Assembly: GCA_965112735.1 (NCBI GenBank)
Contig: OZ218958.1
Location: 1,488,001 to 1,552,000, forward strand
Direction: 5' to 3'
Source: Phaeosaccion multiseriatum
Taxonomy: Eukaryota > Protista > Ochrophyta, other classes
Length of the DNA stretch: 64,000 nucleotides
A model generated the notes under the pieces. That model made no database searches and was not told the origin of the DNA. It was given only the letters and a program-made list of their open reading frames with translations. Positions 1-64,000 of the stretch are shown piece after piece. Every line of letters starts with the position of its first letter. Within the stretch, counting starts at the first letter, position 1. A program made the translations under genes and the position numbers.

Positions 1-1183
1 CCACCGAACCTCCCACCACGCCTCCCACCGCACCTCCCACCACACCTCCCACCGCACCTCCCACCGCACCTCCCACCGCACCTCCCACCGCACCTCCCAC
101 CACACCTCCCACCACACCTCCAACCACACCATCATCTCCCGCAGCACCTCGCACAGCTCCCACCCCTCCCACCCCTCCCACCAGCACCGCCCCTCCCACC
201 TCAACTTCCGTCAGCCCTGCCACCACCCCGCCCACCACCGAGACTCTTTCTCCCGTTCCCCTCCTTTCAAACGACGTTACCCAAGCGCCCGTGCTGCCCG
301 ACACGCCCTTGGCCTGTCGGGGCGTCGGAGTATGCGGTGAGTGAATCGTATCAAGCAAGGCTACAGCTTTCCGAGGCCCACCCTCCCATCCTTCGCTCCC
401 TCCTGCCTGCCGCTGACATATCCCAACCCACCGTTTCGCACGCACGCACACACGCACGCACGCATACACTCCCTGCTCCCTTCCCTTCCGGACGCAGGCG
501 TGGGCGGCGCAAGTTGCGAGCTCGAGCCATCATGCAGCACCGAGGGCGGCTTCGGCTGCCTTCTGAGTGGATCGCTTTGCCGTTACTGCGGTTTCGGAAC
601 GTACCCGCGCTGTGGTAGTGGATCGGCTATTAGATCCTGCATCGGCGTGGCCGCGTGTGGCGTTGGCGACCAAACTTGTGAAGTGCATGACGCGTGTGAG
701 AGGGGCGGGGTAGGGTGTATTCCTGGCGGTTCGAACTGCCGCTTCTGTGGATTCGGAGGCTTTAGGGCGTGCACCTCGGGGGGTATATCGGGAGGGGAGT
801 CTCCGGTTAGTACTGACGCGTGCGCAGAAAAGTGCACTGCGGCAGAGCCCTGCTATACAGACGCGAGGTGTTCGACAGGGCAAGAAAGCTTGGGGTGCGG
901 CGCCCGTGGAGACCCAGAGTGCAGGTGAGACGAGTAGGGGAAGGAGCGAGGAGCGAGCTGGAGCTGCAATGGAGGCGAGGCACAGCCAGTACATCTTTGC
1001 TTCGCTCGTTGCCTCGTACAGATTCCTCATTGCCTGGGTAGAGCTCGTTCTGCTGACCAAAGCGCCCCCTAATCTCCTCTCCTCTCCTCTCCTCTCCTCT
1101 CCTCTCCTCTCCTCTCCCCTCTCCCCGCTACTATCGTAAGGTTCTGCGGCTTTGGGAACTTCGCACCAGTCGTCTGCCGTTGA
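1..1183 (+). CDS. 3' part of a probable extracellular protein: Pro/Thr mucin-like stalk followed by three Cys-rich CRFCGF modules (5' end outside the window)
   Basis: Frame 3 from position 3 reads TEPPTTPPTAPPT repeats. Exons <1-336, 498-924 and 1141-1183 with GT-AG introns join in frame. Modules: CELEPSC..GC..CRYCGFG, CEVHDAC..GC..CRFCGFG, CYTDARC..GC..CR|FCGFGNFAPVVCR*. Confidence 0.75.
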
Positions 1184-1452
1184 GGGCGCTGAGGACGCGC
1201 GCGCGTTGCTGGAGGAACATCCATCGATCCATAGCGATCACTGTCATTATAAGATATTTGTTCCTTCTATCGTACCACGACGTCGTCTTCCCGACCTAAT
1301 ACACTGTTATCTTAACATGTTGCCACGCTCCAGTCCACGCTACTGCTGGCTGCCCACCCAAGCGGCGCGGATCCCTCCTTTCTCCCTACCCCTCCCATAG
1401 TATACATACACTACTCATTACGCCCGTACACACATGCAATGCCGGCCCCCCT

Positions 1453-2177
1453 TCAGCTCTTCGGCGCCAACGTGCCCTTGGCGGTTTCCCCTGCGTCGCC
1501 CTTCATCACCTCTTGAGTCTTGCCTCCGGCTTTTTCAGCCCCGCCGCTGAACTTGCTCTTCAAATCATCGCCGAAGACGGAATCTCTGCCGAGCGCGGAC
1601 TCAGTGCTGAAGAGTGACTCCTTTGCGCTTGCTGCGGCGCCCTCAGAGATGGTCTCCACGGCACTCCCGGCGACTTCCCCAACCTTCTCCTTCGCCGTAT
1701 TGGCCGTGTCCCCAACTGTGTCCTTGGCGCTTGCCGCGCTGTCCTTCACGCTGCTGGCCCCCTCAGAGATGGTCTCCTTGGTGCCCTCAAGTGTCTCAGA
1801 GGCCTTGAGCTCCTCCAAGGTCTCCTTGGCACCCTCAAGTGTCTCGGAGACGGTCTCTTTGGCACCCTCAATTGTCTCGGAGGCCTTGTCCGCCACAGTG
1901 CCCTTCTGGGCCGAGTCCGCAGACTCGCCGGCACGGGCCGAGTCCGCAGACTCGCCGGCACGGGCCGAGTCCGCAGACTCGCCGGCCTTCTCGGACTTCT
2001 TCTTCGTCCCGCTGCGAACAGCGTTCCTCAACTGTTGTGAGGGGAGAGGGAAGAAGAGAAGCGGGACCAAGAAGAGAGAGCAAGTGTCAAAGAAACCTCC
2101 TTCAACCTGTTCAGCGTGCTGGCCAAGAACTCTCAGCTTCTTACCGACTTCTTCAGTTGCTTGACCTTCTCGAACAT
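1453..2177 (-). CDS. LEA-like/hydrophilin repeat protein (~203 aa)
   Basis: Exon 1 (2177-2145, MFEKVKQLKKS, GTAAGA donor) joins in phase 0 to exon 2 (2031-1453). Contains 11-mer-like repeats ASETIEGAKET/VSETLEGAKET and three ESADSARAG-type repeats; rich in Ala/Lys/Glu/Thr, no Cys or Trp. Confidence 0.7.
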
Positions 2178-2578
2178 CTTCCTCCTGTTATTGCTACGTG
2201 GCGGGCTTGGAGATTAATTCCCTTTTTTTTTCGTTCGTTTATTGTAGATGATCGTGTCAAATGGGGAAGGGAAGGGAAGGGAAGGGAAGGGAAGAAAAAA
2301 AAATATTAAAAAATAAAAAAAGGGCGGAGAGTCGGTTTCCTCCTTTTCCCTTGATTACTGATTACTGATTATAACGCGCGCCAGCCGGCCTGATTACTGA
2401 TTATGGTGCCAGCCCGAGGAAATGGCCGGCGCCAGCCGGCCCGGTTGTTGATTACAGCCGGTGACCAACCCCCTAGCCGGGGGCTAACGATTGCGGCCGG
2501 CGCACACCGTATAATCTTGTCCAGGGTCGAAACGATGGTACCCAAGTAAGGTACCCAAGGAAGTGCCCGTACCCTCTA

Positions 2579-2740
2579 TCGGCCCCTGACATGCTTCTGA
2601 GGCGACCCTGCTTCCTGCTTCTGGCCGGCGCCAGCCGGCCAGGCAGGTTCCAGGTTCTGGGGGAAAGCCATGTAATAAGGCAATGATAAGACCCTTCCTG
2701 CTTCTGGGCTGGCCTGTCTCAGAAGCATGTCAGGGGCCGA
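2579..2740. mobile_element. MITE-like element, 162 bp, with 23-bp perfect TIRs and a 6-bp TSD
   Basis: TCGGCCCCTGACATGCTTCTGAG (2579-2601) and its exact reverse complement (2718-2740); CCTCTA flanks both ends (2573-2578, 2741-2746). Confidence 0.65.
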
Positions 2741-3084
2741 CCTCTACGCCCATTTGTTGCCTGTGAATGGAGCATATTCGAAGAGGTCGTGGCGTAGACA
2801 CGGACGTGTGTATGATCGATCAATGCATATCTATTGTTCTTTTTCAGCCTTAAACTAAAATCAGCCTTATCTCCAGCTTTGTCAGCAGCACTGCCCGTCT
2901 TCTCCTCTTCCCCGGCCTGAGTACCAGCCTTGTCCGCGCCCGCGCTGTCACGTGGCACGTGACAGGGGCATCGTCCACCTTTCGAAGAACTGAAGCGCTC
3001 TCACGTGGCACGGGGCAGAGGCGTCGTCCACCTTTCCGAAGACCTGAGTTAAATGCCCGCCGATAGGAAGAAAAGGAAAAAGGC

Positions 3085-3441
3085 TTATTTCCCCTGAAGC
3101 TCTGTGATCTTCGCCTTAGCGCTATCGCCTGCCTCAGTGGCCTTGTCGCCCAAGCCCGCCTGCAGCTCGCTCGCCTTCGCCTTAGCGCTGTCGCCAACCT
3201 CAGTCGCCTTGGAGCCCAAGCCCTCCTTCAGCTCGGTCGCCTTTTCGGTGACATTGCCCTTCTGCTTCTCTGCGAAGTCCTTAGCACTGTCCCCGGCATC
3301 CTTAAGTGCGTCAGATGCCTTGCCTTGAAGCTCGGTGGCTTGTCCGTGGCTGTGTCCTTTGCAGTCTCAGCGGCAGCGGATGCCTGGCTTGAGGCGTCCT
3401 TCGCTAGCGTCGCTCACTTTATCCTTCGCGTCCTTGAACAT
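3085..3441 (-). pseudogene. LEA-like paralogue with two apparent frameshifts
   Basis: Begins MFKDAKDKVSDA, shifts frame near 3407 into AKDASSQASAAAETAKDTATDK, then shifts near 3341 into TELQGKASDALKDAGDSAKD...KATEVGDSAKAKASELQAGLGDKATEAGDSAKAKITELQGK*. Sequencing error cannot be excluded. Confidence 0.55.
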
Positions 3442-3741
3442 GGTGTTGTTGTAAATGGCTATAGTGCCCTTCCAGCAGCACAGCCTGACTCACTTCAGCC
3501 CTCTCGGTCCCTCAGATCTTCACGTGGATATCTCGGAAACAAAAAAAAATGGCGGATCTCAGGGAACGAAGATATTCAGATGGCACCAGATGGTCTCATC
3601 ACTCTCTCTCTCTCTTCATAACAAAGGAGTTCTCTCTCTTGTTTCGCTCTCATCTCAGATGCTTAGAGGGGAAAGAAGGAGAGGGTTATCTGGTGTGGTA
3701 CAGTACTGGTACATCTTCGACGAAGTGCTTCTCCACAGATC

Positions 3742-6700
3742 ATGGCCGCGAGGAAACGTGCACGGAGCCCAGAGAGCCCGACAAACAGCAACAGGAGGGC
3801 TGATGGGAAGCCGGGAGCGCCTTCTTCGACTGCCAAATCAGCCCCAACCCCCACGCCGGTCACTCGTAGGAGGAAGCGGGAGCGACAGGAGGGGATAGTC
3901 ACGCTCCTCAGCTGGCTGTGCTACCCCTTGGCCGTCACGTGGATCTTGCTCTTCCCAGCCATCACCATCACGACGGGAGAGCTCAAGCCCCGTGGGACTT
4001 TCTTTGACGAGAACGCCATCCTTGTGCATCACACACGCCTGCCCGAGGCCCAAGTGCAGAAGGTACGGAGGTGTTGTGCGATGGAGAGCGCTGAACACTC
4101 ATCAGTGTACCTCATCAAAGCCATTTACCCCCTTCGATGAGTGGATGGATGGATGGACTGACTGATTGATTGATTGGTTATTCCTTCCCCCCTTTGGGTC
4201 GTTCGTGCCTTGCGTTCAAATTGCAACGTACTCGCAAACAACGGCAGGTCGTCCAACATCAAGAGAATAGGAGATATGCGTACCTCCGCGGCGAAGGCCA
4301 GGAAGGAGGGGGGCAGGAGGAAGAGTGTACGAGCGGGTCGAGTGTGCGGCAGTACGTGGAGCGCGAGCTTCGAGACATGGGGCTCCCTGTCTATGAGCAC
4401 CGCTACCGTCGGCCGCTGTACATGCCCGACATGGCCCAGCACCAAGGCGGGGCTGGTAGTGGCCGCACCGACACCGAGAGGCGGAGGTGAGGGAACACTA
4501 GAGCAAGAGGAGGAGGAGGCGGCGGAGGGGGGAGAGAGAGAAAGGTTCGGAGACAGAGGGGTCGGGGGGTGGAAAGGGAAGGGGAATCAGATGGCATAGC
4601 GAGCCACACAGAAGGAAAGGGAGGGAGGGTCGTTATCAGAGACGAGTTGTTATGCAGGTATTCAAGAGGTTAAGCCGGAGGGGGGTTTGTTTCGTCTGAA
4701 CCGAGTTTCAGTCTCAGCTTTTGACGCCGACCAATATCGAGACCTGATATCGATGCCCCCACAGAGGGTTGAACCCGTGTCTTGTGCCCTTTCCCCCTCC
4801 ACCCGCATTCCCTCAACGCCCCGAGTAACCCCATTCTACCCCCCCTCTCTGGCACGCACACCCAGCCTGTTCACCATAATACGGCCGGGAGCGGTGCACA
4901 GTAAGGACTGCCTCGTCCTCGTCATCTCTCAGAACCTGCAGGAGCATATGGGGAGCGGTGTATTAGAAGCAGCGGATGAGGGCAGCAGTAGCGGTGGTGG
5001 TGGTGGTGGTGGTGGTGGTGGTAGCTTGAGTATCTTTCTGTCGGTGGCCGCCTACCTGAGGGAGGCGAGGTGGTTGTCAAGGAATGTTCTCCTTCTCGTG
5101 GCCGATGAAGAGGATTGTCGCGGCAGCAGCGGGTAAGAAGGGCACGGAAACACACACCCACCCGCACACACACACATACACACACACAATCACATGCACG
5201 CACGGTTGAAAATACACACCCTCTCTCTCTCACTCACACACACGTATAAGCACATATACACACACGTGTATGACCGTCCCTTATCGCTTCCTCACCCGTG
5301 TGTATGCTGCTATGGCACAGCTGTGGCACCGGCGAACGCTTGTGTATGCCCGCACGTACGAAGCTCTAGAAATCTCCACCCCCCCTCGCCCATTCGCTGA
5401 CTCACTCACTCACTTGCTCACTCACTCACTCACTCACTCACTCACTCACTCACTTGTTCACTCACTCACTCACTCACTCATAAACGCACCCACTCACTCA
5501 CTCACCCACCCACTCACTCACCCCCTCACTCAATCACTCACTCACCCACCCACCCTCCTCCTCGTCGTCCTTATGCCCGCACGTCTCGGCCCCGTACAGA
5601 GGCGGCTGCGGCAGGAGTAACGGGTACAGCCCGGGTGTAGAGGCCTTTCTCGCGGACTACCACGGCGATGCTATGGAGGCCCTGCATGGCGGGGTGAGTG
5701 AGTGAGTGAGTGAGTGAGTGAGAGAATGGGTGAGTGAGTGAGTGGGTGTTGGAGTGGGTAGTGAGTGAGTGAGTGGGTGAGGGAATGGGTGAGTGAGTGA
5801 GTGGGTGAGGGAGTGGGTGAGTGAGTGAGTGGGTGAGGGAGTTGGTGACTGCGAGGAGTTTATCGGGGCAAGGCATGTACTGATGAAAGCCCTGAGCGAA
5901 ACGTTAATCTACGCTTGTGTATCAGGCTTTCCCTCCACCCAGACCTTGGGCATATACTATTGTCCCTCTCTCAGGGACAACATCGCATCTGCCTTCTTAC
6001 GCGTGTGTGTCTCTTGGGAGATAGGTACGATTGTACCGGGCTCCCTACCTCTCTTCTCAATGCGGGGCCTGACGCTGTCCTCCTCCCCCCCCCCCCCCCA
6101 CTCTCTTTTCTTGCTCTGGACACACACACACACATACAGGGCAACGCGTACCGTACCGCAGGCAGCAACAACAGCACGAGCCCGAGGAGCAGCGCGGAGG
6201 GCCTCGATAATAGCCCTGTCCTGACACCACCCACTGTCTTGGCACCCCCCTTCCTCTTGCTGGATGACCGGGCGAGCACAAGGGCCCTCATGCCAAGAGC
6301 AGGCTACATGCGCGCGGCCCTCACCCTCGACTTCCCACTTGCCAGGAGTAAGGCAGCATCAGCAACAGCAGGACAAGCAGTGTCCGGGTGGGCAGCAGGA
6401 GCAGGAGGAGGAGGGGGAGGGGGAGGAGGAGGAGGGGGAGGGGGAGGAGGAGGAGGAGCAGAGGGGGGAGCGTGGAAGTCTGTGACTGTGCTCACCACGG
6501 GCTTCAACGGACAGCTGCCCAATATGGACCTCCTCAACATGGCGGTCTATCACTTGCGGCGCTCACCCTTCAGGTACAGCGAGTACGGTTACATTTGTGC
6601 CTACCTACTCTTGCGTACGTTCTCTGCTGAGCTGAGCTGAACCGATCTGACCCATGTGTTCGCCCACTCACTCACTCACTCACTCGCTCACTCACTCACT

Positions 6701-8762
6701 CACTCACTCACTCACTCACTCACTCACTCACTCACTCACAGTACTGACCGATGTGGAGGCGCCCCACACGGCGAGGAGTGCACAGACGGGGTGCGAAGTC
6801 TGCAGGATTGGGCCACGAGGCAGGCACGTAAACCTCTGCTCTGCGCTGCCCTCATACCATCATGCCCATATGCCTGCGCTCGACCTACAATGTCTTTCCC
6901 CTCTATTAATCCCCACCCCCCTCTTCCTCCCCCTCCCCCTCTGCAGCTGCTGCACCGGAGGAGAGCGGGGGCGGGTTCCTCTGGAGGCCTGCGTGAGTTG
7001 CGCTACTGTGGCCGCCTCTTCGGTATGCTCGGCAGTATGGCTTCGGTGCTCATGGGCCCCACCGGCCCACACGCTCTCTTCTTGAAGTACAGGTGTGTGT
7101 GTGTGTGAGTGTGTGTGTGTGCGTGTGTGTGTGTGTCTGTGTCTGTGTGTATGTGTATGTGTGTGTGTCTGTGTCTGTGTCTATGTACGTGCGTGCGTGC
7201 TTCCAAGGCCTCCGCTTCTTGCCTCTTGCTTGCTGTCTGCTCTCGTTTGGATGGGGTGGGCTGCTTCTCCCCCGGGGTGGTACATCATGCATCGTGCTTT
7301 TGCACAAGGTGGCAGTGATCTACGACCATCCTCACCTTTTTTGCCTCTTCTCGCCCGCCCCGATGGATCTCACTCACTCACCCCCTCCCTTCCCCTCCCC
7401 CCAGCATTGATGCCGTGACAATCCAGGGCGTCCCCTTCCACCCCCCATCCTCTTCGTCCTCCTCTTCTTCTTCTGCTGTCTCCGCTGGCGATGCCACGCC
7501 TGATTCTTCCGACCCTCCTGGCGCCGCTGCCGCCGTCTCACTCGAAGCTGTGGTGTCAAGCGTGCTCAACACGGTCCGCAGCATGAGTAACTTGGAGGAG
7601 GATCTGCATCACTCTCTCTTCTTTTACTTCATGCTCGGGCAAGTATGACTTCTCTCGCCCTCTCTCTCTCTGTCCGCGAGACTCCCCTCTAGAAGGAGCG
7701 AATGGAACTATAAACGCACACACCTTATCATGAATGATTGCCTGTCTTACTCCCCAGCCCTTCCCTCCCATACTCCCTCCCTCCCTCGCCCCCTGCCTCC
7801 CTCCCTCCCTGCCTCCCTCCCTGCCTCCCTCCCTGCCTCCCTCCCTCCCTCCCTCCCTCCCTCCCTCCCTCCCTCCCTCCCTCCCTCCCCCCATCCCCCT
7901 CCCGCCCTTACCGCAGCTCGGACTTCTTCGTATCCCTCGGAGAGTACCTGTACGCCGCGGCTCTACTCCTCGTCCCCCTCGGAATCGCTTGCTATCGACT
8001 CCTCTCCAACTCCCGCGGCCTCAGGTACCTTCCTTCCCTCGCTGTGCTCACGGCGCTGGGGACGCAGGGTTGCCTCGCAATGTGGTGGTACGCTGGCAGC
8101 GTTGGCGACGCCGGCAACGGAGGAGTCAGTAGAGGGTTCAGCAGAGGAGTATCGGGAGGCGATGGAGGAGGAGGAGGAGGAGGAGGAGGAGGAGGAGGAG
8201 GAGGAGGAGGAGGAGATGACAGGGGTGGCTTGGGGGACTGGGGTGAGTGGGCTGGTAGTACGAGTAGGGTCCAGTGGGTGGTGCACATGAGCACGTTGGG
8301 AGGGTATGCGCTTGTGGTGCTGTCGGCCGCTGTCCTCACCACGAGCGAAAGGAGTCGCAGGGCAGCAGCGGCAGTTGGTGGTACAGCAGCGACGGTGGCG
8401 GCGGTAGCTCGTGATCACCTCCAAGAGTTCGGAGAGGAGAGCGAATCTAGGGGTGGGGGTAGAGGGGGTGCCGAAGAGGAGAAAGAGAAGGAGGAGGAGG
8501 AGGAGGAGGAGGAGGAGGAGGAGGAGGAGGAGGAGAAGGACAACGAAGAGGACGAGGAGGAGGATGATGAAGAGGAAACCGAGGGTTGTGACGACGTGTG
8601 GAAGAGCCTAAAGGTGTTCGGTGGGCTGGGCTTCGCCTATCTGTTGTGCATGACGGGCCTCGTGAACTGGAGCCTCGCTACCCTCGCAGGCCTCACCTTG
8701 GTACCGCTCCTGACCCTCGCTGAGCCGCTGTCGACCTTGTTCTGGGGGTGTGAGGTGCCGGC

Positions 8763-8800
<38 letters not shown>

Positions 8801-9255
8801 AGGAGGAGGAGGAGGAGGGCGCGAGCTCCCCGAATGCTTCTCCCACAGCGGCACGGAAGAGAGGAGAAGAAGAAGAAGAAGAAGAAGAAGAAGAAGAAGA
8901 AGAAGACGATGAGCATGAAGACGAAGAACCTTCAACAGCCCCATTGCTCTCGTCGCCCTTGGTACTGGCACCGGCACAGGCACCACCGGCCACCCCAACC
9001 TCACGGCCTTCTCCCTCTCCTTGGCAGCTGCTGAAGGTGGTGATCCTGCTTACAGGGGTCGTCGTCACCTCTCCTCCCGTCGTGGTGATGGCACTAGGGA
9101 GGATTGCCAGTGCAGGAGGAGGGGAAGGTGCGGGTGCGGCGGTCCTGGAGGACTGGGCGGTGCTCTGGCGCCAAGGAGGGGCCCTGAATCTTCCCTTTTT
9201 GTTGCTCGTGTGGAGCCCTGTGCACCTCATGTATTGCTTGATTCTCCTCCTGTAG
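3742..9255 (+). CDS. GAA1: GPI transamidase component GAA1/GPAA1, multi-exon
   Basis: Conserved Gaa1 motifs in order: RGTFFDENA, LFTIIRPG..KDCLVL, WLSRNVLLL, GFNGQLPNMDLLN, HALFLKY|SIDAVTI, SMSNLEEDLHHSLFFYFM, FVSLGEY; N-terminal TM and multi-TM C-terminus. Confidence 0.92.
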
Positions 9256-9483
9256 AGATGCCCCGTATGCCTGCAAAATTAATTAGTTTTATTTTCAGTT
9301 TATTGGCCCCCTAACGGCGCCAGAACCCAATGTAAAAAAAAGAAAAGCTCCTGCACATGGCCTGGGGGCCCAGCAGCAATGGGATCAGGCGTGAGAGAAG
9401 AAGGTATTGAGGCTGTGCTGTGAGCCGACAGCGCCCCTGCCAGTTGGGAGAGGAGGATAGCCACAGGGCTGGTGAACGAGAAG

Positions 9484-17693
<8,210 letters not shown>

Positions 17694-17955
17694 GGGGTTC
17701 AGGCAGGGTAGGGAGGGGCGGACAGAAAGAGAGAGAGAGAGAGAGGCAGGCAGGCAGGCAGACTGGCAGGCATACATACCTTTACGAATATCTTATCTGT
17801 ATTTAGTTGGTTCACGCGTATGCTGAAGGTACTTGGCATACAATGGTACTTACTTACTTCGCTCACAAGCTCATTTCTAACACTGACAAACAAAAAACAC
17901 TGAGCGACGACAGAGGACGTAGGCGGGGGCCGGACCTCGACGGCCCGCACACACG

Positions 17956-18107
17956 CCTCGCTGCAAAGCCATCCTCCGATACTCCGATAGACAGTCACGC
18001 CCCGATCACAGCAGCAGGGGGTACCCACTCCCTCGCTGCAAAGCCATCCTCCGATACTCCGATAGACAGTCACGCCCCGATCACAGCAGCAGGGGGTACC
18101 CACTCCC
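17956..18107. repeat. Two-copy 75-bp tandem duplication
   Basis: Unit CCTCGCTGCAAAGCCATCC...GGGGGTACCCACTC starts at 17956 and again at 18031. Confidence 0.9.
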
Positions 18108-18449
18108 CTCTGCGTGCACAGAGCTTTACATAGACATATATACCACACCACACAGGAGGGGGATGGGGGACCACGTCCCTGCCTCTGCCCCTCCTCCCCC
18201 CTTCCAAAGCGTGTGGGCATCCGCAGGAGGGCATAGACTGCCATAGAGGCCTGGGAAGGGTTGGAGGTGCTGTGGCGCCAGCCAAGTACAGACCGCTCGT
18301 GCCCTCCCTTCAGGACCTTCTCCCACTCCAGAAGCAGAGGGACGTAGGGGTGTTGCGACTGCCTGCGTTCACTCGACGTTGCGCTTGGCTTGCGGACGGA
18401 CGAAAAGCTCTCTGCTATTCGCCCTCTTCGATCGCTTCTCCCATCCACC

Positions 18450-18982
18450 TCACTTCTCTCGAGGGTCTTCGATGGGAACCATTCGGATGTCCTCCTTCTC
18501 GTTGTGGAACCTCTTCATCAGGTCCTGAGGTGGCGGGGGGGGAGGAGATAGTCACGTTAGGAGGGCCCTTGCCTTCATCTTCGTCCTTCCTTCCCTCTTC
18601 CATACTCTACCTAACGATCCCCGCCTCCTCTCATGATGCCTGCTTTCTCTTCCCTCCTTTGGCTCCGCTGCGCCAACTGCGCTGCCCCAACCCCTCTTTC
18701 CTCTGCTGCCTTTCCGCCCCCCCCCCCCCTTTTTTCTCCCACCTTACTCTCCCAGCCTTGAAATAAAATCTACACCCCCACCACCTTCCTACACCCCACA
18801 CGCACACCACTCACCTTGTGCTCCATCTCCAGCGAGAACTCCCTCTCGCTCCCTGACTTGCGCTTCTCGTCCTTGGCCTCCACCAACGCGGACACGAACT
18901 GGCTCAGCACCACAGAACCCCCCACCACAAAGGCCACCATGGGCAGCCCCATCTTCCAGAACGACCTGCCGGAAGAACTCAT
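18450..18982 (-). CDS. COX16: Cytochrome c oxidase assembly protein COX16 (80 aa)
   Basis: Exon 1 (18982-18815) MSSSGRSFWKMGLPMVAFVVGGSVVLSQF...REFSLEMEHK; exon 2 (18524-18450) DLMKRFHNEKEDIRMVPIEDPREK*. Matches the COX16 GLP..VVGGS..L..F TM pattern and FSLEEE-like motif. Confidence 0.85.
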
Positions 18983-19837
18983 CGCGGCAAGCAAAGTGGG
19001 AGAAAGGGGGGTCCTTTGTTGGGGAGAGAATGGTGGTAAGCCATTTGTGATCCGGCACACGTATGCCTAACACGTTAACTTTTTCCTCTCTCCCTCCCTC
19101 CCTCTTTCTTACAGGGTGATTTCTATTAAGTAAATATTTCTCACTCCCACCCCTTTCCTCTTACTCCCTCTCACTCGCCGCTCCCCTCTCCCCCTCTCTC
19201 CACCAACCCGAGTCCAGAGGAGGCATCTGTTTGGTTTCAGTTTCATTGTATTGGCCTCATATACGGTCCAGAGCTCACGCAAACACCGCACAAGCACACA
19301 CGCAACGTGTCCACGACGTAATTGATGAGGCTAGGTCCGGAGCATACTCTTGAAAGGAGCAAACCATTGCAGATTGTCACCCCCCCTCGCCAGCTCAACA
19401 GCCAGCAAGTCGGGTATTCGAAGGACAAACAGTCACAGAAGATGGGGGCTGAGGGTACGAAGGGGTTGAGCGGCCGTGCGAGCAATTCTCAGTTTCATCA
19501 TACTGATCTATCATCAATTGTTGAATTCAAAATTAAGTATATCCCTCCAAGGTATAACTTCCCAACTACTCAAACGTCACACAGTTCGTGTGCACAAGAC
19601 GCAAGGCGGAAAGACCAATCGTTTTAGCCCGACAACAAAAATGTTGTGAGCCAAAGCCACACCACACCGGTCAACACAACCAATCAATCAATCAATCCAT
19701 CAATCAACACGCCACCCGTCACAAAACACAAAGGCACAGCACGACGAACCCCCTCCCTGCTGTGCCGATTCCTACTCCTCGCTCTCCTCGCTCTCCTCAC
19801 CCCCTTGAGAAGGAAACCAGAGAGAATCAGGATCCAA

Positions 19838-21357
19838 TCAGAAGCGGCATGGAATGTTGCCGTACACTCCGAATCCACAGAATCTACACGACAGCTCTCC
19901 GTTCACGTTGCAGCCCAAATCGCCGCGTGTGCATGACTCATCCGTAAAGCAAGTTTCCTTGGTACCGTCGTCCAGCACCCCTGTGCACTGACACCCGCCC
20001 CCCCCGTTCGACGGGTCGTCATCAATCCCTTGTGGGCAAGGAATGTCTCTGTAGATGGTGTCAAACCTACCCGTCTCCTCCGGCAGCGTACAGAAGCGGC
20101 ACGTGGGCATGCCCATCACGTTGCACCCCAGCGACACGTATGGGAGGTCGCAAGAGGGGTCGTTGAAGCAGCGGATGCTTGCTCCCTGCGGGTCCACGCC
20201 GCGACACGTACACTCCCCTCCTCCTCCTCCTCCTCCTCCTGGTGACGTGGTTTCCGTCGTCGTTTCCGTCGTCGTGTCGGTCGGCGCTGCTGTCGGCGCT
20301 TCGGTCGGCGCTCCAGTCGACGGTTCCGTGGATGGATCAGTCGGTGAATCAGTTGGTGCATCAGTTGGCTCGCCGGTGCCAACGCTGGGCCTACACTCAG
20401 CAGTCACCATGTCCGCTGCAACAGTCCTGCTCTCTACATCTTCAAACACCCCCGCAGAGCGCGCCACTGGTGTCCCATCAAAGTCAACCACCCAGCCCCC
20501 CTCGCCGTGGCTACAGCACACGCCATCGTAGGCAGAGTCGAAAAACTCAAAGGTGTAGGCATATGTCTCCACCTCTGTCGAACGATTCAAGCAAGCGGTA
20601 AAGTTGTACGTGGTGTCCGGTGCCAAGGCACCAAACGTAACGGGCACGTCGAAGGCGCTGGCGTTGGTGGGGAAGGTGCGAAGACTCTGCGTGGGTTTGT
20701 CAGACTCCTCGTTCCGACGATCAGCACGAGCCGCGGCAATGGCGGCCGCGCTGCTGTCTCGGACCTGATCAAAGGCCAGGATCGTGGAGACTGTGGAAGC
20801 GTTGGTGGCCCGGTCAACCTTCTCCTCAGAGACGAGGAAAGACGTTTCAACGGGGAAGTTATCGGTGGTGAAAGAGATGGTGGCCAGGTGCTCGTCGCAT
20901 GGACAGGAGTCTATCAAGTCGTACACCGGGCACATCTCCTCCTTGTCGTCGCTGCGCGGGGGGGAGGAAGGAAGGAAGGAAGGAAGGAGAGACGTGAGAC
21001 ATGTACAATGATAATGATAATAATAATATAATGAAATGATAATACAATGGTGTACGGTTGGGGCATGGTGGGTCAAACGTGCCGACGATCGATAAGGGGG
21101 TGTAACAAAAGAAACGACATTCCGGAAAGATAAAGGGTCCTTGCAGGTGGGTGGACAGCTCATTCTTTGATCGTTCGTATGTGTGGTGGGTGACATTACT
21201 TTGGGCTTACCAGCAATTCTCTTCTTCCACACACTGGTTGTAGCTGGCCATGGGAGGAGGAGGAGCAAAGGGCCGACAGACGGGACGAGGGGAAGGGAAG
21301 AAGACGGCAACAGATGGGTGAGCGCGGGGCCAGTAAGACAAGCCTCTCTCTCTCTCT

Positions 21358-21389
<32 letters not shown>

Positions 21390-24300
21390 GGAAGCTGCCC
21401 CAACAGCAGGCCCGCACGATGGGTCTAGACGGCGCGTCCACCACATGGAGATTGACAGAATTGCACTCCTTGGGCACTGTCTCTCTTCCTCTCCCTCTTG
21501 CACATAATTCGAGTCTATGTCTCTCACTCCCTCTCTTTCTCACCAGCTGCAATAGTCGAAGGTATTCTCGCTGGTGGCGAACAGCACATTGGTGTTGCAG
21601 GCTCCGCTGCAGCTCAAGTCAGCATTGAAGGTCACCTGCACCTCCTCATCAACAAAATCCGCACACACTTCCTCGTAGTCATCACTGAGAGTCATGGACA
21701 GCGAGCAGCAGCCGCAGCAGCAGCAGCAGTAGCAGTTGACGGTTTCAGCAGCAGGACGAGCAGGAGGACAGGAAGGGCTAGTGAGTGAAACATTCAGAGA
21801 AGAACTGGGCATGAAGAGAATAACTGGATATGAAGGAGGGAAATCAACGAGCCGTATGCAATCTCTATCCTCTCCTCTTCTGTCCCGCTTCCATGAACCA
21901 TGACCCCATACATGCACAAAACCATGCATAAAACTGCACCATTAATTAACTCTTGCTCTTGCCATTGCTTACCAACAGGCGTCTCCGATACACCCGTCGT
22001 AGCTGTCCAGGGGCACACACAAAGGGACAAGCAAGGAGGGGTGCTGTTGTCAATCGTGTTCGATGTGAGTTATTTGCGCACGCGAGTGTGTGGGGGGCTG
22101 GTGGGGCGCAGTAGGGAAGGAGAGGAGGCGTCACGATGCCGATGACGGTGGTGATGGCATGGCTGTGAGGGAGGTGGGCAGTTTCCAAGTGGTGATGACA
22201 TGGCTGTGAGGGAGGGTGAGCAGTTTCCAAGTGCGTCGGCGGCCATGGCCTTCATCTGCCGCTCGCTCTGTCCGTCAGTGACACTCAGTCTGTCAGTCAG
22301 TCTGTCAGTCAGTCCGTCAGTCAGTCCACTCCCTCACTCACCAGAAGCAGTAGTCTAAGTTGGTGGGGTCTGCAGTGAGTCCCGTGGCGCAGCTGTCTTT
22401 GCAAGTGAGGGTCGTGTTGGCCGATGCAAACTCGCAATAGTCTAGCACGTCGTCACTGGGGGAGGAGGGAGGGATGGCAGTGGATGGATGGGGTTACAGA
22501 ATATGAGGCCAGAGCGGGTACGTTATACCTCTGGCGCAGTGTCGCGCATGCAAATTCACCACCCACTCCCACCCACAGGACTGCGTGTACGTGCATGCAT
22601 GCAATATGAGTTTCACCCACCAGCACGCAAAAGCAGAACTAGCGTAGCCGAGAGCGGGATTCAGCGCGGGGTCACACAGTTCCTCACTGCTCCGCAGGAG
22701 GAAGGGGAGGAGGAGCAGGAGTAGGAAGAGGGGAAGGAGGAGGAAGGGGGGGAGGAGTAGCAGGAGGACAAAGAGGAGAGGGGAAGGAGAGGTAAGGCGA
22801 CATGTGGAAAGTGCAAAGGCGAATCGCGCGCTATTTATGCATGACTCAAACCCGACTCGATCCAATGATAAAATGTGCAGCTGACGAGGGGGCTAGGCCC
22901 CAGGAAGAGAGAGGGAGGGAGAGAAAGACAGGCACACAGACAGAAAGACAAACGGACAGACAGGCAAGAGAGAGAAAGAGAGGGGATATAGACGGACAAT
23001 TGACAATTTTGATGTCCCTGCTCGAACGTAACGTACCAGGAGCAATATCTGTACTCGTCCGCGTTGACCACCAAAGAGGCCTCAGCGTCGCAAGTATTGG
23101 CGCAGGACAGCGAAGGGTCATATGTGCCGGTGCCGCGTACCGGATCTGTCCGAGGGGGAGGAGCGCTCCCACTGTCAGTCTCGGTAGGAGTGGAGTCGGA
23201 GGAGTCATCACCCTCCCCCTCTCTGTCCTGCCCAGGCTCAGCAGGGGGCTCGGCGAATGCTTCGCCACACTCCCCCACCAGATCGTCACTGTGTGGGAGA
23301 AAGAGGAAGAGAGGAGAGAGGGAAGGGAGGGAAGGGAGGACCGAGGGGTTATAAATGTCACATACGGAAGGGAGGGAAAGAGAGGGGCGAAGGGAAGGGG
23401 GAAGCGTGGACAAGGCCGGGTTGAGAGACGAGAGAGAGGGGAAGAAGGTGAGGGAAGGACGGAGGGAGGGAGTAGCATGTTACTATGTAAAAAGTAAATA
23501 TAATTGTGTGGTCTGTCTCTCGTCAAAGGCAAACGCTGCGACACATGCACAATCTTCCACCTTTCCCTTTCCCCTTCCCCTTCCCCTTCCCCTTCCTTCT
23601 TATCTTGTCCGGCCACAGACAGGAGTAAAAAAAAAGCAGTTGGACACTACTCACCAACAATCTTCAAACTCATGACACAGTGTGTTGCTGTCAGGGCGCG
23701 TTGCAGGGGTGGCGGAGCAAGAGAGGGGACAAACAAAGGGGTGAGGAGCGGGAGAGGCAAGTGAGACGGAGGAAGATGGAAGATTGATGATGAATCCAAC
23801 CAAGGTCGAGACAGGGGCCCCTCTTTCGTCGGTTTGTTGGGCATTCATTCCGTGGGGCTTTCCTTCCGTGGGACATTCCTTCCGTAAGGCAGTGAGTGGC
23901 ACAAGTTGGGGCCTTACAGTATATCGTCCATTCTCCCCTTTCCTGCATCATGCCTAGTGTGACTGCGCCGCCCATTGTCACTCACCACCAGCAGAACTGT
24001 ACCGCCCCTCCTCCTCCGACTTGGGAGGCCACCAACCCGTCGCACGAGTCTTTGCAAGACAGGGAGGGGGTGAAGATCATGGTGGTGGAGGGTTGGGGAC
24101 AGGAGGCGTCTTGCACCCCACAGGCGTCGCAGTAGTTGTCGCTGCGTGCGTGAGGGGGTGAGTGGCAACCGGGCAGACATGGATGGCGCGTGATGGGAGG
24201 GACGGAGTGAGGGAGGGAAGGTGCGGGTAAGACGGGAGGGGTGTTCGCCTTCAAAATGAGCTCGTCTACGCCAGGTGTAGCGTTGACCGGGCGGCAGGGG

Positions 24301-24847
24301 GGGGTGCGAGACGGACGGAAGATAGCAGGGAGGAGAGGAGAGAGGAGAGAGGGCCCAGATCTATCTGCGACTCACCAACAATCCTCGAAGAATAGACAGT
24401 TCTCGTCGCTGGCTCGAGGCAAAGCAAGAGGACAAGGGGAGAAGGAGCAGAGAAAGGGAGGGGGGGGATGAGTTGCCGTACCCAAACGACCACCGGCAAA
24501 AAAAACGGCGGCCAATCCGTCAACCCCCATTGGGATACAAGAAGCCACCAACCACACTACGCTTACCAGAAGCACCGTCCTGGCGTGCCTCGTGTGCCAA
24601 AGCCCTGCCCGCAGTCCTCTGCCGCACATTCTCCCCCTGCCTCCCCCCGCCCAAACAAAATGTCCGCGTCTGAGGTTGCTTGTGCGCGGGAGGAGGAAGA
24701 GGAGGAGACGCGCAGCAAAACTGCTACCACCGCTGCTGAAGTCACCCACAGTGGCAAGGGAAGAGCGCGCTTCACCCCCGCAAGGGGTCTGCTGCTTCTC
24801 AGGGCAGAGCAACTGACGCCTTGCGCACTTCTACCGCGGTTGCCCAT
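19838..24847 (-). CDS. Secreted/surface Cys-rich protein: 5 somatomedin-B-like repeats, a TDxFPxET...DSxxDGxCC domain, a PT stalk and 2 CRFC modules
   Basis: Eleven exons join in frame. Spliced repeats read CFCDENCLFFEDCCDNYCDAC, CWCNTLCHEFEDCCDDLVGEC, CSCEELC..ACCDDVLDYC, CFCYDGCIGDACCDDYEEVC, CSCYNQCVEEENCCDDKEEMC (SMB consensus CxCDxxCxxxxDCCxDYxxxC). Hydrophobic N-terminal segment; last exon 20951-19838. Confidence 0.8.
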
Positions 24848-26024
24848 GGTGACCCCCCCGCGCTAAACAAGGTTGCTGCCAACAAATGGGAGGCCTCTAC
24901 TCCCACCCCCTTCTCCCAGTGCTGCTGGAGCTCCTCTCGCGCAGCGCAGCAACCCACGCAGGCGGCCCCTGTCCCCCTCGCTCTTTTCAAAGGAGCTGAG
25001 CGGCCAAGAGCCCCCAGCACCAAAACGAAGACTTTAGATTCTCCGTTTCTCCACGCTCCCACTCCAAAAGCCAAAGGTGTCCCTCAGTCTGCCCTGGGGT
25101 GCTGGTACCTCTATCCCCCCCCCCTCTCTCTCTCTCCTTCCTTGCGTGGCTTATGAGACCCTGTAATATTACAAGGTGGGGCCCTTTTATGGAAAAAGGA
25201 AAAATTCGGCGCAAAAACAATTGGTAAAAAACAGCAAAAATAAATTTTCAGTTTCAGCTTGAGAACGGGGATCCAACCGTCGGAGCGAAGAGGGCAAGCA
25301 ATCGCCGACAGACAGGACCAACTTGGCAGAGGACCGAGCGCCGAGGCAACAACGGGTACCATGGTCACATCGAACACGTTGAGTTGAGAGGCAGAGTCCA
25401 GGGGTGTGATGTATTTATGGTTTGGGCGTGCGTGCGTGCGTGCGTGCGTTCGTCTCGAGTACCCCTCTCTCTCCCCCCTTCCCTCCCTCCCAGCCGCCCC
25501 CTAGCCCCCCCCCGGCGTAGGTAAGCTGGACAAGACAAGACTGCATTCGTGCTGCCATCGTCCCGCCCCGCGACCCCGCCACTACGGTACCATCGTACCA
25601 GGCTCTGCAGCAGCCCCTGCTGCTGCTCTGCTTAGAGGTCGAGCCCTGACCCTGCTTCTTCCACTGTTTCACTCATCGGAACAACGGTCGGCGTTGCGAC
25701 ACTTGGGGCAGCTTGAATTCGATTGAATGCACCAATCGCCCGAAACCCCTCGCCCTCCTAGAGTGAACCCCCTCCCCCCAGTCCCCCAGGGGGCAAGTGT
25801 GATCATTGCTATCCTTGCTCGGGGCTCAACTTCTTCCAGAGATGGGTCATTCCGCCCGCCAGCCAACTCAGTCAGTCAGTCCGTCCGTCCGTCGGTCAGC
25901 CGTGCGCTCGGACGCCCTCTCTCTCTCTCTCACACACACACACACTCGGTCGGTCGGCTGGAACAAAGAAACTAAAACTACAACTGGTGGGTGGCGATGC
26001 GGTGGCTGGCTCATGAGGTCAAGG

Positions 26025-26432
26025 TCAAGTGCCGAAGGTAATGTGGGGCAAGTCTCTGACCATGCTCTCTACATCGGCCTTCTCAATGCCCGCGTACTTG
26101 ATGGTCACGTTCCGCGGGCTCTTCCAACCCCTCTCCAGGCGGGTCTGTTGTGGGTGCGCGTGTGGGCAAGTCATCGAGTCATTCAGAGAGGGGCACCGAT
26201 TGGGCAAAGAGGAGTGGCAAAGAGAGAGAGAGAGAGGGGGGACGGGGGGGGGGGGCGGAGTGTGGAGAGAGAGGGAGAGAGAGGGAGAGAATAACAACGC
26301 AGGAATGATAAACGATGCGGTGAGGGGTACTACTCGGACCCACCAACTCCTTCGCCTCAAGGTACACAACGTGTCGCGCCCTACTCGACTTACCCCTCTC
26401 CTCTCTCCTCTCTCTCTCCTCTCTCCTCTCTC

Positions 26433-26487
<55 letters not shown>

Positions 26488-28724
26488 CCCTCCTTCCCGC
26501 CCTCACTCTCTCCCCTCTCCTCCCTCCCTCCGTCCGTCCCTCCCTCCTTCCCTCCCCCTCTCTTCTCTCCCCCCCTTCCCGTCCTCTCCCATTCCCTCCC
26601 GACCCCCTCTCTCTCCCCTCCCCTCCATTCCTCCCTAGCTACCTCTCTTCTCTCTCTCGCCCCCTCCCCCCCTCTCTTCTCTCTCTCTCTTCTCTCTCTC
26701 TGTGCCCTTCCTCTCACCTCCAGCAGACTCCGCACTCCGCCCTCCGTGATGGCCGCACAGCCGCACAGATCCAGCGTCTCCAGTTTGGGCAAGTTGCCCT
26801 GCATCCACCGCAGCGATTCGTCCGTTACATGCCGGCACCAATGCAGCCTAAGCAGGACCAAGACACGGTTGTACTTGGCTAGCAGCAGCAGCAGAGCGCT
26901 CTCACTCACAAATAGGTATCCTGCGAGGGGTTTTGTACCGAGGGAAGGAGGAGGAGGAGGAGGAGGAGGAGGAGGAGGAGGGAGGGGGAGGAGGAGGAGG
27001 AGGAGGAGGAGGAGGAGGGAAGGGAGGGGGAGGAGGGGTGAGAAGGTAGGGGTGCTCCTCTATCATCCTTCTTCATGAGCACGGTAGACGCACACGACGC
27101 AGTGCCTATGATTGGGGCCGTTTACATACGTCGTCAGAGGACTTGACTTGGACTCACTGCAAGCCCACTCCCCCCCCCTATGCCCCATTCACTCGACTCA
27201 GCAGCACGATATCTATACTTGCTTGCTTACCTAGGCCTAACTTGGATATCCTGGGGCAGTTTTGGGATATGCTAGCGCACTCCGCGTCTGCGAGACCGAG
27301 ACCAGACAAGTTGAGCTCTTCGAACCTGAGCGGTAGGAGACAAGAGAGACAGAGAGAGAGAGGGAGATGCACAGGGAGAGAGAGGGGGGCAGGAAGAGAT
27401 CCAGAGTTGGAGAGAGAGAGGGAGAAGAAAAGGAGAGAGTGGGAGAAGAGGAGAGAAGAGAGGGAGGGAAGGGGAAGGAGGGGGGCACGGAAGGAAGGAG
27501 GTGGTGGAGTGTGTTAGGCAAGAGAGAGATTCCTTCTCCCTCCACCATTCGCAAAGAGAGAGAGCCCCCATGGCGAGAGAGCCTTAGAAGCGCAGGTAGA
27601 CAGGCCGGCGACCTACCCAGGTACCCGAACGGGCCCTCCACCTCCACCCCCATCTCAAACTCAAACGTTCCTGGAGCGATTGGTGTGGGACTTGAGCAGG
27701 CGAGCCACCCCCTGTGGCGTCACGTTGTAGCAGCCACCTAGGTCCAGGGCAGTGAGGGAGTGTGTATACGAGACCAAGTGGTCCAAGGTGTCGTCTGTGA
27801 TCTTGCGGCAGTTCAGCAGCTTGAGGCTCTGGAGAGCGCTGCACGCCTGGGGGTTGGAATGGATGGGGAGATGAGCCGGGAGGGGGAGGGAGGGGGAGGG
27901 AGGGAGCGTTGAGTAGTCCTCTGCAGCCTCCTGGCATGCAACGGGGAAGGGAGGAAGGGAGGAAGGAAGGAAGAAGGAAGGAAAGCATGTGGTGCACGTC
28001 GAGCGCTTGCCTGTGTGAGAATCTTCATCGCCTCGTCTGTGATGAAAAAGCAGCCCGTCAGGTCCAAGTGTCGTAGCGCAGGACAGCGGTTGCCGAGGAC
28101 CTGAGCGATAAAATCGGGGCCGATTTTGCTCTGGGCCAGACTCAGGGAGGTAATTCCCTCGTCCAGAAAGGCGGGGGGGATGGGGAGGGTGCCAACTTTT
28201 ATTCGACCGCCATTGGTGATGACCTAATGCGAGTGATGGTTGGGTCGGGGAGGAGGGAGCGGCAGAAGGCACGGTTTACTTCAGGCACCGGGGCTGGAAG
28301 TGAGGCAGTTGCCCTCTCTTTCTGTCGTTCTCTTCCTTACCTCGTCGATGATTCGCTGTTTGATGGCCAGCGAGGTACTGCCTGGCAAGCGTTGGAACCT
28401 CCGCCGAGCGTTCTCACTATAGAAGGCCGACTGGATCTGAGGGTTTGGACGGACGGAAGGAGGAGTCAAGCGCTGTCTGCCTTACTGCATGGGGTTCGCT
28501 TCCTGCAGGGAGAGAGTAATCCGGCGGCTCCTTTGTGACAAAACCATACATAAATGGGAGAGTGATAAAGCTGTAGGACTGGTATCGGTCCACCCCTTAC
28601 AGACATCCGGCGGCTCCCTCCTCCCCCCCCCCACCTTTTCGTCGGTCATTGTGAGTTGAGGCTTCCTTCGGATAGAGTTGAGGCATAGGCTCTGAAGTGT
28701 CGTCACCTCGCGCACGAACGACAT
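26025..28724 (-). CDS. AMN1/FBXL-type cysteine-containing LRR protein
   Basis: N-terminus VTTLQSLCLNSI; LRR-CC repeats LDLTGCFFITDEAM, LKLLNCRKITDDTL, LDLGGCYNVT, LRLHWCRHVTDESL, LDLCGCAAITEGGV across spliced exons. Confidence 0.8.
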
Positions 28725-29031
28725 CGTCCCTCACCCCAAGAGCTTTGCCAATCGATATCTCGCACTTCCCCATCCAACCTTGACAGTTGGTTCTTCAGTC
28801 GTCGCGCCCTTCTTCTCCTCTCGCGACTTTTATCGACTTTTTCCCTTTGATTATCACCTTCCTCTCGCAGCCCTTCATTATTGTTCCGAGGCCTCCTTCG
28901 CCTCTGTCCCCTCTCCTCGCTTGGCTCTCCATATCTACAGGGACGCAAGGGACGAGGACGCATTCCCTGTGGTCAGAGGAGCGCTGCAATCCTAAATCCC
29001 GTTGACCACGCACTCGGCCAAACGTTCTGTC

Positions 29032-30559
29032 ATGATCGATCTGCAGCGTATGCTCGTTCTGGCGTCGATAAGCAGCCTGCTCTTCTCCTCGCCTGCGACC
29101 GGACAGGAGGAACTCACCTGTGAGACTGCTTTCGACGGCAATAGCACCACCAGCGTGACGCTGTCTGGAGACCTGGAATGCGACGTTCCCACCACCTTGG
29201 TTGTGGAGGAGGACGCAGCTGTTACCATCGACGTGAGCGAGGCATCCACCCTGGGTAACCTCCGCTTCATGGTGTTGGGCGGTGCGAGCTTGGTCTTTGA
29301 GAATGAAGGCAGCGAAGTGGAGATGGAGAATAGTTTTTCGGGCTTCCGAGAGCCGGGTGGCGCCATCTCCAACTTTGGCTCAGTGGTGTTTAAGGGAGAT
29401 GCCGCCTTCAGGGGGAATACCGCAGGCACCTTTGGTGGGGCCATTCACATCTTCGCTGGGGGAGAGGTTGTGTTTGAAGGAAAAACAGCCTTCGAGGAGA
29501 ACTTTAGCGAAGCGGATCAGAACGGAGGAGCCGTTTACTGCGAGGGCAGCATCACCTTCATGGACGACGCTGTGTTTATCGACAATGTTGCGCCTGGACT
29601 AGGCTCGGGTGGCGCAGTCTACAACTTTGGAGAAGGGCAGGTGACTTTCGAGAGCAACACCAATTTCGTGGACAATGTGGCCCCTCGCGCGGGTGGAGCC
29701 GTCTTCACACAGGGCCAAAACGCGTCCGTGAGCTTTGGCGGAGATGCCACATTCATCGGAAACCAAGCGGCGCAGACCGACGTGGACCTCGAGGAAGACG
29801 GCAATGGTGGCGCTCTGTACATGGACAATGGCGTCGTGAGCTTTGCTGCGGCTGCGACCTTCCACAACAACACAGCGGTGAGGAGAGAGTTGGTTATTCG
29901 AAGTTCTCGCCGTTCCTTGCCCTTGTACCTAAACGAACTGCCTACACCCCTACCCACCTCTTGCCCTCCCTCCCTCCCTCCCTCCCTCCCTCCCTCCCTT
30001 CCTTCCTTCCTTCCTTCCTTCCTTCCTTCCTTCCTTCCTTCCTTCCTTCCTTCCTTCCTTCCTTCCTTCCTTCCTTCCTTCCTTCCTTCCTTCCTTCCTC
30101 TATACGAACAACGACGCCACTCCCTCTCTTGTCACTCTGTGCCGATACGCCTCTACCCTCATCGCCGTCGCCCCTTGCCCGGTCGTTGGTCGTTCAGGCG
30201 GTGAGTCACTGAGGGGAGAGTGTTTGTCACACAGCGCGCGCGCCTCACTTCCCCAGGCCTATGCGATACGCCTGCCTGCCGGCATGCCCATGTGCCTGCC
30301 CACTGCTGCGGCGCTACTCCGGGGGTGTCACTCACTCGTATCGTTCCTTCCTTCTTCCTTGCTTGGTTGCTGCCCCGCCCCTCTTGAATGCTTACTTGTT
30401 TGCGTCGTCCCTCTTGACTCCAATCCTCGCTCCATCTGGCGACCCATGGCGACCCAACTTCAGAACGTGAGTGCGTCTCTTCCCACCACAGTGACTTGTT
30501 TAGCGTGTGTCTCTCCTCTGTCCTCTCCTTGCCTCCCTCCGTCCCACTCTTCCTCTTTC

Positions 30560-30595
<36 letters not shown>

Positions 30596-30609
30596 ACTCT
30601 TCCTCTTTC

Positions 30610-30652
<43 letters not shown>

Positions 30653-31736
30653 CTGTCTCAATATGTATATGATCTTCAACACTGCTGTCCTATTCCTCCT
30701 GACGCGCCGCTCTTTTGCCTTGGAAGGTGGTGGTACCTCCTTGTTTTGCAAAGCCTTTTGACTGTGACCACTGCATACCATATTTCCGCACTCACTCACT
30801 CACTCACTCACTCACTCACTCACTCATTCACCCTCCCTCCCTCCGTTCCCACGACCACTCCTCCCTCCCTTTGGGCCGAAACGGTCGCCGATTGGCATGT
30901 TTCCCCCTCTCTCCTTTGTTGTCGGGCTTCTCGTGTTTGGGCTTGACCTCTCTTCGTCAGGCGGTGAGTGAGGAGTGTGAGGTGGAAGCCTCGGGATATA
31001 CCGCAGTGCTGGAGAGGGGGGGCTGGGTTGGGTCATGAAAATTTGGGTTAGACATTCCCTCCCTCGCTTGCCTTTACCCCTAAACCGCTCAATCCCTTTC
31101 TTGCCTCACCCACTCACTCACTCACTCACTCACTCACACTCCCTCCCTCCCCCCCCCCCACCCCTCTCTCTAGGGCGGAGGCTTTGCCGCGAGCGATGGA
31201 AGTGTCGTGACTTTCGACGGAGAGGCCTCATTTTCCGGAAACGAAGCCACCGCAAGGGTAAGCAAGACGGTGTGCCCCATGTGTGCGATGGTGTGATGAG
31301 TGAGCAGTGGCGTTGTGAATGAGCTGGGGTGTGATGAGTGAGCTGTGTTGTATTGAGTCAGCTGTGATGAATAAGCTGCTGTTGTCATGAGTCAGCTGTG
31401 GTGAATACGCTGTGTTGTAATGAGTCAGCTGTGATGACTAAGGTGTGATAAATAAGCTGTGATGAATGAGCTGTGGTGTGGTCAGTACGCTGTGGTGTGA
31501 TGAGTATGCTGTGGTGTAATCAGTGAGCTGTGATGAGTCAGCGGTGGTGTAATGAGCGAGGTGTGATTCCCACGGTCTTGGCGCTGTAGGCCACGTTGCT
31601 GCTGCGTTGCCTCACTGGTTCTCTTCTCACCACGCCTCCGTCGTGCTGCACCGCCTGCTCTTACCCTCCCCATACGCGCGCACGTGTGTGCATGTGTGAC
31701 TCTCCATCTTTCTGTGTGTTTGTGTCTGTGTCCATT

Positions 31737-31768
<32 letters not shown>

Positions 31769-33430
31769 TGGCACATAGGGAGGCGGCTTTTCTGTAGGGA
31801 ACACCTCTGAAGCGACGTTCGGCGCAGATGTCGCATTCGACTACAATAGAGCGGTGAGTGAGTGAGCGCGAGGAGTAGTGATAGGACAGGCAGACAGACA
31901 GGCAGGCAGATAGGCAGGCAGACAGGCAGATAGGCAGGCAGGCAGACAGACAGACAGACAGAGGCATATGGGCAGACAGACAGAAGTACAAACAGACAGA
32001 CGGACAGACAGACAGACAGGCAAACAGACAGAGAGCTCATGCATGCCGTGGCTGCGTCTTGGCTCGGAGCCCCCCTCATCGAATCATCCTCCCCTGCTCT
32101 CCTCTCCTTTCCCGTTGTCCTGTTCATATTTCTATACGTACATACGTAACATCCATATTCTTCATGGCCTCCGCCCCACGACACAGAGCGTAAGTGGTAC
32201 TATTTCCAGACGCACACACACACACACACACACACATACACACACATACACACACACACACATACACACACACACACACACACACATACACACATACGCA
32301 CACACTCACAGGGCAAGGGCGGGTAGCGGCAGCGTACTCTCATCTTTCTGCGTGGTAGTGGTGTATGGTCCTAACACAATTTGTGTGCTCGACGAGGAGC
32401 ACTTGTTTATCATCCGTCCGCACAAGTTTTTCCTCTACTCTCTACTTCCTCATCATGCGTTCCCTCTGTTGTCCTCTCCTGTCGTCTGTCCGACCTTGGC
32501 GTTGCTCTCTGTCCGACCTTGGTGTTGCTCTCTGTCCGACCTTGGCGTTGCTCTCTGTCCGACCTTGGTGTTGCGGTCCGCCCCCTTTCTGATGTGTGTG
32601 CGCTTTTGGGTCTCACCCCTCTCTCCCTGGGCACGTCACTTCAACAGGAGGTGAGTCTAAGAGGAGGAGACAGAGAGAGCGGAGGAGGAGAGAGGGAGAG
32701 AGAGAAGGAGGGTGGGTGGGACAGAGTAGAGCGAGCGATAGGGTGGGTGGGAGAGGCGGCGGCAGCGACGTGTCTCGTCAGAGTAGGCGACAGGGCAGGA
32801 GTCCGTTAGATTAGGCCGCTTGCCTCTCCCCTAACCGCATTCACCCACCTACCTGCCTACCTACTACCTACCTACCTACCTACCTACCTACCTACCTACC
32901 TTCCTACCTACCTACCTACCTACCTTTCTACCTACCTACCTACCTACGTACCTACCTACCTACCTACCTACCTACGTACCTACCTACCTACGTACCTACT
33001 TACCTACCTACCTACCTACCTACCTACCTACCTACCTACCTACCTACCTACCTACCTACCTACCTACCTACCTACCTACCTACCTACCTACCTACCTGCC
33101 TACCTACTTATCCCTCCTGCGCCATCGTAGGGACCTGAGTACTTCGAAGACGACGGCTCGACCCTCACCTTCGAAGGGGAGGTCGAAACCGCCCCCACCC
33201 CCGTGCCCACCCCTGGACCGACGTCGGAATCCTCTCCTCGGTGTACGGAGGATACTTCCGGAGGTGGGAGGAGAGCGGCCGACTGTGTTGACGATGGTGA
33301 CGAGGTGGACGCCAACACAACCGACGGGGGCATCAAGTCGGCTGCGCTGCCTTCGCTGACGGTGGTGGTGAGTTCAGTGCTTGTATGTCTGTGGACCTTC
33401 TCTGCGTCCTCCGCGGCTGGCTGTGTTTAG
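29032..33430 (+). CDS. Polymorphic-membrane-protein-like (FxxN/GGA[IVL]) beta-helix surface protein with signal peptide and a hydrophobic, possibly GPI, C-terminus
   Basis: Signal [18 protein letters not shown]; repeats [41 protein letters not shown]. Main exons 29032-29877, 31174-31257, 31779-31853, 33131-33430, plus five putative 3-nt exons (30198-30200, 30464-30466, 30961-30963, 32187-32189, 32648-32650). Confidence 0.8.
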
Positions 33431-33985
33431 GAGTGAGTCTTTACCAAAGCTGTGGAGGTCGGCGTGCAGGGAGGGCTTTTCTTCGCACCACCACCTAAGC
33501 AACAACGTGGCGGGGGCGAGCACGAACACACATGCGCACACACACACCACCACACAGCCACTCACTGTGAAGTGCAGGACATGTATAGACAGAGTATCGC
33601 TGTCGAACGGAGGGGCGGGCGGGGGGGGGGCGGGCAGGGAGGGGGAAGTGTAGAACAGGAGCACGCGCTCGCATCAGACATGAGAGAGACGAGAGAAAAG
33701 CTGCGGGGGTTGTTCTTGTCGTCCATGGGCCCCTTTGTGACGTTTGATCCCTCCTCGCCTCCTTAAGGGACTATGGCATCGAATAGAAAGACGAGTAATA
33801 ATTACAGTTCGTTTTGTAGGGGGGGGGGTTTGCTGCAATCTATGTATACGTGGGTCAGCAACTCGGTGTTGTGGAGTGTCAGCAACGCCTGTTTCAGGTT
33901 GTGCCCAAGCAGAGGGTGTATGATGATACCCTGGACTACTGGAGCCCAATGGCCACTACCACCACCATTAGGCACTATCGCAGTG

Positions 33986-36329
33986 CTAGAACTCGAACGT
34001 CTCGCTGTGTGTATGGAAGGACACCCCATTTCCACAGGCATGTCCCGTGCAGCCCGCTGCCACTGCTTGCATGAAGCGCTGCGGCCCGCACGCCATCACG
34101 GCAACCCTCTTAATGCCCTTGCTGACCTTGTCGGCTCGAGCTCGCTCCCCCTGTAAGGCTAGGAGCGCCTTGGGTGAGGGGCGACCGACGTGCACTGCCA
34201 CCCCGGCGTCGTCCCACACGGCGCCATCCGTTCCTGCCCCTCCTCCTCCTCCTCCTCCTCCTCCTCCTGCTCCTCCTCCTCCTGCTCCTCCTCCTGCTGC
34301 TGCAACTGTGCCAGTAAGGGCCTCGTCCACTCCGTTGTTGGCGATGTTCACCATCTTGAGCAGCGTCGCGGCCTTTTCTGAAACGGCAGCCGCGTCTCCA
34401 TCCTTGGTCACATACACCTCCAAACGGAAGGTGCAGCCACAGCCTGAGCCGAGCTTGTTCACTCTCTGTATCCTGGCCAGGTCGGAGGCGAACCACTGCA
34501 AACACGACACTTGTGGCACCGTCCAATAGAGGGTCACCTCCCGCACGTCGCCTCTGGTGATCTTGCTGCCGGTGGTGTTGGTGTTGGTGGTGATGGTGGT
34601 GGTGGTGGTGGTGGTGGTGGCAGCGCTGTTGTGGTTTTGGGTCCTCTCGGCACGCCCAAGGAGGTCCAGAAAGACGGACATGAGGGGTGTTACTCCTATC
34701 CCGGCACCGAAGAGAGCGATGGAGTCGTGAAGCTCGTACGGGACCGCGGGGTGGCCTGGTGAAGGGGAAGGAGAGAAGGGGGTGGGGGGGGGGGTGAATG
34801 CGGGGGTGGCGGTGGCGCGATCACTTCTCGCCCGTCTCGGTATACACATGGACGACTTTTCTCTCCCTCTCTCTCAACCATCCCCTCTGTAGGTAGGACC
34901 TTGCCCTCACTCTCTCATATATGGGGTCTTTCTTGTTGCATACCATAAGGTCCATTGATGCGGATGGGGTCCCGTTGCGCGCGAAGCAGGACAAGTGCTT
35001 TGGACCAGCCGCCAAGCCCTTTGATGTGGAAGCGGACAATGCCGGACCCGTCTGGAGAGGAGGTTACGGAAATGGGATGCCACTCCAGCCACGAGATGCT
35101 CGGGAAGTTGAGGAAGGCGTAACTGCCCGCCTCGTAACCGTGCACACGGTCGGCGGCTGACCACTTTGCTTCGAGCACAACCACGTCGTCGTCAAGCACC
35201 ATCACACGCTGATAGGATGGGGCACAAGTGGGACGCAGGGCGTTGAGGGAGGGCGCAATTGTGGGAGCGTGAGTGAACACAAAGTAAAAGAATTAAGCTC
35301 TATACACAGCTGCAGGGAAGATGCAGCACGTGGAAAGAGTGAAGGCAAAAACGCATTACATTTGCCACCACTGCCCCTCCTCCTCACCTCAATAGAAGCC
35401 GAGGTGTGTGCCCTGATGAAGCGAATGACACAGTCAATGGCCAGCAGAACCACACTGAAGGCTACGGCACTAGCCGTCTGCCCGGTATGGAGCACAGCCA
35501 GGATGACAAAGAGCCAAGTGAGGACAAGGTGGGAGATGTAGAACAGCTCGAAGAAGAGTCTTCGCACGGGCGGGATGGCGAGGAGGAAGAAGCCAATGTA
35601 CACTGTGGGAGCGGATGCGTATATGAGGATCGAGGGCAGAAGACAGGGGGCAGGGGGCGGGCGGTGGGTCAGGATGCGCTGAGCCAGCAAAGCACAGAGG
35701 AGGCCGCGATACAGCCCAACAGGAGAGCTCCCACCCGCCACTGCTGCTCTACGTAGCCTGCTACACAGCAGACAACCACATCCCTTACCGATGAGTGCGG
35801 CGTTGCCCGTAAGGTAGTACTCGCCGTCGAAGGAGAGGCTGAACCAACCCTCGTTGTGGTAGTGAGCATGATAGAAAAGTGGAAAGGCCATGGCCATACC
35901 CAGCCATCTGTGGAATTTGAGGAGCCTCTCGTAGCTGCAGCCGAAGAGCACAGTGAGGATGTTGTTTCGGGCCGCCAGGAGGAGCACAAGTGCCATGAAT
36001 CGTGTGGTGACCCCCCCGTAGCCGAGGTCGTCGTCGTCCCCAGAGTCCGAGTCCATCCGTCGTCTCCTGCTGTCGTCTCCACCACTATCATCTCCGCTGT
36101 CCCCACTATCGCCATCGCCTCCTCCTCCAGTCAGCAGTAGAGCGGCGAGGATGAGCGTGGTGAGGAGAGCTTCTGCCAGAGTCGCCGAGAAGCCTCCCGT
36201 GAAGGGGATGCGAAGAGGCCGATGCATCCAGGTGAGATCATTGAGAACCGAAAGGGCCTTGTCGCGAGGAAGAGAGCATGACGCTCCAGAGTAGTGCCCC
36301 GCCTCCGTTCCCTGATGAACTGAAGCCAT
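33986..36329 (-). CDS. Ferric reductase / NADPH-oxidase family flavocytochrome
   Basis: Heme-ligand motifs FHRWLG..YHAHYH and FYISHL..LHT; FAD motif EWHPISVTSSP; INGPYG; NADPH motif LFGAGIGVTP; VMACGP; terminal HSETFEF. Four exons; an additional upstream exon is possible. Confidence 0.9.
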
Positions 36330-37848
36330 TTGTCTTGTAAGAAGGAGAGAAGAGAGAAATGTCAAAGAGATTGTGGTGGCCTAACCCACCCAGGCCCCCC
36401 CCCCCCCCCCGAGCCGCCAAAAAATTACTTTTATTGGTGAGGAAAGATCCGTAACGCCAGAAAACAGGAAATTTCCTGGCAGGAATATGGTTTCCCCCCC
36501 CCCCCCTAGAGCTCTCTTCTTTCTTCTCTAACTCTCCGTCAGGGCTCTCTCCTTTCTCCTCTAACTCTGTCGAGCCCGTCGCTGATCCCGGGCGGCTGGC
36601 TGCCCTACTACTCTCGCCCCTTGCTTGGTCTGCCAAGCGGTCTCAGCCAGCCAGTAGCTAGACACCTTCTTGGCTGGTGCTTGTGCAACGTGCAACGGCT
36701 TCTTCTCTGCACGCCTTGGCAGTGTTGGTGCGGCTTCTCCTTCCTCTGCCCTGTGCCCTTTGCCCTTGCCTCACCACCCCCGTCACCCCCCTCTATGGGA
36801 GTATGGGCCTTGCTTGCTTGAGTGAGGGCTAAGTAGCTACGCGTCCCACGTCACGTGCCTGCAGGACGAGAGAGAGAGGACTCCGAGCGGACGTGTGGTC
36901 GCAGGGGGTGGGGGCGCACCTCATCACAGCCTCAACGTGTGCCTGAAGGAGGAGGGGCATCCTGACTGGCGAAATGCAGAGGGTTCTCCTGAACTGTGTG
37001 GGCGTTTGTGGAAGCAGTGGCTTAGCAAGGAGGCAGGTCTCAGCCAGTCCATGGCTGGCTTGGCTCTAGGCCGCTAGGCCTTCGGCCGATCTGGGTCTAG
37101 GCCGGCGGCCTCCGGCCGCTCTAAGTCGCTCACTTTCCAGTCCTAGGCGGCCTCTAGCCCGCCTCTAGGCAGCCTCTAGGCAGCGTCCCCGTGACCGCGG
37201 GCGCGTGCGTGAGGCCGCCCAGCCACTGGCAGCAGCAAAACCTGGCTGTAGTTAGGCATGCACTCCTCGCTGGGCAGGCGAGGGGGAAAGACACAACACA
37301 GACTTGTGTACGCTGCGTAGATACTCCGGGCTGGACGGCTTCAAAGCGCTGCAGGTCGACGACGATGACGCAGACAGGATGGATCGGGATTTGAAGGTCG
37401 AAAGAGAGTGGAGAGACCGCAAAAGCACGCAAACCACACACACGTCAGCAGCACTCAACAGCAACACCACCAACAACGGTACGTATGTACGTGCATGTGA
37501 GAGAAACCCAGGGTACCCACGCGCACACCCACATACCACCCACCCACCCATCCATCCATCCCGACATCGAGCTGAAACTAGTCCTACCGATCCTACCGTT
37601 ACACATATGTCAAGGATCTCATGGGACGCGTATGTTGTCTGTAGGATAGATACAAGTTCAAGTACGCATGTAGCGTTACACAATTAGTCAGAGAGTCACC
37701 CAGCCAGTTCGGTCCTGTATGTATGTATTGCCACGGGGAGTCTCATCAGCATTGGTTTCAGTTTGTCTTAACTCTACAATTCACTCTTCTATCCGCTGAG
37801 TATTCCTCGTCTATCGTATCTTCTTTTTGTATCTTCTTGGACATCGAT

Positions 37849-37948
37849 CGCTGGCGCTATCTCTCTCTCGGTTCATCACTAAAACACGTTTGTAAACGAC
37901 GTACTGAACGCGTTGTAGTGATGAACCGAGAGAGAGATAGCACCAGCG
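37849..37948. repeat. 100-nt foldback (pre-miRNA-like or MITE)
   Basis: 33-bp arms 37849-37881 and 37916-37948 with one mismatch; the stem extends to about 42 bp with two more mismatches. Confidence 0.8.
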
Positions 37949-37991
37949 GAACGGGACCCTCGCCTACGAGCCCCTGCCCCCTGGCTAGCGC

Positions 37992-38097
37992 GCGATCGGC
38001 ACGCGTTGGGTCTTCGCACTCAAGATAGACAAGGAGGGCAACATCCTCAAATACAAGGCCCGGTTTGTCGCTCAGGGCAACCAGCAGCTCGACGGCG
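37992..38097 (+). mobile_element. Ty1/copia reverse transcriptase N-terminal remnant
   Basis: Reads AIGTRWVFALKIDKEGNILKYKARFVAQGNQQLDG, matching the copia RT motif WVF.....G...YKARLVAQG; the match stops there. Confidence 0.85.
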
Positions 38098-38314
38098 ACG
38101 CACCCTTGGAGCTCGACAGCAACATACCCCGGAGCAGTGACGACAGCAACAGCAGCGGACCCCGGAGCAGCGGCACCAGCAGCGACGACGCCACCAGCCA
38201 TTACGACGACAGCGGCGATGACAGTAGCAGCCCCAGTGGCCACGTCGTCCCGCCTCCTGCCCGTCGCATCCACCCACACACCCACCAAACACAGACACAC
38301 ACACATGGAGGCCG

Positions 38315-38421
38315 AGGAGAAGGAGGAGTGCTGAATGCGAGTCACTTCGGCGTTGCACAACTTGTTGTGAGGAGAAGGAGGAGTGCTGAATGCGAGTCAC
38401 TTCGGCGTTGCACAACTTGTT
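38315..38421. repeat. Two-copy ~55-bp direct repeat
   Basis: GGAGAAGGAGGAGTGCTGAATGCGAGTCACTTCGGCGTTGCACAACTTGTT occurs twice. Confidence 0.85.
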
Positions 38422-38757
38422 CCACACCAAAAGGCCTCTGGCGCTCGAGGCAATGGCCTGACACTGAGGGCACCGTCGCTTTCTCCCATGCACTTATGAA
38501 GGAGCACATAGCCGCTGCCTCTTTGTTGTTGTTGCTGGGGGGGGGGGGGGCGGGGGGGGGGCACACAAGGGATAGGGGAGAAGGAGAGGCAGGGGGCGGG
38601 GGATGGAGGAGGGAAGGGGGAATGGGTGGGAGATGGTGGAAGTACGAGAGACAGAAAGGGAGAGAGATGGAAACAGGCAAGCGAGAGACACACAGGAGAG
38701 AGGCGGAGAATATAAGAAGGGCACATCTAGTGACGGAAAGTCTCCCATTCGTATGCG

Positions 38758-38821
<64 letters not shown>

Positions 38822-39838
38822 CTTGTCAAGAGGTGTACGTCCCCCCTCGCTCCCCTCAAACTTTCTCGACGCCTGCAACTCCGCACGCACATGGGAAGAA
38901 GCCGGGCGCTTGCCAGTAAGAAAGGGCCTCCCTCACCTCATTGTTAGTCCTGGCTGTGCAGTCACGTACCCGCTACTGCCGGACTGCTCATACAATCGCC
39001 ACTTCCCGCCCGCACTCCCATGGCTACAACTGTACAACTGTAGCCTAGTAGTCCAAGGAAAGGATAGGCAAGGCGAGGCGAGGCGAGAGATGGGGGCCTC
39101 GCGTTAGCACACACGAGTTTGGTGTCCGAGTAGACATTGGAGGCCGTGCTTGGTCTTGAGCTGCAGGTCCTGGGCCTGCATGATCTGAGGGCGAGGCAGT
39201 CCCCCTCAGGTAGCATCGCCCGGATAACTTGGAAGCCGGCCAAGATATCTTTCTACTTGCTCAGTCGCCGCCCCGCTTTGCGCGGAGGGGCATGCCGGTC
39301 CTGGCGCGAGTAGATTCTCCCCTGTTCGGTGGGAATATTGAAACCGATCCCCTTCATCAGTCTTGATAGGCCATCATAAGCCCCAAAAATCGGGTCGCAA
39401 ATATCCAGAGGTCCCTCTGGTCTAAGGGTTATGATTCATCTTTAGGGTTCGCATGAAGCACTAAGTTAGATGAGGTTCCGTGTTCGAGTCACGGGAGGGA
39501 TCTTGTTTTTTTTTTTTTGGCGTCCCGCGTTGTTTCCGCGCTGTCATGTACGGAGGCGCTCAGATGCGTATGTACCGACCGGGGTGCCTTGTATTATATT
39601 CACTCCCACGCCCCTCAGCCCCCGGGGGTTGAGCCACTCTATGTATGGAGTCGCCAGATGATGTTAACCCAAGCCTCCTTGTCTCCATCCACCACCTGCG
39701 ACTGATCGTGCATACAGGAGGGGCCAACTCCAGATGACGACTACAGACCTTTCCAACATGTGTACCACCTTTGAGACTCCACAGGTGGTCGTATCCTTTG
39801 TTGTGTGGGTGTATTAGTCGATATTAGCTTCCTTTTCA

Positions 39839-39887
<49 letters not shown>

Positions 39888-40006
39888 TATCTATCCTGTT
39901 GAGCTGGCTGATTCCTAGGCCGTGTCTGCTGCGCAGAGGCTCTCTCTTGTGGAAAGTCGTGCTATCCACCTCCACGGAAACGGACTAGACACACAGAGAA
40001 GGTGGC

Positions 40007-40140
40007 AGCACCCCAAAGCTAGCCTTGACAGCCAGCCTTGTATCTATTAGCTTATCTATGCACTGACTGTCCTAAACGACCACCTGCAGGAGGACAGTGA
40101 GAAATATTTCTCACTGCATTGCCTAGGCCTGGGCCATGAA
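40007..40140. mobile_element. Diverged fragment of the TGTTGAAAGTC-terminated repeat family
   Basis: Aligns by eye to 41705-41850 (CCCCAAAGC.AGCCT..CAGCCAGCCTTGT.TCTATTAGCT...GCCT.GGCCTGGGCCA). Confidence 0.7.
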
Positions 40141-40208
40141 CGCGTTGGTCTTGTCGACCCCTATCGCCCACATTCTCGATAGCGGATAGCGGATAGCGCG
40201 TCAGGGGT

Positions 40209-40336
40209 TGAGTCTTGCGGCGTGCCTGGCCACTACGCCATCGGCTGCAACATGGTGCCGGCGTCCTCACACACACGAGGACGCCGGCACCATGTTGCAG
40301 CCAATTGCGTAGTGGCCAGGCACGCCGCAAGACTCA
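40209..40336. repeat. 128-nt near-perfect hairpin
   Basis: 60-bp arms 40209-40268 and 40277-40336 with two mismatches; loop ACACACAC. Confidence 0.9.
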
Positions 40337-41140
40337 CCTGCCGCAAGATCAGCACGCGTCCGACCGGAGAGGGTGAGTACTGGGCACGACAGAACCCACC
40401 ACCTTCCGCTCCACCTCCGTGGCCGGCCCACCCTCGAGCTCCATGCCGTTGATGCTGGGCCCCGAGGCGGCTGACACCCGCCGGCCCGCCCGCGTGACGG
40501 AGGACGGTGGACCCGTTTCCCGCACCACACGTCAACGCATTCCGAGCCATATGCCACGAGCCGCCACACTTGCCCTGGAAGGCCTCCACAAACGCCTGCC
40601 ACTCCTACACCTCCCCGCGCCGCAGACGGTCGGACCACTTCGTCATGAGGGCATGGAGACCATCCGCCGGCCTTGTGCCCTCCGATAGGGGCTGCGTTTC
40701 GCAGGCACAGAGGTACTGGCGAAAGGCCTCCAACACCACACCCACCAACACCCCTCTGCCGGGAAAGGCTGACCCGTCACCCGCTCCAGCATGGCCTGCA
40801 AATCCATCAGCGCAAAAAAAATACCCAGCGACACCTTCCGAGCATCGGGGAAGGAGCCCGCTTCCGCAAACGAGAAGGCCAGACTCGCTTGCAGGGCGCA
40901 CCCCCCCGGAAGGGGCACTTGCACCACCTGGAGAAACGCCAGAGCCAGGCGCCGGAAGGTCGCGGCCGGAAAGCCGCTGGCAACTGATCGGCCGCCTGGA
41001 GCAGCTGCTACGCCTGACTGCCGCAAGAGGGGCCGTGATCAACTGTGCGATGTACGGCTCCATCCCCACCACCGTCGCCGTCCCGATCAACATCCCCCGC
41101 TGCAGCTCCATGTTAGAAGTGCAGGGATGGCTGACGGGGA

Positions 41141-41870
41141 TGTTGAAAGTCAGTATTATGTCAATGGCCCAGGCCCAGGCAAATACGGTGAGAAACGGTG
41201 CGTGGCCCGTTTCTCACTCACCTCCCAGCAGGTTGGTCGTTTAGGATGGCTCAGGGATAAAGCTAATAGAGACAAGGCTGGCTGCCAGGCTGGCTTTGGG
41301 GTTGCTATTACCTTGTCCATGCGGCTACTCCTATCCTAGGTGGAGAGCAACGTGACTCTTTACAACCCCATTCAATCGTACACATGCGTGTCGTCGATTC
41401 TAGACAGGTCCGCTGGAGGCACTGTAAACTGTTGTTGTCTTGGTAGCCCCGATGGAAGGGGGATATTGAAGAAGACGCCGAGCTTGCCACTGCACCTTGT
41501 TACAGGCAAGCTCAGGTGCAGTGGCAAGCTCGGCGTCTTCTTCAATATCCCCCTTCCATCGGGGCCACCAAGACAACAACAGTTTACAGTCCCTCCAGCG
41601 GACCTGTCTAGAATCGACGACACGCATGTGTACGATTGAATGGGGTTGTAAAGAGTCACGTTGCTCTCCACCTAGGATAGGAGTAGCCGCATGGACAAGG
41701 TAATAGCAACCCCAAAGCCAGCCTGGCAGCCAGCCTTGTCTCTATTAGCTTTATCCGTGAGCCATCCTATACGACCAACCTGCTGGGAGGTGAGTGAGAA
41801 ACGGGCCACGCACCGTTTCTCACCGTATTTGCCTGGGCCTGGGCCATTGACATAATACTGACTTTCAACA
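41141..41870. mobile_element. 730-bp foldback element with TGTTGAAAGTC...GACTTTCAACA termini
   Basis: Arms 41141-41497 and 41514-41870 (~357 bp, about four mismatches seen), 16-nt loop; same termini as the 77-bp element at 53121. Confidence 0.8.
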
Positions 41871-43023
41871 TCCACCAGGAAGGAGAGCATCGTCCACAAG
41901 TCCGCACTCAACTTGCCCCCGTCCGCCAGGGGCGGCAGAGCCGACGTGTCGAGGGAGCGCATCAGCGTGACCGAAGCGGAGGGCGGAGTGGACTGGAGGG
42001 GAAGGGCAAGGGGCTGAGGAAGGGGCTGGTGCGGCTGCAGCGGCTGCTGGGGAGGCTGCTGTTCCTGGAGCAGACGCTGCTGCTGTGCAAAGAAGAAGTG
42101 CTGCTGCCGTGCAAGGAGCTCCTCTGCAGCAACGCGTCGTTGGGCCTCCTCCTCACAGGCCAGCCGCGAAGAAGCCAAAACCGACCGCAGAGACGCCAAT
42201 TCCCCACCCATCTGCGCGGTTACCTGCTCCTCCGCTTGACGAGTGGCCGCTTCCGAGGCAAACTCCTCCCCATGCCGGCCGCCGCCGCCACCGCTGCCGG
42301 CTCTGCCAAAGTCTGGGCCGCCTCCAAAGCCAGTTCCGCCTCAGCCGACTTGCGTTCCTCAACACCCTCCTCCACACCCACCCCTCCCAGCCCAGGGGCA
42401 GGGGAGGCACCAAAAATGCGGAAGCGATGAAAAACACTCATGCTGGGAAAACTGCCCGCCCCCCGCTGAGGAGCCGCCGGGGGATCCGGGGTGACCGGCA
42501 CCGGGGACACAGGGCGAGATGCAGGAGCCTCCAGCGCCACAGCATCGGCCGATTGAGGCGCTCCCTCGGGCTGCACGGGAACCTGATCGCCAAAAAACAT
42601 GCTGCCGCTGTGCAAGCAGCTCCCGAAGGAGGGGGACGCTACGAACCGCCGCGGCCGCTGCTGCAACTGATGCCAAGACTACATGGAACCACGGCCACCA
42701 CAGCTATCACGGCGCTGCTGCAGCCCACGAGGCACCACGTGCTATGCTCTGCTGCTACGATATCTTTTTGTTCTGTTTTGTTTTTGCGGTGGCCAAGAGT
42801 CCCCGTCGATTTGTGACTTCTACTCTTTGCACTCTGGGCATTCCCACCGTCCGCCTAGTTGGCGTCTGCCCTAGGCCGCGGGCCTCCGGCCATGCGCCTT
42901 TTTTGCGCTCAATCGAAGTGTACGTCCACTGCCATCTCTATCCTTTGTTTTCGTGACCGACTTTGAGAGAGGGAAGGGCGCTGCTTGGGCGCTGTGACAG
43001 GAGGAAGAAGAGGAGGTGAAGCT

Positions 43024-46000
43024 ATGATGGCAATGCGGATGTTAGGAGAGGGGTGGCTGCATGCGCCTTTGCAAGAGGCCGCAGAACCCCAGCAGTACTT
43101 TGTCCGATGCCTGGGACAGACCGTGTGCCTCAGTGTCACGGCTGCTGCTGCTGCTTCTAACCATGGGGGGGCTTGTGGGGTTAGCAGCAGGGACTGCGAG
43201 TTTGAGAAGCAGCAGGTGAACGAGCGACCGTCGCTCCCGACTGCGCAGGACGTCCTGGAGCAGGCCCTCTGTCGCTTGTTGTTCTCCCTGTCTCCGCCTG
43301 GAGGGGGGCACCTGAAGAACGAGGCGGTAGACGAGGCATCCGTGCGGCGGCTACTTGCGCAATGCCGCCTCATGCACGGTAGTACCTTTCTGAAGCCGGG
43401 CGACGTTGCCCCCACCGCTCCTTCCACCCTGTCCGTGTGGATGGGAGGCCTAAAGGGTGGTAAGGGAGGCTTTGGTGCCATGCTGCGGCAACAGGCCAAG
43501 AAGGCCGGGCTCAAACCCACGCGGAACTTCGGCGCCTGCAGAGACTTGCAGGGAAGGAGGCTGAGGCATGTCAACGACGCCATTGCGCTGCAAAAGTGGC
43601 AGGAGCAGCAAAAGGAAGAGGAGAAGGCCAAGCGGAGGAAGGGCCAGGGGGGGGGCGAGAACGACAACAGGAAGGGGAACCGGGCTCGCATGGATATTGA
43701 TGATGAGGACGACGAGGGAAAGCAAGAGCAGACTCCCACGGGCATCGCCAACTGGTACCTGGGCGTGCCCTCCTGGGCAGAGGGAGCCATTGTAAAGAAG
43801 AGCAAGCGCAAGTCCGATGCAATGATGAAGATCTGCTGGGATTGGAAGGCGGCCAGGGAAGGGGGAAGGAAGCCGCCCGAGGGTGAGTGAGCTTGGTGGA
43901 TGGATGGGTGGCATGGCCAAAGGAGAATGGGAGCAAAGATAAGGGGTGAGGGGGGGAGCAAGACGGGTAGGTGTGTAGCTGGAAAGACAAACGCCCAACT
44001 TCCCAAAGCAACAGTCTCTACACCTCTATATTTGATGGATGGATGGATGGCTGTACACTCTACCCACCCTCACACTCATTCACACTGAACGTTTCCCCCC
44101 TCACCCGCTCCTCTCTCGTCTCACATCCCGCTCTGTTCTCTCATCTCTCCCCCCCCCTCCATCCTCTTTCTCTCCCCCCCTCTCCTTCCTTCTCTCTTCA
44201 CCCCTCTCCCTCTCCTTCCTTCTCTCTTCACCCCCCTCCCTTTTCTTCCTTCTATCTCTCTCTTCACCCCCCTCCCTCTCCTTTCTCTCTTCACCCCTCT
44301 CCCCTCTCCTTCCTTCCCTCTCTTCCTTGTCCCCTCTCCCTCTAGGTGCTCCCCCATGGTGGGGCTGCCCTCGCGGCAGGCACTGTGAGTATGCTCACGG
44401 TGAGGAATTCCTCAAGCCTAAGGCTCTACACGCTCTCAAGGAGGAGCAGAGGGGCGAGAAGACTCAGCTCAAGCGCAAGCAGGTATTGTCCTCCTCCTCC
44501 TCCTCCTCCTCCTCCTCCTCCTCCTCCTCCTCCTCCTCCTCCCCCTCCCCCTCCTCCTCCTCCTCCTCCTCCTCCTGCCCCTCCTCCTCCTCCTCCTCCT
44601 CCTCCTCAGCCCCCCCTCCCTCTTCGTCTCTCCCCCCCCCCCCAATCCTTCTCCTTCTCCTTCTCCTCCTCCTCCTCCTCCTCCCCCTCCTCCTGCAGGC
44701 GGACATGTACGTGGCTGGCAGCAGTGCCGAGGAGGTGACGAGAGACATGGGTGCCGCGGTTATGCAGGGGCTTGCTGCAGCAGAGGCCAACAAGAAGAGA
44801 AAGGTAAGAGAGGGGAGGGGAGGGTGGGAGGGAGCCGCCGGGGGTGGCCGTAGACACATTGGTATATCACACACGTCCTCCTTGATGTAGAGCGACGCAG
44901 AGTCGGATCTGAAACGTTACCTTCCTTTTGAGGCAAAGCGACATAGGGCGAGGCAATGGCTGATACGTCTCCGATATGTCTCCTCCCCCTTCTTGCGCTT
45001 GTTGCATTGCATGTGGCTGCCCCCCCCCTCCCCCCCCATACGTGTGTGTGTGTGTGCGTGCCGTGCGTGCGTGCGTGCGTGCGTGCGTGTCGTGTCGTGT
45101 CGTGTTTACTCAGGTGGAGAGAGACGATGCCCAGCTGGCCCAACTGCTGCCTGTGGACCTTCAGAACAGCGGCAGGCTGGAGCTGAGGTGGGCGGCCTGC
45201 AGCTGGCTGGGGCTGCTCGCAGGGGATATCGAGCTCGAGGCTGATGGGAGGTACGAGGACCTGGATGAGAGCTGAGCTTGCTTACCTTGGCTTGCTTACT
45301 TGCTTCGTTTGCTGCTCCATATGCCTAGACAGAGCACAGAGTCATGTTTTTCTCTCCCCCTATCCCTCTTGTTCTCTCTTCCCCTCTCTTATGCTCCTCT
45401 CGATCTCTTTCTCTTGTCGTCTCTCTCTCTCACCCCATGTATCTCCTCTCTCTTGCTCCCCTCCCTCTCTCTCTTTGTCTCTCCCCTCCATCCTTTGCCT
45501 TGTTTTACTCTTGGTTTCAAATCAAAAGAGTGGAGGGGAGGAGCCAGTTCGGAAGTGCGTGCGTGCTCGGCCTCACCCTGCAGCGCGGCAAGTGGTACTA
45601 CGAAGTGACTCTGCTCACAAATGGCATCATCCAGATGGGCTGGGCCGACCAAGCCTTCAGGGGCAATCAGGAAAATGGAGACGGGATTGGTGATGACACT
45701 CACTCGTGGGCCTTTGATGGGACGAGGGGAAAGTGCTGGAATGGAGAAGCCAAGGACTATGGAGGAGGAGGAGGAGGAGGAGGGTGGAAGGAGAATGACG
45801 TGATTGGGTGTCTGTTGGATCTTGATGGCAATAAGAACGGGGAGGGAGAAATGTCATTTACGCTCAATGGAAAGAGTATGGGCACGGCCTTCACCTTTGC
45901 CCTGCCCGAGCTAGGAGGAGACGGAGCAGCAGGTGGAGGAGGAGGCGGCGTGACAGACTTGGCCGCCACAGCCGCCGCCGCTGCCGTTGCAGCAGCCACT

Positions 46001-46591
46001 GCGGGCAAAGGCAAGGGAGCCAAAGCCAAGGGCAAGGGCAAGGACAAGGGCAAGGCGGGGGCAGGGGTGAGTGCACGGGACCAAGGCGGGGCGGCGGGTG
46101 CGGCAGTAGCAGCGGCAGCGGCTGGCCAGGAAAACACCACCGGCCGTGGGGGTAGTGCTGCCGTCTCCAGCCTTGCAAACGACTATGCTGGTGCTGCTGC
46201 TGCTGTTCCCTCGGGCTTATTCCCGGCCTTTTCGCTGGAGTTTGGCGAAGCGGCCATGGTCAACATTGGCCACCTGCCCTTCGTATGCGGCGGGGGTGGG
46301 GCTCCTCCTGAGGGCTTTCTGGCGGTATCCGAGGCGCTGAGCCCAGCGTTTGCAAGGGCTTCCAGAGAGGAGCTGACGCGATATAGGGACGAGATTCAGA
46401 CCAAGCTGGAGGCAGAGCTCGAGGCGGAGGCGAGGCTGAAGAGTCTGGCGGAGGCAAGGGTAAGGGCAGGAGCAGAGGGAGCGGCAGAGGGACGCACAGT
46501 GGTAGTGGAGGAGGAGGAGGAGGAGGAGGAGGAGGAGGGGCGGGGGAAGAGCAAGAGCAAGGGCAAGGGCAAGGCGCCTACGGCGGGGGGT

Positions 46592-46622
<31 letters not shown>

Positions 46623-46921
46623 GGGCGGTCAGGGGGAAGGGCAAGGGTAAGGAGGCAGAGAAGGAGAAGGAGAAGGAGAAGGAGCAGGAGGAGGAGAAGG
46701 AGCCACAGGCACCACTCAAGGGCCCCAACCCGGACTTCGAACTGTCTCTGTACGAGACTGCGTCCTCTATGCGCGAGGCGGAGGGAGATGCTGCGGTGAA
46801 GGGAGCGCTCATCAAGAGAGGGATCAAGAGTGGAGGCACCCCTTACGAGAGGGCGGCTCGCTTGCTTTCTCTCAAGGGCTTGGAGCCCGGTCAGTACCCC
46901 AAAAAGCTCTTGAGTAAATGA
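43024..46921 (+). CDS. SDE2: SDE2 homologue with inserted CCCH zinc finger and SPRY domain
   Basis: Ubl cleavage motif LKGG|KGGFGAMLR and NFGACRDLQGRRLRHVN; CCCH CWDW...GCPRGRHCEYAHG; SPRY GKWYYEV..QMGWA..GIGDD..SWAFDG..DVIGCLLD..FPAFSL; C-terminal VKGALIKRGIKSGGTPYERAARLLSLKG. Five exons. Confidence 0.88.
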
Positions 46922-47026
46922 AGCTTTTGTGCTTCTGTTGAGTGTGCTCGCTTGCTGTCTCTCAAGGGCTTGGAGCCCGGTCAGTACCCCAAAAAGCTCT
47001 TGAGTAAATGAAGCTTTTGTGCTTCT
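46856..47026 (+). repeat. Tandem duplication (period 90) of the last SDE2 codons, stop and start of the 3' UTR
   Basis: GCTCGCTTGCT.TCTCTCAAGGGCTTGGAGCCC...AGTAAATGAAGCTTTTGTGCTTCT at 46856 and 46946. Confidence 0.9.
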
Positions 47027-47434
47027 ATTTGGATGTAGTATACTTACGTAACTTGAAAGCTTGTACTTGGTACGGAATCTCTCCCCCCTACAGTATAGAG
47101 AGCGTCAGTGCTTTGAAGAGAGTGCCAGCAGGGCTTGCTTTCATTTCACCAGTTAACGCAATTGCCCCAAGGGCCACTCTACCCACAATCGAAGAAACAA
47201 TGCACGAAACCAAATGGTGATTTTCACCGAAGATCGACAAGTGCTCCATTGAAGGAGCCAAGATTCTCACGAACGCTCTTGCCCTCCTAACTAAAGCCTA
47301 TGGATGACCACACACCTCAGCCTTAGAGGGTTCCGCCAGTGTTGGCAGTGTTGCTTCTCTCCCTCCTCTCCTCCCGTAGTCTACCTTCAAGTCCGGGCGG
47401 TACTCCGTCGCTCACGAGGGCCCCTTGCTCGTCT

Positions 47435-50400
47435 CTAGGAGAAGGAGGAAGAGGAAGAAGAACAAGAAGAAGCAGAACATGTGGGGGGCGTGGCCGCCGT
47501 GGCCTGGGGTGACGAGAAGCTGAGATGTTTCTGGGCACCCGTGCCCCCACCCACACCCGCACCCACACTCTTGAGTTTGAGCTTTGATGCCTTGCCAGTG
47601 GACTTGGGTTTCCGCCTCGGCGTGCTACAGGCTTGACACTTTTTGCTTGTCAGGGGGTTGTGGAGGGTGCAGGTGGTACAATCCCAGTGGAGGACTGCTT
47701 CAATTGTTTGCGATAAGAGTCAAGAGAGGGAGAGAGGGAGAGGGAGAGAGAGAAAAGGAAGAGAGGGCGAGGGAAGGGGAGGGAGAGGGAGGGGGAGTGG
47801 GAGGGAGAGTGAGGGAGAGCGAGAGGGAGAGAGAGGGAAGGGGAGGGAGGAGAGGGAGAGCGAGGGACGGAGAGAGAAGGGTTCGAGTGTGAGGTACAGG
47901 CGGGAAGAAGGGCAGGAGCAGGAGGAGGAGAGGGGAGGAGGCCCTTTCGGCCACAAACACACTCAACATGTACACCCAACACGGACACCTACGCCTACCT
48001 ACCTGGACGCGGAGACGGGTCCACTGAAGAGTCTGCCGCATCCCTGCTGCTCGAGTCATCTCCCAACGTCATGTCAATAACATCCGCCACCCCCCCCCCC
48101 CCCCCTCCTCCTCCTTCCCCCTCTCTTGCTGCTGCTGTACCACCAACTGCGGCTGCTGCTGTTGCACTCGCCAACATGGCCTCTTTCCGGGCAAGAAGGC
48201 GCTGCAGAATCGGCTGATGCTTGTGACGGGGCGTGGCAGTGGATGGCAGTGGATTAGGAAGAATCGCTTCATGGTTGGGCTCTCTTCCAGGCTGCTGTAT
48301 CACCAACTGCCCCTCTTGCCGGTACGGATTGTGCGGCTGTGGTGGAGCCTTGCCGCTGCTCGCCACGCCATACGGGTTCCTAGGGGTGGACTGTGCTTCA
48401 TCAGTGGTTGTCGCCCCTTCCGCTGCTGCATCATCAGCTGCTACCCCTGCATCACCAACAGCTGCTGCTGTATCAGCCAACGTCGCTGCTGTAGCAGCCA
48501 ATGTCGCTGCTGTATGACCAACTGTTGCTGCTCTGTAACCAACAGCAGCTGCTGCTGCCGCTGCTGCATCACCAACTGCCACCCCATGAGCCTCATGAAG
48601 CTCTGGGCCGTGCGAGTGTGAGTTCCCTGTGCTGTGCAATTCAAGTCTGGGAGAGCGCTCCTCTCCTTCGCCAGATACAGCCATAGCAGTTGGTGATACA
48701 GAGCAAGAGTTGCCCACGCCTGCCTCATCTACAGCAGTTGGTGATACAGAGCTGAGCGCCCCTACGCCGTCCGTCCCCTGGACAGCGGCCATAACGGCAC
48801 AACCAGCCCCTTGGCCACCGACCCCGGTCTCATCCGCAGCAGTTGGTGATACAGCAGGAGCATCAGCAGTTGGTGGTACAGCAGCAGCAGCAGCAGCAGC
48901 ACTCGCCAGGCGTCGCTTCTTTCCCTCTGCGATGAGTCTGCTGAACCCTCCGCGCATCTCCTGGGGAACAATCGGTCGTACTTCCCCTGTAGGGGCACTG
49001 GGGAGTGGAGGGAGGGAGGGAGGGAGGGGAGGGAAGGGTTGGGGGCGGCAGCAGACCGAGGGGCCAAGATACGGAGCAACAATGGGACGGCAGGAGAATG
49101 GGAGGGGAAAGACAGGAGCAAAGAGGGCATGAGAGAGGAGCCCATAGAACCGAACAAGAGGGCATGACAAGACGCAGTGATGAAAGACGGTAGAAGCACC
49201 CCCCACTCTCTCCCTCCTTCCCTTCCTCTCTCCCTCTCTCCCACCCTCCCTCCCCTGCCCCCCCCCCACCCACCTGCGCTTGAAGGCGGCCTCACTCCTG
49301 CGGCTCCTGTCATCCATCTCCTCCTGCTGGGCAACTCTGCGCAACACCTCCTTGCGTGTGCAGCGGTCGGACTCCACCTGAGCGAGCGAGAGAAGACACA
49401 GCAGAGCACGAGGAGGAAGACAAGGAGGAGAGGTCAGGACAAGAGTGTTCACGAGAGTGTGTGACCGAACCGACACAAATGACAGAGCACAAGGAGGGAA
49501 GGAGGAGAGGACACGACGAGAGAGAGAGAAAGACACAGCAGCGGGAGGAAGGAGGGGGGGAGGGAGGGGGGACGACGAGTGAGAGCGGCGCAAGACACAC
49601 AGCCCGCTCCCTTCCCTTCCACTCCTCCTCCCCTCCCTTCCACTCCTTGTCCCCTCCCTTCCACTCCTTGTCCCCTCCCTTCCACTCCTCCCCTCCCTCC
49701 CTCCCTCCCTCCCTCCCTCCCTCCCTCCCTCCCTCCCTCCCTCCCTCCCTCCCTCCCTCCCTCCCTCCCTCCCTTCCCCCCCCCCTCTTACCTTGTCCAG
49801 CTCCACGTCCACCACGGTCTTATAGTTGGTCAGCCTGCGCTTGAGCTCGACATCGGATCCTCTGCTGTTGAGTTGGAGGCGATCGCACTCCTTCTGAAGC
49901 CGCTTCTTGTTCAAGCCTGAGGGGTTGCCTCGCACCTTCACAATGTTGGGTCACCAGGTTGGGTCATCAGGTTGGGGGGGAGGGGGGGACGGGGTTGGGT
50001 GGTTTGACTGTGGGTTTAGATGTTAGGGAGGGGGGGGGGGGGGCAGTGGTCCTTCTGTCTCCCGAGTAGATAGAGCAGGACCGCACTCCCCCTCCCCCCC
50101 CCTCACGGACGGACCAAGCCCTACAGATAAGACATGGGCGAAACATGGCAAAAAAGACAGAGGATGAGCTAAATTGCAACCCATTACTTCACACCTAAGA
50201 TTACCTTGTCTTGCGCTGTCACACGTCTTCCCTGGTGCTGCTGCTGCTGCTGCTGCTGCTGCCCCCACACACTGGCGCCTCCGCCTCCTCCTCCTCCGCC
50301 TCCGCCTCCTCCTCTGCGAGTGGTGTATCCCTGACGTTGTTGTTCGTCCTCGAAGTCGTCATCCTCCTCGCCGCCCTCCTGCCCCTCTTCATATGCATCG

Positions 50401-51254
50401 CTACTGTCCCCCCCAACCCCTTCCTCCTCCCCCTCCTCCTCCTCCTCCTCCTCCTCCTCCTCCTCCTCCTCCTCCGTCTCGCTCCCTGCGTGGTCATTCC
50501 TATCCCACTGGCCACAGTTGCCGCCCGGTCTTCGCCTCTTTCGAGACAAAGGAAGATTAGGAGCAAGGCTGGCGCCGGACTCCTCGGTTTGTTGGTCGCT
50601 GCCGCCCGTCTTCTTTCTCTTCTCAGCCCCGTTGCCCTTGCCCCGTTTCTTCTTCTTCTTCCTGAGTAGCTTCTCCCGAGCCTCCACCAACATGTGTCGC
50701 TTGAGCTCAATGAACTTGGCCGTGAAGAGCTCCAGCACCCTATTATTCTATCGAAAGAGGACAAAGCCAAGCATATGGAGCGGAGAGAGGAGAGAGAGAG
50801 AGATTGAGGAAAGGGGCCCATTTGATCTCTGAGAGCCTACCTGCCTGCCTGGCTCACACCTTCAGCCGTCCCCCCTCCCCTGCCTAGCTCACACCTTCAG
50901 ACCCTGACCGCCCACGGGGTTTTTGCACGCGGGGCACTTGGCATTCGAGAGGGACTTGTCCTTCAGGTACGTGCGGATGCACTTAGCGCAGAAGGAGTGC
51001 TCGCAGGCCAGCACCATGGGCGTCTTGTACTCTTCCGTGCAAATGGCGCTGTTCAGTTGTGTCGTGGTGTGGGGTGGGAGAAGAGAGAGAGAGACAGAGA
51101 AGGATGGTTGTCAACGAATAGCAGGGCAGAGCGCGAGTCTCCTCCCCACGCACCAGGTGAGCTCACTCTGCCACTCCTGCATGGCTCGACGGATGGGCTC
51201 ATTGGAGAGAACGAGAAATTCCTCCGCGCACCACTCTTCCTCCTCTTCCTCCAT
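47435..51254 (-). CDS. RAD18: RAD18-like E3 ubiquitin ligase (RING + SAP-like + C-terminal RanBP2/NZF finger)
   Basis: RING ELTC|AICTEEYKTPMVLACEHSFCAKCIRTYL..KCPAC followed by NNRVLE; SAP-like LNKKRLQKECDRLQLNSRGSDVELKRRL; KEVLRRVAQQE; FSRLIAEGKKR; exon from 47694 WDCTTCTLHNPLTSKKCQAC. The stop is at either 47435 or 47412. Confidence 0.72.
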
Positions 51255-51375
51255 AATGGGTGGGATGATAAAAGGGTGCGTTCAAATCGGCGCCGGCCCT
51301 GACCTCAGCAAGGAAAATGGCAGTTGATGCCTCGATTCCCTTTCGCGGGAGGATAGCGCGATACTGATCATTGTG

Positions 51376-52946
51376 ATGCACAAATTCTGGGCTGCAGAAG
51401 CTCCGCTGGAGAGATGCGTCGACCCAAAAGACAACTCTTTTTTCTGCCCTCTCTACCCGCTTTCTTTGGACGATCTCTGGTGCCAATGCTGCATCCTCTG
51501 TGTCCTGCTCCACCTCTTGAGTAGCCTTGTGCTTTGCTGGCATCGAAGCCCAACCGAACGGTCTCGGACAATAGAAGAAAAGGGAGAGGAGACCACGATA
51601 CGCGGCCAACTCGCAGCAAAGCCCCACGTTGTCGCCCACAAGGTGGTGACCTTGGTGGCTTGCCTGGCCTCTGCAGGCTGCGCCGCCTGGAGCCTGCTCA
51701 CCCAGGAGTGGGACATTAAGCCAACGGGAGGATGGGGACTGGGGACAGTACCGGTGACGCTGAAGGATCCTCGCTCGTTCTCTCTGTACGACTTGTCTGC
51801 GACGGGGGTGACCGTGACGAACCTTAACTTGGGTTACGAGATGTACGATCTGATGGCGTGTGGCTTCATTCCGGACCTGCGGAAGGCGGAAATGTTGCTG
51901 CATCACCTCGTCACCATACTACTGGGCGTCTTCCTTCTGAGAGACCAGTAAGTCCGAGTCTCAGAGCGAAGGAAGGACTGGAGGGAGGGAGAGGGTATTT
52001 GGCTCAGCCCACAGGGGGGAAGGGGGCGAGGGGAGCTTGGATGCGGCGATTGTTTTTTGCCTGTATGGGGGGGGCGTACTTTGTGCCCCACCCATGCAAG
52101 GCAGTGAGTTGGTTGTGTTCTGGCTGGGGATCGGTTGGGGCCTCACGCCTCCCTCGCCACTCCCTCTCCCTCTCCCCATTAGGTACGGGCAGGCCTACAG
52201 TGTCTTCTTCATGGGCTTCTCCGAGCTGTCCACCGTAGTGCTCGTCTTCGTGGACCTATTCAGGCGCTTCCCCGCCCTGGCCGAGCGGAGCCCCGCCCTC
52301 AACACGGCCTTCAGGAGCTTGTTCGCTGTTGTCTTTCTCGTCATTCGGTACGTTCCTGAACTGACTGAATGACTGACACCAGGCACTGACTGATGGACTG
52401 GCGGACTGGCGGACTGACGGCCGGACAGACTGACTGACTAAGCGGCTGACTGGTGGGCAAGAAGGGTGCCTTTGAGCGGGGCTCTGCTGTTCCAAGTCTG
52501 ATCCGTCCGTAAGTAAACGTCCCTCCCTCCCTCCCTCCCTCCCTCCCTCCCTCCCTCCCTCCCTCCCTCCCTCCCTCCCTCCCTCCCCTCCAAGGGTGGT
52601 ATTGTGGCCCTACATCATGCTCATATGGTGGAGGGAGCACCTCATTGCCCTTCAAGTAGGCCCTTTCCACGACAACTTCGTGGTGAGCTTCACAATAGCA
52701 AGTGGGGTGTTCCTCACCCTCCTGCAGCTGTATTGGGGTTCTCTCATTACCAAGCAGCTCTCCAAGATGCTACGGGGAGAGGGAAAGGGAAGGAGGAGGA
52801 GAAGGGGCTCCAATGGCTCCTTCTCTTGTTTGAAGGACGGAGAGGGGACCACGAGGGCAGTGGAGGATAGCAGCGTCGGCACCACCGCTAGCATCAGCAG
52901 CAATGGAGGCAGAGTGTCTCCGGGTGAACGAAAAAAGGTGTTATGA
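51376..52946 (+). CDS. TLC (TRAM/LAG1/CLN8) domain membrane protein, TLCD4/TMEM56-like
   Basis: GYEMYDL..EMLLHHL, FFMGFSELST, LFAVVFLVIR|VVLWP, LLQLYWGSLI; exons ~51376-51947, 52183-52347, 52595-52946. Confidence 0.85.
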
Positions 52947-53120
52947 TGCTTGGTGGGATCGATCAGTCGATCAGTCCATCAGTAGTCGATCAGTCGATAA
53001 CACTGGGCCCCATCAGTGAATCAGTCAATGATACAGGGATCCGTCAAGTGATACAGTCAACGAGACAGGGGTCCACCAGACTCGGATTGAGATAAGTCCC
53101 AGCAAGGCTGCAGCTGGGAT

Positions 53121-53197
53121 TGTTGAAAGTCATAGCATGTCACCGTTTCACCGTCTTTGCCTAGGCCTGGGCCACTGACAAACTACGACTTTCAACA
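53121..53197. mobile_element. 77-bp non-autonomous TIR element (TGT...ACA termini, 4-bp TSD GGAT)
   Basis: TGTTGAAAGTC...GACTTTCAACA with imperfect ~22-bp TIRs; GGAT at 53117-53120 and 53198-53201; an empty-site-like AGCTGGGATGGCA lies at ~53232. Confidence 0.75.
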
Positions 53198-53581
53198 GGA
53201 TGGCACACAGCGGCCCAGCAGGCTGCAGCTCAGCTGGGATGGCAGGCACAAGCGGTCCAACAAGGTTGACTGTGCGAGGAGGGGAGAGGGGAGGGAAGGA
53301 TACTTACTCCTCCTACAGCTTTGATACACACACATTTTACAAGGGACCGCACAATATAGAGATGAGAGAGTTATTGATTCCCCACCCTGCCTGAAGTAGA
53401 TTCAGGAAAACCCGTGGGGATAAATACAGAGGCTCGACTAAAATCTTTAGTATGCCTATGGGCGGCTGAAAGCATGCATATGGTATGCCTATGGTATACC
53501 TATGGTGTATGCCCCTCCTCTCTCTCTCTCTCCCTCCCTCCCTCATCTCCCCCCCCCCTCTCTCTCTCGTCTCTCCGTCCG

Positions 53582-55487
53582 TCAGCATATGGAGTTTCGC
53601 ACATTGCGTAGCCAGGAGGCCGTCGCCTCCGCCACCGACACGCCAGTCTCTTCTGAGTCAGTAAGGCCTGTCTCTCCCTCCTCCTCCTCGTCGTCCTCCT
53701 CCTCCTCTTCCTCCTCGTCCTCCTCCCCTGCCGTCTCCTCTTGTCCCTTCACTCTCCTGTGAAGCCCTCGGCGCGGAGCAGGTGGCTGCTGTAAAGGCAG
53801 ACGCAGTTTGTGGCGCAGCGCATCCATCACGGCACTCTTATCGCTCCTCCCGATCACGGCACTCTTGTCGCTCCTCTTGCGCTCTGCTGCTTGTAAAGGC
53901 CTGCGCGTGTGCGTGTGTGTGTGTTTGCGCACCCCCCTCTGCCGCAGGAGGCGGTTGAGGAGCGCATGTGCGTCTGCTGCCTTCCTCCCCCTCTCCGATG
54001 CACCAAGCAACCAATCCTCCCCTTCTTCTTCGTCTTCTTCTTCCTGCTCCTCGTCCTCGTCCTCATCGTCCTCCTCGCCCCTCGTAGCCGGCGCTTGCTG
54101 CCAGGGATTGTTGCCGTTGTTCCTCTTACGACCACCACCCCCTCTGGCAGTCGTCCTCTTCGCCGTCGCCGTCGCCTTCGCCTTCGCCTTCACCTTCACC
54201 TTCACCTTACCACCCACCGCATCCTTCCTGTGGTACAGATGAAGACTGCTCTGGTCATTGGCCTGGTCCTTGCTCTCCTCATCCACATGACCATGGTCGC
54301 TGTGTGTCCTCCTCGTCCACTCGTACTTTGGTAGCCGTACCCACCTCCTGTCCCCCGTCTTGCTGTCTACAGCGCCCCGAATGCCCTCCTCGAACTCACC
54401 CTTCAGGCCCATCTCAACCCCGCCCTCCTCCAAGCTGCTCTCCCCGTCTCCGTCGTGGTCCTCCGGTCTGCTGACCCTGCCAGAGGTAGGCACCGCGGTT
54501 GGTGATACAGCAGTTGGTAGTACAGCAGCCGCATCCACCCGTGTCACATCATCATCGTCATCGTCTTCCTCCTCTTGATTGTTGGGAGTGCGCTGTTCCC
54601 TTGCTCTCGCTGCTGCTGCTGTATCACCAACTGCTGCGGCTGCTGTTATCGGGTCAGGGCTGCTCGCTCTTCGGCTGGTCCTCCCCCCCTCTGCTCCTCG
54701 TCGTCGTCCTCCTCCTCCTCCTCCTCCTCCTCGTCCGCCGTCTTCGCGAACACCACTACTGCTGCTGCTGTGCCGCCGAGTCCGAACTCCTCCAAGTGTG
54801 CGTCTCTCCCACGCTCGGGCATCCACCAAATACCTCCTCAGCTTGTTCTGCTCTCGAAGCTTTCGTTCGGCACTCTCTCGAGCAAGTCGACTCGCAAAGG
54901 CCTTGTTCTTCTTCCGAACGTCCTCTAGGAGCCTCGCTTCGTCCTCCTTCTCCTCCTCCCACGTCCTCTTTCGAACACCCCCCCCTCCTGCGCCCCCCCC
55001 CCCTACCAACACGCCGATACAACTCGGCTTCCTCTCCCCTGAACCACCCCCGACACTGGCGCCTCCGGGTACCCATGGCCTGAGGTGATGGATTGAACCC
55101 GTGCCGGGACGAGCAGGAAGAGGAGTGGCCTGACTTTTCTGACTACCCTGAGCAGCCTGGCGCAAAGAAGAGTCTGTGCTTGCGCTGAGTGGTCTCCTCC
55201 TCCCCCCCAATCTCCTCTCGCTGCCGCTGTTGCTCCCGTCGAGGTTGAGGTGAGTGAGTAGGCTTCTTCCTCTTTCGTCTTGTCTCCCTGCCTGCTCCTG
55301 CTGTCTCGCATCTGCTGCCTTCGCTACAACACTACGGCGTGGCGGCGGGGGAGTCTCTCCGAAGAAGAAGTGGGCCTCCCTGAGCAAGGGTGTGGTGGGC
55401 GTGGGGAGCTCTGACAGCTCTCCCCGAGGAGCCGCACTCACAGATGTCGATCGGAAAGGCGCTGCTGCTGCAGATGAGGACGAGGCG

Positions 55488-55546
<59 letters not shown>

Positions 55547-55548
55547 GG

Positions 55549-55626
<78 letters not shown>

Positions 55627-55937
55627 AGGAGGAGGAGGAGAAAGGTCCCACGTCTTGCTGGCCCGTGCTCTTCCTCTGACGATGCCCCCCTCCGCTGCTG
55701 TGCCCGCTGTTGCTGTGGTGTGGAGCTGGCGGCGCCTGCCCCATCACGCGGCCATCTCTCCAAAAGGCCTTGCTCACAGGGATGAACTGCGTAGGGTTCG
55801 AACGGGGGGGAGGAGAAGGGGTTTGGGCCTCCAGGCGCCCAAGTGAGCCAACCTCACTCCCCCCCTCGCCTCCTGCTCCTCCTTCTCCCCCATCTCCTCC
55901 TCCTCCGGATCTGGTAACGCGGGCCGCTGTATCACCA

Positions 55938-55970
<33 letters not shown>

Positions 55971-58900
55971 ATTGCGTCCTCTCTGTACAGCGGTCTGCTC
56001 CTGCTGCTGCCGCCGCTCATTGTGCTCCTTGCAGTGCAGCTCGCCGAGGAGGAAGCCGCCGCACTTACTGCCGGGACGAGCACTGAGCCCACTTCCCTCT
56101 CTGTCCAGACACCCTCTCTCTCTGTCCTGACACCCTCTCTCTCTGTCCGGACATCCTCTCTCTCGGTCCCAACGCCCTCTCTCCCTCTCCTGACACCCAT
56201 TCGCGCCCTGTCATTGGCTGCCATCGCCATTAGCTCCCTCTTCTTCTCAGCCTCCGTCTGTTCCCTGCCTGAGCCCCTGCTCTTGCCCTTGCCCTTCAAG
56301 TTGGTGATACAGAGAGCTGTTCCTTCGGCAGCATCATTCTCGTCGTCGTCGTGGTCGGGAGGGAGTGACAACTGCCACCTGCTCCGCCTGGTCGATCTGC
56401 TCGTTGTTGCCTCCCCCTCCCCCACCTCCCACTCCTCCCACTCCTCCCACTCACCGCTGTCGCTGCTCTCGTCGCCGATATCCCCGCTGCCGCTCACGCC
56501 CTCCCGAGTAGCCGCCTTGGCCCTGCCTCTGCCGTTGGTTGTACGCCTGCTATTGCTGCTATTGCTGTTGTTGCTGCTGCTGCCGCCGCTGTTCCTGCCC
56601 ACTCTTGTCGGCTCCTTCCCTTCCCTACTACCGCTTCTCTCCCTCCTCCTCCCCCTGCTCCTCTTGCTCCTCCTCCTCAGGGTGGTGCCCCCCTGGGTAC
56701 CCTCAGAACCAGCATTTGGTGATACACCAGCACTTTGTCGTACTACAGCAGCAGCAGAGGGACTCCTCGAAGCACCAACGTGAGCCGCAGTTGGTGATAC
56801 AGCAGGAGCGTCGCCAAGCGCCAGTATGCCCGCCAATAGCTCTTCAAGCCCCTCTCCGTGCTGAGGAGGGTGGACTCCGCTCGCCTCCGACACGGCTAAC
56901 CAACCCACTACACGCAGCATGTAAGCAAGGCGCTTCTGCAGCACGGAGGGTTTGGCGAGCTGCAGGAGACACGCACGCACGCACACACAGCTCCCACCGC
57001 TGCTGCCTCCTTGTCTTCCTCCTCCTCCTCCTCCTCCTCCTCCTCCTCCTCCTCCTCCTCCAGCCCCACGGGTTCGTTGGAGCGAGAGACACTTTTGGAT
57101 GGCCTGCAGCAGCTCCCTGCCACTCCTCGGCACTTTCGGCACCTTGCCTTTCCCCTCCACCCCCTCCTCCTCCTCCTCGTCCTCCTCCTCCTCCTCCTCC
57201 GCCTCCTCCTCCTCCTCCTCCTCCTCCTCCTCCTCCTCCTCCTCCTCCTCCTCCTCCTCCTCCTGCTGCCGCTTTTGCTCCTCCTCCTCTCCACTCCTCC
57301 GCTGCGCAGCAGGCGCTAGGGGTATTCCCACCGTCTGCCGGAGGAACTTCCGCACCTCCGCCTCACCCCAGGACAGCACGCTCGGGTGCTCTACAATTCG
57401 GAATTTCCGTTCACTGGCTGCTCTCGTCTCGCTGCTCTTGCTCTTGCTCTTGCTCTTACTCCGCCTACGAGTACCGACGGTGGCGCTGCTCTTGCCCGGA
57501 CTCCGCCCGTGCCTCCCGCTGCTGCCACTGCCCTTCCCTCTCTGCCTCTGCCACTGCCTCCCCCCACTCCTCCCCCTCACTCCCTCTGCTCTTGCCCCCC
57601 GGCCGCTGCCTTGTTCGCTCCGATCCAAGGCTGGCAATGAGGGCGGAGGCCTTGGCTGGGGTTGGGACTGCGACTTGGTCTGCTGTACCACCAACGGCTG
57701 GGGCTCCTTCCCAGGCACCTGCGGCTCCTGCGGCTCCTGCGGCTTGTGCGCGTCTACCACTGAGGTCCAGGACAGGCCTTTCGGGTCGAGACCCTTGGTG
57801 AGCAGCTGCAGAAGCATCTCAAAGGCCACTCGACCGATGCCTGTCCCGAAGGGCAGTGCCGACGCTTGGACCAGCTCCAGCCGCTCACAAGCACTACTCA
57901 ACGCTGCTGCCATCCGCAGATGATATTGCTCGTCTTGCTGCTGTATCTGGTCTTTGTCTTTCCCGTCGTCCCGGCAAGGAAGGAGGAGGGGGAGCACTAC
58001 GCACCGCACGGATTCCCTCTCCCTCAGGTCAAGCCCATGGTGGAGTCCCTTTTCCCCGTCCAGGGGCACGCCCAAGGCATTCACAATCGTCGCCAGTTCG
58101 CTGCACCGAAGGGACAACTCGTGCAGCTCAGTGGCGGCAGCAGCAGAGCACGCCTGACGAAGGGCGGTAGGCCGGATCAGCAGGGATCGCTTTCTTCGGT
58201 TCTTTGAGGCCTGCTCGGACTCCTTCTTATCCTGATGCGGGTTGTGGGCTCTCCTCTTCTTCCCATCCGCAAAGCCCTCTGCAGCACCCCTCTGCTCCCC
58301 TCCTTCAATGCCGTTGTCCATCTTTCTGTGAGTGCTATCCGTTTGTGCAACATTTGAAGCGCCGCGTGCCGCCAGAGGATCACTTTCTTCCCTGTGCTCT
58401 TCCCTTTGCCTCTCTCCTTTGTGAGCCCCCCTTGTCGCTCCGTTGCTGGGCTTTGGACTACTACCACCGCTACGGTACCTCCGCTTGTCCCCTTGCTGCT
58501 GCTGCTGCTGCTGCGTAGCTGGCGCGGATATCAAAGAGCCGACATCCATAGGCGAGCGTGCCGAGGGAAGCTGAGAGAGGCGGGGGGAGGAGGCCGAGCT
58601 GGCAGACAGGCCTGAGGCTTCCATCGCCAGGCCCGACACACTACTCACAACGCTGAAAGTATCATCTCGGGTGGTAAGCCCGCCGTTCCCCTTCCTCCGA
58701 TGCTGGGTTGTAGGGAGGCACGTAGCGGTGACACTCCTTGCATCCTCATCCTCCTCCCGCTGCCTCTCTTGTCCTTCCTCCCTCTCCTCTGCTGCTGGAT
58801 ACGCGTCGCGCTCCTCGCTTTCATCCACCCCACTATTCCCGGCGCTCTCCTTGATAAGCGTCGCAAGTGTTTCTTCTCGTCTCTCCCCCTCGCCACCCTC

Positions 58901-59020
58901 TTTATCAAGGAGGCTGAAAGGATGACGCTTCTTCTCCTCGTCCTTGCTGTTGTTGCCTTCACGACGGAAAGCTGTGCGCCACCAGCGTTGCAAAAGTTCT
59001 GCTGCCACGCCACGGACCAA
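53582..59020 (-). CDS. Giant terminal exon (~1810 codons) of a low-complexity protein with an IQ-like motif; upstream exons likely at ~59150-59330 and ~59560-59840
   Basis: Stop-free for 5.4 kb; AAELLQRWWR IQ-like motif; weak SAM-like VLSWGEAEVRKFL; poly-E/N/G/A tracts. It may be continuous with the LRR gene to the right. Confidence 0.6.
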
Positions 59021-60207
59021 CTCCTAATGCATGGGGACGCATCGGAGGGAGGACAGGCGAAGGCAAAGGGTCGATAATAAGTGTGAGAGATATAAAGCAT
59101 TTATGGGAAGAAGGGGTTGCTTCCGTACCTCTTCCAGCCCGAGCGTCTCTTGCCGGCTGAGGTAGGGCGTCGGAGGCGAGGTCATAGCTCTTCCTCCCAG
59201 CTCCTGCTGCCAGGGCTTTGCGTGAACACGTAGTGGATTTTTCGGAAGAGGAAGTAACGGGAGGTTTGCCATCTGTGAATGGATGAGGAGGCCGCAAGGA
59301 TGCGGCCGCGCGGCGGCGGGACCCAACCTGCACAAAAGTAATACATTCACATGTTGGCGTGGCGCTCCCTCAGAATAGAGACTTTGGGTGGCGCCGATGC
59401 CCCTTTGCCTGTGTCAATCCTGCCTCGTCCTACTCGGCTATTTTCACTCTTTCTCTCTCTGCTTTTCCTCTGCCTTTACTCTGCCTAATCTGCCTACTCT
59501 GCCCTCTGTGCCCACTCTGCCCAGGCTGCCGAGGCTGCCAAACCTTTGCCCACCTTACCCCTCACAGTTGGCGTGCCAGATGCAGAAAGGTCGTCTAAGC
59601 CTCTGCCGTACTTTCCCGGAGTGGTGTGTGTAGACCACCAGATATGATGCTCTGCGAAGCGCCCGCCGACTACGCCCCCCCATGCGATGGAGCTGCTTGA
59701 GCTGCTGCCACGAGCGGTACTTCCAGTAGTACCATTGCTCGCGCCGCTCTGTGCGGTGATGCTGGCGCTCCCTCCGCTGAAAGGCTTTCCTACTGGCTGC
59801 GCTGCTGACTCGTCGAGCCGCACCGCACGACCGGCAATAGCTTCACTTCATGGACAAAGCCATCCACTGCCATTTACTGTATCTCCGGTCTCTGGGTCTG
59901 TACTCAGCCCCCCTTCCCCTCTGCCCCTGGCCCCTCTCGGGAGGTTTGCACAGCAGTCCTGACACTCTCTGTCTGGCCGGTAATATATGTCCTGACACCC
60001 TCTCTCTCTGTGTGTCCTGACACCCTCTCTCTCTCTGCTCTGACACCCTCTCTCTCTCTGTCCTGACACCCTCTCTCTCTCTGCTCTGACGCCCTCTCTC
60101 TCTGTGTGTCCTGACACCCTCTCTCTCTCTGTGTCCTGACACCCGTCTTCTCTCTGTGCTGACACTCCACTCTCTGTCCTGACACCTGTGTAGAGATTTC
60201 CGATCAG

Positions 60208-62457
60208 TCATGGTGAGGGCCTGAACGAGGGGTTGGGCTCTCCCTGAGTAAACCCATACTCCCATACCCCCCCTCTTGTGTCGCCATCACCGCTCTCTGT
60301 CCCCCTGTCTGTCCCCTCTCTGTCCCCTCTCTGTGGCTGTGCATCACTGTCGTTCCTCTCTTGTGCCATCCCTCTCTGTGTCTGTGTGTAACCGTCGATC
60401 ACCGATCACCGATCACCCCGAGGCTGTGTTTGCCGTCTGGGGACGCCCGATGGAGGTCTGCACAGGGGGGACAAGGACCAGAGATGGGCAGAGATTATGG
60501 GCAGAGGAGGGGACAAGGACCATCAGGACCAGAGATTATGGGCAGAGAGGAGGAGAGAGAGAGAGAGAGGGAGAGGAGAAAGAAGGACAAGGACCAGGGA
60601 TGGGCAGAGGAGGAGGGAGAGAGAGGGAGAGAGACGGAAAGAAGGAGAGAGAGAGGGGGAAAGAGAGGGAAAGAAGGAAAGGGGGAGAGAGCAGAGAGAG
60701 AGCAGTACCCGCCCCCCAGCAAAACCGTTTCAAACCCGCTTCGTCCTCCTCCTCCTCCTCCTCCTCCTCCTCCTCCTCCTCCTCCTCCTCCTCCTCCTCC
60801 TCCTCCTCCTCCTCCTCCTCCTCCTCACCTCAAAGTAGGAAAGCTCCGAATCATCCTCCCCGTCCACCCCTGGGGCCGTCCCCCCTGAGTGCTTCTCTCC
60901 CTTAGCGCCCACGTCCGCCGCCCACTTGAGCTTTGCGTGTGCCTTGGAGCGGGCTGTATCACCAATTGCTGTACCGACATGACCTCCTGTAGCATCAACT
61001 GCTGCTCTTGCCTTGACGCCCTTCTTGCTGCGTTTAAGACCGCCAAACGAGCTTCCCGTCCCCGCCCCTCCAGCCCCTCTCGCTGTATCACCAACTGCTG
61101 TATCACCCGTTGCTCCTACGCTGTCGCCATCCGCACTGAGACAGACAACCAAGGGGTCGAGAGTGGGTCGGTAAGAGGTGGGGGGAAAGAGAGAGACTAT
61201 GCATGTGTATATAATACATCCTATACATATATAACATATATATGTCACACATTATATATACATATGCATATATATGTAACACATCCTACCTGCAGTCGGT
61301 GGACGGAGGCGGGGAGGGAGGTGGGGAGGAGGAGCGGAGACCTCTCTTCGCATCCTGGATGATGTGGATGACGTGGATGACGTGGATGATGTGGATGACG
61401 GTGATGACGGTGATGACGTGGATGATGTGGATGACGGTGATGACGTGGATGACGTGGATGATGTGGATGATGTGGATGACGGTGATGACGGTGATGACGG
61501 TGATGACGGTGATGATGTGGATGATGTGGATGATGTGGATGACGGTGATGACGTGGATGACGTGGATGATGTGGATGATGTGGATGATGTGGATGACGTG
61601 GATGATGTGGATGATGAGGATGACGGTGATGACGTGGATGATGTGGATGATGTGGATGATGTGGATGACGAGGATGACGTGGATCATGTGGATGATGTGG
61701 ATGATGTGGATGATGTGGATGACGGTGATGACGTGGATCATGTGGATGATGTGGATGATGTGGATGATGTGGATGATGAGGATGATGTGGATGATGAGGA
61801 TGATGTGGATGATAACAACGGATGGAGTCGGGGGCAGGAGAGGGGCAGGCAGGTTGGGTGACCAAAGCGTCATGCCATTGGATTGCAACTGCAACCTTGG
61901 AAGGCAGGGGAAGAGAGAGAGAGAGAGGCCTGCACATATCGAATGCACTCCACATTTCCACACACCCAACGGACGGCTCAAAGATACTCGTCAGATGGAG
62001 AGAAAGAGAGCGAGAGGAAGAGAGAGAGAGAAAGAGAAGAGAGAGAGAGAGAGGGAGAGAGAGAGAGCGAGAGAGAGAGCGAGGGAGAGAGAGGGAGAGA
62101 GAGAGATAGAGCGGGAGAGAGAAAGAGTGAGAGAGAGAGGAAGAGAGAGAGTGAGAGAGAGAAGAAGAGAGAGAGTGAGAGAGGAAGAGAGAGAGAGTGA
62201 GAGAGGAAGAGAGAGAGAGTGAGAGAGAGAGGGGGGGGGACGGAGGTAAGCAAGAGAGATTGGCCATTCTCGTTCGCTCGCTTGCTTACCTCCGGAGGTG
62301 TGGTTTGGGGGGGGGCGGGCACATAATCGCCTCTGCTAGCGCCTCTGCTGAGTCTGGCGCCCCCACCCACACGCCGCGCCTCACTACCTTCCGCGCCTCC
62401 TCCTCCTGCTGTATCACCAACTGCTGCCGTTGCTTCTGCTGCTTCTGCTGCTTCTGC

Positions 62458-62490
<33 letters not shown>

Positions 62491-64000
62491 CGCCGCCACT
62501 GCCGCCGCTGCTTTCTTAGCCGCTTCTTTAGCTGCTTCTTTGGCGGCGGCTTGTTTGGCCAACGCCTCCACTTTAGCAGCCGCGGCCTCTCTCTCCGCGG
62601 CTTCGACTGCCATCGATACGGCGGGGTGCAGGGCAGTCTTCGCTCGAGTGGATGTGCCGCCGCTGCTAAAGCCGAAGGTACGGCAGGCGTGCGCTGTGAG
62701 GAGGAGGGAGGAGGAGGAGGAGGGGGAGGAGGAGGGGGAGGGAGGGAGAGGGGGGGGGGGAGGAGGGGGAGAAGGAGGGGGAGGAGGAGGAGGAGGAGGG
62801 GGAGGAGGAGGGGGAGGAGGAGGAGGGGGAGGAGGAGGGGGAGGAGGAGGGGGAGGAAGAGGAGGGGGAGGAGGAGGGGGGGGAGGAAGAGGAGGAGGTG
62901 GAGGAGGAGGAGGAGGGTTGACCGTGACCGTGAATGGCGGGTGGGATGGTGATATAGCCACCCGATAGATGGATAGATATCTAGCTACAGAGGATAGGAG
63001 ACATGCATAGGGGGAGACAGTGTTGGTATCTTCTTCTTTTCCTCCTCCTCTCTATAGCTACCTGCGCCTCCTCGGACACTTGCGGCAATCTGAGTGGCCA
63101 CCTGCAGCGGTGGATAGATGGCAGTAGACGGGTAGGAGACGGCAGGGAGAGAAGGGGTGGGGGGGGGGAGGGGGGAGGGAAGTGAAGGGGAGGGAGGGGA
63201 GGGGAGGGGAGGGAAGGGGAGGAGAGGGGAGGGGAGCGGAGCGGAGCGGAGGGGAGGGGATGGGATGGCAAGGAGAGGAGAGAAGAGGATGAGCGTACAT
63301 GAGGAGGGGATGCTGGGGCGGGCGCTGGACTGTATGGGACCTGCCCTTCTCCCTGGCTACTGCCATCCACTGCCATCCTCTGTGCCCACAGCACCACCCG
63401 CTGCCATCCACTGCCATCCACTGCCATACCTGCGGGCCGACGTTGTTGTCCATGAGGTTAATCTCCTTGAGGGCACCCGTGTTGTGCAGTAAGGCAGTGG
63501 CGATGGCCGAGCCGCCTCGAGGACCGAGGTTATTCATGCGAAGGTTCAGAGAGGTCAGAAAGGGGCTGCTTTCCACCACCTAAGGGAGAGGGAGGGAGGG
63601 AGGGACGAACGAAGAAGGGAAGGAAGGAAGGAAGGGAGCGAGGGAGGGAGGGAGGGAGGGAGGAACGAATGGAGGGGAGGGAGGGAGGGAGGGAGGGAGG
63701 GAGGAAGGAATGAAGGGGAGGGAGGGAGAGAGGGAGGGAGGGAGGAAGGAAGGAATGGAGGGGAGGGAGGGTGTGTAAGAGGGCATGTGTGCAGATATTT
63801 TCATCCATCCACTGCCAACTGGGCCGGCAGGCAGTAGGCATATGGGCAGGAGGGAGGCAGGCAGGTAGGCGTTCGGACAGGCATGTCGCCAGGCGCATGA
63901 GTAGGCATATGGGCAGGAGAGAAGGACCCCCCCTCCCCCCCTCACTCACCTGAGCCAGCGCCTGGGCTCCGGTGCCTCCGATGCCGTTGAAGGCAAGGTC
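60208..64000 (-). CDS. 3' part of a ribonuclease-inhibitor-like LRR protein (5' end outside the window)
   Basis: Exons DLAFNGIGGTGAQALAQ (~63950-64000) and VVESSPFLTSLNLRMNNLGPRGGSAIATAL..LKEINLMDNNVGPQ (~63430-63580), then low-complexity exons; a plausible path ends at TGA 60208. Confidence 0.65.
61358..61812. repeat. 9-bp minisatellite (GATGATGTG / GATGACGTG / GATGACGGT variants), probably intronic
   Basis: About 50 units; source of the spurious poly-DDV/MMW/HPH ORFs. Confidence 0.9.

Follow-up and report, generated by a model that had tools for sequence, protein, structure and literature searches.

A gene on the + strand at 29032-33430 of the window, that is, of the whole 64-kb stretch of DNA analysed, is interrupted by two long gaps in which five sites of the form CAG-NNN-GTRAGT set a splice acceptor three nucleotides before a splice donor. 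This raises the question of whether the three nucleotides in between are kept in the mRNA as exons of a single codon, as an earlier note on this locus had proposed. The explanation that best accounts for all of the data together, to which we give a probability of about 0.8, is that the gene codes for about 439 residues of protein in nine coding exons, five of which are single codons: GCG, AAC and GCG in the first gap, then AGC and GAG in the second. The proposal held for the second chain, whose two exons were found in RNA; the first chain, with its three exons, stays a prediction that is strongly indicated by the sequence.

Gene organization and encoded protein

The gene is composed of the following features.

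29032-29877, + strand: exon 1, within ORF 29002-30204; N-terminus and six PMP-type rungs; ends AAC ACA GCG (N-T-A).
29878-30197, + strand: intron 1a, predicted; 320 nt, GTGAGG...CAG; 294-nt AG-free tract up to the acceptor.
30198-30200, + strand: micro-exon 1, predicted; GCG (Ala), in CAG GCG GTGAGT at 30195-30206.
30201-30463, + strand: intron 1b; 263 nt, GTGAGT...CAG; 207-nt AG-free tract before the acceptor; reset of purine content at the 5' end.
30464-30466, + strand: micro-exon 2, predicted; AAC (Asn), in CAG AAC GTGAGT at 30461-30472.
30467-30960, + strand: intron 1c; 494 nt, GTGAGT...CAG; 207-nt AG-free tract before the acceptor; X14 depth 0.
30961-30963, + strand: micro-exon 3, predicted; GCG (Ala), in CAG GCG GTGAGT at 30958-30969.
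30964-31173, + strand: intron 1d; 210 nt, GTGAGT...TAG; purine content falls from 0.70 to 0.17; 122-nt AG-free tract before the acceptor.
31174-31257, + strand: exon 2; 84 nt, one rung (GGGFAASDG...NEATAR); X14 record 14 covers 31176-31258 with zero mismatches.
31258-31778, + strand: intron 2; 521 nt, GTAAGC...TAG; undivided, internal control; removed in X14 record 14.
31779-31853, + strand: exon 3; 75 nt, one rung (GGGFSVGN...DYNRA); X14 record 14 covers 31781-31853.
31854-32186, + strand: intron 3a; 333 nt, GTGAGT...CAG; absent from the X14 transcript contig; 117-nt AG-free tract before the acceptor.
32187-32189, + strand: micro-exon 4, in mRNA; AGC (Ser), in CAG AGC GTAAGT at 32184-32195.
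32190-32647, + strand: intron 3b; 458 nt, GTAAGT...CAG; removed in record 14; 221-nt AG-free tract before the acceptor.
32648-32650, + strand: micro-exon 5, in mRNA; GAG (Glu), in CAG GAG GTGAGT at 32645-32656.
32651-33130, + strand: intron 3c; 480 nt, GTGAGT...TAG; gone from both X14 contigs; 316-nt AG-free tract before the acceptor.
33131-33430, + strand: exon 4, the last coding exon; GPEYFEDDG..., stalk and tail; stop at 33428-33430 included.

All eight introns are in phase 0, of the GT-AG type and 210-521 nt long. The start codon is probably the first ATG of the ORF, and 95% of the sampled words of exon 1 were present in run X14, described below. The micro-exons account for 15 of about 1,320 coding nt. 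The host genome is GC-rich and rich in microsatellites.

The N-terminus of the encoded protein resembles a signal peptide. It is followed by eight PMP-type beta-helix rungs and a degenerate ninth segment (GPEY), then by a stalk rich in Pro and Thr and a hydrophobic C-terminal tail of about 25 residues, and judging from this layout the protein looks secreted or surface-bound. Its earlier assignment as a PMP-like beta-helix is supported by the match of exon 1 to Pfam Chlam_PMP (PF02415; 53.7 bits against a gathering cut-off of 20.6, E=8.6e-15) and by an AlphaFold model in which each rung, about 28 residues long, has three short strands (pLDDT 84-98 across residues 110-282). The matches returned by Foldseek were all beta-helix or solenoid proteins, none of them significant (lowest E = 0.07), and the nearest relative in a protein homologue search with exon 1 is 32% identical. 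An exact search with a neighbouring single-exon ORF returned no match. No autotransporter beta-barrel domain was found in the Pfam scan of exon 1, and the rest of the protein downstream of this exon is too short for a barrel, so that the C-terminal barrel of the chlamydial Pmp autotransporters is lacking.

Acceptor and donor signals three nucleotides apart

Direct reading of the sequence placed all five CAG-NNN-GTRAGT sites where the earlier note had reported them. The five micro-exons, two seen in RNA and three predicted, all have a canonical YAG acceptor and a GT donor. The pattern YAGNNNGTRAGT has 15 matches on both strands of the window, compared with 1.74 ± 1.27 (maximum 5) in 100 dinucleotide shuffles. 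Nine of the ten remaining matches fall within (GTGA)n/(GGGA)n microsatellites, and the tenth, at 11225, is a donor-like site heading such a run; the only non-repeat matches in the window are the five of this gene. By our arithmetic from the shuffles, about 0.035 sites are expected on one strand of the two gaps (2,573 nt), giving a Poisson P (≥5) of about 4e-10. With the exception of 31854 and 31858 at the start of gap 2, every GTRAGT in both gaps stands exactly 3 nt after a CAG, and in gap 1 the sites 30198, 30464 and 30961 are the only GTRAGT hexamers and the only AG-N3-GTRAG sites. No comparable excess was found outside repeats for the other YAG-to-GTRAGT spacings from 0 to 15 nt.

Intron 2, for which the linker (TAR) is already encoded in the upstream exon, had been said to hold no such site; this was confirmed at all spacings tested, with zero AG-Nk-GTRAG sites at spacings 1-9, 12 and 15. 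Also as claimed, the gaps are split into introns of ordinary size, 320, 263, 494, 210, 333, 458 and 480 nt, against 521 nt for the undivided intron. Left undivided, the gaps would be some three times as long as intron 2.

In the first chain, the AG-free tracts that run up to the three acceptors measure 294, 207 and 207 nt and are among the four longest internal tracts across 29 AGs (chance about 1e-3 by our arithmetic), the two RNA-proven acceptors likewise end the two longest of about 92, and a purine-to-pyrimidine polarity resets at each first-chain site, these tracts and this polarity being partly a product of the pyrimidine microsatellites themselves.

Two one-codon exons in mRNA

Splicing was followed in run X14, which shares its sample with the DNA runs and behaves as RNA. 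The runs were compared over 30100-32860, minus the repeat-masked 31096-31175; the 103-nt microsatellite at 29997-30099 also fell outside. Runs X9, X10 and X13 of this sample cover the introns, as expected of DNA, showing that these are genomic sequence and not an assembly error. RNA runs X1-X8 stem from different organisms and contain 5-6% of the words, probably microsatellite words; they were left unused.

The X14 contig of record 14 (1,563 nt, depth 149) matches exons 2 and 3 perfectly, with 31258-31778 left out. What follows 31853 in this contig is AGCGAGGGACCTGAGTACTTCGAAGACGAC, composed of AGC, GAG and the beginning of exon 4, from 33131 on; the first 24 nt of this exon come directly after AGCGAG. 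The junction AGAGCG-AGCGAG-GGACCTGAG, predicted in the earlier note, is thereby present in an X14 transcript contig, and a direct joining of 31853 to 33131, which that note had named as the outcome that would speak against it, is excluded for the dominant mRNA. Only one placement exists for the six inserted letters: gap 2 holds one AG-AGC-GY and one AG-GAG-GY site. A second, rarer contig (record 15, depth 5.9) reads 32511-32651, then GACCTGAGTA, with 32650 joined to 33131; in it intron 3c is gone from donor 32651, and intron 3b is still there from 32511 onward. The placement of AGC rests on the unique mapping of its motif, and that of GAG has this intermediate as well. Taken together, the two records show that micro-exons 32187-32189 and 32648-32650 are both in mRNA, side by side in the same form, and that 32651 works as a donor. 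They also show a splicing intermediate from which the downstream intron (3c) has been removed and in which the upstream one (3b) is retained.

Only the full-inclusion form was found among the X14 contigs, assembled from one sample, and no skipped junction; contigs of this kind lose minor isoforms. The depth of X14 is 0 over 30100-31122, which shows that this stretch contains no larger exon. When metagenome contigs were scanned for either junction, allowing 0-9 or 0-6 free letters, nothing was found; the RNA-proven junction was equally absent, which makes these scans uninformative.

The first chain and the linker between rungs

Sites 30198, 30464 and 30961 are probably used as one-codon exons too, at junctions upstream of 31174 that fall outside the readable part of the X14 contig. 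Their use is supported by the identical motif, the AG-free tracts, the polarity resets, the lack of RNA depth between the sites and the linker that they restore. The predicted mRNA would run from ...ACAGCG through GCGAACGCG to the start of exon 2, GGCGGAGGC. Behind 29877, full inclusion thus predicts GCGAACGCGGGCGGAGGC, and direct joining predicts GGCGGAGGC.

The one-codon exons supply linkers of two or three residues between rungs: NTA-A-N-A-GGGF in the predicted first chain and NRA-S-E-GPEY in the second. Three-residue linkers between N-x-A and GG[AG], of which the earlier note had given examples from intact repeats, are present in the translated exons, and a consensus of seven homologues reads N-x-A-xxx-GGA with a linker that always has at least two residues. 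Inclusion in phase 0 keeps the frame, and the restored linker fits the N-x-A-xxx-GG consensus. With the micro-exons, the rungs measure 26, 30, 28, 28, 38, 27, 28 and 27 residues; if the micro-exons were left out, two rungs would be 24 and 25 residues long, shorter than all others, in place of 27 and 27. The description of these segments as variable loops was therefore overstated: the inserted residues bring both linkers to the usual length of the family.

Alternative readings

The ten other matches in the window suggest that such motifs can be chance by-products of microsatellite-rich introns, as all ten sit in or at the head of a repeat. The five sites of this gene lie outside repeats and far exceed expectation, which leaves this reading with a negligible probability, and the use of two sites in RNA refutes it for 32187 and 32648. 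Recursive ('ratchet') splice sites, by which a long intron would be removed stepwise with nothing left in the mRNA, would agree with an acceptor and a donor adjoining inside an apparent intron of 1.3 kb, and with gaps that exceed the other intron about threefold in length. However, a true ratchet point has zero letters between AG and GT, and the second chain keeps three letters per site (AGCGAG between exons 3 and 4). Ratchet splicing is refuted there, and very improbable for the locus as a whole.

Two further readings deserve more weight, and we still hold both to be unlikely. The second chain alone might be real, gap 1 being joined directly or using one or two of its three sites, the rest being decoys or intermediates. 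No RNA letters were read for the junction upstream of 31174, and direct joining of exons 1 and 2 is in frame, as this would have it; yet gap 1 (1,296 nt) contains three exact 12-nt signals where about 0.018 are expected, and an identical signal demonstrably functions 1-2 kb further downstream in this transcript. Moreover, AG-free tracts and polarity mark each site as a functional acceptor and donor, and the direct join gives a linkerless NTA-GGGF that is absent from the homologue consensus. By a slight degree more plausible is that the micro-exons are cassette exons, skipped or included independently, so that the linker loops would vary in steps of one residue. All combinations would be in frame across the eight phase-0 introns, the protein looks secreted or surface-bound, and linkers among its rungs range from 3 to 12 residues. 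Against this, the full-inclusion junction alone was assembled (depth 149) and no skipped one, in contigs that cannot reveal rare forms; skipping would bring the linkers down to 0-2 residues, at or below the minimum of the family consensus; and the perfect consensus splice signals resemble those of constitutive exons.

Chains of one-codon exons may be systematic in this genome, gained through repeated, closely spaced intron insertion at the linkers of repeat proteins and independently skippable for loop variation. We regard this wider idea as doubtful; if true, it would offer a new route to protein diversity and a natural system where adjacent spliceosomes alternate. Four intron positions crowded into 9 nt, as predicted for the first chain, indicate that introns are gained, or split, with a strong local bias. 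Two origins of the chains were considered and rejected. Intron insertion with target-site duplication was suggested by GCGGTGAG flanking intron 1a and AGAGCG flanking intron 3a, but unrelated-junction controls match equally well or over longer stretches, because GCG (Ala) is the last codon of the exons and the donor consensus comes next. For duplication of a micro-exon cassette, micro-exons 1 and 3 share 13 nt (TCAGGCGGTGAGT), nine of which are fixed by the motif, and their flanks do not align.

Removal of neighbouring introns

For the nine-exon gene, we propose that the introns are recognised singly, across the intron, as is usual for short introns, and not by exon definition. With the acceptor AG and the next donor GT 3 nt apart, their simultaneous occupation would be implausible, so that neighbouring introns would have to be excised in succession. 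With the first of two neighbours gone, the codon would belong to an exon of normal size, and the perfect CAG and GTRAGT at each micro-exon could compensate for the absent exon context. The partly spliced contig also suggests that neighbouring introns are removed in turn. The order of removal, seen in one low-depth contig (record 15), may be obligatory, and inclusion of the micro-exons appears to be constitutive. The unusual exon recognition that had been invoked is not required: record 15, with one flanking intron out and the other in, fits ordinary intron-by-intron removal.

Three-letter exons can thus run consecutively with full-sized introns between them, three introns falling within six coding nt and, as predicted for the first chain, four within nine. 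This bears on intron packing density and on how the spliceosome handles an acceptor and a donor 3 nt apart. In any standard gene model the large exons would be spliced straight to each other; as this is in frame, the error would go unflagged and the protein would be five residues short. RNA-type data from the same sample, such as X14, make other splicing claims on this genome testable.

Comparison with known systems

The protein resembles the Chlamydia Pmp family (PF02415) in its GGA[ILV] and FxxN repeats, its predicted three-stranded parallel beta-helix rungs and its apparent extracellular location. It differs in being eukaryotic, in having introns and a signal-peptide-like start, and in ending with a hydrophobic C-terminal tail instead of an autotransporter barrel. 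In the micro-exon genes (MEGs) of Schistosoma, exons of 6-36 nt make up most of the coding sequence, and alternative splicing has been documented. The present gene shares with them a secreted protein, as predicted, and symmetric in-frame micro-exons that are skippable in principle; in contrast to MEGs, the micro-exonic part is only 15 of about 1,320 coding nt, and no alternative form was found among the X14 contigs.

Recursive splicing at ratchet points takes place in Drosophila Ubx and other long introns and leaves no nucleotides in the mRNA. The present gene likewise has acceptor and donor juxtaposed within a long gap, stepwise removal and partly spliced intermediates, but three nucleotides stay and encode a residue.

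Among ultra-short micro-exons of plants and animals, 1-nt exons occur in APC11 and VPS55 and adjacent exons of 5 and 12 nt in a peptidase M1 gene (PMC8831610, PMC11096116, PMC4674806). Exons of 3 nt are found in Drosophila hth (PMC7392893), and in human RPS24 three micro-exons, of 3, 18 and 22 bp, stand in a row (PMC12207440). Single 3-nt exons and mixed chains are thus known; a run of consecutive 3-nt exons was not found in the literature searched. Like those of 1-3 nt, the exons described here have canonical AG/GT flanks, are overlooked by standard annotation and are needed for an intact frame or motif, and their donor GTRAGT is that of the plant 1-nt exons. Unlike them, they are consecutive and each exactly one codon long (two proven, three predicted), with introns of 210-494 nt in between, and they are located at the linkers of a repeat protein in a microbial eukaryote.

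Two consecutive one-codon exons in the spliced RNA

The earlier note had placed five putative one-codon exons of the form CAG/NNN/GTRAGT in two gaps of a PMP-like gene, and direct reading of the window sequence bore out their positions:

30198-30200, forward strand, micro-exon 1, CAG/GCG/GTGAGT
30464-30466, forward strand, micro-exon 2, CAG/AAC/GTGAGT
30961-30963, forward strand, micro-exon 3, CAG/GCG/GTGAGT
32187-32189, forward strand, micro-exon 4, CAG/AGC/GTAAGT
32648-32650, forward strand, micro-exon 5, CAG/GAG/GTGAGT

Sequencing runs of one 2024 sample containing the locus were used as assembled contigs, not reads, and the contigs of X9, X10, X13 and X14 were aligned to 30100-32860. Runs X9, X10 and X13 cover the introns and are therefore DNA-like, which confirms the genomic sequence. 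X14, which belongs to sample S8 behind the assembly, is RNA-like, with spliced contigs and introns without coverage. Its record 14 (1,563 nt, depth 149) aligns with zero mismatches at 31176-31258 and 31781-31853; intron 2 (31258-31778) is therefore removed. Beyond 31853 the record reads AGCGAGGGACCTGAGTACTTCGAAGACGAC, the final 24 letters being those with which exon 4 opens at 33131 and the six letters ahead of them AGC followed by GAG. Within gap 2 (31854-33130), AG/AGC/GY and AG/GAG/GY occur at one site each, both at the predicted positions. The dominant mRNA thus contains two consecutive one-codon exons, 32187-32189 and 32648-32650. The second-chain junction foreseen in the earlier note is present in this record, and the direct joining of 31853 to 33131, which that note had set against its own proposal, does not hold for the dominant mRNA form. 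X14 record 15 (151 nt, depth 5.9) covers 32511-32651 and continues into GACCTGAGTA: the last intron is spliced from donor 32651 and the intron upstream of GAG is retained.

Gene and predicted protein

Exon 1 (29032-29877) lies within the ORF 29002-30204, which extends into intron 1a, and the first ATG, at 29032, opens a signal-peptide-like segment. The repeats of exon 1 match Pfam Chlam_PMP at 53.7 bits (cut-off 20.6). An AlphaFold model, computed from an alignment including seven homologues, has pLDDT values of 84-98 at residues 110-282 and rungs (turns of the repeat) of about 28 residues with three short strands. Foldseek matches to solved structures were all beta-helices or solenoids, none of them significant (best E 0.07), so that the beta-helix fold is predicted rather than matched. 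With the five micro-exons spliced in, the frame is open to a stop at 33428-33430, and the spliced translation is predicted to end in a Pro/Thr-rich stalk followed by a hydrophobic tail. Record 14 reaches 1,049 nt beyond exon 3 (aligned stretch 30100-32860). We infer the 5' and 3' ends of the gene. Directly before the hydrophobic tail, the last coding exon contains GTGGTG/GTGAGT (33360-33372). This may be an alternative donor; splicing from it would give the protein a different end in place of the membrane or GPI-like tail.

Among database proteins the nearest relative is P0001 (L001:570-1805; 32% identity), which comes from a transcript contig of a low-GC organism. Both proteins contain the identical string AAATFHNN, and P0001 has nine contiguous residues, FLNILAKSE, against TA plus the three predicted one-codon exons of this gene. 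A convergent ferric-reductase/NADPH-oxidase-like gene (34850-34945, reverse strand; Pfam Ferric_reduct and NAD_binding_6) stands tail to tail with the PMP-like gene; if the PMP-like 3' UTR is unspliced, the transcript would overlap the 3' end of this neighbour.

Splice motif and first chain

The YAGNNNGTRAGT pattern has 15 matches on both strands of the 64-kb window, against 1.74 +/- 1.27 expected from dinucleotide shuffles (maximum 5). The five sites of the PMP-like gene are the only non-repeat matches; nine of the remaining 10 lie within (GTGA)n or (GGGA)n microsatellites, and the one at 11225 is donor-like and heads such a run. Across the 2,573 nt of both gaps about 0.035 matches are expected (P ~4e-10, our own arithmetic from the shuffles). 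When YAG-to-GTRAGT spacings of 0 to 15 nt were scanned, no other spacing showed a comparable excess outside repeats. Within the gaps GTRAGT always stands 3 nt 3' of CAG, except where gap 2 begins (31854, 31858). Long (GTGA)n/(GGGA)n arrays start at or near 5' splice sites (15045-15217, reverse strand; 5697-5830 and 11232-11520, forward strand) and give rise to numerous false matches to splice motifs, among them seven YAGTGAGTGAGT on the minus strand (six CAG, one TAG).

Gap 1 (29878-31173; 1,296 nt) holds three exact 12-nt signals where about 0.018 are expected, and its only GTRAGT hexamers are those at the three micro-exon sites. The acceptors of this first chain end AG-free tracts of 294, 207 and 207 nt, which fill three of the top four places by length among the internal tracts of 29 AGs (chance ~1e-3). 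Of about 92 in gap 2, the two longest tracts belong to the two RNA-proven acceptors, and the tracts of the three large-exon acceptors measure 122, 189 and 316 nt. Purine content leaps at each first-chain site and then declines, so that each sub-intron, like a separate intron, starts rich in purines and ends rich in pyrimidines. X14 depth is zero across 30100-31122; hence no larger exon is hidden there. At the protein level, rung lengths including the micro-exons are 26, 30, 28, 28, 38, 27, 28 and 27 residues, and two rungs fall to 24 and 25 without them. N-x-A-xxx-GGA recurs in the homologue consensus, with a linker of at least two residues throughout; NTA-ANA-GGGF agrees with this consensus, whereas NTA-GGGF disagrees. 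Intron 2 serves as an internal control: its upstream exon already codes for the linker TAR and it is not subdivided, AG-Nk-GTRAG being absent from it at every spacing tested. Motif, AG-free tracts, polarity, RNA depth, protein and internal control are independent, indirect lines of evidence. We predict with a probability of about 0.85 that all three first-chain micro-exons are used.

In intron 1c (30700-30740), the AG at 30725-30726 lies immediately 5' of a GT (CTCTTTTGCCTTGGAAG/GTGGTGG) and closes an AG-free tract of 223 nt; only one tract in gap 1 is longer. Judged from sequence, this AG could be a coincidence or a zero-length recursive site that divides the 494-nt intron into 260 and 234 nt; GTGGTG, which follows, is a weak donor.

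Role, splicing and origin of the micro-exons

The micro-exon codons contribute ordinary linker residues and bring the linkers back to the length usual in the family. The earlier note had proposed that skipping of micro-exons diversifies a surface loop residue by residue. Full inclusion is the only form among the assembled X14 contigs, but contigs lose rare forms; we consider such diversification improbable.

All eight introns are of 210-521 nt, GT-AG and in phase 0. At this size, recognition normally takes place across the intron, so that a 3-nt exon would not need exon definition. The footprints of U1 and U2AF span the entire 3-nt codon; the flanking introns could thus not be engaged simultaneously and would have to be removed one after the other, the sole difficulty being steric. 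Record 15 is a splicing intermediate and the downstream intron can leave first. Once it is gone, a 303-nt exon would simply begin with the codon of micro-exon 5. A CAG acceptor (30196, 30462, 30959, 32185, 32646) and a perfect GTRAGT donor flank each of the five micro-exons; the large downstream exons have TAG acceptors (3/3; 31172, 31777, 33129), and two of three large-exon donors depart from GTRAGT (GTGAGG, GTAAGC). This pattern fits a compensation of micro-exon shortness by strong signals, which has been reported of plant 1-nt exons (PMC8831610). Intron 2 also carries a degenerate tandem repeat at 31280-31560 (unit ~19 nt, GTGATGAGTSAGCTGTG-like), which differs from the simple microsatellites of the remaining introns.

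Because the fold needs linkers, the simplest history would be intron gain into a contiguous linker: an ancestral ...GCG GCG AAC GCG GGC... would have gained four introns within nine nucleotides in the predicted first chain, and the second chain three within six. The ends of introns carry short direct repeats (GCGGTGAG, AGAGCG) that resemble insertion footprints but were not taken as evidence: cross-controls between unrelated junctions match equally or longer, since GCG (Ala) is the closing codon of the exons and the donor consensus comes directly after it. Exon 3 ends in TAG AGCG GTGAGT (31847-31859) and micro-exon 4 reads CAG AGC GTAAGT (32184-32196); intron 3a has AGAGCG at either end, and the mRNA sequence is AG-AGCG-AGCG-AG. 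The AGAGCG pair may be a duplication footprint, with controls no weaker.

Previously described systems

Plants and animals are known to have single exons of 1-3 nt (PMC8831610, PMC11096116, PMC4674806, PMC7392893, PMC12207440). Exons of 1 nt occur in APC11 and VPS55, and a 5-nt exon next to a 12-nt one is also verified (PMC8831610, PMC11096116, PMC4674806); hth has a 3-bp exon (PMC7392893) and RPS24 a micro-exon chain of 3/18/22 bp (PMC12207440). A consecutive single-codon run was not found in the literature searched on tandem, consecutive or adjacent micro-exons and 3-nt exons, an absence that is not proof. Recursive splice sites leave nothing in the mRNA, unlike the second-chain micro-exons. 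The micro-exon genes of Schistosoma, for which alternative splicing is documented, differ from the present gene in this respect and in scale.
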